Of a DNA stretch of 42,421 bases, positions 1 through 42,421 are shown in pieces. Below the pieces are notes generated by a model. The model had not been told where the DNA came from and did no database searches. It saw only the letters and a list, made by a program, of their open reading frames with translations. The stretch is taken from positions 1 to 42,421 of the forward strand of contig JBGSTX010000200.1 in assembly GCA_041736305.1 (NCBI GenBank). Direction: 5' to 3'. The position numbers and the translations under genes were made by a program. Every line of letters starts with the position of its first letter. The stretch's first letter is position 1. Source of the stretch: Oligoflexus sp. (GTDB taxonomy: Bacteria; Bdellovibrionota_B; Oligoflexia; Oligoflexales; Oligoflexaceae).

Positions 1-276
1 CTTTTTGTTCCTACGGAGAAGAGCATGCTCTTGCTGGCGGAAAAAGCTGGCTTCAAACTTTTAAGAAGCGAATACGACTCAGAGGCTTTTCAGTTCTGGG
101 CCAGCGAGCAGTACGTGCGTAAAATATCCCTGCATGACCCGGTTTCGTACGCCAGCGAACCAAAAAAGTCTATTTTCAAGCCTGAGGACATCCGCAATTT
201 CGAGAATTCGGCTCGGGAGCTCAATCAAAAGCGCGATGGCGACCAAGCGTGCTTTGTTTTCCAAGCAAGCTCTTAG
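1..276 (+). CDS. C-terminal part of a probable class I SAM-dependent methyltransferase (5'-truncated by window edge)
   Basis: Ends ...LLAEKAGFKLLRSEYDSEAFQFWASEQY...GDQACFVF, resembling the tails of methyltransferases in polysaccharide loci; the SAM motif lies outside the window. Confidence 0.5.
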   Translation, partial: LFVPTEKSMLLLAEKAGFKLLRSEYDSEAFQFWASEQYVRKISLHDPVSYASEPKKSIFKPEDIRNFENSARELNQKRDGDQACFVFQASS

Positions 277-281
277 GCCCA

Positions 282-998
282 TCAGGAAGCTTTATAGGCT
301 TCCACGCTCCACCCAAAAGGTGCAATGCGCCGCTTATCGAACTTGTCCAGACCTAGCAAAACAAGCTGCAGACTACGAATGAGAAGCAAGATAAGCCCTC
401 GCAATGGCATAAGGAGGAGGTCCTGGGGCGATTTCATTCTCCGTCCCAATCGGATGCCGGGAAAAATCTCAAAGAGGCTGGTGAGTTCGTAAGACCAGCG
501 GAGGAATACGCCTCCGAAAGGTTGGACTTTGATTTTACCGGAAGCAAAACCAGCGCGTTCGAGCAAAACCTTCAGTCCATATGATGTGTAACGGAAAAAA
601 TCGTAGGGGGTTTGGTGCTCGTGGTGGAAGAAGGGCACTGTTACCATCAGCACGCCTCCATCTTTGAGCACGCGACTCATCTCGCTGAGACAGCGCAGAG
701 GATCATCGAGGTGCTCGATGACCTCTGTGCAAAGTATAGCGTCGAACTCCTTGGCTTCGAACGGAAGCTTGTCCAAGGGCGCGACGAAATCAAGGTGCGA
801 GTAATCCCAGTCGGCGTCGCCAACGGCGGCATCAACCGCCACATACTGGCAATGGCTGAAGTATTTTTTGTAGACGCATTCACCAGCTCCGGCATCGAGG
901 ATGCGACTGCCCGACTGCAAAAGCTGAGCCTGCTTACGGACAAACGTTTCGACATGAACTTTTGCTGCGTCTTTTAATAAGGCATAGATTTGGTTCAT
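282..998 (-). CDS. Class I SAM-dependent methyltransferase (type 11)
   Basis: Motif I ILDAGAGE, LPF..FDAILCTEVIEH, RVLKDGG, and H..PYDFFRYT typical of glycan-locus methyltransferases; start placed at ATG 998. Confidence 0.85.
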   Translation of the reverse strand: MNQIYALLKDAAKVHVETFVRKQAQLLQSGSRILDAGAGECVYKKYFSHCQYVAVDAAVGDADWDYSHLDFVAPLDKLPFEAKEFDAILCTEVIEHLDDPLRCLSEMSRVLKDGGVLMVTVPFFHHEHQTPYDFFRYTSYGLKVLLERAGFASGKIKVQPFGGVFLRWSYELTSLFEIFPGIRLGRRMKSPQDLLLMPLRGLILLLIRSLQLVLLGLDKFDKRRIAPFGWSVEAYKAS

Positions 999-1014
999 CG
1001 ATTTGCCGCTACCT

Positions 1015-2295
1015 CTAATGACTAGGGCTAGTCTTGCGATGTAGCCAGAAATAGAAAATGGCACCGAACACCGCCCAGTATCCAAAAAGAAAGATAAAAT
1101 ACCCGAGATCCTGCCAGCTATGAAGCGCGAATTTCAAGAGCGGAAATCCTATCAGGGCCAGGGCTGCTACAATTTTAGAGGCGCTTATCTGACGTTTTTG
1201 ATAGATCGCGTAAGCCGAATAAGGCACCACGGCTTGGGCCACCCATAATCCAAGCATGCCCCAAAAGAAATAGGTGAACGAAGGAGTCAAGTGCGGGCCA
1301 AAGAGCCATTCAACCAGACCAGCCCAGAACATCAGATAGAGCAGACCTAGAGCTAGAATCAGCATAAGAAAAAGGTTTTTAAGCAATTTCAGGCTTTCGT
1401 CGGCGTAAGCTCGGCTCGATTCGAGCTGCTGATTGAAAAGCCGTGGCAAAGCCAAAATAATGTAAGTTTGAAAAAAGAGAGAAAAGGGTGTTCCTACAGC
1501 CAAAGCCGTATTGAGAAAGGCGACTTGTGTTTCACCAACCTGCCTCACCATGAAGCCGTGAAAGAGCAAAGTCGAGACAATCAGCAGCGCGCTTAGAAGA
1601 GCGGTCTGCATCGCTGAGCGAACGAACAGGCGGAACTGTACACGGTCCACCTCCCCACGAGGCACATCCCCTTTATAACGCTGCGGCTTCCACAAGAGGA
1701 CGAAAACGCCAGCCATGAGCAGGGAGCTCAGAGTGAAAATGAGAAATGCATGAATCAGGCTCTGATCGGGCCAGAAATACCAGGAACTGAGAAAGGCTCC
1801 TGATGCTACAACCCGAGCGAGCCGCACCGTCACAGCGCGGCCGACGCGGCCCGCCGCATACGATTGAGTGTCGTAAATCGAAAATATGATGAGGGGGTAG
1901 AGAGCCGCGACGAAAATAAGCATAGCTGCAAAAAGCTCAGTGGAGAACTTTGCTAAGACACCGTAAAGCAAAGCAGCCACCATTCCCATACTCACAAACA
2001 TCGTACGCAGCTGAGCCAGGTGCTTCAGAGCCAGCTTGTGGGCTCGGGAGCCTTGTCGGTGCTGAAGAGTTAAAAATTCGGTTTGCGAACCCAGGTCTAA
2101 CAGCGCGAGATAAGTCGAAAAAAGCAGGAAAACCAGACTGACTTGTGAAAATCGAGCCTGGTCCGGCAGGAAGTGTGAGAGCCCTTTAAGGACAAGGAAG
2201 GTCACACAACCATTAAGAATAGCGCTGCCATGCTGCACCGCATAACCCATGAACTTCGACATCGTCAAGTTTTTAGGAAGGCTGGAGCCTAGCAT
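1015..2295 (-). CDS. Polytopic membrane protein, probable Wzx-like polysaccharide flippase
   Basis: About 12 hydrophobic segments, LLDLG motif near the N-terminus, adjacent to glycan methyltransferases. Confidence 0.6.
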   Translation of the reverse strand: MLGSSLPKNLTMSKFMGYAVQHGSAILNGCVTFLVLKGLSHFLPDQARFSQVSLVFLLFSTYLALLDLGSQTEFLTLQHRQGSRAHKLALKHLAQLRTMFVSMGMVAALLYGVLAKFSTELFAAMLIFVAALYPLIIFSIYDTQSYAAGRVGRAVTVRLARVVASGAFLSSWYFWPDQSLIHAFLIFTLSSLLMAGVFVLLWKPQRYKGDVPRGEVDRVQFRLFVRSAMQTALLSALLIVSTLLFHGFMVRQVGETQVAFLNTALAVGTPFSLFFQTYIILALPRLFNQQLESSRAYADESLKLLKNLFLMLILALGLLYLMFWAGLVEWLFGPHLTPSFTYFFWGMLGLWVAQAVVPYSAYAIYQKRQISASKIVAALALIGFPLLKFALHSWQDLGYFIFLFGYWAVFGAIFYFWLHRKTSPSH

Positions 2296-2316
2296 CAGCT
2301 GATCTTAATATTTGGT

Positions 2317-2481
2317 TCAGGTAGCACTTATTGCAAAGATATAGATGGCAAGAGCCAGAAGAATAAGTGCTGCAGCTCCTATCGCCCCAAATTTAATGAG
2401 GGGATTTTTTCTCCGCAGCTTAGTTTCCATCGCCGCTTGAAGCATGTACTCGGTAATATATAGGTCATTTCTACGTTTCAT
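2317..2481 (-). CDS. Small single-TM protein (54 aa), absent from the ORF track
   Basis: ATG 2481 to TGA 2317: MKRRNDLYITEYMLQAAMETKLRRKNPLIKFGAIGAAALILLALAIYIFAISAT; basic N-terminus and hydrophobic tail; co-oriented with neighbours. Confidence 0.5.
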   Translation of the reverse strand: MKRRNDLYITEYMLQAAMETKLRRKNPLIKFGAIGAAALILLALAIYIFAISAT

Positions 2482-2607
2482 AAATAACCCGCCGGAAAGG
2501 GTAGCCTCTAATGTGATGCACTCTTATACCGCTTATTTGGTCTAGCGTCTAACTTTAATGGGCCTCGCGCTAGCGGTATCTCGTCAAAGCCTTGCTAAGC
2601 AATACTT

Positions 2608-3084
2608 TCAGCCTTCTGTTTTCAGGTAAGGCGTGCGGGCTTTGTCTTTGCGCCTTACGGAAAGAACCTTATCGACTTCGGCTATCAGTTCATTGCCTTC
2701 ATCAAAGACCTGTACTTTGAACTGCGGCTCGACCTTATCCATTTCGTCGGCCTGAGCTTTGATGCTCGAGATCTCTTCCCGTGTGATTTTAAAGGCGGCC
2801 CGAACCCGTCCTCGCCCAGGCCTTTTAAATCGAACATGGGCGGACTTATCCCAGACAATATAGTTTGAGCCGAGGTGTTCAATGAGCATCAGCATGTAAA
2901 AGGGATCGGTCATCGCGTAGAGGGAACCGCCGAAATGCACGCCTACGTAATTTCGATTCCAAGGATAAGATCGCAGCTCGACTTCGATGGAGCTGAGATC
3001 GTCAGCTACATGAGTCACCTGGATTCCTGCGCCAAGAAAAGGGGGCCAATAGGATAGCCAACGGAACAGGCGCGCCTTTTTCAT
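2608..3084 (-). CDS. DUF4442 / PaaI-like hotdog-fold thioesterase-family protein
   Basis: WPPFLGAGI, NRNYVGVHFGGSLYAMTDPFYMLML, YIVWDKSA.VRF.RPG motifs; start at ATG 3084. Confidence 0.85.
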   Translation of the reverse strand: MKKARLFRWLSYWPPFLGAGIQVTHVADDLSSIEVELRSYPWNRNYVGVHFGGSLYAMTDPFYMLMLIEHLGSNYIVWDKSAHVRFKRPGRGRVRAAFKITREEISSIKAQADEMDKVEPQFKVQVFDEGNELIAEVDKVLSVRRKDKARTPYLKTEG

Positions 3085-3247
3085 CGAAGATTCTCCCGCC
3101 TCATATGAAAGCTTTAGCGCAGTGTAACATAAAAATTTCCGAGAAGAGCAGAGTCGACTTGGGCAGGGGCTTCGGCGAGGTGAGGGCGTGCACTTCGCCA
3201 AAGCCTAGCTAAGAGGAGACAGAAGCAAAAGCAAAAACAGAAGATAT

Positions 3248-3781
3248 TCAGAATCCACTGTTGAATGCAACTGATTCCGGGATTCCCAGTTGCCGATGAA
3301 GAAAGGCCAGCTTTGCGACAGCATCGAGCAGGTAGACCTTGTTTACGGGCTTGGGAAGAAAAGCTTGGAATCCTTCTTCGAAGGATTTTTGCATCATTGA
3401 TTCTTCATGATGGGCCGAGATCGCAATCAATGGTATTAGTCCGTTTTCTTCGTAAGAATGGGAAGCGCGAAATCTTCGCAAGAGGTCGAACCCATCCTCT
3501 TGCGGCATCGCGAGGTCCGAGATAATGAGACTAGGGTGGAAGGTATCGACAATCCTTAGGGCATCGCGTACTGAGCTAGCCCACTTCACTAAAGCTCCTT
3601 CTTGGGCCAGCATTTTAGCGACGATACGTGCGGAATCAGGCTGGTCGTCGACTACCAGCACATGCAAGCCTTCGATTGAACCGATGTCGGCATCGAAACG
3701 GCTCTCTCGTGAACTTGTAGTCACTGATTTGGAATTCTGTTCTTTTTTTCCGTGCTCCCGATATTCTGGAAACAAGATCAT
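3248..3781 (-). CDS. Stand-alone response regulator receiver protein
   Basis: VLVVDD, IISDLAMPQEDG, IAISAH, FLPKPV receiver motifs. Confidence 0.9.
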   Translation of the reverse strand: MILFPEYREHGKKEQNSKSVTTSSRESRFDADIGSIEGLHVLVVDDQPDSARIVAKMLAQEGALVKWASSVRDALRIVDTFHPSLIISDLAMPQEDGFDLLRRFRASHSYEENGLIPLIAISAHHEESMMQKSFEEGFQAFLPKPVNKVYLLDAVAKLAFLHRQLGIPESVAFNSGF

Positions 3782-3980
3782 AAGCCACCCTTTTTCTAGA
3801 AAAAATAAAAGACCTGCTGATCTCCCCCTTATCAGGAAATAACCTGCTCTCAAGAAAGTCGCAATTGTTTGGCAGCAATTATGTATGAGAAAATTAGGCG
3901 AGTGAACAAGTGTATCGTTTGTTGTAGTTTTTTTTCAAATATTCAGCACCCCGTGATCCTATCAATAATCTATTTCGAGG

Positions 3981-4179
3981 CTGGCTTTGCAAGCTCTCAT
4001 GAGCCGTGAAGTATGTTTATCTGAGCAAGGTCAACTGCTAGGTGCTTTGAGCAGTTTAAGGGGCATCACCTGCATGGTGGGCCCCTTAATTTTTTAAGCA
4101 GCTCATCGCTTACACGACAGGCTGGAACGGAATTCCGTATCTCCTTGTCTCAGGCTTTGTACTGCTTCCTGTACTTATG
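3981..4179 (+). pseudogene. Frameshifted fragment of a TetA/TCR-family MFS transporter (C-terminal helices)
   Basis: ALQALMSREVCLSEQGQLLGALSSLRGITCMVGPLIF, a frameshift in the T-run at 4090-4095, then KQLIAYTTGWNGIPYLLVSGFVLLPVLM; resembles TetA PALQAxxS...QGQLQG.L..L..I.GPL...WNG. Confidence 0.65.
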
Positions 4180-4412
4180 GATGGGAAGGCGACGGGCAAA
4201 AACCTGAAGATAATGGCAGCGCCATATAAGCGCATGATCTGCTTGAATCTTTCAAGCAAAGCTTGGCATTCGGATTGCATTGCCTAAAGTGGGCAATCAG
4301 TCCGTTGTGTGTTCCTGGATATCTGCTTACATCCTCTTTATGCCATCCTAAACTTCCCGTCAAAGATTTTGGCTTACAGGCCAAACATTTCCCCACATGC
4401 AGCGGACAAAAC

Positions 4413-4432
4413 AGCCCGAAAAGGGCTTTTTT
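4413..4432 (+). terminator. Possible intrinsic terminator
   Basis: AGCCC-GAAAA-GGGCT followed by TTTTT. Confidence 0.4.
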
Positions 4433-4548
4433 CTCATTTTGACGTAGTCTGCATCATATTTGCAGCAGTTTAGACTGAATTCAAATACCTGCAGCGCATA
4501 TTCAGAATCCTTCACCGAAAAGCTGCCGCAGTCCTAGAATCGATACAA

Positions 4549-4815
4549 TTATTTTTGCTCGGGATCAGTTACGCTGGGGGCACTTTCAATAGCCTTTGCT
4601 TCAGCTGGAGCTTCTACGCTAGGAGCAGCGTCCATAACTTTCGGCTCGGTGGTAGCCTCCGCTTCAGCTTTAGTCTCGTCACTCTTGCTAGCAGCGGGAG
4701 TGCCTTTGTACCAGCGCACTGTTTCGTCCCAGTTAAGACGGTCTTGAGCCGTCATACATCCCTGAAGAGAAAAGCTAAGGCCAAGGCTTGCAAGTAAGAA
4801 AAATGAAGTTTTCAT
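4549..4815 (-). CDS. Small lipoprotein with Ala/Glu/Pro-rich tail
   Basis: Signal peptide with lipobox SLQGC; GGAGG RBS upstream. Confidence 0.7.
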   Translation of the reverse strand: MKTSFFLLASLGLSFSLQGCMTAQDRLNWDETVRWYKGTPAASKSDETKAEAEATTEPKVMDAAPSVEAPAEAKAIESAPSVTDPEQK

Positions 4816-5174
4816 GGTTTCGCTTCCTCCAGGTTTTTATGATGCTTTCATCCTCCTTTTGGTGCAAAACGCAAGCCCAGCATTTTCTCCAAGTGTTACA
4901 GCCTTGCCTGGAGACGAATGTTTAAGGCTTCGACGAACAGTGCGTTAGAATCCACGACAAAAAGCAGCTACTTTTCCACAAATCCTGATGCAAGGTATTT
5001 TTGTGCGTCCTTTCCCGGATGAGTGTGTGCAGTAGCTGCTATCCCTCCCAGAAGAGACCCGGTTATGGTCAGTTTAGTCGCATCTACATTCAAGCGGAGC
5101 AATGATTACCGCCTCTTTTGGGAAAAGCTCAGTCGTGGTATTTACGACGCTGGACAATACTGCCGCATAGGTAG

Positions 5175-5273
5175 ACCTCGGTCGGTGCCAGCCAGGTACT
5201 ATCGGCTGTCAAGTTGCTCCAAGAGCTCTCTAATCGTCTTCAGGTTATGGTGAAGCGAGTCCAAGGTAACTGA
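5175..5273 (+). pseudogene. Possible remnant of a methyl-accepting chemotaxis protein C-terminus
   Basis: TSVGASQVLSAVKLLQELSNRLQVMVKRVQGN*, preceded by stops and a frameshift; resembles an MCP terminal helix. Confidence 0.35.
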
Positions 5274-5287
5274 ATTCTCTCTCTTGA

Positions 5288-5311
5288 AAGGGTCTTCCCA
5301 GGAAGGCCCTT
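5288..5311. terminator. Hairpin downstream of the cNMP-binding gene, possible bidirectional terminator
   Basis: AAGGGTCTTCC-CA-GGAAGGCCCTT inverted repeat. Confidence 0.5.
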
Positions 5312-5318
5312 GTTTGTC

Positions 5319-5813
5319 CTAACTAGCCCTAGGAAGCTTAGCTGGGCCTTCAACAGTCTCATCTACGGCGACCTTGATTTGTGCCATCCGGCTGTAAGAG
5401 CCTCGCAATCGATGCCCGAGAATGCGGCAAAGGTTGAGAGTCATAACCGCAACGATGCGGGGATTGCGACTAAAAAAATCTGTAATATGATCGTGTTTTA
5501 TTTCCAAAACTGCGCAAGCAGTGGCAGCAACAACGCCGATTGTATAAGGTTTTTTGTCAAGCAGGACCAGCATGCCGAAGACTTCACCTTGCTTGAGGCG
5601 CTCAACTCGGATCCTCCCGCCCTTCGTCTCTTTATGCAATTCGGCTATCCCTTCGAGAAGGACAAAAATCTGATCTGCTGGACCACCTTCTTTGACTATC
5701 GTTTCACCTTGCGCGAAGTGATGGACTTTTTGTGTCCGAACGACCTTATCGATTTCTTCATCGTACATTTCAAAGAAGAGTGGGCACCCTTTAAGGACAT
5801 CCTGAATCGACAT
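5319..5813 (-). CDS. Stand-alone cyclic-nucleotide-binding (cNMP/CRP-family) domain protein
   Basis: LKGCPLF, F..GETIVKEGGPADQIFVLLEG, L..GEVFG; no C-terminal HTH; canonical FGE and R positions are altered (FGM...PYT). Confidence 0.85.
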   Translation of the reverse strand: MSIQDVLKGCPLFFEMYDEEIDKVVRTQKVHHFAQGETIVKEGGPADQIFVLLEGIAELHKETKGGRIRVERLKQGEVFGMLVLLDKKPYTIGVVAATACAVLEIKHDHITDFFSRNPRIVAVMTLNLCRILGHRLRGSYSRMAQIKVAVDETVEGPAKLPRAS

Positions 5814-5818
5814 GAAAA

Positions 5819-6700
5819 TCAGGCTCCTTTTTTATAGTTTCGTCCCTGTTCCGCGTCACTTTTACGAAGATCGTCGCGAATATCCTTGAGCAAGAGAACT
5901 AAGCTGTTTTCAGCAAATGTGAGCTTACTTCCGTGGATGCGATACCACATGAATTCGATCGCTCGCTCGAAGTTCTTAGCCACTTCGTCTCGAACAGTAT
6001 TCAGCGGAAAAAGAGCTGTCGTCACCGTAATGATTACGCTGAAGCCAATCCCGGCGATCGATGTATTCATCGAGTGAGCGACTTGCGAGACGAAGAGGTT
6101 GAGAATGGGGCTGGCCTCACCTAGCTTCGCGATATCGATGGTAGAAATAAGTGGTAAAGACGTTGTGATACCCACAAATGTTCCGAAGATACCACCGATG
6201 ACAAAGAGGTTCGGCAGAATATCGAGGAAGCGATTGAGGCCTTCCATGGGTAGGAAGCCGAAGAGAAGGCGCCACTTCGTGTCTTGATTGAGCACCCTGT
6301 CTGCTAGCTCAGCGCAGTTCGGCTGCTGAGGACTTTTCAAAGCGTCGGCCTGCTGTTTCATCGCGATAATAACGCTCTGGGTTCCGTCGGCGTAATCATG
6401 CAGGTTTTCGGAACGTCCACCGCGCGATGCTTGGAAGCGCAAGGAGCGTCCGGGTAGATATTCTTTGATGCGGTTCAGTATGTTTTCGAGCCAGACATCG
6501 ACGTCATCGACAGGGCTCTTTTGGGTCTCTTCTTCTTCCAGATGTTTGATAACCGAACGAGCAAAAGTATTAAAATACGCCTGGTTGTTCTTGTTAGCTC
6601 GGTGCGCGATGATCCTTAGACAAAGAGTAGCTGCGCAAACCACAGCCATCATCCAAATCAGGTTTACAGCGAAAATTTTGGCGATTTCAATGACTGACAT
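5819..6700 (-). CDS. MotA/TolQ/ExbB (ZorA-like) proton-channel membrane protein
   Basis: N-terminal TM, cytoplasmic domain, then LPNLFVIGGIFGTFVGI and MNTSIAGIGFSVII, the TM2/TM3 signatures of the family. Confidence 0.75.
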   Translation of the reverse strand: MSVIEIAKIFAVNLIWMMAVVCAATLCLRIIAHRANKNNQAYFNTFARSVIKHLEEEETQKSPVDDVDVWLENILNRIKEYLPGRSLRFQASRGGRSENLHDYADGTQSVIIAMKQQADALKSPQQPNCAELADRVLNQDTKWRLLFGFLPMEGLNRFLDILPNLFVIGGIFGTFVGITTSLPLISTIDIAKLGEASPILNLFVSQVAHSMNTSIAGIGFSVIITVTTALFPLNTVRDEVAKNFERAIEFMWYRIHGSKLTFAENSLVLLLKDIRDDLRKSDAEQGRNYKKGA

Positions 6701-8777
6701 TCTCGGCTCCTGCGAACTTTAGTTTTTCCGATATCTTTTGCAGCTGACGATCCGTGTCTTTCTGATTCTTCAGAACAAACTGAATCTCAACGCGTCTCGA
6801 CTTCTTACAATCAAAGGGGCCGCAGCCGCATTCTTCGAACTTCAGGGCCGCGGTGCTATCTTTGAGGCATTGGGAAGCAGGATCGTGTGGTATGGACTTC
6901 ATGAGACCCATGCCCGAAACATGGACCATCTTGCGCATCTGCTCTTTGAATGGATAAGCAGGAATTTGGGTACCGAGCATGTAGGTAACGATTTCTCTGG
7001 CGCGGCTGACGCTGAGTTCCAGGTTGTATTCGTAGGCTTCGCCTTCTGCTCGAGTAGGATCGACAAATTCCTTTTTGAACTTAGGGCTTGCGTAGCCCGT
7101 AACATGGATACTCTCGATGCGCTTGGCTATCTGTGGGTTGCCTAGGAGGCTGGAAGCATAGATAGGCAGAATTTTTGCGATTTTCTGCTTAGCTTCTTCC
7201 CGCAGTTCATAGGAAGCGTTTTGGAAGTAGAAGGATTCATCCATGCGCAGGGTAATGTTCCCGGTCTCCGGGTTGATGTCGACGTCGATACCGGAGTCTT
7301 TGAGATTTTTACTGAGCCCTTCGGCTATCTTTTTGCGCTCGTTGTCGATATCGTTTACGACCTGCCGGGCGGCATTGAGACTGGAACTCGCGCCGTTGAG
7401 GCGATCATTTTGATCCTTTACGACTGCGGCAAGCTTATTTTTATCAGCTTTTACTTGTGACTTCTCATCTTCGCAAGCGAGCTTATCTTTCTGACCTTCT
7501 GCGAGACGCCGGTCGAGGTTTTGCTGTTCCTTCTCGAGGTCTTTGACGGCGGCAGACAATTCTTTGGCCTTGTCGTCGAGATCTTTTTTATCGAGCGCTG
7601 CGGCAGCGAGACGTTTTTCAAGTTCATCTTGATTCCGCTTCATTTTATCGAGCTCGCCGTCTTTGCCTTTGAGTTGGCCCGCAAGCTTATTCAGATTGCC
7701 TTCCATGTCTTTCAGTTGGCTTTGACCATCGGCCTGGCCCTTCATACTATCTTTGTATTTTCCTTCGAGTCCTTTGTTTTTACCCTGAAGGTCTTTGTTT
7801 TCTCCTTCGAGGCCGGCAACTTTCTGGCCCATTTCTTTGAGGGTCCCTTCAAGGCCGCCGCTTTTGGTCTTTTCATTGGCCAGCTGCGCGCCAAGACCAT
7901 CTTTTTCAGCCTTCAAATCTGAGTTTGCCTGAGCCAGACCCGCGTTCTTGCCTTCTAACGATTGATTTGCCTTTTTGAGAGCACTGTTCTCGGCCCGGAG
8001 CTTCTCAAGCTCTGCGGCTTGGCCCTGGCTGGCAGCAGTGATTTCCCTGTTTTTGGACTGAAGGGCCTCCCGTGCATCGGCGAGCGACTTTTTTTCCGCG
8101 TTAACGGCCTCAATCTGCTTTGCAAATGAGAGATTAGCTGCTTCGAGAGCTTTGACGCTGTCTGCCTTCGCTTGCATGGCTATTCCAAGGCTAGCTTTTT
8201 GAACCTGCTGCTGAGAATTTTTGGATTTGGCTTCGTTGAGATCTTGCGTCAGCTTTTGAAGCGCCTGCTCGCGGGTGGCCAGCTCGTTGATGAGCTTTTC
8301 GCGTTGTGCCTGGCTAGAACTGACAATTTGGGCTTTTATAGCAAGTTCTTGGTCCTTCTGGGTCAAGAGGTCTTGCGAGCGCTTTATGACAGCTTCATTC
8401 TCATTCTGCCGATTATAGAGATTAGATATGGACTTCTCGCGATTTTCCATCGCTTCTGCCATTTGCCCTATTTGGGCAAGGCTGAGCTTCAAGATTTCCC
8501 GTTTCTCAGCCATCTCTTTCAGATCGAGGTTGGCTTGCTCCATTTCTTTGGCTGTTTGATCTTTCTGAGCCTCAGGTATTTGGCCTAAGAGATATTTCTG
8601 TGCCTCCATTTTTTCTTTCTGTACAGCGATCTGGGAGGCCCCCGAACTGAGGAGAGCGAAGACGAACATGATGAGGAAGAGTATCGCGATTCCCATGAAG
8701 AGGTCACTGTTGGCAGTCCAGCCGGTAGTACTCTCATTTTTAGGGGGCTTAGCGCCTTTACGATTTATGCTTTGCAC
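6687..8777 (-). CDS. MotB/ZorB-like protein: TM anchor, long coiled coil, C-terminal OmpA-like peptidoglycan-binding domain
   Basis: GWTANSDLFMGIAILFLIMFV (conserved TM Asp); >400 aa K/E/Q/A-rich heptads; F.NASYEL, IHVTGYAS, YNLELSVSRA, SRRVEIQF. Confidence 0.8.
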   Translation of the reverse strand: MQSINRKGAKPPKNESTTGWTANSDLFMGIAILFLIMFVFALLSSGASQIAVQKEKMEAQKYLLGQIPEAQKDQTAKEMEQANLDLKEMAEKREILKLSLAQIGQMAEAMENREKSISNLYNRQNENEAVIKRSQDLLTQKDQELAIKAQIVSSSQAQREKLINELATREQALQKLTQDLNEAKSKNSQQQVQKASLGIAMQAKADSVKALEAANLSFAKQIEAVNAEKKSLADAREALQSKNREITAASQGQAAELEKLRAENSALKKANQSLEGKNAGLAQANSDLKAEKDGLGAQLANEKTKSGGLEGTLKEMGQKVAGLEGENKDLQGKNKGLEGKYKDSMKGQADGQSQLKDMEGNLNKLAGQLKGKDGELDKMKRNQDELEKRLAAAALDKKDLDDKAKELSAAVKDLEKEQQNLDRRLAEGQKDKLACEDEKSQVKADKNKLAAVVKDQNDRLNGASSSLNAARQVVNDIDNERKKIAEGLSKNLKDSGIDVDINPETGNITLRMDESFYFQNASYELREEAKQKIAKILPIYASSLLGNPQIAKRIESIHVTGYASPKFKKEFVDPTRAEGEAYEYNLELSVSRAREIVTYMLGTQIPAYPFKEQMRKMVHVSGMGLMKSIPHDPASQCLKDSTAALKFEECGCGPFDCKKSRRVEIQFVLKNQKDTDRQLQKISEKLKFAGAENVSH

Positions 8778-9078
8778 AAAACTTACCTCATGACAGCGAA
8801 CAACGATGCAAACGAAGGCTGGGACAGTCCTGTTATCGGACCGGCACGTAGAACTTGAATATTTTTCTTAATAATAAATTTATGTTTGTATTTTCAGATA
8901 GATGGATAGGCAGGAGTGAAAGTAAACCACCGTGGGCGTAGTCGAACAAAAAGGGTTTTTTTCATCCTTACCGGAACGTAATTCCTCCCGCATGATCTTG
9001 CCGATTGTGCGAGTTCGATGTGTGTTGTTCTATCGCCACAGAACTTTAGTGAAGCTAAAAATCAAAGGAGACAAGACC

Positions 9079-9564
9079 ATGAAGAATTTTGCGCTAGCCT
9101 GCCTCTTTGTTGCCAGTGCTGCATCTGCTGCTGAAAATGTCAAAATCGTCAGTATTACGCTTGCTAGGGAAGGGGGAGGAGATTTTGCGGCAGTTGTCGC
9201 GAGAAGCGCCAGCGGAACAGTAAAAGTCTATACCAAATCATGTAGCTTTCAGGAGCTGACGAAGGACCAGCAGGCTCAGACTATGGTCACAATCGAAGGC
9301 CAAGACGCGCTAGACTTGGACATGATATTTAGCAACAAGGCTACATTAGCGAGTGATCAATCTATAAAATTGGGTCTCACAGGAACTTTCCCGACGCTTT
9401 ATGTGACCTACGAGTATCAAGACAGCGAAAATATGACAAAGAGAGTTCGAAGGAAGATATCCAAGCCACTAATTGCTTTAGAGAGCAGAATCTCGCCGGT
9501 CCTTGTTAACATCGAAGAAAAAGCACGGGCCGCATCCATGGCATTCTGCTCGGCACCGAGCTGA
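9079..9564 (+). CDS. Secreted hypothetical protein
   Basis: AAGGAG RBS, ATG 9079, signal peptide MKNFALACLFVASAASA. Confidence 0.7.
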   Translation: MKNFALACLFVASAASAAENVKIVSITLAREGGGDFAAVVARSASGTVKVYTKSCSFQELTKDQQAQTMVTIEGQDALDLDMIFSNKATLASDQSIKLGLTGTFPTLYVTYEYQDSENMTKRVRRKISKPLIALESRISPVLVNIEEKARAASMAFCSAPS

Positions 9565-9577
9565 ATGTTCCAAAGCA

Positions 9578-9600
9578 GCGCCTCTGAACGCGAGAGGCGC
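9578..9600. terminator. Hairpin between convergent genes
   Basis: GCGCCTCT-7nt-AGAGGCGC. Confidence 0.45.
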
Positions 9601-9648
9601 CTCTTATTCAATTTTTGGACAGATCTTCCACAAAAACGGCTGTACTTC

Positions 9649-10140
9649 TTAAAAATGCAGGTAGGTGAAGACTGAATAATCATCTTTCCGAGGAGTGAGA
9701 ACGAAGAGCCGATCATAGTCGTATTCTGTAAAGGTAATCTGGCGCGCAGCGCCGAGCTGGAGTAGAAGATCCGGTAGAGTATTAGAATGGTTAATAATTA
9801 GCGCTTTGCCGTCCGATTTATCGGCTTTGATTTGTTCAATAAGTTTTTTGCTCTCGTCAGCCTTGATCTTGATCAGCTTGAGACTGAGCTTGTTAGCGAG
9901 AGGCTCGGCGGTTTTGTTAGTTCTTGCCCACTCTGTTACGTAGATGGCCGTGATACCCGCGTCCTGCAGCATCCAGGCGAGGCGGTGAGCACGCATTTCT
10001 CCTGCTAGGGTTAGACCTGGATCAGGACTTTGGTCACCCCGCTCTGCATGACGCAAAAGAAAAATTTGTTGGTAAGCCACTGCGGGCAGAGCATAGCTTA
10101 AGAGAATTCCTAGCCCCATACTTTGCAATTGGAATCGCAT
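9649..10140 (-). CDS. Secreted histidine phosphatase (SixA/phosphoglycerate mutase-like)
   Basis: IFLLRHAE, GLT.AG..RA, RT..TA, HSNT motifs; signal peptide. Confidence 0.85.
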   Translation of the reverse strand: MRFQLQSMGLGILLSYALPAVAYQQIFLLRHAERGDQSPDPGLTLAGEMRAHRLAWMLQDAGITAIYVTEWARTNKTAEPLANKLSLKLIKIKADESKKLIEQIKADKSDGKALIINHSNTLPDLLLQLGAARQITFTEYDYDRLFVLTPRKDDYSVFTYLHF

Positions 10141-10317
10141 AATACTCCCTCTCTGTTGAAAGATCCACAATGCCTATACCGCACGAATTTCGCCCGCTTA
10201 ATCTTTGTGCAAGTTTTGCACTGCAAGAGCTCCTCGTTGCTATCAAATGTCTAGGGTATATTTGCTAACAGTGAAACTCAACACTATGGATAAACGGTTT
10301 AAATGGGAGGGTAGGAG

Positions 10318-11814
10318 ATGCAAAAACAATTCGTACGCTCGGGAGTCATTGCCAAACACGAGGTAATCGTAAGCGGAAGTGGTCCAAGTGGTATGATGTT
10401 AGCAGCCGAACTCGCCTTAGCTCGGGTTGATGTCGCGATAGTCGAGAAGCGAATAAATCAGGTCCTGCCGGGCTCACGTGCGGGAGGTCTCCATGCACGC
10501 ACTATTGAGATTTTCGACCAGCGGGGAATCGCCGAACGTTTCTTTGTAGAAGGAAAAATCGCTCAGGTCGCCGGATTTGCCATGATCCCGCTCGATATAA
10601 GTGATTTCCCGACTCGTCACAATTATGGCCTAGGCCTATGGCAGGACCGCATCGAACAGATACTTGCGAAGTGGATAAGTGAACTATCTGTACCTATTTA
10701 CTGGGGCCAAGAACTAAAAGATTTTAATCAGGACGACAGTGGCGTTGATATTGAACTCTCCAATGGTCAAGGCTTGCGTTCGCAGTTCTTGGTTGGGTGC
10801 GATGGAGGGCGCAGCTTTGTTCGAAAAAAGGCGGATATCGACTTCGTCGGTTGGGACCCATCGGTCAGCTATTTGATAGCAGAAGGCGAAATGTCTGAAG
10901 TACCCGAGTACGGCGTTCGTCGGGCTGAAAAAGGCGTAAATGCTATAGGCAAGATTGATGAGGGAAAACGGGTTCGCATGGTTTTGATCGAGGAGAAGGT
11001 CGAGGAAGGATCTGAACCGACTCTCGACGAGCTCAATAAGGCTTTGATAGCCGTCTATGGGAAGAATTTCGGCCTTCATAATGTCACCTGGAGCTCCAGA
11101 TTTACTGATGCATCGCGGCAGGCAGCAGCCTACCGAGATCGAAGGGTGCTCTTAGCCGGAGACTCGGCACATATTCACTCACCCACCGGCGGACAGGGAC
11201 TCAATCTCGGTGTTCACGATGCGATGAATTTAGGTTGGAAGCTGGCCCAAGTAGTCAAAGGAATATCCTCAGACTGCCTCCTCGATACCTACCATGCTGA
11301 GCGGCATCCAGTCGCAGCCCGCGCTTTACGCAACATCATGGCACAAACAGCTCTACTTCGGGGCGATGCCCGAAGCGAGGCTCTACGGGAGACCATGACT
11401 GAGCTTCTACGAATGGACGAAGCTCGGAAACGTTATGCTGGTCTAAGCTCAGGCTTAGATATCCATTATGATTTAGGCCCAGGACATCCGCTGCTTGGGC
11501 GCCGGATGCCTGACCTCGATCTAGTGAGTGCAGCAGGCCCCTTGCGGATGTTCTCGCTGCTTCATGATGCCCGTGCAGTGCTGCTGAATTTGGGTGAACC
11601 TGCCGCAATAGCGATTGGCTCTTGGGCAGATCGGGTTAAGTTAGTCGATGCTACTTACCAGGGTAGGTGGGAACTACCTGTGCTTGGCGAGGTTTCGGCT
11701 CCTACAGCTATTTTAATCCGCCCCGATGGATACGTTGCTTGGGTTGGAAAAGGGAAGGACGATGGCCTTCGCGATGCATTAAATTTATGGTTTGGGTTGC
11801 GTAATAGAGTTTAA
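10318..11814 (+). CDS. FAD-dependent aromatic monooxygenase (PheA/TfdB family, related to rifampicin monooxygenases)
   Basis: GSGPSG, LVGCDGGRS, RVLLAGDSAHIHSPTGGQGLNLGVHDAMNLGWKLA, LIRPDGYVAW. Confidence 0.9.
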   Translation: MQKQFVRSGVIAKHEVIVSGSGPSGMMLAAELALARVDVAIVEKRINQVLPGSRAGGLHARTIEIFDQRGIAERFFVEGKIAQVAGFAMIPLDISDFPTRHNYGLGLWQDRIEQILAKWISELSVPIYWGQELKDFNQDDSGVDIELSNGQGLRSQFLVGCDGGRSFVRKKADIDFVGWDPSVSYLIAEGEMSEVPEYGVRRAEKGVNAIGKIDEGKRVRMVLIEEKVEEGSEPTLDELNKALIAVYGKNFGLHNVTWSSRFTDASRQAAAYRDRRVLLAGDSAHIHSPTGGQGLNLGVHDAMNLGWKLAQVVKGISSDCLLDTYHAERHPVAARALRNIMAQTALLRGDARSEALRETMTELLRMDEARKRYAGLSSGLDIHYDLGPGHPLLGRRMPDLDLVSAAGPLRMFSLLHDARAVLLNLGEPAAIAIGSWADRVKLVDATYQGRWELPVLGEVSAPTAILIRPDGYVAWVGKGKDDGLRDALNLWFGLRNRV

Positions 11815-12296
11815 TTTACAATTCACTATTAGATGCTCAAGGCTCCTGGAACCTATTACAAGATGATGACTAGTTTGCGTCACTTTCATTCACTGGACAC
11901 AGATCTGAGTAAAGCCTAAGCTTGCCGACCTTGGCAGGCACCTAGAGAATTCAATAGCGGGGCCTCACATTATGGGAGGCAGTTAACATTCCCTCTGAAT
12001 CTTTCCCATATGTCAGTTCCAAGATGTAATCGTAACAACTTCCGCTGAAACTAAATTCTGCTACATGTCGTAATCTGGACTGTTGCTCGAGGAGAGCTGC
12101 TTAAACTCATAGGCGAGAACGGCCCCAAGCATCATCAGCATGAGATTGTCGAATTGACATGCAAAATAGGCAGACATTCAGTTTGCTCAAACCGGTCTTT
12201 TATCCGGATAATAATTTTTATGATTGCAAAGGATAGATTCAAAATTCAGATGCAGGGCATTTTTGAATGCTACTTTAAAGTATAAAGGGTTAAGAG

Positions 12297-13340
12297 ATGC
12301 CGGAAGATGACATAGTCATATATATGGATGAATCTGGAAATTCAGGATCAAATATCTTAGATCATGATCAGCCCGTTTTTTGCATTGCAGCATTTGTATT
12401 TCGAAAGCAATCAATGAAATTGGTTGAGATTTTGATTAAAAAAGCCGGAGACCTGGCAAGAAGCGGAAGATACACATCTGCAGAAGTAAAATTTTCACTT
12501 TTTACTAGTCCTCGGCATTTCAAAATTTTTGAAAATCTAATGGAACAGATCAAAAAAAATTGTATCTCATTGTGCTACAGCGTTATTTATAAAGATTTTT
12601 TCAGCGGGATGATGATGGTTGAATACTTAATCGATTCAGCATATAACCCTCACGTCCCAAATCATGTGTTCCAAATACCACACATTAAGCAAAATATGGC
12701 CAATCAATTTTGCAAGTATATTCCAGCGACAATTCGGCAAAATTTTATAAACGCATTGAAGAGCTGCGACGAAAATTCCTTGCTGTCAGCAAAGGAAGAA
12801 ATTGATCGCCATATCGATGACTATGGTCTGAAACAAGATCAATTTTCGTGGGTACTTCGTTTAGATAGAAAAGACTACTTAGAATGCACATTTGTTGATT
12901 TATCGCATTTCCCAGATCACTGCAGCCCAAATTTCCACGCATTTTCTATGCAGATTGGCTGCCTTTCGAGACTATTTATGCAAAAAAAACTTGGTGGTGG
13001 AAAGCTTTTCTTCGATGAGCAGCGAGAGTATCAGAAATCTTTTGCCCTCCTCACTAAATCCTACAATTCATCGGAAGAAAAATATATCCCACATCCATAT
13101 GATTCTGATCGCGGATTTACAATTGGACCTTTTTTTAACGGTGAGATTGAATTTTTAAATTCTAGTTCGACTAGTGGAATTCAAAGTGCAGATTTAGCCG
13201 CGGCCTCTTGTAATTGGCTATTAAAGAAAAGGCTTATTCACGGAGAGGTGCCGATGCATACCAAGACTTATGAAAAGAAACTAACATCTGAACTTCTGCA
13301 CGGCATTGTAAATCAAACATCATATCTCGCACAAAATTAG
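12297..13340 (+). CDS. DUF3800 domain protein (RNase H-like fold)
   Basis: N-terminal IYMDESGNSG...QPVF, EVKF, FDEQ and C-terminal S...GIQSADLAA; visibly AT-richer than the flanks. Confidence 0.8.
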   Translation: MPEDDIVIYMDESGNSGSNILDHDQPVFCIAAFVFRKQSMKLVEILIKKAGDLARSGRYTSAEVKFSLFTSPRHFKIFENLMEQIKKNCISLCYSVIYKDFFSGMMMVEYLIDSAYNPHVPNHVFQIPHIKQNMANQFCKYIPATIRQNFINALKSCDENSLLSAKEEIDRHIDDYGLKQDQFSWVLRLDRKDYLECTFVDLSHFPDHCSPNFHAFSMQIGCLSRLFMQKKLGGGKLFFDEQREYQKSFALLTKSYNSSEEKYIPHPYDSDRGFTIGPFFNGEIEFLNSSSTSGIQSADLAAASCNWLLKKRLIHGEVPMHTKTYEKKLTSELLHGIVNQTSYLAQN

Positions 13341-13446
13341 CATTTTTCGTTATATTTTTAGAATTGCAAAAGTCTTTTCTAGTGCCTATGTTGGACGTCC
13401 AATTTAAAATCAGCACTGAATTTTTCGGCAACAAAAGAGTAGGTAT

Positions 13447-13810
13447 GGGAGTGTAATTAGTTTTCTGTAAACAGCTCTTTAGCGGATAAGCTCAAAGCCT
13501 GTCCGAGCAAGGAGCTGGAAGTGGATAAGGAAATACCCTCTCAAGACTCGAACGGAAAGTCGATGTGCTCCGCGTATGCCTGGCCGAAAATGAAGGCACT
13601 CGCTTCTTGCTAAGCTCCGTGAACGAGCTTAAACACGCGGCGTGAAGGGTACTGTCATCGCTAGCGTCGATGGCTTAAAAGGGTGGCTTTCGAAGTAAAC
13701 AATGTTGGTCCCAGATCCTGGGGCAGTTGAAGATCATTTTCGAGGACCGAATTCTTCAACACGTTACCTGACGCTTCGTGGCTAGTTTACGCAAAAAATC
13801 TTATATTCTC
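13447..13810 (+). mobile_element. Internally deleted IS256-family element (non-autonomous relic)
   Basis: Ends GGGAGTGTAATTAGTTTTCTGTAA and TTACGCAAAAAATCTTATATTCTC form an imperfect IR (15/24). The interior translates with frameshifts to DVLRVCLAENEGTRFLLSSVNELK-RGVKGTVIASVDGLKG and QLKIIFEDRI, typical IS256 transposase segments. Confidence 0.8.
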
Positions 13811-13912
13811 CTCGCTCCGCAGCGCCTTTAGTGCCTTCCTAGGACATACTTCCTACCTCACCGTAGGCTGAACGAAAAAATACCAGCATCAAATAAAGCT
13901 CTCGCTATAGCA

Positions 13913-13955
13913 GGTGACAACGGTGACAAGGTTGTAGCTGTCACCGCTGTCACCG
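13913..13955. repeat. Four iteron-like GGTGACA/TGTCACC units (two direct, two inverted), putative replication origin
   Basis: GGTGACAACGGTGACAAGGTTGTAGCTGTCACCGCTGTCACCG. Confidence 0.65.
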
Positions 13956-13957
13956 TA

Positions 13958-14332
13958 CTATACAAGCTCAAAAATCCCGTCTAAGATCTTCACTACAGCT
14001 TTTTTCTGATCTCCATCAAGGAGCAATATCTTTTCTCTGAGCAGTTCTAATTTGCCATTAATAGACTTTTTGTCGGCAGCGCGACTCACCAACGTACGCC
14101 CAAAAGCTTCAGCAATCACATCAGCTAACTTCACATCCAAGTTGTCACAGACTTCATAAAGCAAGCCGATGTGCGTATCCTTAACGACAGAAGACTCAAG
14201 TCGAGCGATCGTAGACTGTGGTTTACCAAGCTTCTCGCCAAGCTCACCTTGCGTAAGGTCCCGCTCCTTACGAAGACGTCTGACTATCAAACCAAGATTC
14301 TTCATGAACTCTTCAAAATCTCCCTCTGCCAT
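13958..14332 (-). CDS. XRE-family HTH transcriptional regulator
   Basis: VRRLRKERDLTQGELGEKLGKPQSTIARLES; divergent from the Prim-Pol gene. Confidence 0.9.
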   Translation of the reverse strand: MAEGDFEEFMKNLGLIVRRLRKERDLTQGELGEKLGKPQSTIARLESSVVKDTHIGLLYEVCDNLDVKLADVIAEAFGRTLVSRAADKKSINGKLELLREKILLLDGDQKKAVVKILDGIFELV

Positions 14333-14382
14333 TTCAGACCCCCATCACGCTGAAAAGTCATTTATAGCATAGGCGGATTTTG

Positions 14383-14443
14383 TTGACACTCTTAAGGCAC
14401 GGACGCTATATAGCGTCTGTGCCTATAAAACGTATTTTTATAG
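14383..14443. promoter_or_regulatory. Divergent promoter region with operator-like palindromes
   Basis: TTGACA at 14383; 30-bp palindrome AGGCACGGACGCTATATAGCGTCTGTGCCT (14395-14424, one mismatch); CTATAAAA-5nt-TTTTATAG (14423-14443). Confidence 0.6.
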
Positions 14444-14476
14444 CAACAATGCATAAATCTGACACTGGGGCTTAAT

Positions 14477-16828
14477 GTGGATCACTTATCTAGCCAAAAA
14501 AATAGTGACAAGTCGCGCATCTTGGAAGCTCTTCGCTACCTCAGCCTAGGTTGGCCCGTTCTTCCCCTTCATCATCCATTAAGCAATGGATCATGCAGCT
14601 GCGCCAAGCCCGACTGTTCGAGTAAAGCCAAACATCCTCGTACAAAGAATGGAGTTCGCGACGCCTCACTAGACCCGTTGACTGTTTGTCAGTGGTGGAC
14701 TCAATGGCCCGAGGCCAACATTGGATTGGCAACTGGGTCCATCTCTCAACTTGTTGTGATCGATATCGATCCACGACATGGAGGCGACCAATCCTGGCAA
14801 AAGTGGACTATGCAAAACAATATCCCAAGGACCCTGACTACCCGAACTGGAGGGGGTGGGCTTCACCTCTTATTCAAAGCGGCCGGAAAGAAGATCCCAA
14901 ATAGGACTGGAGTCTTGTCAGGCATCGATATTCGCGGCGAAGGAGGGTATATCGTTGCTCCTCCCAGCCAGCATGCATCCGGTAAGTCCTATGAATGGGT
15001 CGGAACAGTCGATCCCTTAGTGATTCTTGATCTCCCTAGGGCCGTTGAAGACCTCATTTTACAAGAGGCCAAAGTCCTTCCCATAAAGGGGAATCATATT
15101 CCGAGTGGCTCGCGCAATAGCATCCTCGCTTCACTAGCAGGTACGTTGCGCCGCCAAGGACTTGAAGAGCAGGGGATAAGAGAAGCTCTTCATGCTATCA
15201 ATCAGACTCTCTGCCTTCCTCCGTTAACTAGAGCTGAAGTCGCCACAATTGCCAAAAGCATCGGCCGCTATGAAATACCTGACAGCCAGAGCACTATTGA
15301 GTGGGTTAAGCCCACCGATCTTCCTTCCCCTCAGTATGCTGTCCCCGAGATGACAGAAGACTATCTGCCACAAGCGCTTCGCCCTTGGATTAAAGATATT
15401 GCCGATCGTATGCAGGTCCCCTTGGAGCTTATTGCTGCGCCTCTTATCGTCTCTGTTTCCTCTGTAATTGGTAGGCAGATAGGCATTTATCCAAAGCAAA
15501 AGGATGACTGGCTGGTTGTCCCGAACCTTTGGGGGGCTGTTATCGCCAGACCTGGTTTCTTTAAGTCTCCTGCTATTGCAGAAGCCATGAAGCCAATTGA
15601 ATTTTTAGTGCGTAAATCTCGTCAGCAGTTTGAAAGTGAACAAATCATGGCTCGAGTCAAAGAGGAAGCACTGAAAGCAAAGCTTGAAGGGCTTAAAGAA
15701 CTTGTCAAGAAATCCACTCGTAAAGAGAACGCACATGATATCAGTGAGTTGAAAAATGATCTGCAATCTAGCCTTAATTGCCTAGATGAAAACTCAATCT
15801 TCGAAAGGCGCTACAAAACCAACGATGCAACAGTTGAAAAGATGGCTTGCCTTCTTAAAGAGAACCCTCATGGGATTTTCCTGCTGAGAGACGAATTATA
15901 TGGCTGGCTTCAAACTATGAATAAGTCGGGACGGGAAGGCGATCGCGAGTTTTATCTCGAAGCATGGAATGGCTATGGTTCGTTTACAGTCGACCGAATC
16001 ATGAGGGGGACGATCCACGTACCGGCCTTATGCCTCTCAGTCTTTGGGGGCCTTCAACCTGGTAAACTAGAGGCATATGTTAGCCAGATGATAAGCGGCG
16101 GGAAAGGAGATGATGGATTTCTCCAGCGTCTCCAGGTCCTCGTTTATCCTGAGATGCCTAAAAAGTGGAAGAATATAGATCGTAAGCCCAACAACGAAGC
16201 CTATAAACATGTCGAGGAACTGATAGAAAAGCTGGCTCGTATTAGTCCTCATGAGCTGGGATGCGAAAGCATTCATGCGATACCTGGCCTCCGCTTTGAT
16301 GAGCCTGCTCAGGATCTTTTTAATAAGTGGCGTGAAGATCTGGAGAGGCGTCTTCGATCAGACGAAGCTGGATCTCCTGCCTTTGAGTCCCACCTAGCAA
16401 AATACCGCTCCCTGCTGCCCTCACTAGCACTTATTTTTCATCTTATTTCTGTGGGGGCGATAATCCCGACCTTAGGCCACCAAGGAGTTAAAAAAGTTGG
16501 GATTGATAGTCTTAAACTGGCAATCAATTGGGTAAGTCTACTAGAGGCCCATGCACGAAAAGTATACGCACCAGCACTTCATCCAGAAATCCAGGCTGCA
16601 CAAGCCCTTCTCTCTAAAATTAAAAAGGGGTTTGTAAGAGATCGTGATCGCCTGCGGTCTATTTATCGGCGCAATTGGGCACTACTAGATGGAGCAGAAA
16701 AGGTTGAATCTGCGATTTCAGTTCTAGAGGAGAAAGGCTGGGTCAAAGTAGAAACTCTCAAAGTCGCAACGAGCAGCACAGAAAGGATCCGCCTGCATCC
16801 CGACCTAATCAACGAGCTGGATATATAA
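14477..16828 (+). CDS. Bifunctional primase/polymerase (Prim-Pol) + PriCT + DUF3987 replication protein
   Basis: GWPVLPLH, CSC...C..KAKHP, ANIGLATG, VIDIDPRHGG, RTGGGGLHLLF, IDIRGEGGYIVAPPSQHASG; GSRNS.L.SLAG (PriCT); PNLWG.VIARPG..KSP, RDEL.GW, DGFLQR (DUF3987). Confidence 0.9.
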   Translation: MDHLSSQKNSDKSRILEALRYLSLGWPVLPLHHPLSNGSCSCAKPDCSSKAKHPRTKNGVRDASLDPLTVCQWWTQWPEANIGLATGSISQLVVIDIDPRHGGDQSWQKWTMQNNIPRTLTTRTGGGGLHLLFKAAGKKIPNRTGVLSGIDIRGEGGYIVAPPSQHASGKSYEWVGTVDPLVILDLPRAVEDLILQEAKVLPIKGNHIPSGSRNSILASLAGTLRRQGLEEQGIREALHAINQTLCLPPLTRAEVATIAKSIGRYEIPDSQSTIEWVKPTDLPSPQYAVPEMTEDYLPQALRPWIKDIADRMQVPLELIAAPLIVSVSSVIGRQIGIYPKQKDDWLVVPNLWGAVIARPGFFKSPAIAEAMKPIEFLVRKSRQQFESEQIMARVKEEALKAKLEGLKELVKKSTRKENAHDISELKNDLQSSLNCLDENSIFERRYKTNDATVEKMACLLKENPHGIFLLRDELYGWLQTMNKSGREGDREFYLEAWNGYGSFTVDRIMRGTIHVPALCLSVFGGLQPGKLEAYVSQMISGGKGDDGFLQRLQVLVYPEMPKKWKNIDRKPNNEAYKHVEELIEKLARISPHELGCESIHAIPGLRFDEPAQDLFNKWREDLERRLRSDEAGSPAFESHLAKYRSLLPSLALIFHLISVGAIIPTLGHQGVKKVGIDSLKLAINWVSLLEAHARKVYAPALHPEIQAAQALLSKIKKGFVRDRDRLRSIYRRNWALLDGAEKVESAISVLEEKGWVKVETLKVATSSTERIRLHPDLINELDI

Positions 16829-16909
16829 GCTTGTCCTGAACTTCGGTGAAGAGATGTCTTCTGTGCCCTCAGGACACATGCCAGAAACTCTGCTGAACCA
16901 AACTCCCAA

Positions 16910-16997
16910 ACGCAAAAAAGCCCAGGCTCGAAAAATCGAAGAACCGGGCTTTTTGCAATGGTGGGGATGAGATGACTCGAACATCCGACCTCACGCT
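16910..16997 (-). repeat. Copy of the tRNA-Ile 3' half plus downstream terminator (att-like direct repeat of 22528-22615)
   Basis: 88 bp with one mismatch to 22528-22615; the 39 bp at 16959-16997 equal the tRNA 3' end including CCA. Confidence 0.95.
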
Positions 16998-17592
16998 CGT
17001 TGATGTAGATCCAAGACATGGAGGCGATGCTTCATGGAAAACTTTCTCGCTTGATCAAGGTCTACCCACCTCACTGACAGCACTGAAAGGTGGCGGGGTT
17101 TTCACCTATTCTATAGGGCTCCCTGTCGGCCTATTCCAAATAAAGTTAGTATTCTGCCTGGAGTTGATATCCGCAGCGAAGGTGGATATATCGTCGCCCA
17201 TCTCAATCACCATGCATCAGGCAAATTTTACAAATGGAAGGACAGCTTGGTCTTGGATGAAATTCAAGATCTCCCCAGAGCTCTCGAGCAGCTCATTCTT
17301 CAGCCCGCGCCCAAAGTCATACCCCTCCGAATTCCAAGTGCCTCTCGCAACAACACACTAACGTCTCTAGCAGGTCTCTTACGAAGACAAGGTCTTGAAG
17401 AAGGTGGAATTGGAGAAGCACTTGAAGCCCTCAATAAGACTCTTTGCTATCCTCCTCTTGAATCGCAAGAAGTCATGACCATAGCCAAAAGTATATGCTA
17501 AATATCAGAGCTCCGAGCCAATAGTAGAGGCTGAATGGCCGCAAATGAAGGATTTACCGACCATAAAGGTAGAATTGCCAACCCTCAAGAGG
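16998..17592 (+). pseudogene. Truncated, frameshifted paralogue of the Prim-Pol/PriCT gene
   Basis: Across several frames: VDVDPRHGGDASW, GVDIRSEGGYIVAP, HASGKFYKW, SRNNTLTSLAGLLRRQGLEE, TIAKSI, all collinear with 14477-16828. Confidence 0.9.
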
Positions 17593-17823
17593 TACATCCA
17601 CAGAACAGACGGCCGCTTGACTGAAATCGCCACAAAGCTTGGGGTTGATTAGCTTCGAAGCTCAGATGATACAGCTTGTTATCCGCCCTTGAGAGCGTCT
17701 TTATGGCTAAATTCATGCTAGGCAAGGGTTTCACAGAAAAAATTTACTTGTACGCTGTCACACCTCCGCGCTATATGACGCAGTCCTTACAAAATGCGCT
17801 CCCATTAGCCTGAGGTGTCCCTC

Positions 17824-18813
17824 ATGAAGCTTATGATTCGATTGCTTTTGCTCGCACTGTCTCTCACGCCCGAGATCAGCCTTAGCCTCGAGCTGCAAAC
17901 GAAGAGGCACCCTATATGCGGTGTTGAAGCTTACCAGACTCGGCGTGACCCAGTTTGCGGTATAGAGCTCTACGTTTCTAAAGAAAGTTCTTTTTGCTCT
18001 CCATCTAAATTCAATAGCAGAGCTGATGCCGCTCGCTGCGGGACAACCTGTAAGTGGGTAACCCCTACTGGGAGGAACGGCGAACTCATCACCGGCCCGG
18101 GTGGGCGTCCACAGCGAACTTGTGTGGGTCAGGTCCCAAAAACTTGTGAGCACCCTGATTTTGGTGCTGTAGCCTATCAAACCTGTCGCCACCCTCAGCA
18201 CGGAGTTGAGCTTTACAGCGAGTGCCAGAGTCCACAGTTTGGAGCAGCACAGTATAACTTGTGCAGTTTCTACAAAACCCCTGAGCAAGTAGAGGCCTTT
18301 ATCTCAGAGACTAAGCTAAGCCTCGATACCTACGCGTCCATACTACCAGTTAGACAGGGTGAGTTGTTTTCCCGGCTTAGAAATGAAAAAGCCCTCGCTT
18401 GCCTCATCGACAAGTACAGCGTCGACCCACTTTATGAACAGGTGACAATTGATTTACGGGAGAAGTTCTTCTTAATCTTTGGCTACGAGCGATCAGACGC
18501 TCAAGTGTCATGCCGGAATGTGAACGTTAACGATGTTGAAGTCAAAGTTACATTAGGTCGTCTCGACTGCAAGTCTTTTAACAGATCAAGCTTGGCTGCT
18601 CTTGAGATGCCGCCAGGAATTGCTGAAGGACCTTTTAAGCGATTCAAACAGAACTGCAGCCTAAAAATTTCCCACGATACTCTACTAAATTGGTTCACGA
18701 CCAAAGCAGACGAAATCGATCTCCTGCTGGAAGACCTTGCAGCAAGGCAAGATTCTAAGGCCAGGAACAGCCTTCTCAAGCTCAAAGAAGAAATATCCTC
18801 GTCAGCACAATAA
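17824..18813 (+). CDS. Secreted Cys-rich protein with 13-aa xxHPxxGVExYxx repeats
   Basis: GAGGTG RBS, signal peptide, repeats HPICGVEAY / DPVCGIELY / HPDFGAVAY / HPQHGVELY / SPQFGAAQY. Confidence 0.75.
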   Translation: MKLMIRLLLLALSLTPEISLSLELQTKRHPICGVEAYQTRRDPVCGIELYVSKESSFCSPSKFNSRADAARCGTTCKWVTPTGRNGELITGPGGRPQRTCVGQVPKTCEHPDFGAVAYQTCRHPQHGVELYSECQSPQFGAAQYNLCSFYKTPEQVEAFISETKLSLDTYASILPVRQGELFSRLRNEKALACLIDKYSVDPLYEQVTIDLREKFFLIFGYERSDAQVSCRNVNVNDVEVKVTLGRLDCKSFNRSSLAALEMPPGIAEGPFKRFKQNCSLKISHDTLLNWFTTKADEIDLLLEDLAARQDSKARNSLLKLKEEISSSAQ

Positions 18814-18845
18814 GCCTCGCAATGCTCTACCTATAGGATTAGTAC

Positions 18846-20126
18846 ATGCGCGCTCTGATCATTTTTTTTATGTGCCTTCTTTCGTCCGGCTTGGCGCTTG
18901 GTCAGCAGCTGCCTGAATGCGTGGTGCCCAAACCTGACCCCGCCAACACAGCAGCTGTGAAGTCTAGTCTCGAAAAGCTTAGAAGTCAGTGCATCCCTCA
19001 GGTCAAAGAAATTGATCGATGTCTGACCCAAGCGCGCCTCCTTACGGGCACTATCGCTGACCTTCTACGGAAATTTCGGCCTCAGGAGAATGCGGCACCA
19101 CTCCTAGTCAATCTTGTCGCAAACGGCAGATCCGCCACTGGCCCTGTGGATTATAACGTTTTGGCGAACTTTCGTGCCTTAGAACGCGATTATCTTCAAT
19201 CCTTAGATGAAATTGAAAAATTTGCGATCAGAGCTAAAGTTGCATTTAACAATCGAGAAAAAATCAGGGATAAAATTGCTGACCTAGATCGTGGTTTTCA
19301 AGATGGAATCGAGCTGCTTAGGTCGCTGAGTGCAAGAGAATACGCTCTTCTCTCATTTATTGAACTAGCACGCGACGAAGTTATAAGGTCTTACGAACAA
19401 GCACAGCCTGAAGCTTTATGGCTCGCAGGGCCCGCCTGCGAGCTAGCGCAAACGAAGCTTGTGGTCGCAAAGGTTCAGTCGTCTATTCAAGAATTCATCG
19501 CCGATACAGACAAGATTCACCAAACAATCCGCAATGCCAGAAGTGCAAGGGAAAATCTGATCACCTACATCTATGCTTCATTACGCTCGCAGCTCGAAGA
19601 CGCTTACCGCGAATCCTTAAGTCGAGACCTATCCGGGCTGGGTAATCGGATCGATACGGTTATCCATCTTCATAGACTGTCGACTTCGTTCGAACTTTGG
19701 TTCTCATCAATCGGTGAAGACCCCGAGAGGAATTATATTGAAACCACTTACTTGCAGTTCGATGCGTCCCGGCGTTTATACGCCGCCGACCTTATTGCAG
19801 CTAAAGATTTTAGAGATAGAGTAAGGATCGTCAGTAACTCATTTCCCGACCTTGGGAAACCTTATCTTGAGCGCGTCGGATCAGTTATCAGCAATTTGGA
19901 AGGCAAATTAAAACGCGTTGAGACTAAGGGCTGGCAAGGTTTCCTTGCCTCTCAAAAGCTTATCGCTTCCCGCAGGCTGGCTAGCCCAGAGAAGTACACC
20001 CCTTCGTGTGTAAATCAGTTGCAAAGATACCTGAATCAAGCAGAACGCATACAATCTATCGATCGATACAGATCAGTTGAGAACCTGTTTATGAAAGCAA
20101 GCAAGATTTGCATGGTGCCGTCATGA
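18846..20126 (+). CDS. Secreted, largely alpha-helical hypothetical protein
   Basis: Signal peptide MRALIIFFMCLLSSGLALG; long amphipathic helices; Cys near both ends; its stop overlaps the next start (ATGA). Confidence 0.75.
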   Translation: MRALIIFFMCLLSSGLALGQQLPECVVPKPDPANTAAVKSSLEKLRSQCIPQVKEIDRCLTQARLLTGTIADLLRKFRPQENAAPLLVNLVANGRSATGPVDYNVLANFRALERDYLQSLDEIEKFAIRAKVAFNNREKIRDKIADLDRGFQDGIELLRSLSAREYALLSFIELARDEVIRSYEQAQPEALWLAGPACELAQTKLVVAKVQSSIQEFIADTDKIHQTIRNARSARENLITYIYASLRSQLEDAYRESLSRDLSGLGNRIDTVIHLHRLSTSFELWFSSIGEDPERNYIETTYLQFDASRRLYAADLIAAKDFRDRVRIVSNSFPDLGKPYLERVGSVISNLEGKLKRVETKGWQGFLASQKLIASRRLASPEKYTPSCVNQLQRYLNQAERIQSIDRYRSVENLFMKASKICMVPS

Positions 20127-21799
20127 TGAAAGCAAAATTCGGACTCCTATTTTTCCTTAGCATCACAATTATCTCTTGTGGCACTCGTCAACGAGACGAC
20201 TCAGCTAAATATTGTCCGGATGGAACCTGTTACATCGAGGCCGTCAAAACTAGCGGATCCAATCCATGTCAAGGCTTTATCGTGCCATTGGAGTGCTTAA
20301 ATCAAAGCCCCGGCACCACTCCAGGGGGTTCCTCAGGTGGCAGCACAGGCCCCGAACCTTCCATACCTGATAATCCAGGCATCACAGATGGCTGTGTTGG
20401 AGAATGTGGAGAAGCAGGTTCAGGCAACGGCAGTCCTAGCACTCCAACAAGTGATAACGGTGAGCCAACTGAAGCGGTAGTTGGCAAATTCTTTAACTCT
20501 CTAAGTAAAGAAACCTCCAAAACATGGGGAAAGATTCGCGACGAGATAAATGGAAAAAATGCAAAAAGGCGAAAAAAAGCTCGAGAAGCCAAAAGGTTAC
20601 TCGCTGAAGCTAAGGATCTTTGGGCCCAAGCAGAGATCTACGGCCGATCGATCAATGCTAGCCGCGAGGAACTCGCGGCGAATCTTGCATCTATTCAGAA
20701 CTCGGTGGCTGCAGCCGACGGAGTTAACCTCAATCAAAGCTTAAAAGAATTTCGGGATGCCTATAATTCTGGGACTCGTTCGGCGCTTGGAAATGTGCCC
20801 GAACTCAGCCCTTCAGCTTTTGCTGCGGGTACGGATCGCCATGACGCGAGTATCTACGTTGAACAAGGTAAAATCGACCAAGCAAGGCGATACCTAGACT
20901 ACGCGTCGGAAAAGGTCGAAACCTTTCGATCAAATCGTGACTATTTGGCTCGAAAGAGCCTTCTGGCCGTCTCTAAGAATGCTATCGACGAGTCCGAGGC
21001 GAGCTTTAAGGCAGGCAATCCTAGGGCGGGAAGTCAACTCTACGAATTTGGTATGGTGGCGGCAGACATTGCCATCTCAGTAACTCCGGTAATTGGATGG
21101 GGTAAAGATATCTACGAAGCTGTTTCTGGCGTCAGCCTGCTCGATAGCCGCCGCTTAAGCAGCTTCGAAAGAACGATGGCTATTGTCGGAGTATTAACGG
21201 CTGGAGTGGGTAGCAAACTTACTCTCGCCGGCAAAGCTGGAAAAATAGGAAAAGTATTGTCGAAAGGCGCTAAAAGCGCTGACGAAGCTTCGGCAGTCAT
21301 CAAATCCGCTGATAAGGCTGAGGCTATTCTCGACGCGTCTAGCACGATTGGTTGGAATGCAGCAGATATAAAAAGACTCGCGAATAATGCACGGGATGTG
21401 GTCAGACACGGCCCTATGAATCCAGGAAGAATGCATGAGATACCAATGGGGTCGGGAACCCTAGCAGATACATTTAGAAGTGGCTCGTACTTTACCTATC
21501 AAAGCACACAGCCTGTATCCCTATATCGAGTAACGGGTCGTCCACATCGCCAAGGTGATCGCATAGGCAGATTTTGGACCCGTGATAAGCCATCGGGACC
21601 AGTACAAGCTATAATTGATTCCGCTCTGGATCCAACTTGGGGCAATCTAGGAACCTATTGGACGAAAGTAGAAGTTCCAGCTGGCACTATAGTGCATGAA
21701 GGTGTAGCCGCCTCTCAAAGAGGTTTGGTCGGCGGAGGAAATCAAATTGTGATTGAAGGGGTTTTCCCGAGCTGGATCACCGAACAAGGAAAATTCTAA
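20123..21799 (+). CDS. Lipoprotein polymorphic toxin with PT-TG pre-toxin domain and C-terminal toxin domain
   Basis: Lipobox TIISC; G/S/P linker; AADIAISVTPVIGWGKDIYEAVSG..L...LSSFER...IVG (PT-TG-like); C-terminal TFRSGSY, LYRV, GRFWT, SALDP.WGN, VPAGT..HEG.AA.Q.GLVGGGNQ. Confidence 0.75.
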   Translation: MMKAKFGLLFFLSITIISCGTRQRDDSAKYCPDGTCYIEAVKTSGSNPCQGFIVPLECLNQSPGTTPGGSSGGSTGPEPSIPDNPGITDGCVGECGEAGSGNGSPSTPTSDNGEPTEAVVGKFFNSLSKETSKTWGKIRDEINGKNAKRRKKAREAKRLLAEAKDLWAQAEIYGRSINASREELAANLASIQNSVAAADGVNLNQSLKEFRDAYNSGTRSALGNVPELSPSAFAAGTDRHDASIYVEQGKIDQARRYLDYASEKVETFRSNRDYLARKSLLAVSKNAIDESEASFKAGNPRAGSQLYEFGMVAADIAISVTPVIGWGKDIYEAVSGVSLLDSRRLSSFERTMAIVGVLTAGVGSKLTLAGKAGKIGKVLSKGAKSADEASAVIKSADKAEAILDASSTIGWNAADIKRLANNARDVVRHGPMNPGRMHEIPMGSGTLADTFRSGSYFTYQSTQPVSLYRVTGRPHRQGDRIGRFWTRDKPSGPVQAIIDSALDPTWGNLGTYWTKVEVPAGTIVHEGVAASQRGLVGGGNQIVIEGVFPSWITEQGKF

Positions 21800-22077
21800 T
21801 GGCGCAGGAAGCAGAAAAATTGCTCGCTGAGTTTATTGAAATCAGAACACCACAGATGCTCGTCGAGGTCGCGAAAAGCTTATCTGAGTTCATTGAAATG
21901 GGGCTGCTGAAGGAGATAAGCCAGGACATCTCTGTCAGGGAGATTCTTGATGGACCACCTTTCCCTGATGACCTGATAAACATAGAGTTCGTCACTGTAC
22001 CTGGCGGTTCGAAGTACCTGCTGAGCTGCGAAACGTATAAGGGTTTTGGCGGAATTTTTAAAAAAATGACCCCTTAG
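21799..22077 (+). CDS. Putative immunity protein
   Basis: 92-aa acidic protein with no signal peptide, translationally coupled to the toxin (TAATG overlap); C-terminal YLLSCETYKGFGG. Confidence 0.65.
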   Translation: MAQEAEKLLAEFIEIRTPQMLVEVAKSLSEFIEMGLLKEISQDISVREILDGPPFPDDLINIEFVTVPGGSKYLLSCETYKGFGGIFKKMTP

Positions 22078-22530
22078 ACTAGTGCCGAGATGTAGCTCGA
22101 CCTCGAAGCTAGAGGCTCAAACTGAATGGTAGTTCCTTAACAATAGGCGCATACTTGGTGAACGCGTAAACATTCACCTTGTCGAGGAACACTGCGAAGT
22201 GATCGCCAAGAGAATCTTCCTATCGATCTCTGCACTTCTTTTGAACAGCTCGAACTGCTCTGAAAAGCTTTCCCCTGAAGGAATGTGGCCATTGCAAAGC
22301 TATGGAGGTAGCGCTGGAATTCGAACGACCGGCGGTATCACGTTGTACAGGGCTGGTAGGTTATCTACTGAGCTTCGACAGGCCGAGAAGCCTACTCAGC
22401 GTCCGTCACCGATCGCCAGAATCATTATGATGTTTTGGCTGCTTGGTGAGTCTTACTCCGCATTATATTTATGCACCGAAAGCCCGCAGGACACATTCGG
22501 GACGCTTTCTAAGACTGAAACCCCCGCACG

Positions 22531-22573
22531 CAAAAAAGCCCAGTCTCGAAAAATCGAAGAACCGGGCTTTTTG
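22531..22573 (-). terminator. Intrinsic terminator downstream of tRNA-Ile
   Basis: Minus strand AAAAAGCCCGG...CTGGGCTTTTTT hairpin with U-tract. Confidence 0.7.
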
Positions 22574-22576
22574 CAA

Positions 22577-22653
22577 TGGTGGGGATGAGATGACTCGAAC
22601 ATCCGACCTCACGCTTATCAGGCGTGTGCTCTAACCAACTGAGCTACATCCCC
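22577..22653 (-). tRNA. tRNA-Ile (anticodon GAT)
   Basis: GGGGATGTAGCTCAGTTGGTTAGAGCACACGCCTGATAAGCGTGAGGTCGGATGTTCGAGTCATCTCATCCCCACCA; full cloverleaf, 77 nt, encoded CCA. Confidence 0.97.
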
Positions 22654-22776
22654 ATCGGAAGACCTTTTATAAGAAGTCTCTCTTATACTGTCAACTTCTT
22701 TCAGGTTCTTTGTTCTGGTCTAAAAGCGAAAAAAGAGCACAGCTCAAACAGCTATGCTCCATCCGTCACCGCTCTC

Positions 22777-23067
22777 TCAATGATTGAAAGCAGGTGCTTC
22801 AACTCCGGCGTCACCACCGAGTTCGTCGCCACCGATCTTGGACTTGAGACCCCAATCAGAGGCGCCGTAGCGCTTCAGCTTGCGCTGGAGAGTGCGGATA
22901 CCAATACCCAGAGCACGAGCCGTATGGGTACGGTTGAAGTTCTTCTGTCTCAGGGTTTCGAGGATGACGATTCTCTCGATCTCGCGCAGTTTAGTTCCAG
23001 GGGGGAACGTGACGGATGAGGTGTCGAAATTCAAGGCAGCTTCGTTTGTGTTATCAGGTGTCATCAT
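22777..23067 (-). CDS. Stand-alone Fis-type HTH (HTH_8) protein
   Basis: LREIERIVILETLRQKNFNRTHTARALGIGIRTLQRKLKRYG; GGAGG RBS before ATG 23067. Confidence 0.85.
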   Translation of the reverse strand: MMTPDNTNEAALNFDTSSVTFPPGTKLREIERIVILETLRQKNFNRTHTARALGIGIRTLQRKLKRYGASDWGLKSKIGGDELGGDAGVEAPAFNH

Positions 23068-23478
23068 AGCTGATTTCCTCCGATTGGCTATTATCCCGTT
23101 CCTTAAGTCCCACATGAGCAAGGCTCTAACCTCGTTTCACACAGAAATATAAGAAATCTCTGACCTGTTCTCTTTGGTACTCTGCATAGCTGGCGCTTCA
23201 GGTTTGCCATGTCTAGAAAACTTTCTCAAGGGCCAACATGAGTGGCTCACTCAAATCTTCCGTGAAGCCTTGACGTTACCTAAATGCCTTAGCTGCGACA
23301 AATTAGCAGTTTGTGGGACAATGTCAACATTTTTAGTGAGGAAATTTGGGTTTCTCGCAATTTTTTTTGCGTGCTGACAGAAACGCACTTTAAAACCCGA
23401 AAAAAGCGATTGATTTCAATGAGGAACCAGCTCTAGCTAGGCTTTATGTAGCAGTCTTATTGGCCTGGAGATAAGTCC

Positions 23479-24309
23479 TTATCGCTGACATTTTCGACAA
23501 AAGTATGTAGCTCGTCCGCCGATTTTGGATAGCTTTATTTTTGTTTCACAGCGAACACAAGCTTCATCAGAGCGACCATAAACACGCAAAGCTAGCTCAA
23601 AATATCCAGCATCACCATCAACGTGCTTATAGTCGCGAAAGCTAGTTCCACCAGCTTCTATCGCTTCCTGAAGCACCTCTTGTATCGCAGTGGCCAAAGC
23701 ATCCCAACTTTCGCGCTTCACGAGCCTTGCCTTTCGATCAGGTCTGACGCCTGCGCGAAAAAGGGCTTCGTTCGCGTAGATATTCCCAACACCGACAATA
23801 TGGTGCGCATCCATGAGAAAACTCTTCACCGCGACAGTCTTTCCTTCAGCCCGAACCGCTAAATGCTCGGCGAGCCGTGGAAACTCCAAGGGCTCTGGCC
23901 CTAGATCCTTGAAGAGCGGATGATTTGGAAATTCTTCGAGAGAACAGCTGAGAATGCAACCGAAGCGTCGGGGATCGACGAAGTGGAGAAACTGCGGCCC
24001 GTCCTCCCCCTCCAGGCGAAGGCTTGCATGAGTATGCTTCCAGCGCGAGCTTTCTTCCGGACTGAGCAGTATATTGCCACTCATCCCCAAATGAAAAATG
24101 CCATAGCCTCGCTCCGTCTCGAGGAGAAGGTACTTAGAACGACGGCTGACCTTGCGTATAGAAAAGCCGACGAGGCGATTGTTAAAGTCGGCAATAGGAA
24201 TAGGCCAGCGGAGATCGGCCCGATGGAAAGTAGCGCTACTAAGAGTGCGGCCCTCTAAAATACCACGCACCGCACGCGTCAAACATTCGACTTCAGGTAA
24301 TTCTGGCAT
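23479..24309 (-). CDS. mutM: Formamidopyrimidine-DNA glycosylase / AP lyase
   Basis: N-terminal MPELPEVE, HLGMSG, DPRRFG, GVGNIYANEALF, C-terminal zinc finger. Confidence 0.97.
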   Translation of the reverse strand: MPELPEVECLTRAVRGILEGRTLSSATFHRADLRWPIPIADFNNRLVGFSIRKVSRRSKYLLLETERGYGIFHLGMSGNILLSPEESSRWKHTHASLRLEGEDGPQFLHFVDPRRFGCILSCSLEEFPNHPLFKDLGPEPLEFPRLAEHLAVRAEGKTVAVKSFLMDAHHIVGVGNIYANEALFRAGVRPDRKARLVKRESWDALATAIQEVLQEAIEAGGTSFRDYKHVDGDAGYFELALRVYGRSDEACVRCETKIKLSKIGGRATYFCRKCQR

Positions 24310-24406
24310 AGGACCTTCGTTCGCTTTTGATAGGTGGGACTCCTGTGAATCCCACCTGTCTATGAAATCGACCCGAAGATAATGGCTCTGCCAGACGAAT
24401 ACAAGC

Positions 24407-25444
24407 CTACGAAGCGACTAAACCACGGCGAGAGCCTTTTTTACTGCCCGGACTCAGCTGCTTCTTAACCCTTAGCAGCTGCTTCTCGCTGATAAAGCCT
24501 GCCTGCATAAGGTGCTCAAGCATTCCCCAGGCGAACTGGGTTTGCGTGCTACCCTGCTCACCAGCAAGGAGCCCCCTCAGCTGTTCCCGCGCAGCTTGCT
24601 TCTGCTCACGCGTTACCAAGGGCTTATCTTCTGCGGTTGCACCTTCGCGCGAACGCTTACCCAGAGCCTGATGGCGGGCGAGCATGCTCTGCATTTGCTT
24701 CAGCAGGAGCTCGCTAGGTGGCAACTCTCCCTGGCGAGCGAGTTTTATCGCCCACGTCGCCGTAAAGAGATCCGACTGCTGACGGCAGAGGGCCTGGCAC
24801 TCGGCTGACATTTTCGTCAGGCGTCGATACCAGCCAACGGTCCTGACGTTGACGCCTACGCGCTCGGCGATAGCCTGATCTCCCTCACCCAATCGAGCTG
24901 CCTGTTGGTAGGCCGCAGCTAAATCAAGATAGAAAACATCTTCGCGTAGATTAGCAGCAATCGTATGGTAGAGTTCATCGCGAGCTGAAGCAAAAGGGAG
25001 AATTACGCACTCAATGGTTTTCCAGCCGAGCGACTTCGCCGCCAAGACTCGTCTATGGCCGTTCTTACAAACGAAGGCTGGCTCACTACCCTCATCTTTG
25101 AGACAGAGGGTCGGAAATTGGATCAGGCCGTCTTTTTCCAATGAATTGGCCAAGAGCTTAATCGATTCTTCGTGATAGCTTTCCCGAATGTTCTCGTGGA
25201 GGAGAATATTCTCAATGGGGACCTTCTGCACCGTCTTCCCAAACTTTTCGATCTGGCTCAAGAGCTGCTGGTAGGCCGCTTTACTGAGCCCTCGGCCGGC
25301 ATTTGCCGCCTCGGTAGCTGGCGGAGTTGAACGCGCCGCGGCCGTTTCCCTGGCCGTCGTCACCTCCCGTGCCGCACCTTTTACCATCTTCTCAAGATTC
25401 TTCTTCGCTGATTCTCGCATCGATGCCATGGTGTCTCTCTCCAT
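24407..25444 (-). CDS. ParB-like N-terminal (CTPase) domain protein, divergent
   Basis: NIRESY..ESI..LANSL.KDGLIQ.P, NGHRRVLAA (GxRR), N..REDV, HTH QAIAERVGVN; 2 bp after parA. Confidence 0.8.
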   Translation of the reverse strand: MERDTMASMRESAKKNLEKMVKGAAREVTTARETAAARSTPPATEAANAGRGLSKAAYQQLLSQIEKFGKTVQKVPIENILLHENIRESYHEESIKLLANSLEKDGLIQFPTLCLKDEGSEPAFVCKNGHRRVLAAKSLGWKTIECVILPFASARDELYHTIAANLREDVFYLDLAAAYQQAARLGEGDQAIAERVGVNVRTVGWYRRLTKMSAECQALCRQQSDLFTATWAIKLARQGELPPSELLLKQMQSMLARHQALGKRSREGATAEDKPLVTREQKQAAREQLRGLLAGEQGSTQTQFAWGMLEHLMQAGFISEKQLLRVKKQLSPGSKKGSRRGLVAS

Positions 25445-25446
25445 CC

Positions 25447-26355
25447 TTAGAGCAAATCAATTTCCTGCAGACCTTCCGTGATCTGCCACTCGTCGCTGCG
25501 CTCTTCCTGCTTCTCCTTGATAACCCCGAGGAGACGCAGATCTGGACGCTGGGCTTTAGCTCGCTGCTCAGCAGCTTTCATCAGAGCTTTAGTAAGCTTC
25601 CGATAGTCATCCTTGACAGCATGGGCACTCGGAAGGGAAGCTGCCGGGCAACTCTGAAGGCTTCCTGAAGCCACTGCATTTGAAACCCGTATATGCGGCT
25701 TAATGAGCTGAACGCGTGCTTGCTTGAGATGTTTACCGATAAAGCGGATATAGGAGTCGTGAGCCGGAATCTTCTTTACGCAGCTGAGTATCACACCGAG
25801 ACAGTTGAGATTGTCATTTTCCTCGTCACGGATCTCTTCACACTCAGCGACCAGATCAAGAAAGCCATCGTAGCTATCTGGTTCAGGAAAGCTGGGGATG
25901 AGGTACCAGTTGGAAGCCGCCAGGGCAGCTTGGAGCAAAATATTGATTTGCGGCTTGGTGTCTATCAGGACGTAATCGAAGTTCTTGTCGACATTCTTCA
26001 GCAGATGCTTGAAGAGCTTGATGCCACGGGCCGAACGCCCGAATTCCGTCTGAGCATTTTTCAGCTCTTTGGTAGAGGGTACGACCCAGATGTTTTTAAA
26101 GGTGCTTTCGACCATGACCTGCTCGCAGGGGAGCTTGTTGCTGAGCGCATGCCAGAGGGTTTCGTGCTGGCGATCGAAGCGATCCCTAACCCCCAAGGCT
26201 TTGGTAGCGTTGCCTTGATCATCTGCATCGATGACAAGGACGCGCTTGCCGTATTCGACACCTAGCAGATAAGCGATATTCGTTACCGCCGTGGTTTTAC
26301 CCACTCCGCCTTTGATATTTGCGAAAGTTATTATCTTGGCGTTCGCTTGCCGCAT
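25447..26355 (-). CDS. ParA/Soj-family ATPase
   Basis: Deviant Walker A NIKGGVGKTT, VLVIDADDQGNAT, FDYVLIDTKP. Confidence 0.92.
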   Translation of the reverse strand: MRQANAKIITFANIKGGVGKTTAVTNIAYLLGVEYGKRVLVIDADDQGNATKALGVRDRFDRQHETLWHALSNKLPCEQVMVESTFKNIWVVPSTKELKNAQTEFGRSARGIKLFKHLLKNVDKNFDYVLIDTKPQINILLQAALAASNWYLIPSFPEPDSYDGFLDLVAECEEIRDEENDNLNCLGVILSCVKKIPAHDSYIRFIGKHLKQARVQLIKPHIRVSNAVASGSLQSCPAASLPSAHAVKDDYRKLTKALMKAAEQRAKAQRPDLRLLGVIKEKQEERSDEWQITEGLQEIDLL

Positions 26356-26525
26356 GAGAACCCTCCCTGATTCGAGAACCGTTCTTGATCATAGCCGAGC
26401 ATCCGGCGATGCCTCCATGATCTTCCGAGCAACCTCTGTGATGCGCTACTTGATGGTTAGAAGATACGGTACCTATTTTCCGTAGGGCGAACAAGCCTAA
26501 GTTAGATTTCCCGCTAATTAGAGGG

Positions 26526-26623
26526 TTTGTACATGATGTACAAAGATTTAACAGGGAAACGGAGGAGCATTGATTGCGTCTAGGAGGGGAGAAAGGAGAC
26601 CTTTGTACATGATGTACAAAGGT
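26526..26623. promoter_or_regulatory. Two identical 19-bp palindromes upstream of parA (candidate parS/operator)
   Basis: TTTGTACATGATGTACAAA at 26526-26544 and 26602-26620. Confidence 0.65.
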
Positions 26624-26653
26624 AGTAACTTTCAGCTAGGGTAACTCCGCTCT

Positions 26654-29600
26654 TTACATATTTCTTCGGTATTGCCCGCCGACTTCGTAGAGAGCTTCGG
26701 AAATTTCCCCAAGGGTGCAGACCTGCACGGCATCCATAAGACTCGCAAAAACATTTGCTCCAGCCAGGGCAGAACGCTTGAGCTCCGCTAGAGCCGCCGA
26801 CGATCTCGTAGCATAGCGCTTTTTGAAGCTTTGACCTGAATCAATTGCATACTCTTTTTCTTCCGCCGTGGATCGAATGACCTCGCCAGGAATGACCGTA
26901 GGCGACCCATCTTTACCAATAAACGTGTTCACGCCTACGATCGGCAAAGTACCTTCGTGCTTCATGGACTCGTAGTAAAGTGACTCATCTTGAATCTTCG
27001 ATCGCTGATACATGCGTTCCATGGCGCCGAGAACTCCACCGCGCTCAGATATGGATCGGAACTCATGCATCACGGCCTCTTCGACTAAATCGGTAAGCTC
27101 TTCGATAATAAATGCACCCTGCAGCGGATTCTCATTCCTAGCTAAGCCTAATTCCTTATTGATGATCAGCTGAATAGCCATCGCACGGCGCACGGATTCT
27201 TCAGTAGGCGTTGTAATTGCCTCGTCATAGGCGTTAGTGTGAAGCGAGTTGCAGTTGTCATAGATTGCGTAAAGAGCCTGGAGAGTGGTCCGAATATCGT
27301 TGAACGCGATCTCTTGGGCATGCAGACTACGCCCTGAGGTCTGGATATGGTACTTGAGCTTCTGCGAGCGCTCGTTTCCACCGTAGCAATTCTTGATGGC
27401 CTTGGCCCAGATGCGTCGAGCCACGCGGCCGATGACGGCATATTCAGGATCGGTACCGTTGGAAAAGAAGAAGGACAGGTTCGGCGCAAAATCATCAATA
27501 TGCATCCCACGAGCCAGATAGGATTCAACAAAGGTAAAGCCATTCGCGAGCGTAAAAGCCAGCTGGGTGATAGGGTTGGCGCCAGCCTCAGCGATATGGT
27601 AGCCGGAAATAGATACGGAATAGAAGTTACGAACGTTTTTCTCGATGAAGTACTGCTGAATATCGCCCATCATGCGCAGAGCAAATTCGGTGGAAAAGAT
27701 GCAGGTGTTTTGAGCCTGATCTTCTTTCAAGATATCGGCCTGCACGGTCCCCCTGACTTGACTCAGCGTATGGGCTTTGATCTTTCCATAGACTTCGGAA
27801 GGCAAAACATCTTGTCCGCTTACGCCGAGAAGCATAAGTCCTAAGCCGTCATTACCTGTGGGCAAAGCTCCCTGATAAGTAGGACGCGCCAGGTCGAGGT
27901 TTTTGTAGATGGACTCTATTTTTTGAGCCACTTCCGCCTCGAGGCCCTCACGGCGAATGTAGAGCTCACACTGCTGATCGATAGCCGCATTGAGGAAAAA
28001 AGCGAGCAGCATCGGGGCAGGCCCATTGATAGTCATCGATACCGAAGTACTGGGATGAGAGAGATTGAAACCTGAGTAGAGCTTCTTGGCATCATCAACA
28101 GTCGCGACACTTACTCCGGAGTTGCCAATTTTTCCATAAATATCAGGACGATAGTCGGGATCTTCTCCATAGAGGGTTACCGAATCGAAAGCGGTTGAAA
28201 GTCTTTTGGCTGGCAAACCCATAGAAACATAGTGGAAACGCCGATTTGTTCGCTCTGGTCCACCCTCTCCAGCAAACATCCTCGCTGGATCCTCTCCTTC
28301 GCGTTTCAGCGGAAATACACCGCTAGCATACGGAAACTCACCGGGCAGATTTTCGGTCAAAAGCCAGTAGAGGATATCACCCCAGTCCTTGAATTTCGGT
28401 AGAGCTACCTTCGGAATCTGCAGTCTTGAAAGGGATTCGGTGAAAAGGCTCTGCTCAATGACTTTGTCTCGGACCTGATACTTATAATGGGTCTCACGGT
28501 AGCGAGCATAGGTTTGCGGCCATGCTTTCAAAAGCTCACGGCAGCTATGGTCCAGTCGCCCTTCCAAATCTTGGTAGCGTTCTAGAAGCTTTTGAACGAG
28601 CTGATCATCCCCTGTGCGCGCTTCGGCATGCGGCTTGAAGTTGAGCGGCTCAAGGCATTCTGTACCTTTAGGCGAGCGAAGAGTTTCAATACTTCCATAA
28701 AGTTGATAGAGCTGCCTTGCCAAGGCTGTTTGCCGCTGGACGAAAGCCTTGTACTTTTCATGGCTCTCGGAGACTTCGGCCAAGTAACGGACTCGCTCGG
28801 GTGGCAAAATGTATCGTTGGGCTTCTGCGGGAATCTGGGGGATAGTCAGTGCCTGGAAAGCAGAATCCGTCTTCTGATTAAGAAGATCGATCAGGCGGCT
28901 GTAGAGTTTATTCATGCCGCTGTCGTTGAACTGCGAGGCCACTGTACCAAGTACAGGTAGCCCTTCCTCATCGCCGGTCCAGATATTATGGTTGCGACGA
29001 TACTGCTTGCGCACGTCACGGAGAGCATCGAGAGATCCACGCTTATCGAATTTATTGATCGCAATCACATCCGCAAAATCCAGCATATCGATTTTTTCTA
29101 GCTGGGTCGCAGCACCATATTCTGAGGTCATGACGTAAAGCGAGATATCCGAGTGCTCAACAATTTCTGTGTCAGATTGACCTATACCGGAAGTCTCAAC
29201 AATAATGAGATCGAAACCAGCGGCTTTACATATATCGATCGAATCTTGAACATATTTGCTCAGCGCTAGATTTGACTGCCTCGTCGCTAAAGAGCGCATG
29301 TAAACGCGCGGATGGTGAATCGCGTTCATACGAATCCGATCACCGAGCAAGGCCCCCCCGCTTTTTCTCTTCGAAGGATCAACTGAGATAATCGCCAGAG
29401 TTTTTTCACTGTGACAGCGCAGGAAACGCCGTACGAGCTCATCCACCAATGAAGATTTACCCGCTCCTCCGGTTCCAGTTACCCCTAAGACGGGGATCTT
29501 GCGACCCATGGAAGGTAGTCCGGCCAGCTTTTGCTTGAGCTCGTCTCGATAATGAGGGGCATTCTCTGCCACCGAAATGCAGCGGGCGATAGCCTGTACA

Positions 29601-30088
29601 TCGCGCTGCCTAAGGCGAGGCAGGAGTGGATCTACAGGAGGTTCCCCGGGAGAAAAATCGCAGTGCCGAAGCAAATCGTTGATCATGCCCTGCAGGCCCA
29701 TCGAACGTCCGTCATCAGGAGCATAAATGCGCGTGATGCCATGCCTATGCAGTTCTTCAATTTCGCTAGGAAGGATAGTTCCACCCCCTCCACCAAAGAC
29801 CTTTATATTGGCTTTTCTCTCCTGCAGGAGATCGTAGATGTATTTAAAGAACTCAAGATGGCCGCCTTGGTACGAAGTAATAGCTATGCCTTGAGCATCT
29901 TCCTGAATCGCACAGTCAACGATTTCTGCAGCCGAACGGTTATGCCCCAGGTGAATGACCTCAGCCCCTGAAGCCTGCAAAATACGCCGCATGATGTTGA
30001 TGGCAGCGTCGTGCCCATCGAAGAGCGAGGCGGCCGTTACGATACGAATCTGATGCTGAGACCTGTAGTTTTCCTGCGACTGAGACAT
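26654..30088 (-). CDS. icmF: Fused isobutyryl-CoA mutase / MeaB-like GTPase
   Basis: B12-binding [16 protein letters not shown], GTPase GTGGAGKSS, mutase [13 protein letters not shown] and [11 protein letters not shown], terminal GGQYRRNM. Confidence 0.95.
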
Positions 30089-30339
30089 CACGCCCCCTTT
30101 CCAAAGTTCTCATCTACTCCGATCTGCCCTGACGTGTGTTGCTTACATGATTTCTAGCGAGTGGTCACGAAACAAGCTTTGAATATGCCATATTGCTAAG
30201 TTCGCGCCAGATCTGAGCCTTCCCCGCCCTCAGCTTCATGAAAGCGATTGCAACACCTGCGGAAAAAGGTAGCTTAGTGCTCTCGTCTGATATCTCAGCG
30301 CTATCCAAGGCAGTAATTTTCTCGCATCGGAGGCTCAGA

Positions 30340-30672
30340 ATGGCAAAATCCAAGAAAAAAGCAGCTGCAAAAGTGAGCAGTAAATCCAAGGCTAAAGCTG
30401 GCCGAACTGTGGCTAGAACGAGTAAAACAAGCGGCGCCGGTAAAAGTGCCAAGCGTGCAAATGTTAAGACTGGCGCGACAGGAAGCCGATCCAGCTCAGG
30501 AACGGGCGAAGGTGGAGCTGTTCTGGAATACAAACTGTTCGTTGAAGACTCAGTCCGTGGTCTTGAAGATCAAGTTAACTACTACATTGGCAAAGGTTGG
30601 GCTCCCGTTGGAGGCGTAGTGGTTCAAACAGGTGGCAACTTCATGCAGTCAATGGTTCGTCGTCAAGCCTGA
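30340..30672 (+). CDS. DUF1737-like protein with Lys/Ala/Ser-rich basic N-terminal tail
   Basis: GGAGG RBS, MAKSKKKAAAKVSSKSKAK...; C-terminal YKL...LEDQVNYYIGKGWAPVGG...FMQSMVR. Confidence 0.7.
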   Translation: MAKSKKKAAAKVSSKSKAKAGRTVARTSKTSGAGKSAKRANVKTGATGSRSSSGTGEGGAVLEYKLFVEDSVRGLEDQVNYYIGKGWAPVGGVVVQTGGNFMQSMVRRQA

Positions 30673-30683
30673 GTCTGTTAAAA

Positions 30684-30712
30684 GGCCGGGTGAAAACCAT
30701 CCGGCAGCCTTT
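30684..30712 (+). terminator. Possible terminator hairpin
   Basis: GCCGGGTG-AAAAC-CATCCGGC just after the stop codon. Confidence 0.45.
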
Positions 30713-31593
30713 GCTGCTCTCTTCCACTTTCTCCACCCCACTTCAGACATCCTACTTATACGGCGTCGAAATAACGCGAATTTCCATGATGGAAAGTTGC
30801 GCCACTGGAACTGACTTATCTCAGCCAAGTACCCAATTTCTTAGCACATATATCGGCGCGCCATAATTGTTGAACTAATTGACACGCTTGTTCCTTTATG
30901 AAACTTCCTGAAAAACTTGGCTTTTTAGACAAGTTAAGCGGTTCCGGGACAGCGAATCGAGTCTAAGTACCCGCTTTGCTTTAATCACCATGAAAAAAAA
31001 ATCTGTTCGACATGAAACTGAGGGGAGGCTTGTGCGTCTAAAAGGAGCAGGGATCGCCTCTCTAACTTACTGTAATTACTTCATATTTTTTTACAACAAA
31101 TTCACATACTTTTGGCATTTTGATAAAAGATCTGCAAGTTACTGCAATGAATAGAGTTTTAGAGGCTCGGCGAAAGTATTGGCCAAGATACGGCCGTAGC
31201 CGTAGATTCAAAATAGATCTTTGGTGTCATCGAGAAAGTAAACACAGCTTCTTAAAAGAGCTCTGCGGAGAAGATTGTCACTATGCAGAGCATGCAGGAA
31301 AAAAAACCAATCAAAATGACTTCAAACTTCAAATTCAGAGAACTTTTGCAGGTTTTGCTAACGTAATTTTATTACGACGTTCTATAAACATTCCGTACCT
31401 CGTTCGGTTACTGAAAAGCAATTCTTCCCCCGTTTTTTGGTGCCAACTCACCCACTAGGTACAAAGTCCATTTCCATAGGTTCCCCTCTGCCGCCAAATG
31501 GCTCGTTTGGCTTGACCCGTCCGAAAGGACGGGTACCCATCTCCCGTTTAAGATGCTTTATCGCTTATTTCAGGCGCTTCCCCAACGAACTTA

Positions 31594-32541
31594 TCAGCCG
31601 AGATGCTCACGAAAGTACGCGATAGTCTTTCTTAATCCCTCCTCCAAGGGCACCTTTGGCCTAAAATTAAGGTATTTTTCGGCCATGTCTAACACCGGGC
31701 GCCGGACTTTAGGGTCGTCTTGAGGTAAAGCTTTGCGAACGATGCGAGAACGACTTCCGGTCATCGCGATTACTTTTTCAGCCAGCTGCATAACAGTGAA
31801 CTCGCCTGCGTTCCCAATATTGACGGGACCCAAGGTCGCATCCTGCTTATTGAGCGCGATGATTCCATCGAGGAGATCATCCACATAGCAGAAGGCTCGC
31901 GTTTGCGATCCGTCACCATACACGGTGATATCTTCACCTTTCAGAGCCTGTACGATAAAGTTTGAAACGACTCTTCCATCGTTTGGATCCATGCGTGGAC
32001 CGTAGGTATTGAAGATGCGAACCACTCGCACGTCGACGGCATGCTCTCTATGATAATCGAAGATCAGAGTCTCGGCTGCGCGCTTGCCTTCATCGTAGCA
32101 GCTGCGAGGTCCGATTGGGTTAACGTTCCCCCAATAGCTCTCAGGCTGTGGATGCTCCAGGGGGTCACCATAAACCTCCGAAGTACTCGCATGACCGAAG
32201 CGAGCGCCGACGCGTTTGGCCAACCCAAGCAGATTCATTGTGCCGAGCACCGATGTCTTCATCGTCTTGATGGGGTTAGCTTGATAATGCACAGGACTCG
32301 CCGGACAGGCGAAATTAAGAATGAGATCGACTTCTGCCATGTAGGGCTCAACGATATCATGGCGTACAAGTTCGAACTTAGGATTTTGCAGCAGGTGGCT
32401 AACGTTACGTTTGTGTCCCGTAAAAAAGTTATCTACACAAATAACTTCCCAGCCCATGCCAAGATATCTATCGCAGAGGTGACTTCCTAAGAATCCGGCA
32501 CCGCCTGCGATCAGCACACGTCCTGACTCAGATCGTGCCAT
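31594..32541 (-). CDS. UDP-glucuronate decarboxylase (UDP-xylose synthase), extended SDR
   Basis: [51 protein letters not shown]. Confidence 0.93.
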
Positions 32542-32638
32542 CAGTAATCTCCTTATTCAGGATGCAAGGTGCGCAGATAATATGATAGCTTACTCCGGCG
32601 TGCAAACGATTTGTACTTGCTCCGGAGGAAAATTTTGC

Positions 32639-33799
32639 ATGAATATCCATGAATACCAAGCAAAACAGCTCTTCAGACAGAACGGTGTTCCTGTTCCTGA
32701 AGGTTACTTGGCAAGCACTCCCACAGAAGCTGAATTTGCAATGCGACGGCTCGGCACTGAAGTAGGCGTCGTGAAAGCCCAGGTGCACGCCGGGGGCCGG
32801 GGAAAAGGGGGCGGTGTCAAGCTCGCCAAGACAGCTGAAGAAGCTCGCAAAATCGCCGAGCAAATGCTCGGAATGACTCTCGTCACTCATCAGACTGGAC
32901 CGGAAGGCAAGAAGGTCCATTCGGTTTACGTCGAAGCTGGTAGCAAGATTGTCAAAGAATACTATCTAGCTCTGGTTCTCGATCGCGAGACGGCATCGGT
33001 CAGCATAATGTTCTCTACCGAAGGCGGTATGGACATCGAAGAAGTGGCTGCCAAGACTCCCGATAAAATCGTCGTTGTGCATGTTGATCCGACGATCGGC
33101 CTGCAGGGCTTCCACACCCGCCGCATCTGCTTCGGCCTCAATCTACCGGCCAGCGAGCAAAAAGAGCTGACGAGCATCGTCAAGAGTCTCTACAAAATGT
33201 TTTTGAAATACGATTACTCCATGCTCGAAATAAATCCTTTGGTCGTCACCGCCGACGGTAAGATGTTCGCGCTCGACGGCAAAATGAACTTCGATGACAA
33301 CGCCCTCTATCGCCAAAAAGAAATCGAAGTCATGCGCGATTTCAAAGAAGAGGACGACCGCGATATTCAGGCCTCCAAGTATGGGCTGAGCTACATCGGC
33401 CTCGAAGGCAACATCGGCTGTCTTGTCAATGGTGCCGGCCTAGCGATGGCGACGATGGACATCATCAAGCACTACGGCGGACAACCTGCCAACTTACTCG
33501 ATGTCGGCGGTGGCGCAAGCCAGGAAACCGTAACCAATGCCTTCAAGATCCTCTTTGCGGATCGCAATGTGAAAGGCATCTTCGTCAACATCTTCGGCGG
33601 AATCATGAAGTGCGATATCATCGCTAACGGTATCGTTGCCGCTGCCAAAGAACTCGGCCTCAGGGTGCCAATGGTCGTCCGCCTCGAAGGTACCAACGTC
33701 GACAAGGGCAAGGAAATCCTGCGCTCTTCAGGCCTCAACCTTTACGCTGCTAACGACATGGCAGACGGCGCTAAAAAAATCGTGGAAATGGCTAAGTAA
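32639..33799 (+). CDS. sucC: Succinyl-CoA synthetase beta subunit
   Basis: [42 protein letters not shown]. Confidence 0.98.
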
Positions 33800-33823
33800 G
33801 CTGCGCGCGCAAGGAGTAAGACT

Positions 33824-34711
33824 GTGGCGATTCTTGTAAATTCTCAGACTCGTGTAATCACTCAAGGCATCACCGGCAAATCCGGCGAATTCCATACCAA
33901 GCTTTCCCACGAATACGCGCCTCGCTTCGTCGGCGGCGTGACGCCAGGTAAGGGCGGGCAAAAAGGGATTCTCGATCTGCCAATATTCGATACGGTGGCC
34001 GAAGCCAAAGAAAAGGCCGGCGCCAACGCTTCCATGATTTTCGTCCCTCCCCCTTTTGCAGCTGACGCTATCCTTGAAGCCATTGACGCCGAGATCGAGC
34101 TGATCATCTGCATCACCGAAGGGATCCCCGTCCTCGATATGGTGCCGGTTAAAAAGGCTCTGGAGCGCTCGAAAAAGTCTCGCCTTATAGGCCCCAACTG
34201 TCCCGGCGTCATCACTCCAGGACAATGCAAAATCGGGATTATGCCTGGCCATATCCATAAGATCGGCAAAGCAGGGATAGTCTCAAAATCGGGTACGCTC
34301 ACCTATGAAGCTGTCGGACAAACCACAGCTCTAGGCATAGGGCAGAGCAGCTGCGTAGGCATTGGCGGCGACCCTATTATCGGGACGATCTACACGGATG
34401 TCCTAGCCTTGTTCGAAGCTGATCCACAGACTGAAGGCATTATCCTTATCGGCGAAATCGGTGGTGACGCCGAAATCAAGGCCGCTCAGTTCATTAAAGA
34501 AAACATCAAAAAGCCAGTCGCCGCCTTCATCGCCGGACAAACGGCGCCTGCAGGCAAGCGTATGGGTCACGCGGGCGCAATTATCTCCGGCGGTTCTGGT
34601 ACAGCTGCTGAGAAGATGGCTGCACTTGAAGAAGCTGGGGTTGTTGTCGCGCGCAGTCCTGCCGACCTCGCCTCGTCTTTGAAGACCGCAATGGAACGTA
34701 AAAGAAAATAG
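33824..34711 (+). CDS. sucD: Succinyl-CoA synthetase alpha subunit
   Basis: [29 protein letters not shown]. Confidence 0.98.
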
Positions 34712-34729
34712 TCGAAGTGAGAGAAGAAG

Positions 34730-35296
34730 ATGCTGGGCCTCAGACATTTCCGCGGCAGTGCTATCGATCTTTTTCAAGGCGATATCACTGAATTTGTTTG
34801 TGACGTCATGGTCAATGCCGCTAACGAATCCCTTGGCGGTGGTGGAGGTGTCGACGGCGCGATTCATCGCGCAGGAGGTCCCAGTATCCTTGCTGCTTGC
34901 CGGGAGATCGGCGGCTGCCCTACGGGACAGGCCGTTATCACCGGGGCTGGTAGCTTGCCAGCTCAGCGTGTAATCCATGCCGTTGGCCCCATCTGGAAAT
35001 CGGGTAAAGAAGGTGAAGCCGCTCTGTTGGAAAGCGCCTACAGAAGCAGCCTGCAACTCGCAGCGCAGCATGGCCTGAAGCATATCGCTCTTCCATCCAT
35101 CAGCACTGGAGTCTACGGCTATCCGATTGAAAAAGCTGCTCCGCTTGCCCTGCAAGTGGTCATGGGCTTTTTGGAAGAATCGCCCCCCGGCTTGCTGAGA
35201 CGCATCACCTTTGTGCTCTTCGATCGAACACAGTATCAGGTCTTTCAAAAAGCGCTATTCGCGACTTTTCCCGAAGCTGCTGAGGAGCGGACGTGA
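34730..35296 (+). CDS. Macrodomain O-acetyl-ADP-ribose deacetylase (YmdB/MacroD-like)
   Basis: GDIT, VNAAN.SL.GGGGVDGAIHRAGG, VIHAVGP, SISTGVYGYP. Confidence 0.92.
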   Translation: MLGLRHFRGSAIDLFQGDITEFVCDVMVNAANESLGGGGGVDGAIHRAGGPSILAACREIGGCPTGQAVITGAGSLPAQRVIHAVGPIWKSGKEGEAALLESAYRSSLQLAAQHGLKHIALPSISTGVYGYPIEKAAPLALQVVMGFLEESPPGLLRRITFVLFDRTQYQVFQKALFATFPEAAEERT

Positions 35297-36246
35297 AACT
35301 CTCGCAACTCGCATACTACAAGACTGGCGGCTCCTGCCAAAAGCTTTATCTTCCCGAGTCCACAGCTGAACTCGTCAGCATTGTGAAAACAATACATGCG
35401 CAGAAGCAGCCTTTTTTCGTCTTGGGTGGCGGCACCAATTCATTAGTCCTCGACGAACCTTGGCCTGGAGCTGTCATCGCGTTTTCGAAAATGAATAAGA
35501 TCGAAGTCGCTGGCCATCTTATGACCTGCGAAGCTGGTGCGGAGAATACATCCATAGCGCAAAGAGCTCTACGGGAAGGGCTGGGTGGACTTTCCTGGAT
35601 GAACCGTTTGCCGGGACAGCTCGGCGGTACGGTCCGCATGAATGCACGCTGCTACGGCGGCGAAATCAGCCAAGTCGTAAGTGAAGTAGAAGCTGTACTG
35701 CCGGATGGAACTTTGCAGACTTTTCATTCTAGTTCAGGGATTTTTTCTGGATATAAAGACACTCTCTTTATGAGGAATGGCGCCATCATCGCCAGGGCGA
35801 CTCTTAAGCTTCAAGCTGGGGACGTTAAGGCGCTCGAAGAGCACATGAGCTTTTGCGAAAGTGACCGGATCGCCAAAGGACAATTCAAGCATCCCACCTG
35901 CGGTTGTGTTTTCAAGAATGATTATAAGGTTGGAGTACCCAGCGGGATGCTCCTCGACCAGGCCGGCGCTCATCAGCTGAGTTCTGGCAACACTCAGATC
36001 AATCCACAGCATGCAAACTTCGTCTATAACCTCGGTGCTAGCAGTCGCGAAATCATCGAGTTGAGTTTGCGTATGCGTGAGCTCGTTTACCAAGAATTCG
36101 GTGTCTGGCTGGCCTATGAAATGGAAATACTGGGCGAGATCCCCCCCGATCTACAGCTCCGCATCAGCGAGCAGAAACCTCCCCAATTCCGCGATGAGAA
36201 ACTAGCTCCCCTCCGCAAGCTTTTTCAGAGGCGCAGCGTGGACTAA
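35293..36246 (+). CDS. murB: UDP-N-acetylenolpyruvoylglucosamine reductase
   Basis: LGGGTN, PGQLGGTVRMNA.CYG, P.CGCVFKN, HANF. Confidence 0.9.
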   Translation: MKLSQLAYYKTGGSCQKLYLPESTAELVSIVKTIHAQKQPFFVLGGGTNSLVLDEPWPGAVIAFSKMNKIEVAGHLMTCEAGAENTSIAQRALREGLGGLSWMNRLPGQLGGTVRMNARCYGGEISQVVSEVEAVLPDGTLQTFHSSSGIFSGYKDTLFMRNGAIIARATLKLQAGDVKALEEHMSFCESDRIAKGQFKHPTCGCVFKNDYKVGVPSGMLLDQAGAHQLSSGNTQINPQHANFVYNLGASSREIIELSLRMRELVYQEFGVWLAYEMEILGEIPPDLQLRISEQKPPQFRDEKLAPLRKLFQRRSVD

Positions 36247-36366
36247 ATCCCCAAAAAATTCCATTACGGCCTTTCAGCATAATCAATATCAGGAACTTGG
36301 CAAGCGGTGCCCAAAAAAGGCACAATAAAGTCCTCTGGCTCATTGCTAGCAGAAGGACACGACATC

Positions 36367-37701
36367 ATGGTCAAAGCTCATTCGATAGATGGCTCTCTTC
36401 CCCCTGTCCCTCCCAGTCAAAGCGCCAAGTGGCGAGACCTCTATGAGTTCTATACTGACTTGCAGATGGCTATGAATGATCGCTATCGACGCCATGGCCG
36501 GGTTTTTCGCTGGTCCCCTTTTCGCGATATCATCATAATGTTAGGAGCTGATGCACAGCAGTTTGTACTGGTCAACAATCCCAAACTTTTCTCAGCCCAG
36601 AAAGCTTGGCAAGAAAATATTGGGGTGCTCTTTAAAGGGGGGCTTCTGAATCGAGATGGGAGCGACCATCGCTCGCACCGCCGGCTCCTAATGCCGGCAT
36701 TTCGACAAGAAGCTCTCGTGTTTTACTTGGAATCGGCGGCGCCTCTGATAGATCAACATCTGGACCAGTGGCCTCTGGATTGTCCAGACATCTATGCCAG
36801 GGCTAAAGAGCTTACGCTGCAGATTGCCATCAAAGTCTTTTTCGGAATTACTCTCGCATCTGAGCTGAGTCTCTATAATCGCCACATTACCGATATCGTC
36901 GCAGGTTCTATAGCATTTTTAAAAACACCTCTGATCGGCCTCACCTATCAGAGAGCCCTTCGAGCCCGAGAGCAGCTCGTTAAACTCCTCGAACCACTCC
37001 TCGTCCAAAGACGCAGCGAAGTGAGCCGCGATATGCTGGGCCAGCTCTGCCAAAGCCGAGACGAAGAAGGCAATTCCCTGAGCGACCACGAAATCATCGA
37101 TCAGATGATCTTCATTATGATGGCTGCTCACGATACGACCGCTTCGACTCTCGCAAGTCTTTTCTACGAGCTCGGACGCAATACCAGCTGGCAGCTTAAG
37201 CTGCGTCGTGAGAATCAAGAAATTGCGGCCCGGGGACTCTCACCAGCAGAAATTCCTGATAATGTGGAGCTTTATCACTACGTAATCAAAGAAACTCTTC
37301 GACTCAACGCACCTCTCAAAGTGATCCCTCGACGCAGCCTAGAAGCCTTTTCCTTTGACTCTTTCACCATAGAGGCTGACCAAATGATTGCGGTATGTCC
37401 GGCGTTCTCGCATCATATGAAAGAGTATTGGACCGAGCCAAAACTCTTCGATCCTTTGCGCTTCAGCCCGGAACGAGCTGAGCACAAGAATCACCCCTAT
37501 GCCTACATGCCTTTCGGGGGTGGAATACACCTCTGCTTAGGGCAGTTCTTTGCTGAGAAATTTTTGTCGCTGATTCTCTTCAAGATCATAGACCGCTTCA
37601 ACTGGCGAGTTCCTGGCTGGGAAACTCTGCGCTTCCAGCAGGTACCCATTCAGATTCCGAAGGGAAGAATGCCGGTCCGTCTGATTCCGACCGGCGCTTG
37701 A
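36367..37701 (+). CDS. Cytochrome P450
   Basis: I-helix AAHDTTAS, ETLR, FDPLRF, heme motif FGGGIHLCLG; start uncertain (36307 GTG or 36367 ATG). Confidence 0.93.
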   Translation: MVKAHSIDGSLPPVPPSQSAKWRDLYEFYTDLQMAMNDRYRRHGRVFRWSPFRDIIIMLGADAQQFVLVNNPKLFSAQKAWQENIGVLFKGGLLNRDGSDHRSHRRLLMPAFRQEALVFYLESAAPLIDQHLDQWPLDCPDIYARAKELTLQIAIKVFFGITLASELSLYNRHITDIVAGSIAFLKTPLIGLTYQRALRAREQLVKLLEPLLVQRRSEVSRDMLGQLCQSRDEEGNSLSDHEIIDQMIFIMMAAHDTTASTLASLFYELGRNTSWQLKLRRENQEIAARGLSPAEIPDNVELYHYVIKETLRLNAPLKVIPRRSLEAFSFDSFTIEADQMIAVCPAFSHHMKEYWTEPKLFDPLRFSPERAEHKNHPYAYMPFGGGIHLCLGQFFAEKFLSLILFKIIDRFNWRVPGWETLRFQQVPIQIPKGRMPVRLIPTGA

Positions 37702-37713
37702 GCAGAAGACTTC

Positions 37714-38010
37714 TTATCCGATTTCGCGGAGTCTCTCGAAGGGGTAAATTCCGGTTTTGTGACCATCGCTAAACTGAATCGTGAGGGCATAGCGGCCCAC
37801 CGATTCAATCCGAAGCGGGCGCAAGGATTCAGCTACGCTGTCAGGATTCAGCTTAATTTCCCGTGTCACCTCGTCCACGCAATGGGCACAGCGGCACTGA
37901 CGCCGTAGTTCAACTACATCGAAGAGACTTTTTTTACCATCGGTCCATTGTATCGCCAAAGTCCTGTCGTCTTGTTGCCAGATTTGCTTAACTCTCGCTT
38001 GCTCACTCAT
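37714..38010 (-). CDS. DUF971 / GBBH-like N-terminal domain protein
   Basis: I.W.DG, LRRQCRCAHC, VGRYAL.I.FSDGH.TGIY. Confidence 0.88.
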   Translation of the reverse strand: MSEQARVKQIWQQDDRTLAIQWTDGKKSLFDVVELRRQCRCAHCVDEVTREIKLNPDSVAESLRPLRIESVGRYALTIQFSDGHKTGIYPFERLREIG

Positions 38011-38990
38011 AATTTTTTCCACTCCAGCACAAAATAACCCAGAGCTCCATCGCTCTCCCTCTGGAGGATATGCTGAGCCAGCAGCCGATCAGCGACGGTA
38101 AGATAGGTTTTGGCAATATCTGACTGCGGGAAGTGCGTTACAGCAGGACGGCCGCTGTCGGAAGCTTCGCCGATCCGGGGATCGAGAGGTATTTCGGCTA
38201 GCAGATTGGTGCCGTACTCTGTAGCAATTTTTTGTCCTCCCCCTTGACCGAAAAGATAGTGCTTTTTCGTACACTGATCGCAAACGAAGTAGCTCATATT
38301 TTCGATAACGCCCAGCAGCGGCACATTCAGAGTCTGAAACATGGAGACGGCTTTTCGCACGTCGATGAGCGACAATTCTTGAGGCGTCGTTACAATGATA
38401 GCACCGCTGAGAGGCACGCTCTGCGCGAGCGTTAACTGTATATCACCAGTTCCGGGCGGTAGGTCTATGACGAGATAATCGAGCTCACCCCAGGCAACCT
38501 GCGTCAAGAACTGCTTGAGCACCTGAGCGGCCATGGGCCCCCGCAGCATCTGCGCCTGACCCGCTGCAGCGAACATGGCCACTGAGATGACTTTCACACC
38601 TTCAACCAAGGGCGGCTCTATGAGTTCGCCTTCGAGCATCTGTGGTCGAGCGGCCCTTGTCATATGCTGCTGGGAAGGTCCGTATACATCCGCATCGACC
38701 AGACCTACTTTTTTGCCAAGCTTTTGCAAAGCTAGGGCTAGATTCAAAGCGACTGTCGACTTCCCGACTCCGCCTTTGCCAGAGCCCACGGCTATCAGGT
38801 GCCGTACTGCTTCGAGAGTGCCGGTCTTAGGCATCTGCTTCGGCGTAGCCTTAGCAATCGGTGGGGCCAGCGGGCTGATGGATGTTGCAGCTCGCTGTGC
38901 CACTTCCTGATCAAGCTCTGGACTCGGAGCTTGGCTTTGGCTTTGGCCTTTGCCAGCGATCTTGTCTTGCATGCGCTTAAAAAAATTCAA
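38007..38990 (-). CDS. apbC: Mrp/ApbC/NBP35 Fe-S cluster carrier ATPase
   Basis: SGKGGVGKST, DADVYGPS, WGELDYLVIDLPPGTGD, ENMS.F.C..C. Confidence 0.9.
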   Translation of the reverse strand: MNFFKRMQDKIAGKGQSQSQAPSPELDQEVAQRAATSISPLAPPIAKATPKQMPKTGTLEAVRHLIAVGSGKGGVGKSTVALNLALALQKLGKKVGLVDADVYGPSQQHMTRAARPQMLEGELIEPPLVEGVKVISVAMFAAAGQAQMLRGPMAAQVLKQFLTQVAWGELDYLVIDLPPGTGDIQLTLAQSVPLSGAIIVTTPQELSLIDVRKAVSMFQTLNVPLLGVIENMSYFVCDQCTKKHYLFGQGGGQKIATEYGTNLLAEIPLDPRIGEASDSGRPAVTHFPQSDIAKTYLTVADRLLAQHILQRESDGALGYFVLEWKKL

Positions 38991-39005
38991 GCTCTCTTCC
39001 CTTTC

Positions 39006-39938
39006 TTAGGCTTCCCATTCTTCAAGATAATGCTGAGCCTGGATCGCCGCTTGACAACCCATCCCGGCCGCTGTGATGGCCTGACGGAAGTTGGGGTCGG
39101 CGATATCACCCGCAGCAAAGATGCCGGGGGTGCGGGTTTTAGTAAAATCTTTGACCTTGATGTATCCGTTGGCATCCAGGTCGACATAATCCTTGAACAC
39201 GCCTGAATTTGGTGTGTGACCTATCGCATAGAAGAGGCCATCTACCTTGAGATCTTCTTTAGCCCCGGTATCGATATTTTCCAAGACAACACCCGTCAGA
39301 CCCGTTTGATCCGAAAGGAGCTCAGTAGCCGTAAACGGTATCTTGAACTTGATTTTCGGATTAGCCTGAACACGTTGGAGCATGATAGGTGAAGCGCGGA
39401 ATACGTCGCGTCGATGAATAAGGATGACTTCACTGCAGAGCTTGGAGAGATAGCTCGCTTCTTCCATTGCAGAATCACCACCGCCAATGACGGCGACGCG
39501 CTTGCCTTTATAGAAAAAGCCATCGCAGGTAGCACAAGTCGAGACGCCCCGTCCCATGAGTTGAGCTTCATTAGGTAGTTTCAGAGTTTTAGCGGTAGCT
39601 CCCGTCGAAAGGATGACGACCTTCGCGTGAATTTCTTCAGAGTCAGTCCAAAGCTTTTTGATGGGTCCAGAAAAATCCGCCTTGGTGATCATCTCGTAAA
39701 TGATCTCCGTCCCAAAACGTTCTGCCTGAGCACTCATGTTCTGCATGAGCTCGGGCCCCATAATGCCGTGCTCATGCCCCGGCCAGTTTTCGACTTCAGT
39801 TGTTGTAGTAAGCTGACCGCCGTGCAGAAGGCCCGCATAGATAACGGGGCTTAGGCTCGCACGAGCCGTATAAATAGCCGCCGTCAAACCGGCGGGACCT
39901 GTTCCCACAATAACGACAGAATGAACTTTTTGCACCAT
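39006..39938 (-). CDS. trxB: Thioredoxin-disulfide reductase
   Basis: GTGPAGLTAAIY, GGQL.TTTEVENWPG, CATCDG, GGGDSAMEEA, RQAITAAG. Confidence 0.97.
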   Translation of the reverse strand: MVQKVHSVVIVGTGPAGLTAAIYTARASLSPVIYAGLLHGGQLTTTTEVENWPGHEHGIMGPELMQNMSAQAERFGTEIIYEMITKADFSGPIKKLWTDSEEIHAKVVILSTGATAKTLKLPNEAQLMGRGVSTCATCDGFFYKGKRVAVIGGGDSAMEEASYLSKLCSEVILIHRRDVFRASPIMLQRVQANPKIKFKIPFTATELLSDQTGLTGVVLENIDTGAKEDLKVDGLFYAIGHTPNSGVFKDYVDLDANGYIKVKDFTKTRTPGIFAAGDIADPNFRQAITAAGMGCQAAIQAQHYLEEWEA

Positions 39939-40154
39939 TGAGGAATCCCTTATCTGTCCAAAGGCACTGACGCAGGGAAACATACCAGTCCGCTGCCGGG
40001 CTGTCATCAATCGTGCATTGTTTTTGGCTCCACTTGTCATGGCGTCATTATGGCTACAAACTTCTTCGGTGGCTTAGCGATGCAAGTTCTGGCTCGACGC
40101 GTTATGATGAGCGGCATTCAACCGTGTTTCCCGCGGATAGACGAGAGGTTTAGA

Positions 40155-40805
40155 ATGGATTTTGCCTTTGGTGCGCACATCGTAAATATGATGATAGCTC
40201 TGATCATCTCCTTGACCGTTCATGAAGCTACGCATGCTTTCATGGCTCGCGTCTATGGCGACCGCACAGCTCAACTGGATGGTCGTCTCACTCTCAACCC
40301 GGTGCCCCACATCGATCCCATCGGCACTCTCCTCTTTCCTTTGATTGGGGCTGTATTGGGGGGTTTTATCTTCGGCTGGGCTAAACCAGTACCGATCGAT
40401 CCCCGCAACTTTCGCAACCAAAAATGGGGCCAGATCATCGTTGCTGGCAGTGGTCCGTTTTCGAATCTCTTGCTAAGCTTTGTCTCGCTCATCATCGTCT
40501 ATCTCATCGGCCCCGCTCAGGATGGGACTATTTGGTTGGCATTCAGTCGGCTGGCAACAGCTATGGTTTCGGTGAACGCGATACTCGCTATCTTCAATAT
40601 GATCCCCGTGCACCCCCTCGATGGTGGCGCGGTGCTCTACGAACTTCTCCCCTACGAAGGCAAACGCAAGTATGAAGAATACGTTATGCCCTATGGGTCT
40701 TTTGCCCTGCTGGGACTGATGCTCTTAGGTGGATTCGCTTGGATCGGAGCACTGGCAGGGGTTTGGGTTCACCTATCGGAAAGAATCATCAATAGCCTTC
40801 TCTGA
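40155..40805 (+). CDS. Site-2 protease (peptidase M50) family protein
   Basis: HEATH, GRLTLNP..HID..GT, GWAKPVP, FNMIPVHPLDGG. Confidence 0.93.
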   Translation: MDFAFGAHIVNMMIALIISLTVHEATHAFMARVYGDRTAQLDGRLTLNPVPHIDPIGTLLFPLIGAVLGGFIFGWAKPVPIDPRNFRNQKWGQIIVAGSGPFSNLLLSFVSLIIVYLIGPAQDGTIWLAFSRLATAMVSVNAILAIFNMIPVHPLDGGAVLYELLPYEGKRKYEEYVMPYGSFALLGLMLLGGFAWIGALAGVWVHLSERIINSLL

Positions 40806-40971
40806 GAGTCCTTCCGAATTATTTCTGATTTCTCCGAAAGGTTAATGACTTACTCTGATCAGAGCGTCTCCGCCTTGCTAAAACGGGCCCCTATTGCAGA
40901 CGATCGAGTACGAAGGCTCTGCAATAAGATGCATCCGCTTAGGTCCTAAGGATCAGTGCAGAGGAGCACCT

Positions 40972-41322
40972 ATGTTCGAAATCACAAGTCATGCGGAAAG
41001 CAAAACGAGCCGCGAGAAAATTAGAAATCAGATCAAGGCTGAGGTTACGATCAATGTCCTGCGCTTCGCGGGCGATATCATTATGTGGTCAGAGGAAAAC
41101 ATCCAGAAGGTCTTGAGTCTTCTATCAAATCAACTCAAGACGGATGACGATGAAGTGATAGAAGCTCTGCATCAGCTCGATCATGAGGGCGTCATTCACT
41201 TCATCGGTGCCAGTGATATCTTCCTGGTTCCCCACCCGAGTCTGCTCGAACCCTATGAGCATGAGCGCCATGCGGAGCTCTTGCATTGGGTACTAGAAAC
41301 GCGCTTAGCTCGCGAAGCTTAG
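40972..41322 (+). CDS. Hypothetical protein
   Basis: GAGGAG RBS before ATG 40972; 116-aa acidic ORF. Confidence 0.6.
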   Translation: MFEITSHAESKTSREKIRNQIKAEVTINVLRFAGDIIMWSEENIQKVLSLLSNQLKTDDDEVIEALHQLDHEGVIHFIGASDIFLVPHPSLLEPYEHERHAELLHWVLETRLAREA

Positions 41323-41363
41323 ACTGTGTCTGTTTTTTTTGAAAAGTTCCGTCACGAGAGGCG

Positions 41364-42299
41364 TCACGCTGATTTGATCACCAAACCGGCCTTGTTTATA
41401 TAACCAGCCTTGTCGCCTTGTCTGAACAAAGCCCAACCTTGACAGAAGTCTTCGATGAAGTCGAAGGTCGGTGGCAATAGCCACTGACCTTCGTCGTTTA
41501 TAAATCCCCACTTATTTTCGGCGACAACCCTAGCGCATTTATCTTGGAAAGGATGCGCTTGCTGAAAATTACTTTGAATGCATCGCGTTCCAGTAGAGTC
41601 AACATAGAACCACTTGCTGCCATCGAGTGAAACCGGAATTTTTCCTTCGGTAAATTCGCCTACTGATGCATAGATATGCGGAATGATCAGCTGCCCTTGT
41701 TTATTAATAACTCCCCACTTACCTTTCTCAAAAACGGGGGCCATCCCATTGCAGAAGTCCTCGCCGTTTTCAAAGAAATGAGTTCCAAGCTGCTGGGCAC
41801 GGGGGTCGATGTAGTATGTTTTTAAGGTCTCGGCGACTTCCTGGACGCGTGCCAGACCATCGATGTAATCACCCGCCCAGTCATAGCGAGGAGCGATGAG
41901 GACCTTTCCCTTACTGTCCAAATAGCCCCAGCGACCCTTGGTATTGTAGCGAGCACGATTTTGAAACATCGGCCCTACGAAGTCATATTCAGGCTTCACC
42001 ATCCAATTTCCGCTCGTATCGATGACTCCCCATTTGATGCTTCCGCTTTTCGGATGGATCATAGCGACTGCAGCACTTCCTTCCCAGAAGCCTAGACTAT
42101 CGAAATAGATGCAGGGAATCACTTCCTGGCCGGATTTGTTGACAAATCCAACATATTTGCCTTTCTTCACAAGCGCGAATTCGCCGGAAAAATGTGAAGC
42201 ACCTTGATAGATTGGTGGTATAACCCAGGTGCCTTCGGCATCAATAAATCCCCAGGTGTTGTTATTCGATACAAAAGGTAATAATTCGCGCTGAGCCAT
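41364..42299 (-). CDS. WG-repeat (KWG Leptospira-type) protein
   Basis: Multiple WGFID..G..VI.P.Y..A..F..G.A.V repeats. Confidence 0.9.
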   Translation of the reverse strand: MAQRELLPFVSNNNTWGFIDAEGTWVIPPIYQGASHFSGEFALVKKGKYVGFVNKSGQEVIPCIYFDSLGFWEGSAAVAMIHPKSGSIKWGVIDTSGNWMVKPEYDFVGPMFQNRARYNTKGRWGYLDSKGKVLIAPRYDWAGDYIDGLARVQEVAETLKTYYIDPRAQQLGTHFFENGEDFCNGMAPVFEKGKWGVINKQGQLIIPHIYASVGEFTEGKIPVSLDGSKWFYVDSTGTRCIQSNFQQAHPFQDKCARVVAENKWGFINDEGQWLLPPTFDFIEDFCQGWALFRQGDKAGYINKAGLVIKSA

Positions 42300-42421
42300 C
42301 GCTCTTCCCCCTGAAAATGCACCACGATAGCTTTTCGTCCAAGCTGAGCATTGCCTGAGTTTAAGCTTCAAATATTCATTACAATCAAATACTTAAGAAG
42401 ATAAAAGCCTGCTCCTCTCTT

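Follow-up and report, generated by a model that had tools for sequence, protein, structure and literature searches.

What do the four genes at 17824-22077 of this window (the whole stretch of 42,421 nt that was analysed) encode, and how might their products work together? Quite likely, they form a cassette of a polymorphic toxin and its immunity protein, as is typical of Oligoflexia (Bdellovibrionota), with g3 as toxin, g4 as immunity gene and g1 and g2 as exported accessories. Inspection of the ORFs and junctions directly in the sequence bears out the four coupled plus-strand genes described in the first-pass annotation: A 32-nt gap separates g1 from g2, an ATGA overlap joins g2 to g3 and a TAATG overlap g3 to g4. 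The genes and the two domains of g3 are:

17824-18813, plus strand: g1, 329 aa; alternative in-frame GTG start at 17815
18846-20126, plus strand: g2, 426 aa
20123-21799, plus strand: g3, 558 aa from ATG; the ORF listing begins at TTG 20108
21059-21274, plus strand: PT-TG pre-toxin domain of g3 (aa 313-384); PF14449 at 37.6 bits, 41.7 bits in the genome search
21395-21796, plus strand: C-terminal toxin domain of g3 (aa 425-558); predicted fold of TNT-like NAD(P)+ glycohydrolases
21799-22077, plus strand: g4, 92 aa

g3 comprises, in this order, a leader with the lipobox IISC, a Cys-rich head, a G/S/P linker, a helical stalk, PT-TG, a helical linker and the C-terminal toxin domain. Head, linker (flexible), stalk and PT-TG make up a conserved carrier of ~415 residues; the last ~135 residues are an exchangeable toxin module. 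The PT-TG-like segment, on which the first-pass annotation had staked its reading, scores well above the Pfam cut-off of 23.5 bits, and PT-TG exceeds this cut-off in 20 of the 27 g3-type proteins scanned. The proposed lipobox was recovered as well: The hydrophobic leader ends in IISC, and all 12 aligned homologues retain Cys19 (20177-20179). A strict lipobox pattern is present in 15 of 27 g3 homologues, and three of the 27 resemble plain Sec proteins. After Sec export, g3 is probably lipidated at Cys19, which would anchor it in the outer membrane. The lipid Cys is followed by Gly at +2; in E. coli Lol sorting, Gly at this position favours the outer membrane. One g3 homologue (locus L139) has a trypsin-like domain of its own at the N-terminus.

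The division into carrier and toxin module becomes visible in related cassettes. Elsewhere in the genome, a paralogous cassette (L007) encodes g1', g2' and g3' with 70%, 64% and 56% identity (g3' over aa 1-~415). Beyond ~415, g3' is unrelated to g3, and g4', which is unrelated to g4, belongs to Imm40 (35.7 bits, cut-off 25). A third cassette on a contig of 9329 nt shares 72% (g1), 59% (g2) and 53% identity (g3, over the full length and with the same toxin end). The expected linkage of g1, g2 and g3 was found among 36 g2 loci from relatives: Where there was room (at least 1200 nt for g3, at least 900 nt for g1), g3 lies downstream of g2 in 30/32 loci and g1 upstream of g2 in 29/33. In 20 loci outside profile building, the corresponding counts are 15/17 and 13/17. 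Variable C-termini, also predicted, are evident from 27 complete g3 homologues: Of 351 pairs, 296 show similarity in the N-terminal parts, but only 11 in the last 130 aa. Toxin ends above Pfam cut-offs comprise Col-Pyo_DNase, Peptidase_C39, CdiA_C, TNT, ADPrib_exo_Tox and, in two homologues each, EndoU_bacteria and LHH. The small downstream genes vary, too, and include the known immunity families Imm40, Imm8, Imm35, Imm45 (two loci), Barstar and SUKH_5, all above cut-offs.

Which activity resides in the toxin end of g3? The model of this domain (pLDDT 93.6) matches Tne2 in Foldseek at E 3e-4. In VIA-align, it yields Z 12.7 with Tne2 (rmsd 2.2 Å, 108 aligned residues), Z 9.4 with Tse6, Z 9.3 with Serratia Rhs1-CT and Z 5.3 with TNT (4QLP). 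Tne2, Tse6 and Rhs1-CT are demonstrated NADases (PMC10539506), and TNT-like NADases have been divided into the published groups Tne1-Tne5. The family of the g3 toxin domain is large (1066 clusters at E ≤ 0.001) and displays an invariant GGG, then a near-invariant Gln, and near-invariant aromatic residues. For TNT-like NADases, a glycine cradle, a Gln and an essential aromatic residue have been described (PMC6398120); the Gly-rich stretch followed by Gln and the conserved aromatics agree with this by description, not residue by residue. Weak Pfam TNT matches occur in 4 of 38 family members. Since the g3 domain itself has no Pfam TNT match, is covered by no Pfam model, and no solved structure was found by sequence with the family profile, the assignment is fold-based. 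The g3 toxin domain is probably an NAD(P)+ glycohydrolase that destroys NAD; a related ADP-ribosyltransferase activity is a possible alternative. The domain is also carried by Rhs, CdiA-like and further PT-TG proteins; among 16 scanned carriers, four are Rhs, three TPS/haemagglutinin and three PT-TG proteins.

g4 has no leader and belongs to no Pfam family. Of 80 metagenome loci, 75 have a reading frame of its family directly 3' of the toxin domain, and 0 matches occur elsewhere in these loci, which argues for g4 as the cognate immunity protein. g4 is hence predicted to protect from the C-terminal domain of g3 in the cytoplasm. In L045, a g4-family gene follows the same toxin domain, and in L046 such a gene is an orphan within an immunity array. 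Two Oligoflexia loci encode g3 homologues with the same toxin domain and no g4-family gene: In L130, an unrelated 233-aa ORF comes next, in L146, the next g1-like gene after 48 nt.

Export of g1 and g2, as proposed in the first-pass annotation, is supported by an N-terminal hydrophobic leader in each, and both have conserved cysteines. In g1, Cys repeats (CGVxxY / FGxxxY type) at the N-terminus are followed by a C-terminal half that is helical and contains Cys; the homologue alignment shows invariant Cys. It has no Pfam or NCBIfam match and no known family or fold. The g2 model is, as anticipated, all-helical with very long helices (pLDDT 86.7), and four Cys are conserved. No known family and, in Foldseek, no PDB match at E ≤ 0.001 was found for g2, whose profile is present in 32 of 131 genomes of the phylum. 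In L026, two ricin-type lectin domains (50.3 and 42.5 bits) are fused to a g1 homologue, suggesting that it binds sugars outside the cell. Similarity matrices of g2 and the g3 carrier co-vary with r 0.92 and those of g1 and g2 with 0.77, compared to only 0.29-0.32 for the toxin end, and shared descent of linked genes alone would give such co-variation. g1 and g2 are inherited with the carrier part of g3. The synteny, the co-divergence with the carrier and the one lectin-fused homologue suggest that g1 and g2 may function in delivery or receptor binding.

The cassette is located in a ~5.5-kb integrative-island remnant at tRNA-Ile, which comprises the following features:

16900-16997, no strand assigned: left copy of a 98-nt direct repeat (att-like), corresponding to the tRNA-Ile 3' part and 59 nt beyond (repeat search)
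16972-17501, plus strand: second Prim-Pol/PriCT primase copy, decayed, 5'-truncated and split over two frames
22518-22615, no strand assigned: right copy of the 98-nt direct repeat, overlapping the 3' 39 nt of the tRNA gene (repeat search)
22577-22653, minus strand: tRNA-Ile (GAT), found with ARAGORN; presumed integration site of the island

Both repeat copies are 96% identical, and the right one contains the 3' 39 nt of tRNA-Ile(GAT), in support of the claimed mobility. The supposed decay of the island was confirmed only in part, by the broken second primase copy. Within the latter, PriCT_1 matches 17247-17501 (47.3 bits, Pfam), and 40 nt at 17002-17041 recur at 14762-14801 inside the intact neighbouring primase. 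No integrase was found between the 98-nt repeats in the Pfam scans run.

How could the toxin reach a target cell? The reported absence of T6SS, CdiB, Rhs and T7SS genes from the window agrees with Pfam scans of 39 of its ORFs, and a search of the 92.7%-complete genome yielded no TssC. PAAR, VgrG, Rhs, TPS and LXG domains were not found in g3 with Pfam. The architecture of the cassette suggests an interbacterial action that might proceed as follows. g3 would be exported by Sec and, if lipidated, held in the outer membrane. g1 and g2, likewise Sec-exported and disulfide-containing, would act in the envelope or at the cell surface, g2 as an elongated, helical protein that pairs with the g3 stalk, and g1 as target-binding subunit. 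Together they might present or transfer the g3 toxin to a neighbouring cell. In the target cytoplasm, the toxin module would most likely deplete NAD+ and NADP+, so that the target is killed or arrested. g4 would remain in the cytoplasm of the producer and bind the toxin domain, thereby protecting producer and kin.

Delivery may also be SitA-like, with g3 in the inner leaflet of the outer membrane, transfer by outer-membrane fusion/exchange or vesicles, and g1 and g2 boosting this transfer like SitB instead of forming a surface receptor-binding complex. The cassette layout matches sitBAI (PMC5562445, PMC8546572), and both the Gly at +2 and the lack of another secretion-system domain in g3 fit such a route, which is nevertheless rather doubtful: According to its authors, SitA was seen only in traAB species and HMMER found none outside Myxococcales; moreover, SitB is a predicted beta-barrel, whereas g2 is all-helical. 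In addition, the lectin fusion on the g1 homologue agrees better with exposure on the outside than with a periplasmic helper.

If the cassette were a weapon for predation or against eukaryotes, prey bacteria or host cells would be targeted, not kin, and g4 would protect the producer before export only. Named relatives (Oligoflexia and Oligoflexales MAGs, Oligoflexus sp. and Pseudobacteriovorax) place the host in the Bdellovibrionota, a phylum rich in predators, and ricin-type lectins bind many kinds of glycans. TNT-like NADases act on eukaryotic cells, too (PMC6398120). This reading is improbable, as orphan immunity genes and arrays (L046, L028, L033) are a signature of conflict between related strains with a common delivery route. 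The same holds for the varied toxin ends within a single genus and for genomes with several cassettes, and the toxin ends are mostly nucleases typical of antibacterial toxins. Quite unlikely, too, is a role of g1 and g2 outside delivery, in which they fold, stabilise or inhibit g3 in the periplasm of the producer and cleavage near PT-TG frees a soluble bacteriocin-like toxin. Pre-toxin domains have been proposed as possible proteolytic processing sites (Zhang et al., PMC3482391), g1 and g2 combine conserved cysteines with helical bundles and have no enzymatic or barrel domain, and the trypsin-like domain of the L139 homologue would fit here. On the other hand, lectin domains on a g1 homologue are hard to reconcile with a periplasmic chaperone, and the strict three-gene linkage across distant families exceeds the norm for folding helpers; neither point is decisive. 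Delivery of g3 with the help of g1 and g2 at the cell surface is preferred.

Among known systems, myxobacterial sitBAI appears to be the closest analogue, in a likeness of layout, not of a sequence comparison with SitA or SitB. In both cases, the gene upstream of the toxin gene overlaps it and encodes an accessory protein with a type I signal. The toxin itself is a lipoprotein whose N-terminal part, about 375-415 aa long, is conserved, whereas its C-terminus is polymorphic and modular. The immunity gene follows directly, and several cassettes per genome as well as mobile elements are found (PMC5562445, PMC8546572). SitA lipoprotein toxins are delivered by TraAB outer-membrane exchange. The statement in the first-pass annotation that SitA differs in architecture does not hold for the layout; it does for the two accessory genes instead of one, the helical g2 in place of a predicted beta-barrel, and PT-TG, which the main text of the SitA paper does not mention. 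In addition, the host belongs to another phylum.

LXG toxins require small helical partner proteins encoded upstream, whereas here both partners are of considerable size (329 and 426 aa) and each carries a signal peptide of its own. PT-TG/LXG type VIIb toxins such as EsaD resemble g3 in the helical N-terminal carrier, PT-TG, for which the same Pfam model matches g3, the exchangeable toxin and the downstream immunity gene (PMC10941976). In contrast to them, g3 lacks a Pfam LXG domain and has a Sec/lipoprotein leader, and its host is diderm, not Gram-positive.

The TNT-like NADases Tne2 (6B12), Tse6/Tne1 (4ZV0, 4ZV4), Rhs1-CT/Tne3 (6XTD) and TNT (4QLP) share the predicted fold of the g3 toxin domain. 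Like the latter, they occur in many delivery systems and have a small immunity protein as partner. However, the g3 domain is only 9-18% identical to them and falls outside the Pfam TNT model.

APD1/APD2 (Amoebophilus), MAFB-N and MicroscillaN effectors have lineage-restricted conserved N-termini and very polymorphic C-termini. These effectors are Sec-dependent, and their N-terminal domains follow a lipobox or signal peptide (PMC3482391, Zhang et al. 2012); that of g3 follows a lipobox. No conserved accessory gene pairs are mentioned in the description of these effectors there, and for the APD effectors a eukaryotic host is the predicted target. Related bacteria share the overall design of the cassette studied here, with other toxin tips.

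The four genes of the cassette lie on contig C128 of the Oligoflexus sp. genome (5.02 Mb, 392 contigs, 92.7% complete), which is the window, and are arranged as follows:

17824-18813, + strand: g1, putative exported accessory protein of 329 aa
18846-20126, + strand: g2, putative exported accessory protein of 426 aa
20123-21799, + strand: g3, predicted lipoprotein toxin of 558 aa
21799-22077, + strand: g4, small, putatively cytoplasmic protein of 92 aa

The first-pass annotation had described a mobile four-gene polymorphic-toxin operon composed of a lipoprotein with a PT-TG-like segment, two secreted partners and a small downstream gene. Direct reading of the sequence confirmed the four frames and their junctions, a 32-nt gap followed by an ATGA and a TAATG overlap. 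PT-TG was found in g3 with Pfam (PF14449, aa 313-384, 37.6 bits at a cut-off of 23.5). Among the 27 g3-type proteins examined in this way, 20 score above the cut-off. Pfam gave no match for g1, g2 and g4, and none of the four proteins surpassed any NCBIfam cut-off. g3 begins with MMKAKFGLLFFLSITIISC followed by G; its leader ends in LSITIISC, with the lipobox IISC directly before this glycine. All 12 sequences of the g3 alignment share Cys19, and a strict lipobox pattern was matched by 15 of 27 g3 homologues. Based on signal peptide and lipobox with the invariant Cys, g3 is predicted to be a lipoprotein. The G+C content of the operon (0.47-0.49) is not distinct from that of its surroundings. 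A promoter and terminator scan of positions 17400-22700 yielded no more sites than shuffled sequences, and none of them was tellingly placed. None of the sequencing runs listed as containing the sequence is an RNA run; the only one that contains all of it, X1, is a DNA run and may be its source.

The cassette is not confined to the window. A second one with identical gene order is located on contig C83 of the same genome (locus L007). Between the two cassettes, g1 and g2 share 70% and 64% identical residues, respectively. The g3 proteins are 56% identical over the carrier, i.e. the first ~415 aa including PT-TG, and unrelated beyond. The g4 proteins are unrelated, too: That of L007 is an Imm40 protein (35.7 bits at a cut-off of 25). 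A third cassette on a single 9329-nt contig has 72% (g1), 59% (g2) and 53% (full-length g3) identity to that of the window and the same toxin end. Using the single g2 protein as query, relatives were detected in 20 of 61 related genomes. With a g2 profile they were found in 32 of 131 genomes and 18 of 55 genera of the phylum, among them the cultured species Pseudobacteriovorax antillogorgiicola. Other named carriers of relatives are Oligoflexus sp. as well as Oligoflexia and Oligoflexales MAGs; together, these names assign the source organism to Oligoflexia. Viral contigs searched with a five-sequence alignment (A5) contained no relative, so that nothing points to carriage of the cassette by phages.

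To the two loci of the genome, 34 further g2 loci were added, and all 36 were scored with profiles of g1, g2 and g3. The linkage of the lipoprotein gene to both partners held throughout most of this set. A g3-like frame directly follows g2 in 30 of the 32 loci with at least 1200 nt of room, and a g1-like frame directly precedes it in 29 of the 33 loci with at least 900 nt. Since the profiles were made from the first 16 loci, the remaining 20 provide an independent count: Here, g3 follows g2 in 15/17 and g1 precedes it in 13/17 cases. Two loci, L145 and L147, have room for a g3-like gene and lack it. The variable C-termini implied by a polymorphic toxin were also observed. Among 27 complete g3 homologues (351 pairs; similarity defined as BLASTP E ≤ 0.001), the last 130 aa are alike in 11 pairs, compared with 296 pairs for the N-terminal parts. 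Toxin ends named by Pfam above its cut-offs comprise Col-Pyo_DNase, EndoU_bacteria (twice), Peptidase_C39, CdiA_C, LHH (twice), TNT and ADPrib_exo_Tox. Likewise, the small downstream genes vary and encode, again above Pfam cut-offs, Imm40 (L007), Imm8, Imm35, Imm45 (two loci), Barstar or SUKH_5. A conserved N-terminus combined with variable toxin ends and immunity genes is given as the defining pattern of polymorphic toxins by Zhang et al. (PMC3482391). The cassette is a polymorphic toxin system in the sense of these authors (Zhang et al. 2012): It has variable ends, downstream immunity genes and a toxin domain that occurs on unrelated carriers as well. This means, we are dealing with a real, conserved polymorphic toxin cassette composed of a lipoprotein carrier and two lineage-specific accessory proteins, with strong support for its toxin and immunity parts. 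A reading as a classical intracellular toxin-antitoxin pair was rejected in view of the modular toxin and of the export leaders on three of the four products.

Several loci depart from the standard layout. In L037 (7914-8966), L038 (8333-9757) and L146 (4351-5346), a g1-like gene is located after the g3 gene, which suggests a tandem arrangement of cassettes. L139 (4467-7085, contig C140 of genome G021) encodes an 872-aa g3 homologue with an N-terminal trypsin-like peptidase domain in front of the carrier and an LHH nuclease end. This peptidase domain may have a bearing on the processing of these toxins. In L033 (2011-3112, contig C228 of genome G058), a g3 homologue is followed by a WapI-like small frame (weak match), another copy of the PT-TG core on a 67-aa fragment, and a DUF6228 gene; these look like a displaced module of toxin tip and immunity gene left by recombination. 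Two loci of Bdellovibrio bacteriovorus, L040 (5104-6633) and L042 (5200-6606), encode exported proteins matched by the g3 profile, each followed by a small overlapping frame. Their 6-kb flanks contain no g1- or g2-like genes; therefore, the PT-TG carrier also occurs apart from the accessory pair.

The toxin domain of g3 comprises its last 134 aa (aa 425-558), for which no Pfam match was found, including TNT (PF14021). When 1.84 billion cluster representatives were searched exhaustively with HMMER, a family of 1066 clusters emerged at E ≤ 0.001, 604 of them at E ≤ 1e-10. In most of the 150 matches listed, the domain forms the C-terminal end, as judged by eye. Among 16 carriers analysed with Pfam, four have Rhs repeats, three TPS/haemagglutinin domains and three PT-TG, whereas five show no family and one a weak PapC_C match. 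The domain was modelled with AlphaFold from a 38-sequence alignment, at a pLDDT of 93.6. The top Foldseek match of this model is Tne2 (6B12; E 3e-4, TM 0.62/0.69). Using VIA-align 2, Z scores of 12.7 for Tne2 (rmsd 2.2 Å, 108 of 119 residues aligned), 9.4 for Tse6, 9.3 for Serratia Rhs1-CT (6XTD), 6.0-7.5 for fungal NADases and 5.3 for TNT were obtained; classical ADP-ribosyltransferases scored lower. According to the model, the domain has the palm-domain fold common to Tne2, Tse6 and TNT. Tne2, Tse6, Rhs1-CT and TNT are described as NAD(P)+ glycohydrolases (PMC10539506, PMC6398120). For TNT-type enzymes, a glycine cradle, a Gln and an essential aromatic residue have been reported (PMC6398120). 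In the family alignment, numbered by the 134-aa piece, the GGG motif G113-G115 is invariant, and Q117, W61 and F27 are nearly so. These positions are plausible in comparison with the TNT-like catalytic site, as judged from aligned ranges rather than residue by residue. Weak Pfam TNT matches were seen in 4 of 38 family members (best E 0.004), and the family profile matched none of the PDB sequences. From the modelled fold, we conclude that the toxin domain putatively belongs to the TNT-like NADase superfamily as a distant member and probably represents a further group of NADase effectors. Its predicted activity is most likely NAD(P)+ depletion; ADP-ribosyl transfer is a less likely alternative.

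Which role does g4 play? Within the phylum, homologues of g4 were detected in three of 131 genomes. In L045, a homologue with 51% identity directly follows a PT-TG toxin fragment with a C-terminal domain of the window type. In L046 (5118-7464, contig C326 of genome G030), the homologue is the fourth small frame behind a g3-like toxin with a different end, i.e. an orphan immunity gene in an array. For a larger sample, metagenome contigs were scanned with the toxin-domain alignment, and the best 80 of 171 confirmed stretches were used. A single-sequence phmmer search with g4 matched the frame directly after the toxin domain in 17 of 79 loci. This frame joined the g4 family in 65/79 loci with jackhmmer, and a g4-family profile recognised it in 75/80 loci and nothing elsewhere in them, two counts that are not independent of the procedure, as the family was grown from the same downstream frames. 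They are backed by the 17 direct matches and by the uniform length of the frames, 80-99 aa in 55 of 79. By this linkage, g4 is assigned as the immunity protein of the window's toxin domain. Exceptions are three metagenome loci with another small family (L091, L099, L113), one with an unrelated frame (L110) and one without downstream room (L069). Among the Oligoflexia, the next gene in L146 is already a g1-like one, and in L130 an unrelated 233-aa frame follows. The latter (4326-5027, contig C147 of genome G009) lies behind a window-type toxin domain, has an N-terminal Cys-x-x-Cys pair and may encode an alternative immunity protein for this toxin-domain family.

Both accessory proteins have N-terminal leaders and conserved cysteines. 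In g1, repeats of the CGVxxY/FGxxxY type are followed by a helical part. The model of g2 (pLDDT 86.7) displays a bundle of very long helices of up to 87 residues. A Foldseek search of the PDB with this model gave nothing at E ≤ 0.001 apart from long-helix noise, the ESM Atlas provided no usable match for g1 or g2, and sequence-profile searches of the PDB with g1, g2 and g3 returned coiled-coil noise only. In three loci (L029, L030, L032), the g1 position is occupied by a divergent exported protein of ~313 aa that is still matched by the g1 profile. In L026, the g1 homologue has two ricin-type beta-trefoil lectin domains at its C-terminus (50.3 and 42.5 bits). This lectin is the sole direct functional hint and suggests that g1 may act outside the cell and bind sugars. 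Co-variation was analysed with similarity matrices of 21 complete triads and 2000 permutations. The matrices of g2 and the g3 carrier correlate best (r 0.92). For g1, r is 0.77 with g2 and equally 0.77 with the carrier; in all three cases, not one of the 2000 permutations gave a value as high as that observed. The correlation of the toxin end is weak (r 0.29-0.32; 16/2000). This shows a common inheritance of g1, g2 and the g3 carrier, with shuffling confined to the toxin end. It is not evidence of binding, because linked genes co-vary by descent alone.

How might the toxin reach its target? Only a handful of routes are known by which Gram-negative bacteria deliver polymorphic toxins, namely CDI/T5SS, T6SS, Rhs/Tc-like shells and myxobacterial outer-membrane exchange. 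By Pfam at E ≤ 1, g3 contains PT-TG alone and no PAAR, VgrG, Rhs, TPS or LXG/WXG domain; it carries no T6SS, T5SS or T7SS trafficking domain. TssC (PF05943) was not found in the 92.7%-complete genome, with a positive E. coli control. For ShlB (PF03865) and Slam (PF04575), the genome gave no match, but control genomes were equally silent, which makes these two negatives uninformative. The following sequence of events can be envisaged. g3 would be exported by Sec, lipidated and, given its Gly at +2, anchored in the outer membrane. Under E. coli rules, Gly at this position favours outer-membrane anchoring. The g3 stalk might associate with g2 and g1, and g1 could recognise the target, as the lectin hint suggests. 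Afterwards, the toxin would be released or transferred around PT-TG; pre-toxin domains were proposed as possible processing sites (PMC3482391). Upon entry into the target cytoplasm, it should, judging by its fold, deplete NAD(P)+. In kin, g4, whose linkage to the toxin was observed, would bind and neutralise it. It is conceivable, but on balance doubtful, that g1, g2 and the g3 carrier constitute a self-contained diderm toxin-delivery apparatus for which Sec and the lipoprotein pathway suffice. Such an apparatus would be contact-dependent and differ from T5SS/CDI, from T6SS and from outer-membrane exchange by TraAB. In it, g1 would serve as an exchangeable, sometimes lectin-tipped receptor-binding adhesin, g2 as a stalk of long helices or as a subunit for translocation, and PT-TG as the release point.

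The genomic surroundings of the cassette comprise:

14477-16828: intact Prim-Pol/PriCT/DUF3987 primase gene, left of the repeats
16900-16997: left copy of a 98-nt direct repeat
16972-17501: 5'-truncated, frame-broken Prim-Pol/PriCT primase copy, between the repeats together with the four genes
22518-22615: right copy of the repeat, 96% identical to the left one
22577-22653, - strand: tRNA-Ile(GAT), presumed island site

The right copy consists of the 3' 39 nt of tRNA-Ile (22577-22615) and 59 nt beyond; the direct repeats thus include the 3' part of the tRNA gene, as in tRNA-integrated islands. Left of the repeats, an HTH gene and a DUF3800 gene were also found, and G+C falls to 0.374 at 12-13 kb, the sole dip in the composition scan. 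The right flank is composed of housekeeping genes (Fpg, ParAB, IcmF-like mutase, SucCD, MurB). Pfam revealed no integrase family among the frames scanned between 12297 and 22588. We read this as two related islands in tandem at tRNA-Ile, with the toxin-bearing one reduced to a remnant. The other one (12297-16997) appears better kept, with DUF3800, the HTH regulator and the intact Prim-Pol/PriCT/DUF3987 primase-helicase, and stops at the left copy of the tRNA-derived repeat. A Macro-domain gene (34730-35296, 152.3 bits) is located between sucD and murB. Macro domains bind or hydrolyse ADP-ribose derivatives.

The same genome (G000) encodes another family of lipoprotein PT-TG toxins that are unrelated to g3: L008 (6239-8568, contig C294; 684 aa) and L009 (3370-7961, contig C56; 674 aa). 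Their leaders end in LIAC, and their N-terminal ~560 aa are nearly identical. The ends differ: One is a barnase-type Ribonuclease followed by Barstar, the other is unnamed and followed by Imm8. In L009, an overlapping upstream gene encodes an exported coiled-coil protein of 733 aa that has a trypsin-like domain, whereas L008 has no such partner.

In summary, the cassette combines a compact carrier module of three genes with a toxin and immunity end that can be exchanged. The analysis has also delimited a large family of toxin domains (1066 clusters at 50% identity) together with a cognate family of small immunity proteins, neither of which has a Pfam model. With g1 and g2, two protein families are tied to the cassette; if they are true delivery machinery, they would provide a new diderm way of passing proteins to neighbours. 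Since the cultured P. antillogorgiicola has a g2 homologue, the function of the cassette is open to genetic testing. No publication describing it was found in the literature covered, i.e. outside subscription journals and supplementary files. The nearest analogue is the myxobacterial sitBAI cassette, as described for SitB, SitA and their immunity protein: A Sec-exported accessory gene overlaps the lipoprotein toxin gene, the toxin has a conserved N-terminal escort domain of ~375 aa and polymorphic C-termini, the immunity gene is located downstream, and mobile elements are involved (PMC5562445, PMC8546572). In contrast to sitBAI, the cassette has two accessory genes instead of one, contains PT-TG and belongs to another phylum; the likeness is one of layout. 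Furthermore, g2 is helical in the model, whereas SitB is reported as a predicted barrel (PMC5562445, PMC8546572). The authors of SitA state that HMMER yielded no homologues outside Myxococcales (PMC5562445). LXG toxins of Gram-positives have PT-TG in common with g3, but differ in their trafficking part (PMC10941976). In Amoebophilus, lipobox-anchored lineage-specific N-terminal domains with polymorphic ends have already been described by Zhang et al. (PMC3482391).
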